Origin: Dictyostelium discoideum
Taxonomy: Eukaryota
Assembly (NCBI GenBank): GCA_000004695.1
Contig: CM000154.2
Coordinates: 4,032,001-4,096,000 of the forward strand
DNA: 64,000 nucleotides
Direction of reading: 5' to 3'
The translations under genes were made by a program, and so were the position numbers. Positions 1 through 64,000 of this stretch are shown one piece after another. Below the pieces are notes generated by a model. The model had not been told where the DNA came from. It did no database searches and saw nothing but the letters and a program-made list of their open reading frames with translations. Numbering within the stretch: the stretch's first letter is position 1; every line of letters begins with the position of its first letter.

Positions 1-1830
1 ATTAAAACCATTGCAAAGAGTATTGGATTATTAGAAGAAGAGATTGATTTCTATGGTAAATATAAAGCTAAAGTTAGTTTAGAAGTTATTGAACGTTTAA
101 AGGAAACCGAGAATGGTAATTATGTGGTTGTTACTGGTATAAATCCAACACCATTGGGTGAAGGTAAATCAACAACAACCATTGGTCTTTGCCAAGCATT
201 GGGTGCACATTTAGGTAAGAAAACATTTGCATGCATTAGACAGCCAAGCCAAGGACCAACCTTTGGCATTAAAGGTGGTGCAGCAGGTGGCGGATACTCA
301 CAAGTGATTCCAATGGAGGAGTTCAATCTTCATATGACAGGCGACATTCATGCCATTACAGCAGCAAATAATTTATTAGCAGCTGCAATTGATACACGTA
401 TTCTTCATGAGGGTACTCAAACAGATGCACAATTATGGAAACGTTTATGTCCAGTCGATTCAAAGGATGGTAGTCGTAAATTTGCACCAATCATGTTACG
501 TCGTTTAAAGAAATTAGGTATTGACAAAACTGACCCAAATCAATTGACAGAAGAGGAGATTAGTAAATTCGTTCGTCTTGATATCGACCCAACTCGTATC
601 ACTTGGAATCGTGTATTGGATACCAATGATCGTTTCCTTCGTGGTATTTCAGTGGGTCAAGGTAAGGAGGAGCAACGTTTTGAGAGAAAAACAAATTTCG
701 ATATTTCTGTAGCCAGTGAGATTATGGCAGTTTTGGCATTATGTACAAGTTTATCCGATATGAGAGAACGTTTAGGTCGTATGGTGGTTGGTCCAAGTAG
801 ATCTGGTGAACCAATCACTGCTGATGATTTGGGTGTTGGTGGTGCTTTGACCGTATTGATGAAGGATGCTATCATGCCAACCTTAATGCAAACACTCGAA
901 GGTACTCCAGTACTTGTTCATGCTGGTCCATTTGCAAATATTGCTCATGGTAATTCATCGATTATTGCCGACCAAATCGCTTTGAAATTGGCTGGTAAAG
1001 ATGGTTACGTTGTCACTGAAGCTGGTTTTGGTGCTGATATTGGTGCTGAGAAATTCTTTGATATCAAATGTAGATCCTCAGGTCTTAAACCAAATTGTGC
1101 CGTAATTGTCGCAACCATCAGAGCCTTGAAAATGCATGGTGGCGGTCCAAAGGTCGTCGCCGGCACTCCATTAGATAAAGCATACACCAGCGAGAATATC
1201 GAGCTCCTAAAGAAAGGTGTCAGTAATCTTGCCCATCATATTAAAAACTTAAAGAAATTTGGTGTTGGTGTAGTGGTCGCCATCAATAAATTCCATACCG
1301 ATTCCGATGCCGAAGTTAACCTTTTGGTTGAGGCTTCTTTAACAGCTGGTGCTAACGATGCCGTTATGTCTGATCATTGGGCTGAGGGTGGTAATGGTGC
1401 TTTGGATTTAGCAAATGCCGTTGAAAAGGCTTGTAAAGAAACTAATAAAGATAACTTCAAATACCTTTATCCATTGGATAAATCAATTAAAGAAAAGATT
1501 GAAACCATTGCAAAAGAAATCTATGGTGCTGATGGTGTTGAATATTCACCAGAGGCCGATGATAAAATCAAATTATACACTACTCAAGGTTTTGATAAAC
1601 TTCCAATTTGTATGGCAAAAACTCATTTATCCCTAAGCCACGACCCTGAAAGAAAAGGTGTACCAACTGGTTTCATCTTACCAATTCGTGATGTTCGTGC
1701 AAGTATTGGTGCTGGTTTCATTTATCCATTAGTTGGCTCAATGGCAACTATTCCAGGTTTACCAACTCGTCCATGTTTCTATGAAATTGATATTGATACT
1801 AATACTGGTAAAATCATTGGTTTAAGTTAA
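1..1830 (+). CDS. Formate-tetrahydrofolate ligase (FTHFS) domain protein, probably the C-terminal part of C1-tetrahydrofolate synthase. The 5' end is truncated by the window edge; the reading frame is open from nt 1 and the stop is at 1828-1830.
   Basis: Frame 1 is open from position 1 ([20 protein letters not shown]...) through ORF 124..1830. It carries the diagnostic FTHFS nucleotide-binding motif [15 protein letters not shown] and conserved blocks such as [16 protein letters not shown] and [11 protein letters not shown]. No intron is needed inside the window. Confidence 0.9.
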
Positions 1831-2031
1831 AATAAATAAATAAATAAATGAATGAATGGAAATAAATAAAATATATTTTTAAATTATTTAAATATAAAAA
1901 ATAAATAAATAAATAAAAAAAAAAAAGATATTCTTTTTTTTTTTTTTTTTTTTTTATAAATAAAAAAATATATATTATGTTTATTTTTAATTTATTATTT
2001 ATTTATAATAATACAATTGTTTAAATTTAAT

Positions 2032-5497
<3,466 letters not shown>

Positions 5498-5936
5498 ATC
5501 CAAATATTAATTAAATTTAAATTTTGTGTTGAATAATAAAAAATAAAAAATAAAAAATAAAAATTGAGAAAAAAAAAAGTAAAAAATAAAAATAAAAACA
5601 AAAAAAATAACAAAAAAAAAAAATAAAAAATAAATAATTTAAAGTATTTTTAAAAAAATAAAAAAAAAAAAAATAAAAAAAAAAAGGTGCAATTGAAAAT
5701 CACTTACCTAATTAATAATGCTTTATTTATTTCATTTTTAAATTTTTTTGGAATAAAATAAAAATAAAAAAAAATAAAGGGAAAATTAAAGAAATAAAAT
5801 TACTTTTCACACCAACACAAACGTAGTTTATTTGGGAAATTTAAAAAACTCATCCTTGCGCCAAAATGCCGTCAAAAAAAAATAAAATAAAATTAAAAAA
5901 ATAAAATAAAAAAATTTTTAAATTAAAAAAACTAAA

Positions 5937-5984
<48 letters not shown>

Positions 5985-6479
5985 TTTATTTATTTTTATA
6001 AAATAAAATTAAAAGATTAAAAAAAAAATCATAATTATTACAATTTAAATAATCTGTAAGTATGTTTGTTTAATTATTATTATTACTTTTTATTTTTATT
6101 GTTGTAATAATTTTTGGTGGTGTGGTATTTGTAATTATTTATTTATTTATTTTTTTTTTTAATTTTTTTTATTTTTTTTATTTCTTTTTTTTTTTTTTTC
6201 TTCTTTCTTTTTTTTTTTTTTTGTCATTTTAAAAAATTTAATTAATTAAAAACCTTTTTTTCATATCTTTTCCAATTGGAGTTTTTCGCTTTAAAAAATA
6301 AAAAAAAATAAAAAAAAATAAAAAATAAAATAAAAATTTTTTTTTAATTTTTTTTTTTTTTTTCTTTTTAAAAAGGCGATAAAAACTTTTGTTATTAATA
6401 ACACAATAAAATTATTTATTTATAAATTATACTTATTCAATACTTTTGAATTTTAAAACAATAGTTTTTCAAAATAAAG

Positions 6480-6516
<37 letters not shown>

Positions 6517-6520
6517 ATAA

Positions 6521-6551
<31 letters not shown>

Positions 6552-6670
6552 TTTGTGACAATAATAGAAATTATTTCAAAGATAACATTATTTATTATTT
6601 TTTTTTTTTTCACTCAATACACAATACAATAGAAAATATATTAAATATATAATACTATATATATATTTTA

Positions 6671-6784
6671 ATGAAGACACAAACTATAAATGCAATAGGA
6701 GCATGTGTTGTTAGTGATTCACCAGATACATTTTTTAATAGTAATAATAGTTTAAAAGGATGTGGTAGGAGTAGTATTGCTATA

Positions 6785-6853
<69 letters not shown>

Positions 6854-7243
6854 ACAAGACCAATTCAATTAAGTATAATAGACGAAAGCGATAATGTCTA
6901 TAATATTGAAAACGAAGATGATAATAATAGCGCAGGTGATATAATTTTAAATGAACATTCTTCTTCTTCCTCTTCCTCTTCCTCTTCCTCTTCTTCACCA
7001 TCATCATCAAATAATCATTCTATAGCAGGTACACCAAATTCAATGTCACCTTCTTCTTCCTCTTCTTCATTATCTTCATTAACAAATAATACAACATTAA
7101 TAAATAAACTATCATCATCTTCTGATGGAAATAATAATAATAATAATAATAATAGTAATAGTAATGATAATAATAATAATTCAATAGATTTACATTTTAC
7201 TACAACGACAACGACAAATACATCATCAAACGACCAATCATTA

Positions 7244-7275
<32 letters not shown>

Positions 7276-8900
7276 AAATAATGATGAAAATAATATACCA
7301 CCACCACCATCATCATCACCACCAAAATTTAATCCAAAAGATAGACCTATTTCATTACCAAATCAATCAGGTCCAATAAAACATTTTGCACTCGATATAG
7401 GTGGTACATTAGCAAAGTTAGTATATTTCGTTCAAAATAAAGATAAATCAAATGTAAATGAATTAGGAGGTAAATTACATTTTATAAAGTTTAGAACTGC
7501 TGATATAGATGATTGTTTAAATTTTATTATTGGTAAATATTTTATATAATAGTTCTATAATTTGAAACAGAAAAAAAAAAAAAAAGAATTATAAAATCAA
7601 CTAATTATAATTATTATTTTAGAGAATAATTTACATATTGAAGATAGTGGATTACCAAAAGTTGTAAGAGTAACAGGCGGAGGTGCATATAAATATGCAG
7701 AACTTTTCGAAAAGAGATTAGGTTGTAAAATAGTGAAAGAAGATGAAATGCAATGTTTAATTTGGGGCACAAACTTTTTATTAAATAATATTAAAAGAGA
7801 ATCATTTACATATTCAACAACACCAAATGCAATTTCACCAAAAGAATTTATTGATAAAACTGTATGCTTTGATTTGTTTTTTAAAATTATATATATATAT
7901 ATATATATTATACTAATATTCATTATTATTATTATTATTTTAGGATAATCATTACCCATATTTATTAGTTAATATTGGATCAGGTGTTAGTATTATAAAA
8001 GTTGAAAGTGAAACTAGTTTTCAAAGAGTTGATGGTACAAGTTTGGGTGGAGGTACATTTTGGGGATTATGCAGTTTGTTAACTGGTGTATCAGATTATG
8101 ATGAAATGTTAGAGATGACAAAGAATGGTCAATCGAATCATGTTGATTTGGTTGTTGGTGATATTTATGGTACGGATTATACAAAGATTGGGTTATCTTC
8201 TGACACAATTGCAAGTAGTTTCGGAAAGGTGATCTATGAGAATGAAAAGAAGAAAATTAGTGGAGAAGAAAATATTAAAAAGGAAGATATAGCTCAAAGT
8301 CTATTGAAAATGGTATCGAATAATATCGGTCAAATAGCGTATTTAAATTCACAACGTTATGGTTTAAATAAAATTTATTTCGGTGGTTTCTTCATTAGAG
8401 ATCATCCAAATACAATGCAACGTATTTCATTTGCCATTGATTTTTGGTCAAAAGGTCAAACAAAGGCTATGTTTTTAGTACACGATGGTTATTTAGGTGC
8501 ACTTGGTTCATTTTTGGCTCCTGACGAAGACGATTTAATTTCAAATGACGACGATGACAATAATAATAACAATAATAACAATAATAATAATAATATTGAT
8601 TCTTCAAGTAGTAATAATAATGATAATAGTGGTGATGTTAAAGTCAAAGGTTCAACATCTTCAACAATCGTTAATCAATCAAGTTGGTGGAAACGTAAAA
8701 CTAATTTCGAAAGTTATATTTCAAAATTATTTTCACCAAAAACTTCAAACACAACTATAACTACAACTACAACTACAAATGTAAATAGTAACAATATCAA
8801 TAGTAGTAATGAAAATACACTCCAAAATGTTTTAACAAAAAGTAGTGATAATTGCGAATGTGGTTGTGATTTTTGTAATTTCTTGTCATATGAAATTTAA
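6671..8900 (+). CDS. Pantothenate kinase of the eukaryotic type II (fumble) family, with a poly-N/poly-S N-terminal extension. Exons approximately 6671..7532, 7623..7861 and 7944..8900.
   Basis: Exon 1 ends ...KHFALDIGGTLAKLVYF..., the PanK N-terminal ATP site. Exon 2 reads ENNLHIEDSGLPKVVRVTGGGAYKYAELFEKRLG. Exon 3 reads LVNIGSGVSIIKVESETSFQRVDGTSLGGGTFWGLCSLLTG...FGGFFIRDHPNTM. The introns have a GTAAAT donor at 7533 and a GTATGC donor at 7862, with TTTTAG acceptors. Phases are consistent with the ORF-track frames at 7733 and 8043. Confidence 0.85.
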
Positions 8901-9397
8901 AAGCAGTAACAGTAAAAAAAAAAAAAAAAAAAAAAATAGGAAAATAAAAAAATAAAAAAAAAAAAACAGGAAAAAAATAAAAAAAAAAAAAAAAAAAAAA
9001 AAAATAGTAATAATATTAATAAAAAAAAATAATAATCCTTAAATTTTATGGATTTAAAGGGTTTATCCAAAAAAAAAAAAAAAAAAAAGACTCGCGAGAT
9101 GCGCATCAAAAAAAATTTTATTTTTTTCTTTTTTATTATTTTTATTTTTTTTTTTTATTTTTTTTTTGTTTTTTCATATTTTTTTTTTTTATTTTTTTTT
9201 ATTTTTTATTTTTTATTTTTTTACTTTTTTTTCAAAAACGATCATTTATTGTTGGTGTGAAATAATTTGTGAAATTGTATTATAGTGCGAAATAAACACA
9301 ATAGAAATTGAAAATAGAATAAGAATAGATATAATATAAAAATACATTTAAAAACACAACAAATATATCAAATATTAAATAAAATAAAAAATAAAGA

Positions 9398-10036
9398 ATG
9401 TCAAAATATATTATAAACGCAGAAGCATTATTAAAATATTCAAATCCAACTAAAGGTACAAATGGTTGGATTCAACCAAAACTTTCAACTAGACAAATTG
9501 AAGTTTTTAAAAAACATGTTACTCGTAATCTTAAATTGGAATGGCCTTTACCAGCAAGAGAAAAGAAATTAAATCCAGAAAGAACATCCAAACTTACAGG
9601 TTGGGAAAGAAATTTAGTTCCAAGGTGTGTACCATTAATTAATATTATGGTTCATCAATCATCATCATCAATTATCGCCATCATTTAATTTGTGATTCAA
9701 TATATTAATATATATTATTATATTATTACTATTTTATTTTTTATTTTTTATTATTATTATTTTATTAGACAAAAGAAAATTCAAGAATCAATTGCAAATA
9801 TGCCAAAACTTATTGCAGAGAAATTAAAAGCATCAATTGAAAAGAAGAAGAAAGAATCAGATAATGTTTTCACTTCATTCATTCCAAATTATTTACCATT
9901 GGGTCCATATGGAAATAATGATACACCAAAAGTTATGGCTTTAAGAAAGATTGCCAAGAAAGAAAAAGAATTAAAGAAAGAGAAATTAATTGCATTGGCT
10001 TCTGCTAAAGCACCAAAAAAAAATAAAACAAAATAA
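9398..10036 (+). CDS. Small lysine-rich hypothetical protein of about 165 aa, possibly a mitochondrial or ribosomal-associated basic protein. Two exons, approximately 9398..9624 and 9769..10036.
   Basis: ORF 9398..9688 runs into a GTGTGT donor at 9625 (…NLVPR). ORF 9692..10036 is entered through a TTTATTAG acceptor ending at 9768, and the phase-2 join gives ...ERNLVP-R-QKKIQESIANMPK.... The C-terminus is very basic (KKEKELKKEKLIALASAKAPKKNKTK). No family assignment is possible by eye. Confidence 0.5.
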
Positions 10037-11665
10037 AACAAAATAAAAAATAAAAATAAAAAAAAAAAATTTATAAATTATTTATTTGGATGTTTAAATG
10101 ATTTTATTATAATAAAGTTAATTTTTTTATAAAATAACTAAGATTTTTTGAAAAAAAAAAAAAGTGATTAAAAAAGGTATTTTTCAAAATTTGAAATAAT
10201 TATTTTATGGAAATTAATTAATTTTTTTGAGTTTGCAATAATTAAATTAAAAATATTTATAAATAAAAACATTTTTTTTATTTATTCAAATAAATTTTTT
10301 TTTTTTTTTTGAATTAAAAAAAATTAAAAATAAAAATAAAAAGTGAAAACCATTTCCACATTCTCTTTTTCTAATAAATCAATTTTGATTTAATGTTTTT
10401 TCACCTTTCAAAATTTTTCAATTCAAAAAAGGGCAATGCCATAACTACAAAAAAAAATAATTTTATCCATTTTTGGAAAAAATGAAAAAAAAAAAAATAA
10501 AATAAAATAAAAAATAAAAAAATAAAAAAAAATAAAAAAAAAAAAGATTAAAAAAATTAAATGGAATGAGTAAAATTAAAAAGATAATTGAAACAGAAAA
10601 TTAATTTAATTTTTTTTTTTTTTTTTTTTTTTCAAATAGTTTTTTTATTTTTTTATTTTTATTTATTTTTTTTTTTTTTTATTCTATCCCTTATTTGTTT
10701 AGTATTTGTAAAGTATTTGTAAAATTATAAAATTTTAATAGTTTTTATTTTTTTTTTATTTTTTATTTAAAAAAATTATTAGTAATAAACCCAAAACTAT
10801 ATAAATTAGTTCAATAGCATTATTAACAACAATAGTAATTAATTTTAAACTTTAGTTCACACTTTAGTGGTCATATTACAAAAAAATAACAAAAAAAACA
10901 AAACAATTTAATATCAAAAAGATTTCATATATCAAAACTGTTTTTTTTTTTATAATTTTTTTTTTTTTTTTTTTTTTTTTTTCTCATAACTAATAATCAA
11001 TTCCATTTTTTTATTATTTTTATTTTTATTTTTTTTTTTTTATTATTATTAATAATTTTTTATTACTATTCTTTATTATTTCAATTAAAATATATTGGGC
11101 AATCAATTCATTAAATAATTATTTAATCCAAATTATTATTGTTTTTTTTTTATTTTTATTTTTATTTTTATCATTCACTTAATTTGGTCAAAAAAATTTT
11201 CACCCAACTTTTTTTTTTTTTTTTTACATTATAATAAATATCTATCCTCCCAACTACAAACTCCATTTTTTTTTTTTTTTTTTTTTTTTTAATCTCACTT
11301 TCACCACACTATTATTATTGTTTCAGGTGACAATAATTTACCACAAAAAATAAATAAAAAAAAATTAAAAAATAATATTAAAACACATTCCCAATAAAAA
11401 TTAAGGTGGTAAAAATAAAAACAAAAAAAAAAAAAAATAATAAAAAAAAAAATATAATAAAAAAAATAAAATAAAAAAAAAAAAAAAAGCAACAACAAAT
11501 TAATTATTCTTAATATTATTCCAAAATTAACAATACAAATTTGTTATAGGGGAAATTGTATTAAATAGTAGTCTCATATTTATTTTTTTATAAATCTAAT
11601 TAATTTAAAAAAAAAAAAAAAAATATATAAATTATTAAAAAAAAAAAAAAAAGTAAAATAAAAAA

Positions 11666-14544
11666 ATGGAAGCATTATTACCAATAAATAAATCAAATAC
11701 AAGATTAATCATTGTTCATCATTCACTTCCTTTATCATTGCAAAATGTAGGTGATGGTGGATGTAAGTATTTATTTTTTTTTTTTTTTTTTTTTAAATTT
11801 TTTTCCACTAAAACATTTTTATTTTTATTTTTTTTATTTTTTTTTTAAATTTAGATTGGTCATTCCATGATAGAAATTTAGCATCTTTGGCAAGTTCAGT
11901 TCACTTATTAAAAAAAAATAATAGTAAATATAAAATTTAATTTAAATTTAATTAATATATTTATTTTTTACTAATGTTTTTTATTTTTATTTTTATTTTT
12001 ATTATTTTAGTTATAAGTGATTATATTTGGGTTGGATGCCCAGTTAATGATCAATTTCAACCATTAAGTGGTACAGGTAATGATGATTCAGAAGAAGAAA
12101 GTAATAGGTTGTATTCATTACTAGTTGAAAATGATTGTAATCCTGTAGAGACAATCAATCAAAAATTGTATGAAGATGCAGTAATCAATTTTACACACAA
12201 ATTTTTAAAGAATATATTTCACTATGAAGTTAGTGAGAGTAGATTTGATGAAGGTCATTGGAGTTCTTATAAGGAATTTAATAGACAATTTGCAAATAAG
12301 GTGTTACAATTGTATCGTCCAGGTGATATCATTTGGGTACATGGTATCGAGTTATTGACATTACCGAGACTATTACGTAAATTAAATGCTTCAATGTTTG
12401 TTGGCTTATTTTTACATTCTCCATTCCCATCGGTTGAAGTATTTAGATGTGTTTCAAGTAGAAAGCAAATTCTCAAAGGAATGTTGGGTGCTAATTTAGT
12501 CGCTTTTCAAGCCTATTCTTACTCTCGTTATTTCTGTCAATCATGTACAAGATTATTGGGTACACCAGCTGGATTCGATAGTGTAAAATTTAATGATAAA
12601 ACCGATGATAAGAATGGTCGCAACAGTGGTACAAACAATGAACGTATTACAAAGATATCAGTATTCTCTGAAGGTATTGACCCAAATGTAACTCTACAAA
12701 TAATATCACACGAATCAACTAAACAAAGAATCAATGAATTAAAAGAAACTTTTAAAGGTAAAACTATTTTCATTTCAAAGGATCAAGGTGAAGCAAATGA
12801 AGGTACAAAGAATAAACTTTTAGCTTTTGAAAGTTTCTTAAAAAGAAATCCATCATTAGTTAAAGATGTTGTATTATTTTTAATTTGTGAACCAATAAAT
12901 AATAATAACAATAATAATAATAATAATAATAACAATAGTTTAAATGCAAGTTCAAGTGCAAGTGGTAGTAGTAATGGTAGTAGTCCTGGTCATAGTATGA
13001 ATAGTAGTTGTAATGGTTTAAGTTTTAGTGGTTTCGCTAGTAGTTTTGGTTTCATTAGTGGTGGTGGTAATGGTGGTAATAATAGAAAAGATAAAGTAAT
13101 TTCAATGATAAATGAAACCGTTGCAAGAATTAATGGTGAATATGGTAAAGTTGGTACAATACCAATTCAATATATCAATCGTTTTGTAGATTATGAAGAG
13201 ATTTGTTCATTCTTTCAGGTTGCCGATATTTTATTATCTGCACCATTAAGAGAGGGTATGAATTTAGATACTCATGATTTTGTTGCTTCACATAGAATTA
13301 AGAATTCCAATGGTTATGATAACAATGATAAACCTGGAATTTTAATATTAAGTGAATTTGATGGAGCTTCAAGATGCTTTAGTGGTGCAATTTTAGTTAA
13401 TCCTTATAGCGTCAACCAAATTAGTCAAGGTATTGAAACTGCATTTCATTTAAAGAATGAAGAAGCAGTCATTAAACATAATCAAAATTTAGAATATGTA
13501 ATGACCAATACAAGTTATCTATGGGGTGAAGCATTCCTTTATGATATCCTATCACTTCAAGATCAATTGCAATCACAACAACAAGAAATGGTTGATACTT
13601 GTTATTTGGATATTAAAGTTTTAGATAAATCTTATAGATTAGCTGATAGAAGATTATTGATATTTGATTATGATGGTGCATTTATGTGTTTCCAACAGCA
13701 ACAACAGCAACCATCACATCAACAACAAGATAATTCACAATCCCAATATTTACCAGCAAAGATTGCAAATATTTTAAAGAAACTTTCAAAAGATACAAAA
13801 AACATTATTTATGTTATTACAAGTAGAGATGCAAGTACCTTTGATAACCTTTTGGAGAATATACCAGGTGTTGGGTTAGGTTGTGAACATGGCTCTTTCT
13901 TAAAATCATCAACCGGTATTCATGGTGGTATTGAAGAATGGCAAAATCTATCAGAGGGTATCGATTTATCATGGAAAGAGATGGTGGTACCTATATTGGA
14001 ACATTTCTGTGAACGTATACCAGGTTCATCTTTGGTAGTAAATAAAGTGACCGTTGCTTTCTCCTATGAAAATTGTTTCTCTGAATATAGTAGTGAGAAT
14101 GCTCAAGAGTTACTCACAACTCTAATGGAAGTAGCTGGTAAAACTCCAATCGATATTTCAAATTCAAACAAAGTCATTGAAATTAAACCATCAGGTACCG
14201 GTAGTAGTATTGCAATGAAAAAAGTAATGGAAGAGAATCCTGAAATTGATTTCATGCTTTGTATTGGTGATGAAAAGACTGAACAAGGTGTTTTTGACCT
14301 ATTGGATAGATTAAATCCAAATCATTTCGCTGTTTCCGTAGGTAAAAAGAAATCTTATACAAAATATTTTGTAAATAATCAAAATCAAGTTTTATCAATG
14401 TTGGAATTGGTCTCAAATTATTTAAATGTTTCTTCACCTCCTACAAATTTTCATTCATACTTAAATTCAATCTCATTAAAAGCAGAATCAAGTCCAATGG
14501 TTGAAACTTCAACTCCAAATCTACCATATTCTTTACCAATTTAA
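11666..14544 (+). CDS. Trehalose-6-phosphate synthase fused to a trehalose-phosphatase domain: GT20 glycosyltransferase plus HAD-type TPP. Exons approximately 11666..11762, 11855..11923 and 12011..14544.
   Basis: Exon 1 reads MEALLPINKSNTRLIIVHHSLPLSLQNVGDGG, matching the TPS N-terminus (RLxxVSNRLP). Exon 3 carries IWVHGIELLTLPRLLRK, FLHSPFPSVEVFRCVSSRKQILKGMLGANLVAFQAYSYSRYFCQSCTRLLG and INGEYGKVGTIPIQYINRFVDYEE. The C-terminal LLIFDYDGAF...ITSRD motif is the TPP domain. The introns have a GTAAGT donor at 11763 and a GTAAAT donor at 11924. Phase was checked against the ORF 11974 frame. Confidence 0.85.
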
Positions 14545-15053
14545 AAAATTATATAATAAAAAAAAAAATAAAAATAAAAAATAATAATAATAACAAACAA
14601 TTAAAAAATAACATTAATATAAATTCATAAAATATATAATCCAATCTTAACAATATTTTTTACTTTTTAGTTTAAAGAAAAAAATAAAAAATTTAAATAA
14701 AGTTACAAAATTAAAAAAAAAAAAAAATAAGATATAGATTGGATGAATTTTTATTAAGGATATAAAATTTTCAGCAGCAAAAATTTATGATGTGATGGTT
14801 GGTCATCTTTTTTTTTTTTGCTTTTATTTTTTTATTTTCCAAGCACGCCCTTTATTTTTATATTCGAAAAAAATATCTTGAAATTTTCTATAAAATTTTT
14901 AAAAGAAAAAAACACATCTTTTTTTTTTTTTTTTTTTTTTAAACCTGATTTTTAAAAAAATTTATATGGGAAAAAGCAAATTTAACATTTTTGTAACATT
15001 TGAATTTGTTGTGTTTTAATTGATATAAATAGTATATATAAAAAAAAAAAGAC

Positions 15054-15941
15054 ATGGATATAGATAATTCTATTTTAATAAGGGTATGATCCAATTCTAA
15101 AAATAAAATTATATTTTCATTTTCAAATTTTAATTGTTAAAAAATAATAAAAAAATAAAAAAAAAATAGGTTGTTCTTTTAGGTGATTATTGTGTTGGTA
15201 AAACAACTACAGGATTTGTTTTTGATGGTAAACAATTTGATTTTTCTCGTAATTGTAATATAGGTGTTGATTTTTTTGTTAAGCATATAGTTGTTGATAA
15301 TCAATGTGTTAGACTACAAGTAAGTAAAATAATATTATTATTTTAATTAAATTATTCAATTATTTTATTTTTAAAACACATATTTAATTTTTTTAATATT
15401 TTTTACTACAATTATTAATAAACTTTTTAAATAAATGATTACAAAAAAAAAAAAAAAAAAATAGGTGTGGGATACTGGAGGTCAAGAAAGATTTAAAACA
15501 ATTACAAGATCTTATTTTAGAAATACAAGTTGTTGTTTATTATTTTTTAGTGTTGATGATCAAAAATCATTTGAAAATATAGATATGTGGTATTCGCTAG
15601 CTTTTGAGAAATATGATTTACTTAATTATCCAGTAGTTTTAGTTGGTAATAAAATTGATCTTCCACAAGAAAAACATGTTATTACAAAAAAAATGGCTGA
15701 AGAATGGTGTAAAAATCAACAGACTAAATTGAATCTCAAATTTTCAATACCCTATTTTGAAACATCTGCTAAAAATAACATCAATATTAATGAAATATTC
15801 TATAGTGCCGCTGAACTTGGTTTAAAAAATATTGTATTTAAAAATAATAATAATAATAATAATTATAATAATAATAATAAATTAAATGGAAATAAAGAAA
15901 TTCAAAATGAAAAAAATAAAGGAATGTGTTTTATATTATAA
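15054..15941 (+). CDS. Rab-family small GTPase of about 219 aa, with a C-terminal CAAX box (CFIL). Exons approximately 15054..15083, 15170..15319 and 15465..15941.
   Basis: The joined product is MDIDNSILIR + VVLLGDYCVGKTTTGFVFDGKQFDFSRNCNIGVDFFVKHIVVDNQCVRLQ + VWDTGGQERFKTITRSYFRN...LVGNKIDL...FETSAKNNININEIF...GMCFIL. It has the P-loop GxxxxGKT, G3 WDTGGQE, G4 GNKID and the Rab-type G5 ETSAK. The donors are GTATGA at 15084 and GTAAGT at 15320; the acceptors are ATAG and AATAG. The exon 1/2 junction has an alternative acceptor 13 nt downstream, so the N-terminus is less certain. Confidence 0.75.
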
Positions 15942-16203
15942 TAATGATAATAAAAAAAAATAAAAAAAATGATCAGAAAACAAAACAATTATTTGTGATT
16001 TGTGAAATGCAACTCATTTTCAAAAAAAAAAAAAAAAAAAAATCTTAGGAATTTTCCAAATTTTTAAAAATATCTTTTTTTTTTTTGTCTCTTCTGTTTT
16101 ATATTTTTTTTTATTTTTTAATTTTTTTTTTTTTTATTTTTTTTTTTTATTTTTTTTTTTTTTTTTATTTTTTTATTTTCAATCAAAAAATCAGAAATAA
16201 ACG

Positions 16204-16842
16204 ATGAAATTATTAAATATTTGTTTAATAATTTTAATAATATCATTATATAATGGTGTAGAAGCAAGATTTAAAACACCAATTGGTAAAAAGATTGATA
16301 GAATGATTAGAGATTTACATGGTGAAGTACCAGTATTCTCAAATGAATCTTTAATTTTTGAACAAAATGTTGATCATTATGATTATTTTAATAATAATAC
16401 ATTCAAACAAAGATATATTGTAGTTGATGATTATTTCACTGGTGATGGTCCAATCTTTTTTTATTTAGCAGGTAAATAATAAATAATTAATAATAAATAA
16501 TAAATAAATAATAATAATATTAATATTCATTTATTATTATTTTATTATTTTTAGGTGAAGCACCAATGGGATTCTTTGGATTCCAAGAAGTTCAAGTTGT
16601 AAATTGGGCACAAGATTTTGGAGCATTATTCATTGTATTGGAACATCGTTATTATGGTGAATCATATCCAGTTGATGATTTATCAACTCACAATTTAAAA
16701 TATTTAACATCACAACAAGCACTTTCCGATGCTGCTAACTTTTTATCAACTTATAAACAAGATAATAATTTAATTGATAATCAAGTTGTTGTATTTGGAT
16801 GTTCTTATTCTGGTAATATTATAGAAACATATATACATATAC

Positions 16843-16931
<89 letters not shown>

Positions 16932-17834
16932 GAATCTAATATTTTTTATTTAAAAAAAATAATATATAGGTGCACTTTCAGCATGGTTTAGATTAAAATA
17001 TCCAAATTTAGTAGTTGCAAGTGTTGCACCAAGTGGACCAGTTTTAGCACAATTAAATTATACAGGTTATTATGCACAATTTTCAAATTCAGCTCAACCA
17101 GATTGTGTAGCAGCAACTCAACAAGCAACAAATGAAATTATGCAATTAATTGCTAATGAAAGTGGTCGTAAACAATTAGAAAAAACATTTAATTCATGTC
17201 ATTCATTAGATGATCCAAGAGATCAATATTATTTCCTTTACTCAATCACTGATGCATTAGGTGGTTCTGATCAAATGAATAATCCACCAACTTGGATTTT
17301 AAATTCAACTTGTCAAATGTTATTACAAAATACTAATTATGTTAATAATTGGGCTCAAATTGTAAATGTTGGTCAAACCCAATGTAATGATTTTAGATTA
17401 AAATCATTTATTGAACAATTAAGAGACATTTCAATTAATGATAATAGTGATAATAGAATGTGGACTTATCAAACATGTGTTGAGTATGTGTGTTGTGTTG
17501 TGTTTTTCATTATTTACTTTTATTTATTCTCTTTTATTAATAAATTTAAATTTAAATTATTATTATTATTTTTCAGATTTGGTTATTTCTCAACTGCATA
17601 CCCAGGTACAAGTGTTTTCCCACCAGTTTTAAATGTTGAAGAACAAACTAAATGGTGTGAAGAAATTTATGATATTCCAGGTATGACTCCAAATATTGAT
17701 GCAACTAATAATTATTATGGTGGTCAAAATATTCAAGGTTCAAATATTATGTTTACAAATGGTTTACTTGATGTATGTATTTTTTTTTTTTTTTTTTTTT
17801 TATATCTTTATGGAAAATATTTTAATAATTTTTC

Positions 17835-17865
<31 letters not shown>

Positions 17866-18042
17866 CAGCCATGGCATTTATTAAGTGTTAATGAAGATAA
17901 TCAAGCTGGTACTGTTAAAGCAGTTACATATGAAGCTGGTCATTGTGGTAGTTTAATTGCAACAACTAATGACGATCCAATCTCTTTAACAAATGCAAGA
18001 CAAGAAGTTTTATCTTTCTTAAAATTAGTTTTATCTCAATAA
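16204..18042 (+). CDS. Peptidase S28 family serine carboxypeptidase (lysosomal Pro-X carboxypeptidase/DPP7-like) with an N-terminal signal peptide. Five exons, approximately 16204..16471, 16555..16812, 16970..17483, 17577..17772 and 17869..18042.
   Basis: The N-terminus carries a signal peptide (MKLLNICLIILIISLYNGVEA). The S28 blocks are FKQRYIVVDDYF..GPIFFYLAGEAPM, EHRYYGESYP, the catalytic Ser motif GCSYSG-ALSAWFRLKYPNLV, WTYQTCVEFGYF and TNGLLDPWH...AGHCGSL (catalytic His). All five junctions have GT donors and AG acceptors with consistent phases. Intron 2 contains a (TTA)n microsatellite. Confidence 0.85.
16844..16931. repeat. (TTA)~29 microsatellite inside intron 2 of the S28 peptidase gene.
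   Basis: A perfect TTA repeat lies between the GTAATA donor at 16813 and the ATATATAG acceptor at 16969. Confidence 0.9.
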
Positions 18043-18104
18043 ATAAAATAAAATAAAATAAAATAAAATAAAATAAAATAAAATAAAATAAAATAAAATA
18101 AAAA
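18041..18104. repeat. (AAAAT)~12 pentanucleotide repeat immediately 3' of the S28 peptidase stop codon.
   Basis: The sequence aaataaaataaaataaaat... starts directly after the TAA at 18040-18042. Confidence 0.9.
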
Positions 18105-18216
18105 AAAGGTATAATAATAATAATAATTGTATTTCTATTTTTTTTTTTTATTTTTTTTTTTTTAAAATGTGAATTTCATTGAATTTTTATTTTTTTATTT
18201 TTATTTTATTTTAAAT

Positions 18217-19059
18217 TTATTTGAATTTATTTAAAATTGATCTTGATGTTTTTGATAATTTTGAAGATTCAATTGGTGTTGCATCATCACAGATTGCTGG
18301 AAGTTGGAAATAGTCTTGTGATGGAGATGGAGCATAGTAGAAGAAATTGGTTAAGGAATTACCATCTGGTCCGAATATTAAATTACCTACACTATAAATC
18401 ATTGGTGTGCAATCACTGGTGACTAAAATAGTTTCAGAGGTATATAGTGACATTTCTGGATCATTAATTGAAATAACAGAGACTGGAGTGACACCAATTT
18501 CTGAACTACCAGCTGGTGATAAACTTGGTAATTTTGATGGAAGAGTTGCTTCTTGGTCAACAATATAACAAATTGCCTTATCTTGTGGAAGATAATATTC
18601 AGTGTTCTAAAATAAAAAAAATAAAAAAATAAAAAAAGACATAAAAATAATTATTTGATTAGAGTTTAAATTTTTTTTTTTAAATAAAAAATATATATTA
18701 ATAATAATAATTAATTAATTTACATTTTTACCGAATATCCAAGAATAACCATATGAGGTAGTATTAGTGTTGATATCATTTTCAACAAAACTATTATAGA
18801 AAAGTTGATTATGGAAATCATAAGAAACTAAACCAGTTTCATAGAAAATATGTTGCTCTGGAGCTTGACCATTATTTCCTGGTAAAAATGCATTAACACA
18901 ACTAGTGATATAACTAGTGGTAAAACCGACAAAGGATGAACCAAAACATGATTCATTTTCTGAATTGATATTAATACTTGGTGGTGAAAATGTTTTGGTT
19001 GAATATGCACCATTAAATGCAATAGTAAAAATTAAAATTAAAGAAAATAATAATTTCAT
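18217..19059 (-). CDS. Secreted cysteine-containing hypothetical protein of about 240 aa with a signal peptide. Two exons, approximately 19059..18724 and 18606..18217.
   Basis: Minus-strand ORF 18715..19059 opens with MKLLFSLILIFTIAFNGAYS, a signal peptide, and ends at a GTAAAT donor at 18723. A TTTTAG acceptor ends at 18607. The phase-0 join runs ...IFGKN/NTEYYLPQDKAICYIVDQ...MSLYTSETILVTSDCTPMIY... into ORF 18217..18453. I recognise no family. Confidence 0.55.
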
Positions 19060-19100
19060 TTTTCTAGTTTATTATTATTAATAATTTTGACTTGGATTGG

Positions 19101-19138
<38 letters not shown>

Positions 19139-20584
19139 ATTAAGAAAAAAAATTCAGAAAAACCTTTCAAAAAAATCATAAAATGGATATTTTAGATTAT
19201 TTTTTTTTTTTAGTGAAAGGATAATTCCAATAGAATCCATGGAGCATTTTATAATGTCAAATTTGAAAAAAAAAAAAAAAAAAATCATAAAATATAAAAA
19301 AATGAGTTGTTGTTTTCAAAATATGATATGGTGGGTTTGTAATGCATCAATAGGGAAAAAAAAAAAAAAAATATTTGAAAAGAAAAAAAAAATTAAAAAT
19401 GTTATTGTTAGCATTATTTGAATTTTATAAAGGCATGGTTTTCAGATAAAATTAATAATCAAATACCCCCTATGTGATTAATAACCCCAAATTGGACGTG
19501 TAAATGTTAATGATCTTGGAAAATTTTCAATCAAGTTTTTATTAATAAATTCATTTTCATTTTTAAAATTATCTTTATTAATTAAATTATTATTTGAATT
19601 TGAATTAATTTTATTTATTTTATTTATTTTTAATAATGATTCTTTATTTAATTTTAATTTTAATTTTATTTAATTTATTTTTTTACAAATAAATGATGTT
19701 AATATATAAATTAATTAAAAAAATAAATTTTATTAAATATGATTACATACTAAATAACATTTTTTTAAATATATATATATATTTTTTTTTTTAATTTGTA
19801 ATTTCTATTTTAATTGAAAAATAATATATTTATATTTAGCACGTGATCATAAATTAAAGAATATAAATATATATATATTTTTTTTGTTTTTGTTTTTAAT
19901 TAAATATTTATTTTTTTTTTATTTATTTATTTTTTAATTTTAAAATATTTTTTTTATTTATTATTTATTTTTTTATTTATTTATTTATTTATTTTAATTT
20001 TCTATTTGTACCGAGATGTGTATGAGCTAATTTTAAGAATAAATAAAAAAGTTTTTTATTATTTAAAAAAAGAAGAATTTGATTGTGATTTTATGTTTTT
20101 TTTAAAATATTGAATTCAAGGATAAATAAATCTTATAGTTGTGGTGTAAACACAAAAAAAGAATACTCCAACACATCCTCTCACACATAAAATACACACT
20201 AACGTACTTAATTTTAAAAAAAGTGTGTTTTTATTTTTTTTTTAAATTAACTATTCCCAAAAAGAAACAACATAATAATTATAATATTCGCAAAAGTTTT
20301 TTCTTTTTTTTTTTTTTTGGCTTTGGAATAAATAGTATTAAAAAAAAAAAAAATTCGATAATGATAACATCAAAATTAATATAAATTAAATAAATTATAA
20401 TATAAAAAAAAAAAAAAAAAGAAAAGATATATAAATGTGGGTTATTTATTTTTTTTTTTTTTTTTTTTTTTTTTATTATTAATATTATTTAATCAATATT
20501 AACAATGTTTTATGATTATTTCGAAATAATTGGAAATATGATGATTCGAAAACGAGAAAACGAATACATTCAAAAATATTAATA

Positions 20585-20615
<31 letters not shown>

Positions 20616-21588
20616 AACTATGAGTTATAATTTATAAAATTGTTATATATTTTTTATTTTTATTTATTAGATGATGCCATCATCATTTAATTCAAAAAAT
20701 CTATTATTTTTTACTTTTTTTCCTATTATAATAATTAAAAAAATGAAAGTATTTTTGAAATACTAATAAAAAGTATTAATCTTATAACTAGGAAAGATTT
20801 AATAAAACTACTTTCTCAATCTTGGAAATATTATTTAAAAATATTTTTTTTTTTTTTTAGAATTAAATTAAAGGTTTTAGAATAATGTACCACTTTATAA
20901 TTATTTGGATGTCTATCTTTGATAAATACTCCAACTACTCAACAAAAGTGGCATTACCAGTATTACTCTTTCGCAAATATGAAGGGAATGATTAATTGGC
21001 AACCCTAATCAAACCCAATGAGAATGCGATAAGATATGAAAATAATATTAAAAAAAATTCTCATCAATAGTGCATTTCTAATATGATAATTTTATGGGAT
21101 TTTTTTTTGATTTTCGTTATTTTTTTTTTTTTTATTTTTTTTTTTTTTTGACTTTCGTCATTTTTTTTTTCCCAATTTTCATTCCTTTTTTTTTTTTTTT
21201 TTTTCCGAAACGTTTTAATTTAATTTGGTAAATCCCTAATTAATTAAAATGTTTAAAAATTAACAATTAACAACTTAGCCATTTGTAAAAAATTTAAAAT
21301 ATTCTTAGAAATTAAATTTATAAATAGAATTTTTTTTTTTTTTTTTAATAAAGGTTTGTTTTTACTTTTTTTTAAATCAAATTTTGTTTTTTACTTTTTT
21401 TTCTATTTATTTTTTATTTTTTTTTTAATTTTTATTTTTTTGAAGTTTAATTTTTTAATTTATTTTTTATTTTTTTTTTATTTTTATTTTTTATTTGTTG
21501 GGTGTGCGAAAAAAAAAAAAATTGATTTATTATTTTTTTTTTAATAATTACTAAGCACATACAATATAGAATTTTAAAAAAAAAAAAC

Positions 21589-21729
21589 ATAATAACAATA
21601 ACAATAACAATAACAATAACAATAACAAATAACAAATAACAAATAACAAATAACAAATAACAAATAACAAATAACAAATAACAAATAACAAATAACAAAT
21701 AACAAATAACAAATAACAAATAACAATAA
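21589..21729. repeat. Compound (AACAAT)5-(AACAAAT)~14 microsatellite ending 2 nt before the ATG of the M16 peptidase gene.
   Basis: The sequence aacaataacaataacaat... switches to acaaataacaaataacaaat... and runs up to ...aacaataat-ATGACAGAA at 21731. Confidence 0.9.
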
Positions 21730-21730
21730 T

Positions 21731-25481
<3,751 letters not shown>

Positions 25482-26160
25482 ATTTTTTTTTTTAGTTTTC
25501 AAAGAAAATAAAAAAAATAAAGAATAAAATAAAAAATACTAAATAAAATAAAATTCCTTTTTAAAAAAAAAACTGAAAATAAAAAAATAAAAATAAAAAT
25601 AAAAATAAAAAAAAAAATAAAAAAAAAAAAAACACTTAAAATAATTTTCTTAATTTTTTACTCGATTTCTATTCCATCAACACTATTTTGTGTGTGAAAT
25701 CAGAGATAATTTATTTTTTTCATTTTTTTTTTTTTATTTTTTTTTTATTTTTTTTTTATTTTTTTATTTTCAGTTTTTTTTTTTTATTTTTTTTTTTTAC
25801 ATTTTATTTTTTTTATTTTTTTTATTTTTTCTATTTTTTTCTTTTCCTTTTATTGCGTCCATAAAAAAAAATAAATAATAAATATAGTAAATAAATAAAT
25901 AAAAAATAAATAAAAAAAATAAATAAAAATAAATAAATATTAAAAATAAAAATAAAAATAAAAACCTCCACCAATTGTTTTCCTCGTTCACACCTTTTTT
26001 AATTATTGTTTTTCACTTTTTTTTTTTTTTTTTTTTTAATATATTCTGTGTGTCTCTCTCTCTATTAGTTTTATTGAAACAGATATCTTCACATCATTTA
26101 AAAAATAAAAAATAATTTTAGAAAAAAAAAAAAAAGAAATAAAAATAAGGTTAAGAAGGA

Positions 26161-28793
<2,633 letters not shown>

Positions 28794-28969
28794 AATCAAA
28801 CATATATATATATTTTATAAATAATTTTTTTTTTTAAAAAGAAAAAAAAGGAAGATAAAAAAAAAAAAAAAAGATAAAAAAAAAAAAAAAGTAATAATAA
28901 AAATTGATAATATATTAACATTTTTTTAAAATATATGTTTTTTATTTTTTTTATTTTTATTATTATTTT

Positions 28970-29490
28970 TTATAATAAATCCATAAAATAATCTAAACCT
29001 TGACCAATTTCCCAAATTGAAATGGAAACTTTATATTTATTTGCTAATTGAATACGATCTTCAATAAATAATAATGATGGATATGTCATTGAAACTTGTT
29101 GATTCTTTTTATTTTTATATGTAAAAATATGTTCATGAGTATTTTGATCAAATTTTAATTTCTTTGATTTATTTTGTTTTAAAACTGAAATGAATTCTGA
29201 ACCAACTATTGCATCTGATTGGTCATTTTCACCAATTTTATATCCATAGAATGGAATACCCATGAAAATCTTTTTAGAATTTTTATTTTCTCCATTTGGT
29301 AATAAAAATTTTAAATTATCTTCAACCCAAACTTTTGGTGCATTCATACCTCCACTTGGTCCAAAATCATATGTCATTAATGAAACTCCATCAATATGAT
29401 TTGATAATAATTCAAAATCTTTTGCTCCAAATCCAGTTTCTTGTCCTTTTTGTCTGAATGGCTAATAATAATAAAATATTTATTATTAAT

Positions 29491-29532
<42 letters not shown>

Positions 29533-29671
29533 TCTACGCTTACATAAATAACTAAAATTATTTCTTTTCCAATTGAATGTAATTTTTCAGAGAGTGAAAT
29601 TAAAAATGGATCTCTTAATTGTTTATTTATATGAACTATACCTTCAATCACTAATCCATCATAATTATTTT

Positions 29672-29702
<31 letters not shown>

Positions 29703-30304
29703 TTAATAAAAAAAAAAAGAATAATAATAAAAGTGAATTAATTAATAAATATTAAATTATAAACTTACTTTACAGTTGAAACTAATGAGTCAATAAGTTT
29801 TGGATCAATATATTTTTGAAATGATTCTTTTGAACCCCATTGTTGACCTTCAAATGAAAATCTTGGAAGTATTTTTGATTTTTGATCAGAGTTTTCTTTA
29901 ACTTTTTCCATCCATTTCTTGTCAATATTATGATCACCTTCAATCATTACTTTATTATTTTCAAATTTAACTTGATGCCAAACTGGTGAAATATGTGTGA
30001 ATTTTTTAGCCCATTTAGTAGCAACATCATATCCTTTACCATTCCACGGTGTTATATAAACCAATGTATTACCTTGTTCAAAATTTTTAATATCTACATT
30101 TTTGAAATATTTATTATAATTATTTATAATTTGTTTTGCTGAAACATTCTCTCTAACTAATCCTCTTTGTTTAACATCTCTATTGGTTGTAAAATCTTCT
30201 TCTTCCTCATAAATTTCATTATCATTATCATCAGCATTTGTTACAAATGTTGATATCATTAATAATGATAATAAAAATAAACAAAGAATTAATTGTTTTT
30301 TCAT
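28970..30304 (-). CDS. Chitinase-domain-containing protein 1 (CHID1)-like secreted GH18-fold protein, probably non-catalytic. Three exons, approximately 30304..29768, 29673..29544 and 29461..28970.
   Basis: The N-terminus carries a signal peptide ([21 protein letters not shown]). Matches to the CHID1 family, in order: [33 protein letters not shown]; [42 protein letters not shown]; [22 protein letters not shown]; and C-terminal [16 protein letters not shown]. The canonical GH18 DxxDxDxE catalytic motif is absent (DGLVIEG). The minus-strand donors are GTAAGT and GTAAGC. Confidence 0.8.
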
Positions 30305-30348
30305 TGTGGTAATTGTTTTTTTGATTTTATAAAAAATAAAAATTTAAT

Positions 30349-30390
<42 letters not shown>

Positions 30391-30450
30391 ATTTTTTAAT
30401 TTTTTTAAAATTTGTTTATATTTATTTTTATTTTTTTTATTTATTGAAAG

Positions 30451-30834
30451 TAATTAAAGATTTCCTAAAAGAATTATAAAAATTATAAAAATTAGTTTTT
30501 GGTTAAAAGATTTTTTTTTTTTTTTTATATTAAAAATAGGTACCTCTTGGATCAATGAATCACAAGCATGTTCACATGATTCTAAATATTCTTTCATTTC
30601 AACAATTTTTTCATAATGTTGTGGGAATGAATTTTTGAAATCATTTTCTGCATGGTTTTGAATTAATTGAATATTTTCAGCACCAACAGCTTCTGTTAAT
30701 AAATCTTGTGCATAGTTTTCTGCATTAGCACAATAACTTTTACATTGATGTTTCAATGCTAAAATACTGAATGAACCCATAGCAGAATTAATTAAAACTG
30801 CAGCAATAAGTAATAAGCAAACTAAAAATTTCAT
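30451..30834 (-). CDS. Small secreted hypothetical protein of about 105 aa with a signal peptide. Two exons, approximately 30834..30544 and 30474..30451.
   Basis: ORF 30454..30834 (minus) opens with a signal peptide ([20 protein letters not shown]). A GTACCT donor at 30543 and a CTTTTAG acceptor ending at 30475 give a phase-0 join to EIFNYFQ* (...[18 protein letters not shown]). The donor is weak, so the short second exon is tentative. Confidence 0.4.
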
Positions 30835-31430
30835 TTTTTTTTTGTTTTTTATTTAAATTAATTTATAATGTTTATTTAAAAATAAAATAATTATTTATAG
30901 AACTTTTTTTTTTCTATTTTTTGTAAAGAATTAATTAATTTAAAAGAATAAATTAAAAACTAAAATACGTATACTTTTTGGACATTTTAAAAAAAAAGAT
31001 TAGGTATTTATCTCTTTTTTTAATTAAAATCATATCGCAATAGTATTTAAAATTACACTTAAAAATTTAAAAGGAAAATAGAAAAACAAAATAAATTAAT
31101 TAGTCTACTATTAATCAATATAAGTATATTAATTATTTAAATTAATTTGTACTTTTTCAAAAAAAAAATAAAAAAAAAAAAAAAAAAAACCCAATAATTG
31201 TCTTAATTAGTTGTGGGGTTTTGAAAAAAGAAAATAAGTGGTAGTAACAAATATTTTAATATTTTTAATTTTCTTTTTCTCCTATTGTAAATAAATTATA
31301 AAATAATCAAAATATTATTTAATTTTAAAAAATTGGGTAAATAAATAAATTTATTTTTATTTTATTTTATTTTTATTTTATTTTATTTTATTTTAGCTTA
31401 GTTTAGTTTTTTTTTTTTTTTTTTTTATTT

Positions 31431-33691
31431 TTAATCCCAAGAAAAGGCAGATTCTGGATTCTGTAATTTCTTTATATCAAAAGCTTTTGATTTTTCAGAT
31501 TTAACTTCACTGACAGTGAAATTCAAATTACTCATTAATTGTTTATTTGTTAAACCGGGTCTTACAATATAATCTGGCTTTCTTTGAACTGATTTACTAA
31601 CTTGATTATCATCATTGTCATCATTATCAAATGCGAAAATATCATCAGTTTCACTTTTTTGAACTTTTGTTTGTTGTTTTTGTGGTACAGTTGTTGTTGT
31701 TGTTGATTCTTTGGATGTTGGTGTTGATTTTTTATTTGGTGTTTTCTTTACTTCCTCTTTTGTTTGTGGTTCTTTTGATTTTGGTGTTGGTGTTTTTGAT
31801 TTTTCTTGATTTTCTTTTTTGTTGATTGATTTATTATTATTTTCATTATTATTTTTATTTTTATTGTTGTTATTATCTTTTTTATCTTTGTTATTTGTTT
31901 TCTTTTCATTATTATTATCTTTATTTTTATTTGAGTCAAGTAATTCAGATAAAGAAATTGGATTTTCACCAACAATTTTCATATCATCATCAGAGAAATC
32001 ATTTTCAGCTTCTTTTTTATAATGGTCCATAAGTGAAAAACCTTTCTTTGGTGTTTCTGCTTGTTTTGATACAGTTGAATTATTGAAAGTTGAAGTAGGT
32101 ATGATAGTAGAAGTAGTGGTGGCGGTTCTTTGTCTTTTATCGCCTCCTTTTACTTTTGAATTTTTAGTTTTAATTGAATCTCTAAAATCTTTTGGTTTTG
32201 AAGTTGATACTTCTTCTGGTCTATCTTCATTGTCAGCTTGATTTTCATTGTCTTCATCTTGATAATTTTCATATTTTCTTTTATTTGATTTATCTATAAT
32301 ATCCTGATTTCTATTTTGATTCTTTTTATCAAAAGTTTTTGGTCTTTCATTTCTTTCTGAAATTTCTTTATTAAATTGTTTTCTTTCATTTGATCTTTCT
32401 GGTCTATCTGCTCTCTCTGGTTTATCTGATCTCTCTTTTCTTTCAAATGGTTGTTTTCTCTCTATTCTTTCTATTCTATCTGTTCTCTCTGGTCTATCTG
32501 TTCTCTCTTTTCTTTCTGGTCTATCTGTTCTTTCTGGTCTATCTGGTCTATCTGTTCTTTTTTTTCTTTCTGATGATTCTAAATTATTATCAATTTTATT
32601 AAATGTTTTTCTTGGTTTATTTGGAATACCTTTTTCTTCATTTTCTTTTCTAATTAATTTTCTTTCTTTATCTTTTTCGATCATTTCTCTTTTTTCAGAG
32701 TTTTCTTTCTTTTTAGTTAATCTTTTTACAGATTTTTCTGAAAATGGTTTACCATCTAAATTATCTAAATTTGGAAACATTTCTCTAATCTTTTCTTTAT
32801 AATCCTCTAAAGCTGCTATTGGATTACCAATTAGACTTAATGTTTTCAAATTCTTTAAACTACTTAATACTTGAATATCACTATAGGTTTTTAATAAATT
32901 ATTTGATAAATCCAAAATGAATAAATTATGTAGATTTGAAAATTTTGGATCGATTGAAAATATTTTATTATGTGATAATTTAATTTCTTTTAACTAATAA
33001 TTTAATTAATATTTTAGAACTTGGTAAAAATAAAAATAAAAAATAATAAAAAATAAAATTAAATACATACTAAAACATTTTGACTAATATCAGGAATATG
33101 CTTAATATTATTATTTGTTAGTGATAGTTTTGTTAATTCTTTTAAAAATCTTAAACCTGATATATCTTCAAGTTGATTCTTTGATAAAACTAATGTATTT
33201 AAATGTGGCACATATTCCATATTTTCAATTTTTGTAATTTCATTATTATTTAAAACTAATGCTTTTAAATCCCCCAATTTCATTAAACCTTCAATTCTTT
33301 TTAATTTATTATGCGAAATATTTAAAACTAATAAAATTATTATTATAAATAAATAAATATATTAATATATTATTCCCTATTAGCATTTATAATAATTATA
33401 AATAAAATTATTTACTACTCATATTTTACCTTTTAATTTTGATAATAATTTTAAATCATTCATTCTTTCTAATTTATTACCTGATAAATTTATCCATTCT
33501 AATGATAAATTATCTTTTAAACCAACTATTGATGTTAATTCATTTTTTGAAAGATCTATCTTTTTCAAATCTATACAACTACTTAAATCCTCAATATTTT
33601 CATAACCTTTATTTGAAAGATTGAATGTGGTGGCTGTAGTGATATCACCATAAAGTTCAGCTAATATTGAGTTGTTTAATGTTGCTGTCAT
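31431..33691 (-). CDS. SDS22-type leucine-rich-repeat protein with a long charged, N-rich C-terminal region containing RTDRPE-like hexapeptide repeats. Three exons, approximately 33691..33430, 33327..33071 and 32993..31431.
   Basis: The joined product is MTATLNNSILAELYGD...LSNKGYENIEDLSSCIDLKKIDLSKNELTSIVGL...LSGNKLERMNDLKLLSKLK + VLNISHNKLKRIEGLMKLGDLKALVLNNNEITKIENMEY...LSKNQLEDISGL...LTNNNIKHIPDISQNVL + LKEIKLSHNKIFSIDPKF...LDLSNNLLKTYSDIQVLSSLKNLKTLSLIGNPIA. This gives about 9 LxxLxLxxNxIxxI repeats and an LRR-cap-like segment. Minus-strand donors are GTAAAA at 33429 and GTATGT at 33070; acceptors are TTTTAG and ATTAG. Confidence 0.75.
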
Positions 33692-35948
33692 TATTAATAG
33701 TTTCAAAAAACGAACGAAAAATAAAAAAAATAAAAAATAAAAATATAAAAAAAAATTAAAAAAAAAGTAGAAAAAAAAAAAAACGATCACTTTTTTCATT
33801 TTTTTTTTTTTATTTTTTTTTACTTTCATAAATTACTAAATTAGATTTTTGAAAAAAAAAAAATAATAAACATGTTTTATTAATTCCATTTTCAGATAAG
33901 AAAAAAAATAAAGATATAAAAATAAAAAATAAAAAAACAAAAAAAAAAATTAAACAATTCTAGGTTTCATTTTCAGATTTCTTATTTTTTATTTTATTAA
34001 ATCATTTAAAATTGTAATCTCATTCTTTTCTTTGAAACTTTTAAAAAAAAACTAAAAATAAACATTTATAAAATGTAATGGTTTCTTACAAAAAAAAAAA
34101 AAATAATTAAATAAAAAAAAAAATTGATTTCTTTGACTACATTATCAGCAACTATCAAACTTGACAAATTTGTTTTAAACCAAATAATTTGCTATTTATA
34201 AATTTGTAAAAAATTTACCACTCCATATCCCCCAAAGTAGTTTTTTTTCAAATAAACAATAACTCTTTACAAAATTATAAAATCTATGGATTTTTAAGAC
34301 AATGAAGGAAAAAAAAAAAATAATATAAACATCTTATTTTTCATCTTTATAATACTTTTTTTATTTAATTTTTTAAATTATTTTTTCCAAATTATTAAAA
34401 AAAAAAAAAACAATAATAGTAATAACAACAACAATAATATTTTTCAATTTGTTTTCTAATTAGAACTTCTTTTTTTTTATTATTTATTCTCTCTTTTGTT
34501 TTTTTTAATTATTTTTCCCTTCTAAAAAAATAAAATAAAATAATATCCTTAATTATTAACCACATACTTCCCACTACTTTAAAATGCTTTTTTTTTTAAT
34601 AATAAATTTTTGTCATTTATAAGAATTAAGATTTATCTTATAATATTACAATAATACAAATATTTTTTTCTGAAATATCTAAAAAAAACCCATATCTCAC
34701 ACCCCTACCCACACCATCTTATTTTTATAGTTGTAAAAATAACCCCATTTTAAATATTGATTTCTGGTAAATATTATTAACAAAGATTTTTAATTAAAAA
34801 AAAAAAAAAAAATATGTTTTTTTTTCACACGTGGTGGTGAAGTGGTAGTGCCGCCCATATTTATTTACCAAAAAAGGAAAAAAAACACTACAATACAAAC
34901 AAAACACCACCAATAAGATTGATATTAATAACTAAGCAAATATAATTTTATATTGTTTTTATATGTTTTTAGATAGTGTTTTAAAAATAAAATAAAATAA
35001 TAATATGCATACACAACAATACCCATTTTATTTTATTTTATTTTATTTTATTTTGTTTATTTTATATTATTTTATATTTTTATTTTATTTTATTTTCACC
35101 TTTCACGCACACGCACACACACACATATATTTTTAAAAAATAATTTTTTATGAATAAAATTCCCACCGGCTGGCTATAAATATCCATTCTAATTTTGGAA
35201 ACCAAATTAATTAAGAACTAATAGGAAGTGTTTTGGAGAACATGACAATCATTCTTTTAATAATTTTTTTTTAATTTTTGGTTTTGTTTAGCATTCTTTT
35301 TTTCTTAAGTATGGTCGTTTCAAAATACAAAAAAAAAAAAAAAAAAAAAAAATTAAAAATAAAAATATCATTTTTGATGACTTTTTCCCAGACAACATAT
35401 CCGTATTTTTTGAAAACAAAAGAAAAACAAAACTTTTTTTTTTTTTTTTTTTTTTTTAATTTGTCATACAATCATCTCCGATAAATATTCTCTATTTTAT
35501 TTATTATTATAACAAAGTAAAAATAGTCTAAAGAGATAGTAGATTTTATATTATATATAAAAAGAAAAAAAAAATTATTTTTTAAAAAAAAAAAAAAGTT
35601 TAAACAAGAAATTTGTTTAAAAAATAAAATATTTTTAACTATTTATAAAATTAATTATTTAAAATAAAAAATAAAAATAAAAATAATATTTTAATAATAA
35701 AATAATTTTTTTCTTTATTTTATTTCCCCTACTTTTTTTTTTTTTTTTATAAAATATTAATATTAAAATAAAATAAAATAAAATAAAATAAAATAAATAA
35801 TAAAAAAAAAAAAAAAAAATAAATAATAAAATAAAATAATCGGGAATAAAAAAAAAAAAAAAAAAAAAAAAATCTTAAACCAAAAAACTCAAATCTTAAA
35901 TAAAAATTCTTAAATAAAAAAAATAAAAAACAATAATAATAATAATAA

Positions 35949-36624
35949 ATGGGTGGAGAATCAATTTTAAATAGTTTTAAAAAACATACAAATATTAAAT
36001 TATTATATTTTTTCTTATTTTCATCATTATCAACATTCTATCCATTTATTACAATTTATTTAAATAGTAAAGAATTGAAACCGTCAATTATTGGTATAAT
36101 AACATGTTTACTTCCATTTCTTTCATTTTTATCGTCACCATTTTGGACAAATATATCGGATCGTTTTGGAATTCAAAAAAAGATTATAATTATTAATTCA
36201 GTATTATCAATGATTTTATTTTTATTATTGATTCCAGCTGGTAATAATATAATCGCAATATTTATTTTAATTGGATTATTTAGTTTTGTATCACCACCAA
36301 TTTGTCCAATTATCGATTCATTAGTATTGAAAGAATTGGGTGAAGATTCTAAACTCTATGGTCAACAAAGATTATTTGGTGCAGTTAGCTATGGTTTAAT
36401 TGCATTCTTTACTGGTATAATAATTAATCATTATAGTATGAATTTTTTACCAGTAATCTATGCTTTCTGGATTATAGTTTTCTTAGTTTTCTATATTTTC
36501 AATCAAACCAAATATGGTTCAAAATTAAAATTAACCAATAGTTTAAATTCATTTAAAAAATTAATAAATGAAAAAACAATTGGTAGTTCAGGTGAAATTG
36601 AAATTGATATAATTACTCCAGGTG

Positions 36625-36673
<49 letters not shown>

Positions 36674-37691
36674 AAAACTATCATTAAAAGAAAAGATGAT
36701 GGTTAAATCAAAAAGTAATTCAAATATAATTTCATCAAATGATATAGTACAATCAAATGAAAATTTAATTGATAATGAAAGAGATGATCAATTAGAACAA
36801 GATATGGAAATGGAAGAAATTGGTAGTTTAGTATTTTCTTCAAATAATAATTCTTCTCAAGATTTTGGTGAAGCAATATTATCATCATCATCATCACAAA
36901 ATAATGAAATCAATAATAATGATAATGTAGTTTTATTAAAAGATGGTGCTGATTTTATAAAAAATAATAAAGAATCAATTACGATTGGTGGTGATTGTGA
37001 TGTTGAAGAAATTCCAATAGATTTGGATAATATTGAAGAGAAATTAACAAATGGACAAGTAATGATAAATATTATAAAGAATCCACAAGTGATGATATTT
37101 TTTTTTGTTATGGTAATTTGTGGTATGACATCAAATATTATTGGAAACTTTTTATTCCTTTTCCTTAAAGATCAAAAGAATGCTTCAAACTTTTTATTAG
37201 GTTCAACTTTACCATTCACAGTGGTAATGGAATTACCATTCTTTTTCTTTGGTAAACAATTATTAGAAAAAGTTGGTGTTACTAAAATGATTATAATTGG
37301 TCATTCAGCTTATATTATTAGATTATGTCTATATAATATCTTTGTAATTGATTCAATTTCACCATGGTTCGTCTTACCAATTGAAGTATTACATGGTATT
37401 TCTTTTGCTACACTTTGGGGTGCCGGTGTTGAACATTCATCAAAAATGGCACCAAAAGGTTATGAAGCTTTCTATCAAGGTATTTTCAGTGGTATCTATT
37501 GTGGTCTAGGTCCTGGTATTGGTTCAATTGTTGGTGGATTCCTTTATCAACATAAATCTGCTTTCTTTTTATTTAGATTCACTGCAATCATTACAATTAT
37601 TAGTCTTGTAGTATTTACATTATCTCAAATATTTTATTCAAAAAAACAACAATCTAATAAAAGTGGTATAATTAGTCAATCACATTTTTAA
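35949..37691 (+). CDS. Multi-pass membrane protein of the MFS_1-like/MFSD6-like family, 580 aa, with a poly-N insertion in its central loop. Single exon.
   Basis: ORF 35949..37691 has about 12 hydrophobic segments. The N-terminal half ends with LYGQQRLFGAVSYGLIAFFTG, the QQRlWGs.g.G signature of the MFSD6/MFS_1_like family. The C-terminal half has a second block of 6 transmembrane segments. Confidence 0.65.
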
Positions 37692-37790
37692 AATAAATGT
37701 GATTTAAATTAAAAAAAAAAATAATAAAAAAATAAAAAAAGAAATTCTTTTTTTTTCAATCACATTTAAAAATAATTAAAATAGAACAAA

Positions 37791-37841
<51 letters not shown>

Positions 37842-38122
37842 AAAAAAAAAAAAAGGAATTCTTTTTTTTTTTTTCAATATGCATTTAAAAATAAATTTAG
37901 GGGTTGGGCCAAAACATTCGTTTAATGTTTTTTTTTTTTTTATTTTTTTTTATTTTAATTTTATTTTATTTTTTTTTAATTTTTTTATTTTTTTTTTTTC
38001 ACAAATAAACGAAACACTCTTTTTTTTTTTTTTTTTTTCAAATTCTCCCAATCACAAAAAAAAAAAAAAATAAAAATTATCAATATCCAACAAAACCTAA
38101 AGGTTCAGAATAAAAGATAAAA

Positions 38123-39429
38123 ATGAGTGATTTAAAGAGTAGATTAAAAGAAACATCAAATTGTATGTTTTTTTTTTATTTTTTTTTTTTTATTTTCAAA
38201 ATAATAATAATAAAAAAGAAACTAATATATACTTTTTTTTTTATTTTTTTTATTTTTTATTTTCTTTTTCAAAAATAGGGATGAGTTCTATGTTTAATAT
38301 TATTAAAGATCCTACATCAGAGTCAGCATCATTTTCAAATAGAGTTAATTCAGTAGCACCACCACCAAGAAGATCTTCATCATCTTCAAGTATATCATTT
38401 TCAGAGTTAACAAATTCAAATGAAAATAAAACCACCACCACTACTACTACTACCACCACATCTACCACTGCAACAACTTCACAACCACCACAAAAGTCAC
38501 CAGTTGAACAAAATAAAGAAGAATTAAAGAAATTACTTCAACAACAATTGGCTGAAATGAAATTAAAGAGACAGGGTAAAAATAGTAATATTAATGATAG
38601 TAACAATAGTAATAATAATAATAATAATACAGATAAAAATAAAAATGATAATAAAAAAGAAATTATAAAAAATAAAAAAATAAAAGAAGAGGAGGAATCT
38701 GAAGGAGAAGAAGTAGAAGAAGAAGAAGAAGAAGAATCAGATATTTCAGATAGTGAGGATAATAATAGTAGTAATAATAATGGTAGTTTAAATGGTGATT
38801 ATGATGATTATGGTGACGAAATTTCAGAATCAGGATCAGAGATGGATTTAATTAATAATAAAAATTTAAATAAAGAGAAAAGAAAAAAACAAGAAGAGGA
38901 TTTACAATTTAGTACATTCGATTTTAGTAGTGGTAAAGCTATGCCAACTTATTTAATGAATAAAGGTCGTAAAACTAGTAAAAAAGAACTATTGGAGAAA
39001 GCTGAAGAGAAGGAAAGAATTTTAGCAAATTCAAAGAGAAACGGTACCAATAAAGAATTGGCCGATACAATTCGTTGGTCAACCGCTTTCGATAAAGTTC
39101 AAGGTATTAAAGTAAAAGATGATCCTGCACTCTTAAGAAAATCAATTAAAAAAGTTGAAAAAACAAAATTAAAAAGTGCTCGTGAATGGGTACAAAGAAA
39201 GAAAGAAAAAGATGAAAAATTAAAAGTTCGTATTGCTAAACGTGAAGCAAATATTAAAGCTAAAATTGAAGAGAAAAAAGAAAGAAGAATGGGTATTAAA
39301 AAGAAGAAAACTAATAATAATAATAATAAGAGTGGTGGTGGTGGTGGTAATTCTCATGCTAGCAGACAAAGAGCTGGTTTTGAAGGAAAGAAAAAGTTTC
39401 ATTTTAATCCCAAAAAATTAATTAATTAA
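38123..39429 (+). CDS. SURF6 (surfeit locus protein 6/Rrp14) homologue, a nucleolar K/E-rich protein. Two exons, approximately 38123..38162 and 38279..39429.
   Basis: Exon 1 is MSDLKSRLKETSN with a GTATGT donor at 38163. An ATAG acceptor ends at 38278. The phase-1 join runs ...TSN-W-MSSMFNIIKDP... into ORF 38161..39429. The C-terminal SURF6 domain carries RKKQEEDLQFSTFDF, IRWSTAFDKVQGIKVKDDPALLRKSIKKVEK and the typical terminal RAGFEGKKK. Confidence 0.75.
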
Positions 39430-39514
39430 CATACATAATTAAATGTAATTAATTTTTCATTTTTTTTTAAATTTATTTAATTATTTGGTTATTTTTTTTT
39501 TTTACATTGATGTA

Positions 39515-39554
<40 letters not shown>

Positions 39555-39584
39555 TTTAGAATTCTATTCCTTCTTTATAGATAT

Positions 39585-39973
39585 TTATTTTTGTTTATTA
39601 TTACTACTACTATCTTCACATTGGTAGAATAGCAAATAACTACAATCATTATTAAATTCATTTGAGGAACCAAAACAATCATATATATCTGATTCTTCCC
39701 TAATCTATATTTATTTATGATGATTAAAATGATTAGATAAATTATATATATTAAATAGGTTTGAAAAAATAAAATAAAAAAAAAGATACATACATCAATA
39801 TGATGATCATCAAAAACAAACCAAACTCCATGACATTTAATTAAACTATAATAATGACCATGATTTGGACCACTTCCAACATGAATTACAACGGCAAATA
39901 AATTGAATTTCTTATCTGGTTCATCAATATTTGAAGTCTATAAAATAATAATAATAATAATAATTAGTAATTC

Positions 39974-40012
<39 letters not shown>

Positions 40013-41054
40013 TAGTAAAGTAAAATAAAAAATCTTACAGTATTTTGGATAATAATTTCAAAAGGAAAAACCACTCTATAATTTAATTTTGTATATTGTT
40101 GAATATTTTCCATATATTTAAATCTCTTTAAATGAATTATTAATGTATTTGGTAATTTTTTAATTTTCATTCTTTTTTGAGCTTCTTGAAGTGAATTACA
40201 TTGATCACAAAAGAATTTATCATTCTTTGATAAAATTTCAATTGAACTGAAATTTGATAAACAATTTGTCAATGATTTATTTTGTTCAATATCAATTGAT
40301 AAATCTAAAAATGATTCATCCTTATTCGTAATTGATTCACATGTTAAACATTTTGTTTCATTTGTTAATGTACCTTCAAAAATTTCATGTACTAATGTTT
40401 TAACTATAAAAATATATATAAATATATAAAAAAAAAAAAAAAAAAAAAGTGTTATTATTATTATTATTTTTTTTTTTTTTTTTTTTTTTCTATAAAAATA
40501 ATAATAATAACTTGCATTCTTTTTTTTCAGAAGATTGTTGAGGTTGTTTATTTTTTTGTTGTTTTTGTAAAAATTCTGCAATTGAGTTTAATAAAAAGTT
40601 TAAGAATTCGTGAGCATCTTGATGCATAAAACTACTAAATAATTCATTCTCTTTTTTTAATCTTTCTACAAATGTCTCTGGTTTTAAACAACCATGAGTT
40701 TCCTTATTTTGATGAATCGTATAAAATAATTCTCCTAAATTTATTATTAAATTTCCTTCTTTCTCTTGATTTCTAGAATTATTGTATGAAGATGAAAAAG
40801 ATGATGATTGTCCATAACTATTATTATTATTATTATTATTATTGGTATTATTATTATTATTAACACTACTACCTGAAATTCCAAAAAAGTTAAACATATT
40901 TTTAAAGTATGATGTGCTACTACTACCACTACTACCACTACTACTATTGCTATTATTACTATCATTACTATTTTGATTATTATTATTATTATCACTATTA
41001 TTATTATTACTATTCATTGAATCATTATTTATATTATTGGTATCATTATTACTA

Positions 41055-41086
<32 letters not shown>

Positions 41087-41431
41087 TTCATTGCTATTAT
41101 TTATTACTACCGGCGGTAATCCTTTTAATTCACAATAATATTGCAGTATTTTATTCCTAAATGGGACACAAAAATATAATACCTGTAAAACTGAATTACA
41201 ATAACATGTATTTCCAAACTATAATTGTGATTTTAATTGAAAACTTTGTAAATATTATTGAATTGAATAGTTTATGAAAGTGGAGAAAAAAAAAAAAAAA
41301 ATAAAATGAAAAGATATTAATAATAAGATCTTACATACATTTTCAAGACCAAATAATTTTTGATTTTTTGGAAAATCTGGATACTTTTCATATAATTTCT
41401 CCAGATCAGATTTGGTTTGATTATTTCCCAT
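39585..41431 (-). CDS. Ubiquitin carboxyl-terminal hydrolase (C19 peptidase) of the USP12/USP46 type. About 5 exons, approximately 41431..41339, 41218..~40512, 40403..40039, 39947..39779 and 39699..39585. The exon 2/3 junction is unresolved.
   Basis: Exon 1 is [31 protein letters not shown]. Exon 2 carries [28 protein letters not shown] (the Cys box, near-identical to USP12/46), a poly-N/S insert and [43 protein letters not shown]. Exon 3 carries [23 protein letters not shown]...[35 protein letters not shown]...YRVVFPFEI. Exon 4 carries [35 protein letters not shown], the His box. Exon 5 is [10 protein letters not shown]...YLLFYQCED. Exon 2 cannot be joined to exon 3 in frame with a GT donor; a GCAAGT donor at 40515 is the only candidate. 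Confidence 0.8.
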
Positions 41432-41744
41432 TATTATTATTATTATTATTATTATTAATAAATATAATAATAACTAATTGTGATTTTTTTTTATTTTTCT
41501 TTGTTTAGTGGTGAAATTATATTAAAAAAATAAAAAAAAAAAAAATAAAAAAAATTAAAAAAAACTACTTTTTATTTTTTTTTAATTTTTATTTTTTTTT
41601 TTTTTTTTTTTATTTTTTATTTATATATTTAATTTTTTTTTTTTTTATAATCTCACAAACAAATATTGCAATAAAAAAAACAACTTATACAAAACTAATA
41701 TTTTTAAAAGAATAATAATTTTTTATATTTTTTTATTGTAAAAA

Positions 41745-41958
41745 ATGTATTCTGATTGGGAAAATAATAATAACAATAAGGATACAGACGATTGGGAAGT
41801 TTCAGACGATAGCGATGGCAGTGAAATAGAGGATAGTGACGAAGAAATAGATATTAAAAAAACAGAAGCTTCAATTGATTGGTTAACTGACCTCACTAGA
41901 ATATATATTGGTCAATATGAAAAAGGGGATGAAGCTAAAGAAAAGGTTAGTGCATTTA

Positions 41959-42005
<47 letters not shown>

Positions 42006-42803
42006 AAAATAAAAATTTTTTAATAAATATTAATAAATATTAATTTTATATTTATTTTAGGTTATTACTGATCAATTATCACATATAAATACGGAATTTA
42101 TAAATAATAAGAAAAAATATAAATACACAAAATTAATTAAAGGGTTATATAGAAATTCTCGTATTAAATTAAATAATGTAAGTTTACTTTATTTTTACAC
42201 ACATTAAAAATATTTATATATATATAATTATAATATTCTAAAATAAAAATAATTTCTTTGATATCAAAGATGGGAGTTCTTAAACATTTATATAAAATGT
42301 TTAAAAAAGAGAAAGATAAATATTGTAAATTTAGAACGAGTCTCAGAAATGTAGACCCAGAGTTTTTAATATCACGACCTCATTTAAATCAATTACCACC
42401 ATCGCCTCATAAAATAAAAAATGTAAATAATAAAAAAAACACAACAACAACAGCAGCAGCAGCAGAAACAACAAAGTCTATCTTTAAATTTCCACCTCCT
42501 TTACCATATATATTAAAAAGTAGAGATATTCAATATTTAAATGAAAGAAAAAGACAAATGGAATTTGAAGATAGTGATAGGGATAGGGATAGAGATAGTG
42601 ATAGTGATTATAAATATTCAAAGAAAAGAGACGATTTTGATAGAAACAGAAATAAAAAGATTAAGGAAGGAGGTGATATTTTCAATAAACGATCACCTAC
42701 TTTACAAGGTCTCCCCAATAAAGTACCATCACCCACTTTATCAAATCTCTCCACTAGAGTGCCATCACCCATTGATACTTTCAATAATAAAAATAAAAAT
42801 AAT

Positions 42804-42864
<61 letters not shown>

Positions 42865-43105
42865 GGATGCAATATGATATACCATCTGGTGCTGCCAGAA
42901 ATAGTGGTGGTGGAAGTAGTAGTAATTATAATGGTGGCAATAAAAGTGACAACAATAATAATAATAGTAGTAATATTAATAATAATAATAATAATATTGG
43001 TGCTACAGTTGATGAACCATCACAACAACGATCATCACAACAACGATCATCACAACAACGATCATCACAACAACGAGCATCACCACAACGAGCATCATCA
43101 CAACT

Positions 43106-43144
<39 letters not shown>

Positions 43145-44192
43145 GCCACAAACCCCAATTAAGGATGTCAATAATCCATATAATCAAGTACTAAAAGTTG
43201 ATACAGATCCAATTGATTATAGTGAACTTGAATCATTAAGCAATGCCAACAATGGAATTGTAAAGAGTGATGAAAAGATTGTAACAATGCCAGTTGGAAC
43301 ACCAATCCCATTATCAGTTTTGAAAAAAACTTTACCAACCAATGTCACTGAAACTGTTCCAACTACTCAACAAAATCAAACTCATAGTTTTTCTTTGGAT
43401 TCAAAATTATTAGATGCCTTAATTCCTTTTGAAAACCAACCACCACAACCACAACAACAACCACAACCACAACAACCACCACAACAACCACCACAACAAC
43501 CACTACAACAACCACTACAACAACCAACATCACCAACATTAACAATATCACCAACACAAACTACTTCAACATTACCAACAACAACAACAAATGATATAAA
43601 TAATGAATTAATTAAAAAATTATTAAAAATTTCTAAAAACCCTGCTATTATCGACAGTGTTAAACAATTGTATGATAATCAAAGGTTTAAAGAAGCTCAA
43701 TTACTTGAACAACATTCAGATTTATTAAAGAGTCAAGATGAGAGAAAGAAAAATAGATTTCAAAAGTATGTTAAAGAATTGGGTGAATGTGGAGTCAATC
43801 AAGAAGAGGTTAAAATGAGATTACATATTGAAGCAACCAATCTCATAAAACAAACTAATGAAGAATTAGAAGGCTTTAGTAAATATGTCTCTGATGAAAT
43901 GAATAAATATATAACAATTCAACAAATTATGCTCCAAAAAATAGGTGTCATTGGTTTCTTTAAAACAAATGATCCAGTCCAAATTCAACAACAATTAAAA
44001 ATATTGGATTCCTTATTTCCAAGTTATAAATTTTCTTCAAGTTGTAATTTAAATAATTTTAATATAAACAATAATAATTTTATAAATGAAAATAATAATA
44101 ATAATGATAATAGTAATAATGACCAAATTAATAATAATAATAATGATCAAATTAATAATAATAATAATCCTCCTTCCATTCAAACACAGTAA
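41745..44192 (+). CDS. Hypothetical acidic N-terminal, Q/P/N-rich low-complexity protein. Possibly three exons, approximately 41745..41948, 42061..42177 and 42270..44192, or two separate genes.
   Basis: ORF 41745..42023 ends at a GTTAGT donor at 41949. Exon 2 (VITDQLSHINTEFINNKKKYKYTKLIKGLYRNSRIKLNN) lies between a TTTATTTTAG acceptor and a GTAAGT donor at 42178. An ATCAAAG acceptor precedes the ATG at 42270 of the 644-aa ORF, in phase 0. The large ORF contains (SQQRS)n and (QQP)n peptide repeats and a C-terminal coiled-coil-like segment. I recognise no domain. Confidence 0.45.
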
Positions 44193-44580
44193 TTTTTAAG
44201 ATATTATAATTTTATACAATTTGTTTATATATATAAATATATTTTTTTTTTTTTTAAAATTTGTTGTAAAACTTGGGGAAAAATAAAAATAAAAATAGAT
44301 AACTTAAAACGTTGGGTCCAGATTTTTTCATTTTTTTTTTTATTATTTTTTTATTTTTTATTTTTTTTATTTTTTTAATTATTTTTTATTTATTTTTTTT
44401 TTTTTTTTTTCTCAACACCACCTGTGGTTTTTTTTTTTATTTTTTTATTTTTTATTTTTTAATTTTTGTTTATATATAATTATTTTTGTATAAAATAAAA
44501 AAAAAAGTAAAGATAATAAAAAAAAAAAAAAAAAACTAATTCACATATACATAATATATATTGTATAGGAGTAATACAGT

Positions 44581-44820
44581 ATGGGTATCAATTTTAGTTG
44601 TCTACCCGATTATAGTGGACAAACTGGTGATCAAGACAATTCTAAACCAAATAAACCTATAGCGTTTATAGATGCAACTGAACAAGTTTCTAAACCAAAG
44701 GTTTCAACATTAGATAAATTTGATTTTGATGATGAAAAAGATATAAACCCAAAATCAATTTCACAAACTAAAACAGATAATAATAATAAAAATAATAATA
44801 ATAATAAAGTAACAACTACA

Positions 44821-44863
<43 letters not shown>

Positions 44864-45328
44864 TATCAACACCAAGTAAATCAGTAGTACAAACAAAGAA
44901 TCAAAATTCAAATGAAGATAATGAAGATCATGATGATATAGAAAACGAAAATGAAAATAAAGTAACAGTTGACCTTAGTAATGTTCCATTAAGTGCACCA
45001 GCAAAATCAGCAATGACATTAGGAGGTTTAAAAAAACAATTACCTTTAAAACCAACATTAACAGAAGAACAAATTAAAGAATTACAATTAAAAAATAAAA
45101 CTTTAATTGAAAAACAAAGCCAACAACCATCACAACAACAACCACATCAACCACAACAACAATATATATCACCAGAGAAACAAGCATCAATTGAAACACC
45201 AAATAAAATTAAATTTTCAAATAATGAAGACACATTCAATAATACAAGTTACACTCAACCAGAAGGTGATTGGGATAACGATGATGATATAACATTTGAT
45301 GATGATAATATAATTGATAATTTAGATC

Positions 45329-45367
<39 letters not shown>

Positions 45368-45480
45368 TAGAAGAAAAAGAAGAAAAAGAAGAAAAAGAAG
45401 TAGTAAGAGAAGTTTTTATACCAACACCTAAAAAATCAACAATCATTTGGAATGATGATGATGATGGTTTTGGTGAATAA
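44581..45480 (+). CDS. Hypothetical N/Q/E-rich protein of 299 aa with an N-terminal MGINFSC motif, a possible N-myristoylation and palmitoylation site.
   Basis: This is a single ORF with an ATG start. It has Gly2 with Ser6 (MGxxxS consensus) followed by Cys7. The rest is low complexity (poly-N, poly-Q, EEKEEKEEKE). Confidence 0.45.
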
Positions 45481-45604
45481 ATAATTAAATTTTGTACAAA
45501 AATAAAAATAAATAAAAAGAATATTAATAAAATAAAAAAAAAGAAATCATATTATAATATTATTTATTTTAAATCTAAAAAAAATATATATATTTTTTTT
45601 ATTT

Positions 45605-47046
45605 TTAAAATGTTCCTTCTTTTTCTTGTACAATTTCTTTTTGAAGATTTTCTGCCACTTCTTCTCTTGCTTCAATGATATCATCATCATCCATATCAAG
45701 AGATTTTGGAGTATCACTATTATAGACTTGATTATTATAATAATAATATTTAAAATTTGGATGTCTTTTACTAAAACTTTTTATAATTTCTGAAAAATTT
45801 TGTTTTATTGGAACTCTACAATATAAATTTTCAGTTTTTGATTCAATAATAATATCAATAGTTTTATTTGACCCTAAAGCAGTTATTGAATTTGATCTTA
45901 AAATTGGTCTACTAATTAATGGAGATGAACAAGGTGTTGATGAAGCTGATGATGACACTGATGAAGAACCACATGAAGATGAGGATGAGAATGAACCAAA
46001 ACAAGTACTAAAAATATTTATTGGTGGTGATGTTATTGGTGGTGAAATATTTGATTCTTCTTCCAATTCTTCTTCTTCTTCTTCTTTTGAACTTGAATCT
46101 GAACTTGAATCTGAGCTTGAGTCTGAATCCGAACTTGAATCTGCATCTGAGTATGAAGGTGAAAGATAATTTAATGGCCAAATTGATTCATTATTTTTTT
46201 TATTTAAATGAATGATTGATGATTCTGGAAAATAGTTTGAATAGAGTTTTAAAGTGTGTTCATATTTTTCTCTTAGGTATGAATGGTGTTTGACTTTTTC
46301 TTTATAAATTTGTTTAGGTAATTTAAAATGAATTTCTTTACCAATGATTTTTAAAAACTCTTTATATTGTACAGAATTATTTACCATTTTCTTCCAATAT
46401 GATTCAATTGATGGTGGAGGTAATAGTTTAATTTTATTGTGGTCGTCATCATGATAACCTAAATCATTCTCTATAACTTTAATAACCATAAATTTAATAA
46501 ATTCATCTGTTTCTTTTATTGATAATGATGGATATAAAATTGTACTTATTTTAAATTGTTTCTTTACTTTTTTATATAATTTTAAACATTTTTCTTTATT
46601 ATTATTATTATTAATAGATGAATAAATTTCAAGTTCACATTTTAATATTTTAATTGTTTCTAGTAATTTTGAATTTCATTTTTTAATTCATTTATTGTCT
46701 CTTGAGATTTACTTGAATTTTCTTTTTCATATTTCATTCTTTTATTTTTAAATTTTAAAATTAATCTATCTAATGATTTTTCAAAATTATCTTCAATATT
46801 TTTATCATCTTTTTCATCATCACTATCCTCATCACTATCTTCATCATCGCTCAATGGTCTTTTATTACTATTATTAATATTTTTATTTTTTAAATCTTGT
46901 TCTAGTAATTCTCTTAACTTATTTCTTAAAATTGATTTTTTTAAATAGGGGCTGATGGTTGGATCTCTTTTTCTAATTTCTGAAAATATTTCATCTAATG
47001 TTAAACTACTTAAGGCTTTACCATTTATTGAGAATCTAAAAACCAT
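45605..47046 (-). CDS. Hypothetical protein of about 460 aa with a Ser/Asp-rich acidic linker and a possible C-terminal PB1-like ubiquitin-fold segment. Two exons, approximately 47046..46713 and 46649..45605.
   Basis: ORF 46660..47046 (minus) reads MVFRFSINGKALSSLTLDEIFSEIRKRD.... A GTAAAT donor at 46712 and a TAG acceptor at 46650 form a 63-nt intron. The phase-1 join gives ...KENSS-K-TIKILKCELEIY..., continuing in frame into ORF 45605..46489. The C-terminus reads KTIDIIIESKTENLYCRVPIKQNFSEIIKSFSK...YYYYNNQVYNSDTPKSLDMDDDDIIEA, which resembles a PB1 fold (K ... D-x-D/E cluster). That assignment is weak. Confidence 0.45.
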
Positions 47047-47634
47047 TTTAATTGATATTTTTATTTGTTTTTTTTTTTTTTTTTAACACTAGTATTGTTA
47101 CTATAACAAAAAGTATTTGAAAATAAAATAAAAAAAAAAAAAAAAAAAAACAAACTTTTATTTTTAAAAAAAAAAAAAAAAAAAAAAAATATCCAATAAT
47201 TTTCAATTAATTTGGAAGTTTCCATTTTATTTTCAAATAAAAAAAATTTTTTTTTTTAAATGTAAACTATTTTTAGAATCAATTAAACATAGATTTTTTC
47301 CTTTTATTGTCTGTTTATCTCATAATTTAATTTTAATTATCTCTATTTCAAAATAATAAAAATAATTGAGATATATTTTTTTATTTTTTTCAATTTTTAT
47401 TTGAAAATTGAAATCTGAAAATAAATTAAAATAAATAGTTTTTAATAGTTATAAATAGATTGTGAAAATTAATTATTAGTGGAGAATATTTTAATTTATT
47501 GATAAAATTGCTTTTTTATAACAAATTGATTAATTTTGTGTTTTTTTTTTTTTTTTTTTTTTTTATAAAAAAATATCTTTTTTTAAAATATCTTTTTTTA
47601 ATTTTTTTATTTTTATTTTTTTATTTTTTTATTT

Positions 47635-47665
<31 letters not shown>

Positions 47666-47740
47666 GAAAATCAAAAATAATCAAAAATAATCAAAAAAAA
47701 TTTTTTTTATAAAACATTATCAATTAGAAAAAAAAAAAAA

Positions 47741-48955
47741 ATGAAAAAGGTTACCAATGAAGAGATTAAAACAATTGAATCAGCAGTAAATACAATTGGT
47801 GGAGGTGAATTATATTCATTTTTTAAAATTTCAAATTATTCAAATGAAGCAGAAATAACAAAAGCATATAATGAATTCAAAAAAATAAATAATAATGATA
47901 CAACAGCAATGGATAGTTGTTATAAAGTTTTATCAGATTCAAGATTAAGATCAATTTACGATTCAATTTATTTCAAAGATTTAATAAAACAAAATAATAA
48001 TATTCAACAACAATCAAAACAACAACATCAACAACATCAATCAGGAAATCAAATTGATGAAAATAATAAATTATTATTATTAAAAACATTATCAATTCCA
48101 TTATATACCTTATCAACAATTTTAAATGCAAATTCTGGAATTATTAATAATAATAATAATCAAATTAATTTATTAAATGGTGGAATAATTAATTATTTAA
48201 TTAAATCTCATAAAGAATTAATTCAATTAATTTTTGAAAAAAGTGGAATAATTGGATTTTATAGAGGAAGTATTTTCAAGGTAATTTCATATCCATTCCA
48301 AAAATTATTTGTTAATATTCCATCATCAATTTTATTGAATCAATGTTTTTATAAAAATAGTTTTATTAAACCATTAATTTATAAAACAATTTCAGAATTT
48401 CCATCAACTTTATTATCAGATTATATGATTTTATCATTTTCGACACCACTAATTAATCAAATTAAAAATTTATTTGGAAATAACAGCAGTGGTGGTGTTG
48501 TTGTTATTGACTCAATTTCAATAAAGAATTTATTTTATTCAATTGGATCATCAATTATTTTATTATCAACAAGAAGATTAATTTTAAATTTAATTAAAAA
48601 AGTTGAAATTAAAATAATTCAAAGTAAAATTGAAAATCCAAATTCTAAATTAATAAAATATAGTCAAATAATTTATTGTAATCCAGTAATTCAATGTTTG
48701 TTAACAACTTTATTAATTAATCCATTAGAAGTTTTGCGTTTACAATCAATGGTATCATATTTAAATAATTCTTCAAATAATTTAAAAATTTTATCACCAA
48801 TTCAAATGGTTATTGATTTAATTAAAAATCAAAATTCAAATTTATTTGGTTATTTATTTAATGGTGCTCCAACTTTATACCTTTATTTATTAATTTTAAA
48901 TTTAAAAAAATTAAATAATAATAATAATAATGATAATATTCATTCATTAATATAA
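47741..48955 (+). CDS. Hypothetical protein of 404 aa with a degenerate N-terminal J-like domain (no HPD tripeptide) and a hydrophobic C-terminal half.
   Basis: ORF 47741..48955 carries ELYSFFKISNYSNEAEITKAYNEFKKINNNDTTAMDSCYKVLSDSRLRSIYDSIYF. This follows the DnaJ helix II-III pattern (Y..L.v...A...eIkkAY......N......F..i..AY.vLsD...R..YD), but HPD is replaced by NNND. The downstream half has several hydrophobic stretches. Confidence 0.45.
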   Translation: MKKVTNEEIKTIESAVNTIGGGELYSFFKISNYSNEAEITKAYNEFKKINNNDTTAMDSCYKVLSDSRLRSIYDSIYFKDLIKQNNNIQQQSKQQHQQHQSGNQIDENNKLLLLKTLSIPLYTLSTILNANSGIINNNNNQINLLNGGIINYLIKSHKELIQLIFEKSGIIGFYRGSIFKVISYPFQKLFVNIPSSILLNQCFYKNSFIKPLIYKTISEFPSTLLSDYMILSFSTPLINQIKNLFGNNSSGGVVVIDSISIKNLFYSIGSSIILLSTRRLILNLIKKVEIKIIQSKIENPNSKLIKYSQIIYCNPVIQCLLTTLLINPLEVLRLQSMVSYLNNSSNNLKILSPIQMVIDLIKNQNSNLFGYLFNGAPTLYLYLLILNLKKLNNNNNNDNIHSLI

Positions 48956-49087
48956 AAAATTAAAATAATTCGCTATCAAAAAAAAAAAAAAAAGAATAAT
49001 AATTAAATAAATCACTTTAACAAAATAATAATAATAAAAATAATAATTAAATAAATGAATAGTTTTATTGCATCACTTTAATAAAAA

Positions 49088-49240
49088 CTGTGTGCTTGGG
49101 TGTGGTATTTTGGGGGTGTGTGTTTTTTTTTTATTTTTTGCTTGTGTTTTTTTTTTTTCACACCCAAAACTAGGAACATACACATCTGAGGATACCACAC
49201 TAACACACATCCTCACTCAGTGTGTGGGTTTTATTTTTTT
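49088..49240. promoter_or_regulatory. Island of CA/GT-rich elements in a relatively GC-rich stretch: G-box/CAE-like motifs GGGTGTGG, TTGGGGGTGTGTG, CACACCCAAAAC and GTGTGTGGGTTTT. It lies in the intergenic region between the J-like gene and the C2H2 zinc-finger gene.
   Basis: In a ~77 % AT genome this 150-bp stretch is conspicuously G/C-containing. It holds inverted copies of (G)GGTGTG half-sites of the kind bound by the Dictyostelium G-box binding factor (GBF) in post-aggregative promoters. The assignment is by motif resemblance only. Confidence 0.3.
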
Positions 49241-49598
49241 TTATTATTTTTTTTTATCATACCCACAGTCATTCTACAAACAACAGCTATAAATAAATAA
49301 TTTAATTTATTTTATTTTTATTTTTTTTTTCTTTTTTTTTTTTTTTGAATTAATTTTTTAATTCAAAAAAATAATATGGCAAAGTAGGAACAAGCAGTTA
49401 TGAGTAAAAAAAAAAATAATAATAAAAATAATAATTTCTATTTTTAATTAAATTCATACAAAAATAATTTTATTCTTTTTATTCCTACCAAAAATATTAA
49501 TTCAATGATTTAAATTTTTTTTATTATTTTTTATACACACTAAATCATATAAAAAAATAAAAAAAAAAAATTAAAAAATAAAAAATAAAAAATAAAAT

Positions 49599-50234
49599 AT
49601 GGAAATATATAATAATAATAGTATTAGTATTAATAATAATAATAATACCTTTAATATTTTTAAAAATAATATTAGTTTTACTAATAATAATTATAATAAT
49701 ATCAATTTTAATAATAATAATAATATTAATAATAATAATAATATTAGTTTTGGTGGTAGTAGTAGTGATAGTGAAAATGATGATAATTATTCATCTTCAC
49801 CAACATCACTTTCATCATCAGTATCATCATCAGTATCATCATCAGTATCATCATCACCATCAGTATCATCATCATCAATTAATAAAAAACCAAATGGATT
49901 AGTTCAATGTAATCATATTGGTTGTGAAAGTGTTTATACTCATCATACTGGGCTATCAAGACATTTTAGAAATTTTCATAAAACTTATTGCTCAAATCCT
50001 GATATTTGTGATGGTTGTATAAGTAAAAGAAAGAAGGAATCCAAAAAACCAGTTCCAAAAGTTGATTGTAACCATGAAGCTTGTATTAAAAAATTATCAA
50101 AAAAGAATATAGCGAAACATCATAAAATGCTACACCCAAATTGTTCAATTGATTGCCAAGAATGTTCTTCTGCTGGTGTTTCAATTCTTTTAAAATTAAA
50201 TAAATTTTTTTTAGATAAGAAAATTCCAATCTAA
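49599..50234 (+). CDS. Putative C2H2-type zinc-finger protein of 211 aa, with an N-rich N-terminus and poly-S/V repeats.
   Basis: There are two C-x2-4-C...H-x3-5-H units: CNHIGCESVYTHHTGLSRHFRNFH and CNHEACIKKLSKKNIAKHHKMLH. A further Cys cluster follows (CSIDCQECSS). The gene is a single exon. Confidence 0.5.
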   Translation: MEIYNNNSISINNNNNTFNIFKNNISFTNNNYNNINFNNNNNINNNNNISFGGSSSDSENDDNYSSSPTSLSSSVSSSVSSSVSSSPSVSSSSINKKPNGLVQCNHIGCESVYTHHTGLSRHFRNFHKTYCSNPDICDGCISKRKKESKKPVPKVDCNHEACIKKLSKKNIAKHHKMLHPNCSIDCQECSSAGVSILLKLNKFFLDKKIPI

Positions 50235-50311
50235 AAAAATATATTTATATATATATATATAAATAAAATAAAAAATAAAATACAATAAACTTTTTTTTTA
50301 AAATTATATTT

Positions 50312-50631
50312 TTATTGAAATTTCTTTTTTTCCATTAATAGTATTTTTTCATTTTCAAATGTTAATTTTTTTTGATTTTTTGTTAAGATTTTATTAATTT
50401 CATTAAGATAAGAAAGTGATTCAGATAAAATTTTTTCTATTGTTATTTCTTTATTATTTGGATAGGTATCAATTTTTTTAATACTTTTTAAAACAAATGG
50501 TAATTTTTTATTGATTTTTTGAATAAATTGGTTTCTTATATTTCTACTTCTAGTTTCAACATTACAATGAGCTTTTTTTTTAATTTTTTCATCAATCACT
50601 ATATTTTTTTTACTATTTTTTGTGTGTTTAG

Positions 50632-50685
<54 letters not shown>

Positions 50686-50746
50686 AGTGGTTGATTAATA
50701 AAAAAAAAAATATAATTTACAATGCTTACCTTTTAATTCTTTTCAT
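50312..50746 (-). CDS. Small basic helix-loop-helix (bHLH) protein of about 101 aa. Two exons, approximately 50746..50730 (17 nt) and 50612..50312.
   Basis: Exon 1 is ATGAAAAGAATTAAAAG followed by a GTAAGC donor at 50729. An AATAG acceptor ends at 50613. The phase-2 join gives MKRIK-S-KKNIVIDEKIKKKAHCNVETRSRNIRNQFIQKINKKLPFVLKSIKKIDTYPNNKEITIEKILSESLSYLNEINKIL. The basic region, with the conserved E (NVE) and R residues (RSRN), then helix 1, loop and helix 2, fit the bHLH consensus (…H..vErrRR..iN..f..L...lP.......K...L..a..Yi..L). Confidence 0.6.
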
Positions 50747-51172
50747 TGTTAGATTTGTTTTTTTAAATTAAAAAAAAAAAAAAAAAAAAAATTAAACTTT
50801 TTAATCAAAAAAAAAAAAAAAAAAAAAAAAAAGACTGACACCAACATTATCAGAATCCAGATTTTTTTTTTTATTTTTTTTTTTTTTTTTTAAACCGATA
50901 TTCTAAACATTTTATTTTTTTTCTTTGAATTCAATAGTGATAATAAAATTTTTTTTTGAATTTAATTGTTTGGTTTTTTATGTTAAACAAAACTTAATTC
51001 AAAATATATATAATTTGTTTATGTGTTTTCAAAAAAGATATTTTTTTTTTTTTATTTTTATTTTTTTATTTTTTTATTTTTTTCGGTAAAATAAAAAAAA
51101 TGCCGTTTACCAGAAGGCGTCACGGATATTTGATAGTTTTCGTCATTTTTATAGCCAAACTGATAAAAATTT

Positions 51173-51203
<31 letters not shown>

Positions 51204-51294
51204 TTAAAACCAAACAAAAAAAAAAAAAAAAAAATCAATCAGTAAAGTACTTTTTATTTTTTAATCCAAACATTGAATAAATACTAATTTTAAA

Positions 51295-51316
51295 ATGCCT
51301 TTAAATCTTGTTGCTA

Positions 51317-51372
<56 letters not shown>

Positions 51373-53606
51373 TAATATTATTTTATTTATTTTTTAATTT
51401 TATTTAATTTTTACTTTTATTTTGATTTTTTAAAAAATAATAGAAAATCTTTAAGAGATAATGAAGAACATTTAAATAAAGCTCATGAAGAAATCAAAAA
51501 TGCTTTAAATGGTGAAGAATGGATTATCGAGTTTGACTGGGATACTATCTTTGATAAAATTGATGAGTTTGCCAAAAAACAATTAGTAATTATTATATTA
51601 TTTTTATTATAATTATTTTTTTATTTATTTTAAATCTAATATTTTTTAAAATTATAAAAAAAAAAATAATAAAAATAATAAAGGGAGAAGTATTTTATAA
51701 AAATTTATGTCCAAATATTTCAAAATGTATTGTTAATGCATGCAAAGATGAAATTACTAAAGAAAGTATAATTAATGCAAATTCAGCTAAAAAGATTGTA
51801 TTAATTGTTAATGAAGATCCAAAGAATACAGTTTATTGGAAGTATGAATTTAATGGTGGTCAATTAAATCTTTTATTTAAAAAAGGTTGTTGTAATTTAT
51901 CAGATGCTGCAAATTTCCAATTATATAAAGTTATTCCAAGTGAAGGTTCTTATACATTAGCAACTCGTCTTAATTTAAAAAAGAATCAAGAGAGATATGA
52001 TGTTGCTTTTGAAAGAATTAAAGCTGTTACTAAAAGAGATTGGTCATTCGATCAAGAATCAATGGAGAGTGTTTATCCAACCGCTTTTGAAACTGATAGT
52101 TCACGTGAACAATTTGGTGATTCATTTGCAACAGTATTGGAAAATTGTGCACAAAATATTGAAAAAAGATGTAAAAATGATATCACTTTGGAAAGTTTTA
52201 ATGAAGTAACCGCCAATGCAAGATTCAGTTTTAGACATTGTCCAAAACAAACCACTGGTTATTGGGTTTGGTCATTTAGTAATGGTGATGTTATAATTTC
52301 ATTCAAATCAGTTTGTAATATCTCTGAAAATGCAAATTTTGATTTCGTTAAAGTTTTACCAGTTCCAGGTGTATTCTCTTTAGCCGCTCGTTTAAATTTG
52401 AAAGAAAGTCAAGAGAAATTCGATACTGTATTTGAAAGAATTAAACAAGTTACAAATGTGGATTGGTCATATGATCAAGAATCATTAGAACAAGTTTATC
52501 CAAAACTTGAAGATAGAAATAAAGAAAGATTAGGTGAAATCTTTTCAGATATTTTAAAATACGCCGCTGATAATATTACAAAGAGGTGTAAAAATGAAAT
52601 TACTTTAGAATCATTCATTGAAGCAACTTCAAATGCTAAGTTTGTATTCCGTCATAATGTAAAGCTTAATGGATACTGGGTTTGGTCATTTGAAAATGGT
52701 GATTTAGTCATTACATTCAAATCGATTTGTAATGTGTCTGATAATGCAAATTTTGATTTCATTAAAGTTTTACCAGTTCCAGGTGTTTTCTCTTTAGCAG
52801 CTCGTTTAAGTTTAAAAGAAAGTCAAGACATGTTTAATAGTGCATTTGAAAGAATTAAACAAGTTACTAAAATGGATTGGTCATATGATGAACAATCATT
52901 AGAACAAGTTTATCCAACACTTGAAGATAGAAATAAAGAAAGAATTGGTGAAATATTTGCCGAGGTACTAAAATACGCTGCTGATAATATCGTTAAACGT
53001 TGCACAAAGGAAGAGATTACTTTAGAATCATTCATTGAAACAACTTCAAATGCTAAAATTGTGTTCCGTCATAATGCAAAACTTAATGGATACTGGATTT
53101 GGTCATTTGAAAATGGTGATTTAGTTATTACATTTAAATCAATTTGTAACGTTTCTGATAATGCAAGTTTTGATTTCATTAGTGTTTTACCATCACCAGG
53201 TGTTTTGACATTGGCTTCAAGAATTAATTTAAAAGAAAATCAAGAGAAAATTCAAGAATCATTTGAAAAAATTAAACAAGTATTGGGTAGTGATTGGAGT
53301 TATGATGAATCATCAATTGAACAGGTTTATCCAAAGCTTGAAGTACATAATAAACCACGTGTTGGTGAAGTTTTTGCTGATATCATTTGTAATATCAGTA
53401 AAAATATCGTTAAAAGATGTTCTGATGAACTTGTAAGAGAAGCATTCATTGAATGTGTTTCAAATGCTAAAATAGTTTTCCAATTCATTGAAAAACAACC
53501 AACATATTGGGTTTGGAAATTTGAAGGTGGTAATTTAATTGTATCATTCAAATCAATTTGTAATATTAGTGATAACTCAAATTTAGACTTTGAAACACTT
53601 CTTTAA
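51295..53606 (+). CDS. Protein of about 695 aa built from five tandem copies of an unrecognised ~135-aa domain. Three exons, approximately 51295..51317, 51444..51585 and 51684..53606.
   Basis: Exon 1 is MPLNLVA with a GTAAAA donor at 51318 followed by an A51 tract. Exon 2 (RKSLRDNEEHLNKAHEEIKNALNGEEWIIEFDWDTIFDKIDEFAKKQL) ends at a GTAATT donor at 51586. Exon 3 starts after an AAAG acceptor at 51683 and continues in frame into ORF 52062..53606. The repeat consensus is CKNEITLESFIEaTSNAKFVFRHN.KLNGYWVWSFENGDLVITFKSICNVSDNANFDFIKVLPVPGVFSLAARL.LKESQ..F...FERIKQVT..DWSYD..SLEQVYP.LEDRNKERIGEIF. Copies start near 51690, 52130, 52540, 52950 and 53360. The last copy is truncated, and copies 3 and 4 are about 85 % identical at the nucleotide level. 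Confidence 0.7.
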
Positions 53607-54337
53607 AGAAATTATTTTATTAAATAATAAAATTTTATTGGAACATTGATTCCAATGTTTAGTTTTTCATTTTTAATATTATTATTTATACTATTGTTAA
53701 TGTTCTCTATAATAACATTGTTTTTATTTTTTGGTTGTGATTATTATCATATTTAAAAATTATTTTTAAATTATTTTTAATATCACCTATTATCGAATAT
53801 TATTGAATATTAAATTCTTTTAATTTATTTAAATTAACCTATTTTTTATTTTTTTTTATTTTTGAAAGTGTGTGGTTTAATAAGTATTGGTCATTCTTTC
53901 CAAAAAGTTGGGGTTCCAAAAAAAAAAAAAAAAAAAAATACCCCATCACACACAAATTAATTATCAGAATTTTTTTTTTTTTTTTTTTTGAAAACCAACT
54001 GTTTGGAAACGGTTTATTATTGAAAATCATTTTTTAACATTTATGGTTATTTTGGGATAAAAAACAGTTTATAAAAAAAAAAAAAAAAAAAAAAATCTAA
54101 TAAATCTTATAAAATTGTTGATAATTTAAAATAATAGATTTAAGAAATCTGATAAAAATTTTTTTGGTATGTAAGGTAATTATTTTTCATGATTTATTTA
54201 TTTATTTTATTTTATTTTATTTAATTTATTCAAAAATGTTTTTTTTTTTAATTATAATTAACCAAAATAAAAAAAATAATTTATTTATTTTTTATTTTAT
54301 TTTAATTTATTAGATAAAATTAATATAGAATATTGAA

Positions 54338-63068
<8,731 letters not shown>

Positions 63069-63195
63069 AATAAAAATTTATATAATAATTTTTGAATAAA
63101 TAATAAAATGAAACAAGCCTAAATTGAAATTTTTTTAATAAAAAAAAAAAACTTTTTTCTTTTTTTTTTTTTTTTTTTTTAGATTTTCACAACTA

Positions 63196-63425
63196 TTTTA
63201 AAATACCAATAAACACTCACCAACCACAAATTTTTTAATAAAAAAAAATAAAAGAAGATTTTTTAAATAAAATTATTTGTCTGTTTTTTTTTAATGCTTT
63301 GTAAAAATTTTTTTTTCATATAATAAAATTATTTCTTTTTTTATATTCTAATAATATTTTGACTATTCTTTTTTTATATCAAAATAAAAAATTTGTGGTT
63401 GGTGAGTGTTTATTGGTATTTTAAA
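63196..63425. repeat. Perfect inverted repeat of about 38-39 bp, with arms near 63196..63236 and 63387..63425 and a spacer of about 150 bp, in the 565-bp intergenic region between the two tandem PKS genes.
   Basis: Arm 1 is ttttaaaataccaataaacactcaccaaccacaaatttt. Arm 2 is aaaatttgtggttggtgagtgtttattggtattttaaa, its exact reverse complement. The arms are markedly C/G-richer than the surrounding poly(A/T) sequence. Confidence 0.8.
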
Positions 63426-63512
63426 TTTGGATGATTCACCATTGGAATATTTTTTGGCAATAATAAATTTAATTTTAATGTTCGCAAGATTTAAAAGATA
63501 ATTGTATTTAAA

Positions 63513-63579
<67 letters not shown>

Positions 63580-63633
63580 TATAAATTAATTTTTTTTTTT
63601 TCAAATTATAATTTAACAATATTACAATATAAA

Positions 63634-64000
63634 ATGGAAAAATATGATATTTACTATAACAGTAACGAGGAATATTACGGTGATGTTGCAGTTATTGGCA
63701 TAGGTTTGAGATTTCCAAGTGGTGATTTAAATGAATCAATTTCAAAACCAAATCAATTATTTAATTCATTATTAAATGGATTAAATGGAATTGTTACTAC
63801 TTCTGAAAGATGGTCTGATAATTATTATTTAAATGGTGAAATTAATTCAGTTTCCGCTGGTTTATTACCTCTTGATGAATGGAAACGATTTGATCCAATA
63901 TTCTTTGGAATTAATCCAAGTTATGATAATGTTGTTACAATTGATCCTCAACAAAGATTATTATTAAAATGTAAGATATTCCAATTAAATCTACCCAAAA
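63634..64000 (+). CDS. Second type I polyketide synthase gene, showing the KS N-terminus. It runs off the 3' end of the window.
   Basis: The product reads [113 protein letters not shown] followed by GTAAGA. This is about 95 % nucleotide identity with exon 1 of the upstream PKS (54338..54662), including the intron donor. Confidence 0.8.

What the first reader, a model, noticed from the sequence alone, without database searches (positions are those of the whole stretch)
50312..51317. Tiny two-exon bHLH gene with a 17-nt first exon, divergent from the repeat-domain gene
On the minus strand, ATGAAAAGAATTAAAAG|GTAAGC (50746..50730) splices to the ORF at 50612..50312. The product of about 101 aa is essentially only a basic region plus helix-loop-helix. 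The basic region carries the conserved NVE and RSRN pattern, and the rest is KINKKLPFV...ITIEKILSESLSYLNEINKIL. A micro-exon like this is missed by ORF-only gene finding. bHLH factors are rare in amoebozoans. The gene shares a ~550-bp bidirectional intergenic region (A46 and A40 tracts plus a GC-containing core at 51101..51145) with the 5x-repeat gene, which suggests co-regulation.
Basis: partly seen in the sequence, partly recalled or inferred. Interest (0 to 1): 0.55.

Follow-up and report, generated by a model that had tools for sequence, protein, structure and literature searches.

The report
Annotated small gene, unproven bHLH
The two-exon gene is real but is already in GenBank as the Dictyostelium discoideum hypothetical protein DDB_G0290463; its resemblance to bHLH transcription factors is weak and fails every accepted membership test, so the bHLH label is a lead and not a finding.

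Summary
The window is D. discoideum AX4. Five other Dictyostelium genomes keep the micro-exon, splice sites, intron phase and divergent neighbour. dN/dS is 0.2-0.4, so it is a real, already annotated, clade-restricted gene.

The bHLH call is not established. Pfam HLH gives no hit for any of five orthologues scanned. An exhaustive profile search of 1.84 billion proteins finds no relatives outside the family. The Atchley 19-site motif is matched at only 9/19 sites, a level reached by 55% of shuffles. Fold searches return only generic helical hairpins.

A weak in-register similarity persists: hhalign P = 1.4-3.1e-4 (39-53% probability), 0/300 shuffles as good, and BMAL1's basic region/helix 1 is the top PDB hit (E = 0.07-0.5). 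This is not significant after multiple testing. I estimate about 0.3 that it is a true, eroded bHLH.

Corrections: the product is 105 aa, not about 101. The long A-tracts are 52 and 50 nt and lie in the two first introns, not the intergenic region. AX4 carries a 16-nt frameshifting deletion in the C-terminal tail.

The parts
50730..50746 (-). Exon 1 (17 nt: ATG AAA AGA ATT AAA AG), encoding MKRIK plus two bases of Ser6.
   Evidence: 16 of 17 nt are invariant across AX4 and L001-L004, with one synonymous ATT>ATA change in D. dimigraforme. D. firmibasis has a 23-nt exon 1 in the same phase.
50613..50729 (-). Intron, 117 nt, GTAAGC…ATAG, phase 2. It contains the 52-nt homopolymer (A52 on the + strand, 50632-50683).
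   Evidence: Orthologous introns are 66-189 nt and indel-rich. Read-through gives a stop after 6 codons.
50312..50612 (-). Exon 2, including the TAA stop (50314-50312). The complete CDS gives the 105-aa protein DDB_G0290463.
   Evidence: dN/dS is 0.20-0.42 in 9 of 10 pairwise comparisons. There is no in-frame ATG before codon 99.
50498..50581 (-). Residues 17-44 (KKKAHCNVETRSRNIRNQFIQKINKKLP): the proposed basic region and helix 1. This is the family-invariant core AH..VE..SRNIR….KINK.LP.
   Evidence: It aligns in register with BMAL1 [30 protein letters not shown] (PDB 4h10_A; E=0.072 / 0.23 / 0.51).
50453..50497 (-). Residues 45-59 (FVLKSIKKIDTYPNN): the variable segment that would be the loop.
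   Evidence: This is the least conserved internal stretch in the family alignment. hhalign places a 10-residue insertion here relative to bHLH.
50384..50452 (-). Residues 60-82 (KEITIEKILSESLSYLNEINKIL): a conserved amphipathic helix, the proposed helix 2. The heptad L68-L75-L82 continues to L/F89 and I96.
   Evidence: AF2 predicts a helix at 60-84. TAL1 loop/helix 2 is the top single-sequence PDB hit at E=0.71, but there is no bHLH hit with the profile of this half.
50345..50350 (-). Site of the AX4-lineage 16-nt deletion, which frameshifts the C-terminal tail after residue 94.
   Evidence: DNA alignment; protein tails. An identical protein occurs in a second D. discoideum assembly.
50747..51294 (.). 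The 548-bp intergenic region shared with the divergent gene DDB_G0290465. It holds conserved islands: GGTGTCAGTC (50833-50842), TTTACCGAAAAAAA (51077-51090) and the GC core (51101-51145).
51295..53606 (+). Divergent neighbour DDB_G0290465: exons 51295-51317 (23 nt), 51444-51585 and 51684-53606. It encodes 695 aa with five ~135-aa repeats and no Pfam family.
   Evidence: exact match to XP_635741.1.

Best explanation
This is DDB_G0290463, a genuine and already annotated two-exon gene.

Shown:
- It encodes a 12.6-kDa, very basic (pI about 10), predicted all-helical protein.
- The protein is found only in the D. discoideum / D. dimigraforme / D. firmibasis clade.
- It evolves quickly (59-67% identity where its neighbour keeps 82% to over 90%) but is under purifying selection.
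- Its conserved core is laid out as a Lys/Arg-rich segment, an amphipathic helix ending in L-P, a variable segment, and a second amphipathic helix with a Leu heptad.

Inferred:
- The most likely mode of action is a small nuclear protein that dimerises through its helices and uses the basic N-terminal part to contact nucleic acid. That would mean it works like a minimal bHLH or bZIP-type factor.
- Descent from the bHLH superfamily is not demonstrated. The resemblance is sub-threshold by every standard test, and several residues that are almost universal in bHLH domains are replaced by family-invariant or near-invariant non-basic residues (Arg at site 12 by S28, Lys at site 50 by I/L64, Arg/Lys at site 10 by T/K26).
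For: Gene reality:
- Exact identity to XP_635740.1.
- Micro-exon, donor, acceptor and phase conserved in 5 other genomes, with indel-rich introns against a frame-preserving exon 2.
- dN/dS 0.20-0.42 in 9 of 10 pairwise comparisons.
- Synteny conserved.

Clade restriction:
- Only same-family hits among 1.84e9 representatives and 5.8e9 proteins.
- Nothing comparable at the syntenic position in D. purpureum or H. album.

Physical features:
- pI 10.1-10.4 and net charge about +15 over the first 60 residues.
- AF2 helices at 9-54, 60-84 and 91-104.
- Heptad L68/L75/L82/L89/I96.

bHLH membership not shown:
- No Pfam HLH hit.
- A purpose-built HLH HMM gives 3.7-6.3 bits, within noise.
- Atchley motif 9/19, at chance level.
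- The helix-2 half has no bHLH hit in PDB.
- Adding the more divergent D. firmibasis member does not raise the signal materially.
Against: - The bHLH-like similarity is better than composition alone explains. hhalign scores 24.4-25.5 over 59-62 columns covering the basic region, H1, loop and H2 in the correct register (P 1.4-3.1e-4). None of 300 column shuffles reaches it (null 9.6±1.9, max 16.5).
- All five family members outrank all 475 natural ORF chunks of the window.
- BMAL1 bHLH chains are the only PDB hits for the N-terminal half.
- The base-contacting triad His5-Glu9-Arg13 (H21, E25, R29) is invariant in the family.
- The mechanism itself (dimerisation, nucleic-acid binding, nuclear localisation) is inferred from sequence only. 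No expression or localisation data were accessible.
Confidence: 0.55

Rival explanations
1. It is a true but strongly eroded bHLH (possibly bHLH-Zip-like) domain protein, a MAX- or Id-sized 'domain-only' factor. It would form a parallel four-helix-bundle dimer. Because it keeps His5/Glu9/Arg13, it would recognise a class-B-type E-box (CACGTG-like), with weakened backbone contacts because sites 10, 12 and 50 are not basic. It would then be the only classical bHLH domain in D. discoideum.
For: - hhalign full-domain match in register: P=3.1e-4 (A1) and 1.4e-4 with 53% probability (A5).
- 0/300 shuffles reach the score, and the reversed alignment scores 9.7.
- The family occupies the top 7 of 482 scored sequences/chunks; the other 475 are the window's ORF chunks.
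- The top PDB hits are bHLH chains for both halves in separate searches: BMAL1 and TAL1.
- H21/E25/R29, L43-P44 and IL..S..YL..I are invariant while the 'loop' varies.
- The E-x-R-x-R spacing resembles SREBP's EKRYR (own knowledge).
- The reference profile A2 is a valid bHLH profile, since 120/120 top database hits carry PF00010.
Against: - No Pfam HLH hit for any of five members scanned, and HMMER scores are in the noise.
- Atchley 19-site motif: 10 mismatches, beyond the loosest published cut-off, and reached by 551/1000 shuffles and 20/293 natural chunks.
- The near-universal R12 and K50 are replaced by S28 (family-invariant) and I/L64.
- Against a profile of real BMAL1/MAX sequences, only basic+H1 aligns (30 columns, P=0.005).
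- D. firmibasis alone scores 17.4, no better than the best unrelated chunk, and loses Asn17.
- Window-level multiple testing turns P of about 1.4-3e-4 into E of about 0.07-0.15.
- No intermediates link the family to any bHLH.
Confidence: 0.3
2. It is a young, lineage-specific orphan encoding a basic helical or coiled-coil protein with a function unrelated to sequence-specific DNA binding (for example a structural, RNA-associated or protein-interaction adaptor). The bHLH-like pattern would be a chance product of K/N/I/L-rich amphipathic helices.
For: - No homologues outside one small clade.
- Fast evolution relative to the neighbour.
- The AX4 lineage tolerates a frameshifted tail.
- Chance-level Atchley count in this composition.
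- Other weak PDB hits are viral fusion or phosphoprotein coiled coils.
Against: - The conserved positions are not merely heptad hydrophobics. They include polar and charged motifs (AH..VE..SRNIR, QKINK.LP) in the basic segment.
- The in-register profile match exceeds both shuffled and natural nulls.
Confidence: 0.13
3. It is not a functional gene, but an annotation artefact or decaying pseudogene in an AT-rich spacer.
For: - No expression data were available here.
- The AX4 allele carries a frameshifting 16-nt deletion.
- There is no database function or domain.
Against: - dN/dS of 0.2-0.4, with pS up to 0.39.
- The frame is preserved through residue 94 in six genomes while the introns and flanks are full of indels.
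- Start codon, splice sites and intron phase are conserved.
- The deletion affects only the last ~11 codons.
Confidence: 0.02

Closest known systems
bHLH domain (Pfam PF00010; for example BMAL1/ARNTL, MAX, SREBP, TAL1)
   Same: - Overall layout and lengths: basic segment, amphipathic helix ending in L-P, variable loop, second amphipathic helix.
- In-register His5/Glu9/Arg13, Asn17 (in 5 of 6 members), hydrophobics at sites 20 and 53/54, and Tyr60-Leu61.
- Protein size is comparable to MAX or Id 'domain-only' factors.
- Weak hhalign and PDB matches.
   Different: - No Pfam hit.
- 10 of the 19 Atchley sites are mismatched, including Arg12 (S28), Lys50 (I64), Arg/Lys10 (T26), Leu23 (I39) and Ala57 (S71).
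- The loop is about 10 residues longer than the profile consensus.
- The AF2 monomer is not in bHLH geometry.
- No evolutionary intermediates.
LsrA (DDB_G0274217), the only D. discoideum protein filed under HLH by Forbes et al. 2019
   Same: Both are D. discoideum proteins whose bHLH assignment rests on weak similarity.
   Different: LsrA is a large Nulp1/TCF25-type protein with a DUF654 domain, is conserved across all Dictyostelia, and is picked up by InterPro IPR011598. DDB_G0290463 is 105 aa, clade-restricted and not picked up by any domain model. The LsrA sequence could not be fetched here, so the two were not compared directly.
Lineage-restricted 'orphan' small basic proteins of Dictyostelium
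   Same: No detectable homologues outside a narrow clade, K/N/I-rich composition, short length, rapid divergence.
   Different: Unlike a neutral or de novo ORF, it shows purifying selection, conserved polar motifs and conserved gene structure.

Membership tests
bHLH (PF00010 HLH) | Score at or above the Pfam gathering threshold for the HLH model. | tested here: not met
   No HLH hit even at E<=10 for the AX4 protein or for any of the five family members scanned. An HMM built from 25 canonical bHLH domains gives 3.7-6.3 bits with --max, within the window's noise.
bHLH (PF00010 HLH) | Atchley 19-site predictive motif with fewer than 8 mismatches (Atchley 1999), or at most 9 (Toledo-Ortiz 2003), as tabulated in PMC4312455 and PMC3127390. 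| tested here: not met
   9/19 matches, so 10 mismatches, at sites 10, 12, 16, 23, 24, 47, 50, 57, 58 and 64. 551/1000 shuffles and 20/293 natural chunks reach at least 9. The 25 true bHLH controls score 10-19, median 16. If I-for-L at sites 23 and 64 and L-for-I/V at site 58 are accepted, the count is 7 mismatches, but that is not the published rule.
bHLH (PF00010 HLH) | Basic-region base-contact residues: Glu9 (93% of bHLH), with His/Lys5 and Arg13 for CACGTG binders. | tested here: met
   H21, E25 and R29 have H-x3-E-x3-R spacing and are invariant in all six family members.
bHLH (PF00010 HLH) | Backbone-contact basic residues: Arg/Lys10, Arg12 (91%) and Lys50 (93%). | tested here: not met
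   T26 (K in D. dimigraforme), S28 (invariant) and I64 (I or L; V in D. firmibasis).
bHLH (PF00010 HLH) | Statistically significant profile-profile or sequence similarity to known bHLH domains. | tested here: inconclusive
   hhalign P=3.1e-4 at 39% probability and P=1.4e-4 at 53%. Empirical nulls are favourable, but E is about 0.07-0.15 over the window's 475 chunks. PDB E-values are 0.07-0.7. Only basic+H1 aligns to a real BMAL1/MAX profile.
bHLH (PF00010 HLH) | Helix-loop-helix fold forming a parallel four-helix-bundle dimer. | not testable with these tools
bHLH (PF00010 HLH) | Sequence-specific binding to E-box DNA. | not testable with these tools
   This needs EMSA, PBM or DAP-seq. There is no CACGTG in the shared intergenic region.
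Protein-coding gene (two-exon model DDB_G0290463) | Conserved start codon, splice sites and reading frame; purifying selection. | tested here: met
Protein-coding gene (two-exon model DDB_G0290463) | Spliced transcript observed. | not testable with these tools
   No RNA-seq or EST resource was available. A full-text search for DDB_G0290463 returned no papers.

The most novel reading that the evidence does not exclude
DDB_G0290463 and its orthologues are an unrecognised, extremely divergent bHLH(-Zip-like) micro-factor. It would be the only classical bHLH domain left in group-4 Dictyostelium, retaining the His5/Glu9/Arg13 base contacts but having lost three backbone contacts, and it is invisible to Pfam and InterPro. 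It would show how far a bHLH domain can erode and still be kept under selection, and it would add a transcription-factor class to D. discoideum.
Probability: 0.3. Interest if true: 0.5.

Novelty: already known. Interest (0 to 1): 0.25.

Why it matters
If the bHLH reading were true, it would matter to Dictyostelium developmental biologists. Curated transcription-factor inventories list only LsrA under HLH for D. discoideum, and LsrA is really a TCF25-type protein, so a 105-aa domain-only bHLH would be a new and easily testable regulator. As things stand, the result is mainly corrective. The micro-exon gene is already annotated, and the domain call does not pass accepted thresholds. The case also shows how readily K/N/I-rich Dictyostelium helices mimic short transcription-factor signatures, since 55% of shuffles match the Atchley motif equally well.

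Tried and rejected
- Pfam and NCBIfam scans of the AX4 protein and orthologues gave nothing relevant.
- The exhaustive HMMER profile search of 1.84e9 representatives returned only the family itself plus P0007, a degenerate repeat translation that I judged spurious.
- The loop/helix-2 half as a profile against PDB gave no bHLH.
- A reference profile built from real database hits turned out narrow (BMAL1/MAX) and matched only basic+H1.
- The synteny walk through the conserved neighbour found a D. firmibasis orthologue. It found no positional orthologue in D. purpureum or H. album, and only the paralogous locus in D. citrinum.
- The E-box scan was uninformative.
- A leucine-zipper extension beyond L82 was considered but is doubtful: D. 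dimigraforme has a Pro at about position 86, and AF2 breaks the helix at 85-90.
- A literature search for DDB_G0290463 found nothing, and the gene is absent from the Forbes 2019 tables.
- LsrA and the group 1-3 dictyostelid bHLH sequences could not be retrieved for direct comparison.

Full report
**Identity and observation**

The window is Dictyostelium discoideum AX4. On the minus strand, ATGAAAAGAATTAAAAG (50746..50730) is followed by GTAAGC. An AG at 50614-50613 precedes 50612, and joining the two exons gives a 318-nt in-frame CDS ending in TAA at 50314-50312.

The same sequence occurs in a second D. discoideum assembly. The micro-exon model is therefore the reference annotation, not something annotation missed.

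The micro-exon is needed. The unspliced message reads MKRIKR-stop, and exon 2 has no in-frame ATG before codon 99.

**Is it a real gene?**

Annotated orthologues exist in three further D. discoideum / D. cf. discoideum assemblies and in D. dimigraforme. A synteny walk through the neighbouring gene found a sixth member in D. firmibasis: L006 2862-3236, 102 aa.

- In the five closest genomes the 17-nt exon 1 is invariant apart from one synonymous ATT>ATA change.
- The donor is GTA[AG]G and the acceptor is TAG.
- D. firmibasis has a 23-nt exon 1 in the same phase 2.
- Intron lengths are 66, 93, 113, 117, 118 and 189 nt with many indels. Exon 2 carries only one in-frame 6-nt indel up to codon 94.
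- Nei-Gojobori dN/dS over codons 7-94 is 0.20-0.42 in nine of ten pairwise comparisons. The tenth (L003 v L004) is 0.66 at low divergence. pS reaches 0.39.
- Gene order is conserved in all six genomes: J-domain gene, small C2H2-listed gene, this gene, then the divergent 695-aa repeat gene.

The gene is real and under purifying selection. Expression could not be checked here.

**Surroundings**

The divergent neighbour is DDB_G0290465. Its exons are 51295-51317, 51444-51585 and 51684-53606, giving 695 aa and an exact match to XP_635741.1. It has five ~135-aa repeats and no Pfam family.

ATG-to-ATG spacing is 548 bp. Each lies in the first intron of one of the two genes. The intergenic homopolymers are only 18-26 nt.

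The GC core at 51101-51145 is present. Together with the adjacent TTTACCGAAAAAAA (51077-51090) and a GGTGTCAGTC motif at 50833-50842, it forms conserved islands in the otherwise poorly alignable spacer. Co-regulation remains a hypothesis.

**bHLH tests that fail**

1. Pfam HLH gives no hit at E<=10 for any of the five members scanned.
2. An HMM built from 25 canonical bHLH domains, run with all filters off, gives 3.7-6.3 bits. An unrelated window ORF reaches 4.4.
3. An exhaustive HMMER profile search of 1.84 billion representatives finds only the family itself and one spurious repeat protein.
4. The published Atchley 19-site motif uses cut-offs of fewer than 8, or at most 9, mismatches (PMC3127390, PMC4312455).
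   - The candidate matches at 9/19 sites, so it has 10 mismatches.
   - With a free loop length, 551/1000 shuffles of the protein and 20/293 natural ORF chunks of this window do as well.
   - The 25 true bHLH controls score 10-19, median 16.
   - The mismatches include the near-universal Arg12 (S28, invariant in the family), Lys50 (I64) and Arg/Lys10 (T26).
6. The loop/helix-2 half retrieves no bHLH from PDB when searched as a profile.

**bHLH tests that give weak support**

- hhalign of the family against the 25-domain bHLH alignment aligns the basic region, H1, loop and H2 in the expected register.
  - With the five-member alignment: 59 columns, P=3.1e-4, 39% probability.
  - With the six-member, tail-trimmed alignment: 62 columns, P=1.4e-4, 53% probability.
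- None of 300 column shuffles reaches this score (null 9.6±1.9, maximum 16.5), and the reversed alignment scores 9.7.
- As single sequences, the five members (19.1-24.8) outrank all 475 natural ORF chunks of the window. The best unrelated chunk scores 17.0 over only 17 columns.
- In PDB-wide searches the top hit for the family profile is BMAL1's basic region and helix 1, aligned as [30 protein letters not shown] against KIKKKAHCKVETRSRNIRNQFIQKINKKLP.
  - E is 0.23 for the whole profile and 0.072 for the N-terminal half, where all four hits are BMAL1 chains.
  - E is 0.51 with six members.
- The top single-sequence hit is TAL1's loop and helix 2 (E=0.71).
- H21/E25/R29 (His5/Glu9/Arg13), L43-P44 and IL..S..YL..I are invariant, while the putative loop varies.

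**Weighing the evidence**

The similarity exceeds what composition alone gives, but it is not significant once selection is counted. A reader scanning about 475 ORF chunks turns P of about 1.4-3e-4 into E of about 0.07-0.15. The PDB E-values are all at least 0.07 per query. A proteome-wide scan at this level would yield several chance hits.

Adding the more divergent D. firmibasis member neither strengthened nor weakened the signal. The score was 24.8 against 24.4 with the same alignment method. Alone it scores 17.4, and it has lost Asn17. Against a profile of real BMAL1/MAX sequences, only basic+H1 aligns (P=0.005).

I put the probability of genuine bHLH descent at about 0.3.

**What it most likely is and does**

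Shown: a 12.6-kDa protein with pI about 10, carrying about +15 net charge in its first 60 residues. It has two conserved amphipathic helical segments and a heptad at L68/L75/L82/(L/F)89/I96. It is restricted to one small clade, and it diverges far faster than its neighbour: 59-67% identity, against over 90% for the neighbour in D. dimigraforme and 82% in D. firmibasis.

Inferred: a small nuclear protein that dimerises through its helices and contacts nucleic acid with its basic N-terminal part. It would work like a minimal bHLH or bZIP-type factor whether or not it descends from one. If it is a bHLH, the His5/Glu9/Arg13 rule would predict a CACGTG-type site, with weakened backbone contacts.

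**Context from the literature**

Forbes et al. 2019 (PMC6873476) count four bHLH families in Dictyostelia. They list only LsrA (DDB_G0274217) for D. discoideum, and DDB_G0290463 is absent from their tables. LsrA itself is a Nulp1/TCF25-type DUF654 protein with "weak homology to the bHLH" (PMC3066132). D. discoideum therefore has no clear classical bHLH, which makes the claim more interesting if true and also lowers its prior.

**Verdict**

The gene model is confirmed but already known. The bHLH interpretation is an unproven lead that fails the standard membership tests. Several descriptive details needed correcting. Interest is low to moderate.

Noticed in passing
window 50345-50350 (minus strand, after codon 94): The AX4 allele lacks 16 nt that are present in four other genomes, and D. 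firmibasis encodes the same long tail. The deletion frameshifts the tail to KILLMEKKKFQ* instead of MIVNLKNTINGKKEISIKI*. The identical protein occurs in a second D. discoideum assembly, so this is a real allele of the lab-strain lineage and not a sequencing error.
   Followed up: partly
window 51295-51443: The divergent neighbour DDB_G0290465 also starts with a micro-exon (23 nt, ATGCCTTTAAATCTTGTTGCTAG|GTAAAA). Its first intron carries the A50 tract. Both genes of the pair therefore have a tiny first exon followed by a homopolymer-rich intron.
   Followed up: yes
window 51295-53606; loci L005, L007, L008, L009: DDB_G0290465 (five ~135-aa repeats, no Pfam family) is conserved out to Heterostelium album (58% identity). 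It has a paralogue next to an adh_short gene in D. citrinum and D. firmibasis. It is an uncharacterised, well-conserved dictyostelid repeat protein.
   Followed up: partly
window 50833-50842, 51077-51090, 51101-51145: There are conserved islands in the shared 548-bp spacer. GGTGTCAGTC lies about 90-100 nt upstream of the small gene's ATG. TTTA(A)CCGAAAAAAA together with the GC core lies about 150-220 nt upstream of the neighbour's ATG. All are recognisable in at least 4 of the 5 other genomes. They are candidate promoter elements.
   Followed up: partly
L003 around 3100-3140 (D. discoideum strain assembly GCA_054859355.1): This strain has three extra bases at the intron's 3' end, creating tandem AG acceptors (…AAAAGTAG|T). 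Its annotated protein uses the upstream one and gains a Ser (MKRIKSSKK).
   Followed up: no
window 49599-50234 (+): This ORF lies tail-to-tail with the small gene, 77 bp from its stop. It corresponds to DDB_G0290461, which Forbes et al. 2019 list as a D. discoideum-only C2H2 factor. As read, the ORF has no Pfam hit and is not an exact database protein, so the annotated model probably differs (an intron or a different start).
   Followed up: no
window 19840, 34828, 52102, 53356: CACGTG occurs four times against 0.72 expected (2/100 shuffles reach 4). Two copies lie inside the DDB_G0290465 coding sequence and none in the shared intergenic region. This probably reflects GC-richer coding DNA.
   Followed up: no
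literature (PMC3066132, PMC6873476): LsrA is the only D. discoideum protein filed under HLH in the curated transcription-factor inventory, yet it is a Nulp1/TCF25-type DUF654 protein with only weak bHLH similarity. D. discoideum may therefore lack any canonical bHLH.
   Followed up: partly

Follow-up and report, generated by a model that had tools for sequence, protein, structure and literature searches.

The stretch of DNA analyzed here (the window, 64,000 nt) is, on the evidence of its sequence, part of chromosome 5 of an AX4-like Dictyostelium discoideum, and its G+C content ranges from 15 to 36%. The gene DDB_G0290459 occupies 47741-48955, and 51442-51585 joined to 51684-53603 encodes a protein with 100% identity to DDB_G0290465 of AX4. 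Beyond these lie two tandem PKS genes, PKS1 (54338-63068) and PKS2, which has its ATG at 63634. We considered PKS1 as a candidate frameshifted pseudogene and dropped this reading, its split-ORF pattern being common to five genomes. The 565-nt spacer that separates the PKS1 stop codon (63066-63068) from the PKS2 ATG contains a long inverted repeat (IR), which sits at -437 to -209 relative to the PKS2 ATG. Given the AATAAA motifs directly after the PKS1 stop codon, the IR would lie beyond the end of the PKS1 mRNA. From ~63518 onward, other strains have homologous sequence in their PKS 5' regions. The features of the spacer are given below, where R denotes an arm-like sequence in the orthologous spacer of the relative ACTFIR, and S and x together denote the stretch of ACTFIR from the left-flank homology to R.

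63066-63068, + strand: PKS1 stop codon, with AATAAA motifs at 63069-63074 and 63095-63100, read from the sequence
63095-63196, + strand: left flank, colinear with the ACTFIR spacer and ending in the anchor TTTTCACAACTATT right before the left arm
63152-63182, + strand: T-rich run, CTTTTTTC plus T21, then AG, 15 nt upstream of the hairpin
63197-63237: left arm, CA-rich on the + strand, putatively the native arm-like R in inverted form, rc(R)
63238-63384: spacer of the IR, 147 nt, 10% G+C
63260-63310, - strand: block rc(S), a reverse-orientation match to the ACTFIR sequence between the left-flank homology and R
63311-63384: block Y, the right half of the IR spacer, 74 nt, without an ACTFIR counterpart
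63385-63425: right arm, GT-rich on the + strand, oriented like the single R of the ACTFIR spacer
63451-63489, + strand: possible third, diverged arm-like copy, ~27/41 with gaps to ACTFIR R
63519-63636, + strand: PKS2 proximal promoter, comprising a T59 run, TATAAAT, a T12 run and the ATG at 63634

The arms of the IR (63197-63237 and 63385-63425) are perfect over 41 nt and are exact reverse complements of one another; the left arm reads TTTAAAATACCAATAAACACTCACCAACCACAAATTTTTTA. The initial annotation described a perfect repeat of 38-39 bp around a spacer of ~150 bp. This repeat is real, its arms are 2-3 nt longer than claimed, the spacer measures 147 nt, and the whole element, composed of arm, spacer and arm, spans 229 bp (63197-63425). 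The spacer is 90% A+T, and the arms, as had also been claimed, are richer in C and G than their surroundings, with a G+C content of 24% versus 10% in the spacer and in each flank. A repeat search stretches the arm pairing to 60 nt at 88%; the inner 19 nt of this extension are A/T-rich and ~63% matched, which is near chance, and the IR is thus sharply bounded. The spacer of the IR contains a direct repeat with a 33-nt period (63333-63354 and 63366-63387, 86%), and the motif AAAAWTWGTGGTTG recurs once elsewhere in the sequence, at 50680, which is at chance level.

A chance origin of the 41-nt IR is excluded. None of 100 dinucleotide shuffles of the window yields an arm match, and in a census of perfect inverted repeats whose arms each have 3 or more G/C and whose spacer does not exceed 1 kb, the runner-up in the 64-kb window is 16 nt long, which bears out the original statement that such a palindrome is unlikely by chance in 64 kb. 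The census maximum is likewise 16 nt in nine related loci (~200 kb) and 17 nt in 30 block-shuffles. In folding calculations the element reaches -72.0 kcal/mol as RNA of the + strand (z -9.7), -68.2 kcal/mol as RNA of the - strand (z -9.2) and -52.1 kcal/mol as DNA (z -9.3). As a by-product, a hairpin with a 41-bp stem is thus predicted for the element in DNA as well as in RNA.

The loci of relatives were retrieved via orthologues of the upstream gene. A near-identical strain represented by an independent chromosome-level assembly, GCA_054883475.1 (ACTFIT, locus L003), has the identical 229-bp element and flanks; over 21 kb, it is 99.56% identical to the window, with 7 mismatches and 14 gaps, and in the region of the element it differs from the window solely in T-run length. 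The presence of an identical element in an independent assembly shows that the IR is not an assembly artefact. ACTFIR, a genome deposited as D. discoideum, has a syntenic locus (L007) that is 87-95% identical to the window at the nucleotide level over 22 kb and retains both PKS genes without the IR; the ACTFIR PKS spacer is 862 nt long, and there is no global alignment of it with the 565 nt of the window. The locus of ACTFIW (L008) is also syntenic but lacks the PKS2 promoter and 5' end, the spacer being joined directly to mid-KS sequence. The ACTFIZ locus (L004) is syntenic, contains PKS1 and ends 140 nt past the PKS1 stop codon, which makes it uninformative about the IR. D. firmibasis, D. 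citrinum and D. dimigraforme (L005, L006 and L009) have the upstream gene and no PKS pair at this position. We rejected locus L001 as an orthologue; it contains a paralogous PKS pair with 82-85% identity and a C-terminal reductase extension, and it is without the arm. Considered together, the sequences point to spacers of the tandem PKS genes that are structurally unstable between lineages labelled D. discoideum, and local signs of instability include the fusion of the ACTFIW spacer to mid-KS sequence and the internal 33-nt direct repeat in the spacer of the window. One reading put forward initially was that of a regulatory feature, and loss of the repeat in relatives was proposed as a test of it. 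We looked for such loss; ACTFIR keeps the PKS pair without the IR, which argues against the IR as a conserved regulatory feature.

The origin of the arms becomes apparent from comparison with ACTFIR. The 41-nt arm was searched for, with a score that takes base composition into account, on both strands of the window and of nine loci, ~0.52 Mb of positions in total. The best non-self match is at L007 22158-22198, AAAAAAAATAGTGGTTGGTTAAATTTAATTGGTAATTTTGA, with 30/41 identities and 25.3 bits, while the next best match scores 18.8. This arm-like box, R, belongs to the orthologous spacer, where it is oriented like the right arm and precedes the ACTFIR PKS2 ATG by 142-182 nt. The arm scan of both strands found nothing in the ACTFIR spacer that corresponds to the left arm in its orientation. 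The right arm together with 14 nt of its right flank aligns without gaps to L007 22159-22212 (39/54). On the other side, the left flank at 63095-63187 is identical to L007 21973-22068 at 72/93 positions and is followed by the anchor TTTTCACAAYTATT, with 63183-63196 corresponding to L007 22082-22095; the colinearity of the left flank with L007 runs to the base just before the left arm. In ACTFIR, 62 nt (S-x) separate the anchor from the arm-like box. Since the arm has a diverged single-copy homologue in the orthologous ACTFIR spacer, we regard the arm as native to the spacer and not as foreign.

The interior of the element also resembles ACTFIR, in part and in reverse. The segment 63260-63310 matches L007 22094-22144 in reverse orientation, with 40/51 identities of which just three are G/C matches. 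The alignment of the IR spacer to the S-x sequence of ACTFIR scores 24.0 in reverse (p<0.001, 1000 shuffles) versus 12.5 in forward orientation (p=0.31). The left arm combined with the left 73 nt of the spacer, as rc(63197-63310), gives a colinear alignment to L007 22094-22195 with a score of 38, a value reached by none of 500 shuffles (maximum 27) and by none of 716 real AT-rich segments of the window (maximum 30.5). The S block alone, when compared with real AT-rich segments and with the whole ACTFIR spacer as the target, gives p=0.036. These alignments suggest, with moderate support given that the DNA is 90% A+T, that the left part of the spacer is inverted relative to ACTFIR. Block Y, the part of the spacer beyond this alignment and next to the right arm, has no significant ACTFIR alignment in either orientation. 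We considered and rejected a simple insertion of the left arm beside an unchanged spacer, the forward spacer failing to align to ACTFIR S-x. The spacer region of the window is ~190 nt longer than that of ACTFIR, and one arm plus the IR spacer comprises 188 nt. Global alignments pair 63451-63489 with ACTFIR R as its colinear partner; because this segment also aligns to R, more than one local duplication may have occurred.

The two arms differ from each other at 0/41 positions, whereas the right arm differs from ACTFIR R at 11/41. This divergence of 27% is above the locus-wide value of 5-13%. The identity of the arms to each other compared with their distance from ACTFIR suggests either that the event postdates the split from ACTFIR by a good margin or that conversion between the arms is ongoing.

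Based on these comparisons we lean, with somewhat better than even confidence, toward the interpretation that the IR is a young, lineage-specific structural scar made from sequence native to the spacer. The ancestral spacer would have been organized as it is in ACTFIR, F_L - S - x - R - F_R (F_L and F_R being the left and right flanks), with a single GT-rich box R located ~150-250 nt upstream of PKS2. In the lineage of AX4 and ACTFIT, the S-x-R block would have been inverted, with R retained or duplicated at the other breakpoint, and the outcome would be F_L - rc(R) - rc(x) - rc(S) - Y - R - F_R, in which the two copies of R are the 41-nt arms. One possible mechanism is that one breakpoint was cut in a staggered way and the ends were then filled in and joined; alternatively, an intrastrand template switch during replication could have given the same product. 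Template-switch events of the quasi-palindrome or fold-back (Ripley) type produce perfect inverted copies in one step, with sharp boundaries and without a transposase. The classical cases perfect short quasi-palindromes with small loops, unlike the element described here, in which the spacer is 147 nt long and the enclosed sequence appears to be itself inverted.

Staggered breakage has a precedent in the chromosomal inversions of Drosophila, where inverted duplications of unique sequence, down to 46 bp in length, are found at inversion breakpoints, sometimes at one breakpoint, and where the sequence between paired nicks is modeled to end up as an inverted duplication flanking the inverted segment (Ranz et al. 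2007, PMC1885836). The arrangement that we propose is similar in that inverted copies of an ancestrally single-copy sequence bracket a reversed segment. The duplication is 41 bp here versus 46 bp in the shortest of those cases, and unlike those chromosomal inversions the segment would be ~100-190 bp within one intergenic spacer and is accompanied by the extra 74-nt block Y, which a one-step inversion model leaves unexplained. We found no description of such inversion-flanking duplications for dictyostelids in the literature; the kind of event is known, while the instance, and an event of this scale in a dictyostelid, are new. The direction of change, the break-and-repair mechanism and the recency of the event are all inferred from sequence comparison, and the polarity (gain in the AX4 lineage or loss in ACTFIR) is so because there is one usable outgroup. 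No function need be assumed for the IR. The initial annotation had listed a recombination feature associated with the tandem PKS duplication among its readings, and this part has fared best, in that a product of local inversion or inverted duplication fits the comparison better than the other readings do; the accompanying hotspot is hypothetical.

The properties that suggest a recent origin are also those expected if the IR were old and had been kept perfect by gene conversion between its arms, with the spacer flipped and the left arm later lost from ACTFIR. Perfect arms combined with an outgroup copy diverged by 27% suit concerted evolution as well as they suit recency, the orientation of the spacer differs between the window and ACTFIR as IR-mediated flipping would produce, and the tandem PKS genes have signs of gene conversion. 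However, this history requires more events, namely formation of the repeat, a flip and a loss in ACTFIR; a trace of the left arm is absent from ACTFIR on either strand, and the AX4-like window and ACTFIT have a single spacer orientation in common. We consider it unlikely.

The interpretation of the IR as a young scar also has to be weighed against insertion of the whole 229-bp element in the AX4 lineage as a MITE or foldback-type non-autonomous DNA transposon, as was proposed initially. The element resembles MITEs and foldback elements, as well as the Tdd, DDT and thug families of DNA transposons that exist in D. discoideum, in being short, AT-rich and non-coding, in having terminal inverted repeats, here perfect over 41 nt, and in its distribution among lineages, present in AX4 and ACTFIT and, as an IR, missing from ACTFIR and ACTFIW. 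The outermost bases of the arms would permit a palindromic TA, TTAA or TTTAAA target-site duplication; these candidate duplications are palindromes inside the IR and are therefore uninformative, and no direct repeat is present flush outside the arms, where the flanks read …CAACTAT and TTTGGAT…. Unlike a MITE, the element is single-copy in the DNA examined. No second copy was found in the 64-kb window and nine loci of ~20 kb each, where exact, 3-mismatch and blastn-short searches recovered solely the two arms. Scanning metagenome and prokaryote collections with the arm pattern gave 0 matches, neither collection being expected to hold Dictyostelium DNA. Furthermore, ACTFIR lacks a clean empty site. 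In its place are ~62 nt and an arm-like sequence that match the element itself, and the sequence adjoining the arm-like box matches the interior of the element in reverse, which is unexpected for an imported element; both arm and interior are thus homologous to the orthologous spacer of a relative, in contrast to what is seen with MITEs. Among the D. discoideum families, thug-S copies yield miRNAs; thug-S includes a gene with an intron and thus differs from an element of 229 bp. With no second copy in the window and the fetched loci, no non-palindromic target-site duplication and a native homologue in ACTFIR, we disfavor the transposon interpretation and regard it as rather unlikely.

It is known, mainly from plants, that miRNA genes can be born from young inverted duplications. 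In accordance with such an origin, the element might be a hairpin-RNA gene encoding a proto-miRNA or siRNA precursor, in which transcription would start at the G that follows the T-run (63182) and read through the IR, and DrnB would cut the 41-bp stem into approximately two duplexes of 21 nt. We consider both the predicted gene and the predicted dicing quite unlikely. The known miRNA hairpins of D. discoideum are intergenic, often nearly perfect and in some cases repeat-derived, and pri-miRNA start sites in this organism have been reported to have a motif composed of a T-run then a G (PMC6161686), which the T-run and G located 15 nt upstream of the hairpin resemble. The predicted fold is strong on both strands, and that of the + strand, at -72 kcal/mol over 261 nt or -0.28 kcal/mol/nt, is below the threshold of -0.2 (PMC6161686 Table S1). 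However, the listed miRNA hairpins have energies of -0.5 to -0.73 kcal/mol/nt (PMC6161686 Table S1), and the 147-nt loop and 229-nt length of the element fall outside the listed range of 105-180 nt (PMC6161686). Thus, in comparison with the D. discoideum pri-miRNA hairpins (Avesson 2012; Meier 2016, PMC4894637; Liao 2018, PMC6161686), the element is similar in its intergenic location, its near-perfect stem and its upstream T-run and G, and differs in having a much larger loop and a weaker energy per nucleotide. The upstream feature is also non-specific, as runs of this kind are found everywhere: the window has 93 that are 15 nt or longer, 47 of T and 46 of A.

Further comparisons also argue against a hairpin-RNA gene. 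The text supplements of the papers on miRNA loci (PMC6161686, PMC4894637) do not contain the arm, the chromosome-5 miRNA loci in Table S1 of PMC6161686 have different sequences, and a full-text literature search did not recover the arm core. No match at gathering score was obtained with Rfam 15 in the window, and matches within 62000-64000 are at chance level only (E of at least 2); the tRNA search (ARAGORN) found none. We also looked in the window for near-complementary targets of 21-mers from the arms and obtained nothing notable at up to 4 mismatches, and the element is not conserved in ACTFIR. The more specific proposal that the inverted duplication is a newborn hairpin-RNA locus, with DrnB and RbdB dicing its stem into approximately two phased 21-nt duplexes, is in our view highly improbable. 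If true, it would provide a snapshot of the birth of a de novo miRNA or siRNA gene in Amoebozoa, in the promoter of a secondary-metabolism gene, and the newborn hairpin locus would be present in lab strains and missing from diverged wild lineages.

The same low standing applies to a paired palindromic transcription-factor site controlling PKS2, which we find very hard to credit: the arms are the only islands of 24% G+C in a spacer of 10% G+C, lie 209-437 nt upstream of the PKS2 ATG and have a related single box at a similar distance upstream of ACTFIR PKS2, but the paired arrangement is not conserved in ACTFIR and ACTFIW, a separation of 147 nt is unlike a dimeric palindromic site, and an arm-like motif is absent both upstream of PKS1, where the initial annotation had suggested that a related motif might occur, and at the paralogous PKS locus L001. 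GT- and CA-rich boxes are typical cis-elements in Dictyostelium, and the GBF site is KGKGKGK, i.e., (T/G)G(T/G)G(T/G)G(T/G) (PMC2257962). As a GT/CA-rich island in an AT-rich promoter region, each arm is similar to the G-boxes of GBF and the CA-rich elements of developmental promoters; unlike the G-boxes, the arms lack an exact heptamer, with 0 occurrences in the arms and 0 in the spacer at 63069-63633. As a conserved feature, then, the paired site claimed initially does not hold, the IR being missing in ACTFIR, the region being lost in ACTFIW and the arms containing no GBF heptamer. The upstream regions of both PKS genes contain two exact GBF heptamers only, both upstream of PKS1 (53869 and 53948). 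These two heptamers are in inverted orientation around an A21 run.

Considered as a young structural scar, the IR is of small significance and modest interest in itself. It suggests that a striking, palindrome-like promoter feature in Dictyostelium can be the scar of a recent rearrangement rather than a regulatory or mobile element. With the -437 to -209 region rearranged by the element, the PKS2 upstream region of the AX4 lineage would be a poor guide to that of relatives, a point of relevance to promoter studies. The IR may also be usable as a lineage marker. Finally, given that small-RNA libraries of AX2/AX4 exist, the IR would offer an inexpensive test of whether inverted duplications of recent origin are transcribed and diced in Amoebozoa.

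The tandem polyketide synthase genes of the window, PKS1 and PKS2, are missing at the syntenic position, downstream of the DDB_G0290465 orthologue, in D. firmibasis, D. citrinum and D. dimigraforme, where unrelated genes follow that orthologue instead. At this locus, only the D. discoideum group has gained the PKS pair. DDB_G0290465 itself (window 51442-53603) encodes an uncharacterised 695-aa protein made of internal repeats of ~140 aa, which match one another at 68-78% nucleotide identity; its homologues extend out to Heterostelium and include JGI metagenome proteins. A paralogous PKS lies at 4.635-4.656 Mb of GCA_054859385.1, on the same contig as the ACTFIR locus; it is 82-85% identical to the window pair, carries, unlike that pair, an extra C-terminal reductase-type extension, and is followed by a gene for a truncated PKS N-terminal fragment.

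We compared the 5' region of PKS2 (window 63518-63986) with that of PKS1 (54217-54700) and with the PKS1 5' ends of ACTFIR, ACTFIW and ACTFIZ. The window PKS2 5' region shares 87-89% identity with the corresponding PKS1 region in the other strains and 95% with the PKS1 first exon of the window lineage, a sequence pattern that suggests gene conversion between the tandem PKS copies. A T59 homopolymer occupies window 63519-63577, just 5' of the PKS2 TATA-like box; the run at the same site is T25 in the near-identical ACTFIT assembly (GCA_054883475.1), reflecting either a length polymorphism or assembly uncertainty. Elsewhere in the window, long trinucleotide-repeat tracts, (AAT)n and (ATT)n (26479-26525 and 27170-27276, ~650 nt apart), form a low-complexity inverted repeat of 47 nt.

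[quoted passage not shown]

GBF-consensus heptamers upstream of PKS1
53869, TGTGTGG, exact match
53948, minus strand, TGTGTGT, exact match

Between them lies an A21 run flanked by TTGGGGT and ACCCCAT. This arrangement might be a genuine element of a developmental promoter.

The KS-coding part of PKS1 (window 54329-56999) breaks up into six or more ORF segments that lie in differing frames, with gaps of 35-300 nt, and this layout is common to five genomes (the window, ACTFIT, ACTFIR, ACTFIW and ACTFIZ). The split ORFs are probably due to several short introns and not to decay; automatic gene models of PKS1 disagree on its length (2684, 2667 and 2844 aa). In ACTFIW (GCA_054859355.1, locus L008, 21440-22345), a spacer of ~500 nt leads directly into coding sequence from the middle of the KS, which matches window 55396-55804 at 95% identity. 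This locus lacks the promoter and 5' end of PKS2, and the ACTFIW gene model joins PKS1 to the mid-KS sequence beyond the spacer.

ACTFIR and ACTFIW were both deposited as Dictyostelium discoideum. Over syntenic DNA (window 41377-63123), their loci are 86-95% identical to the AX4-like window. This divergence is far above strain level and points to cryptic species.
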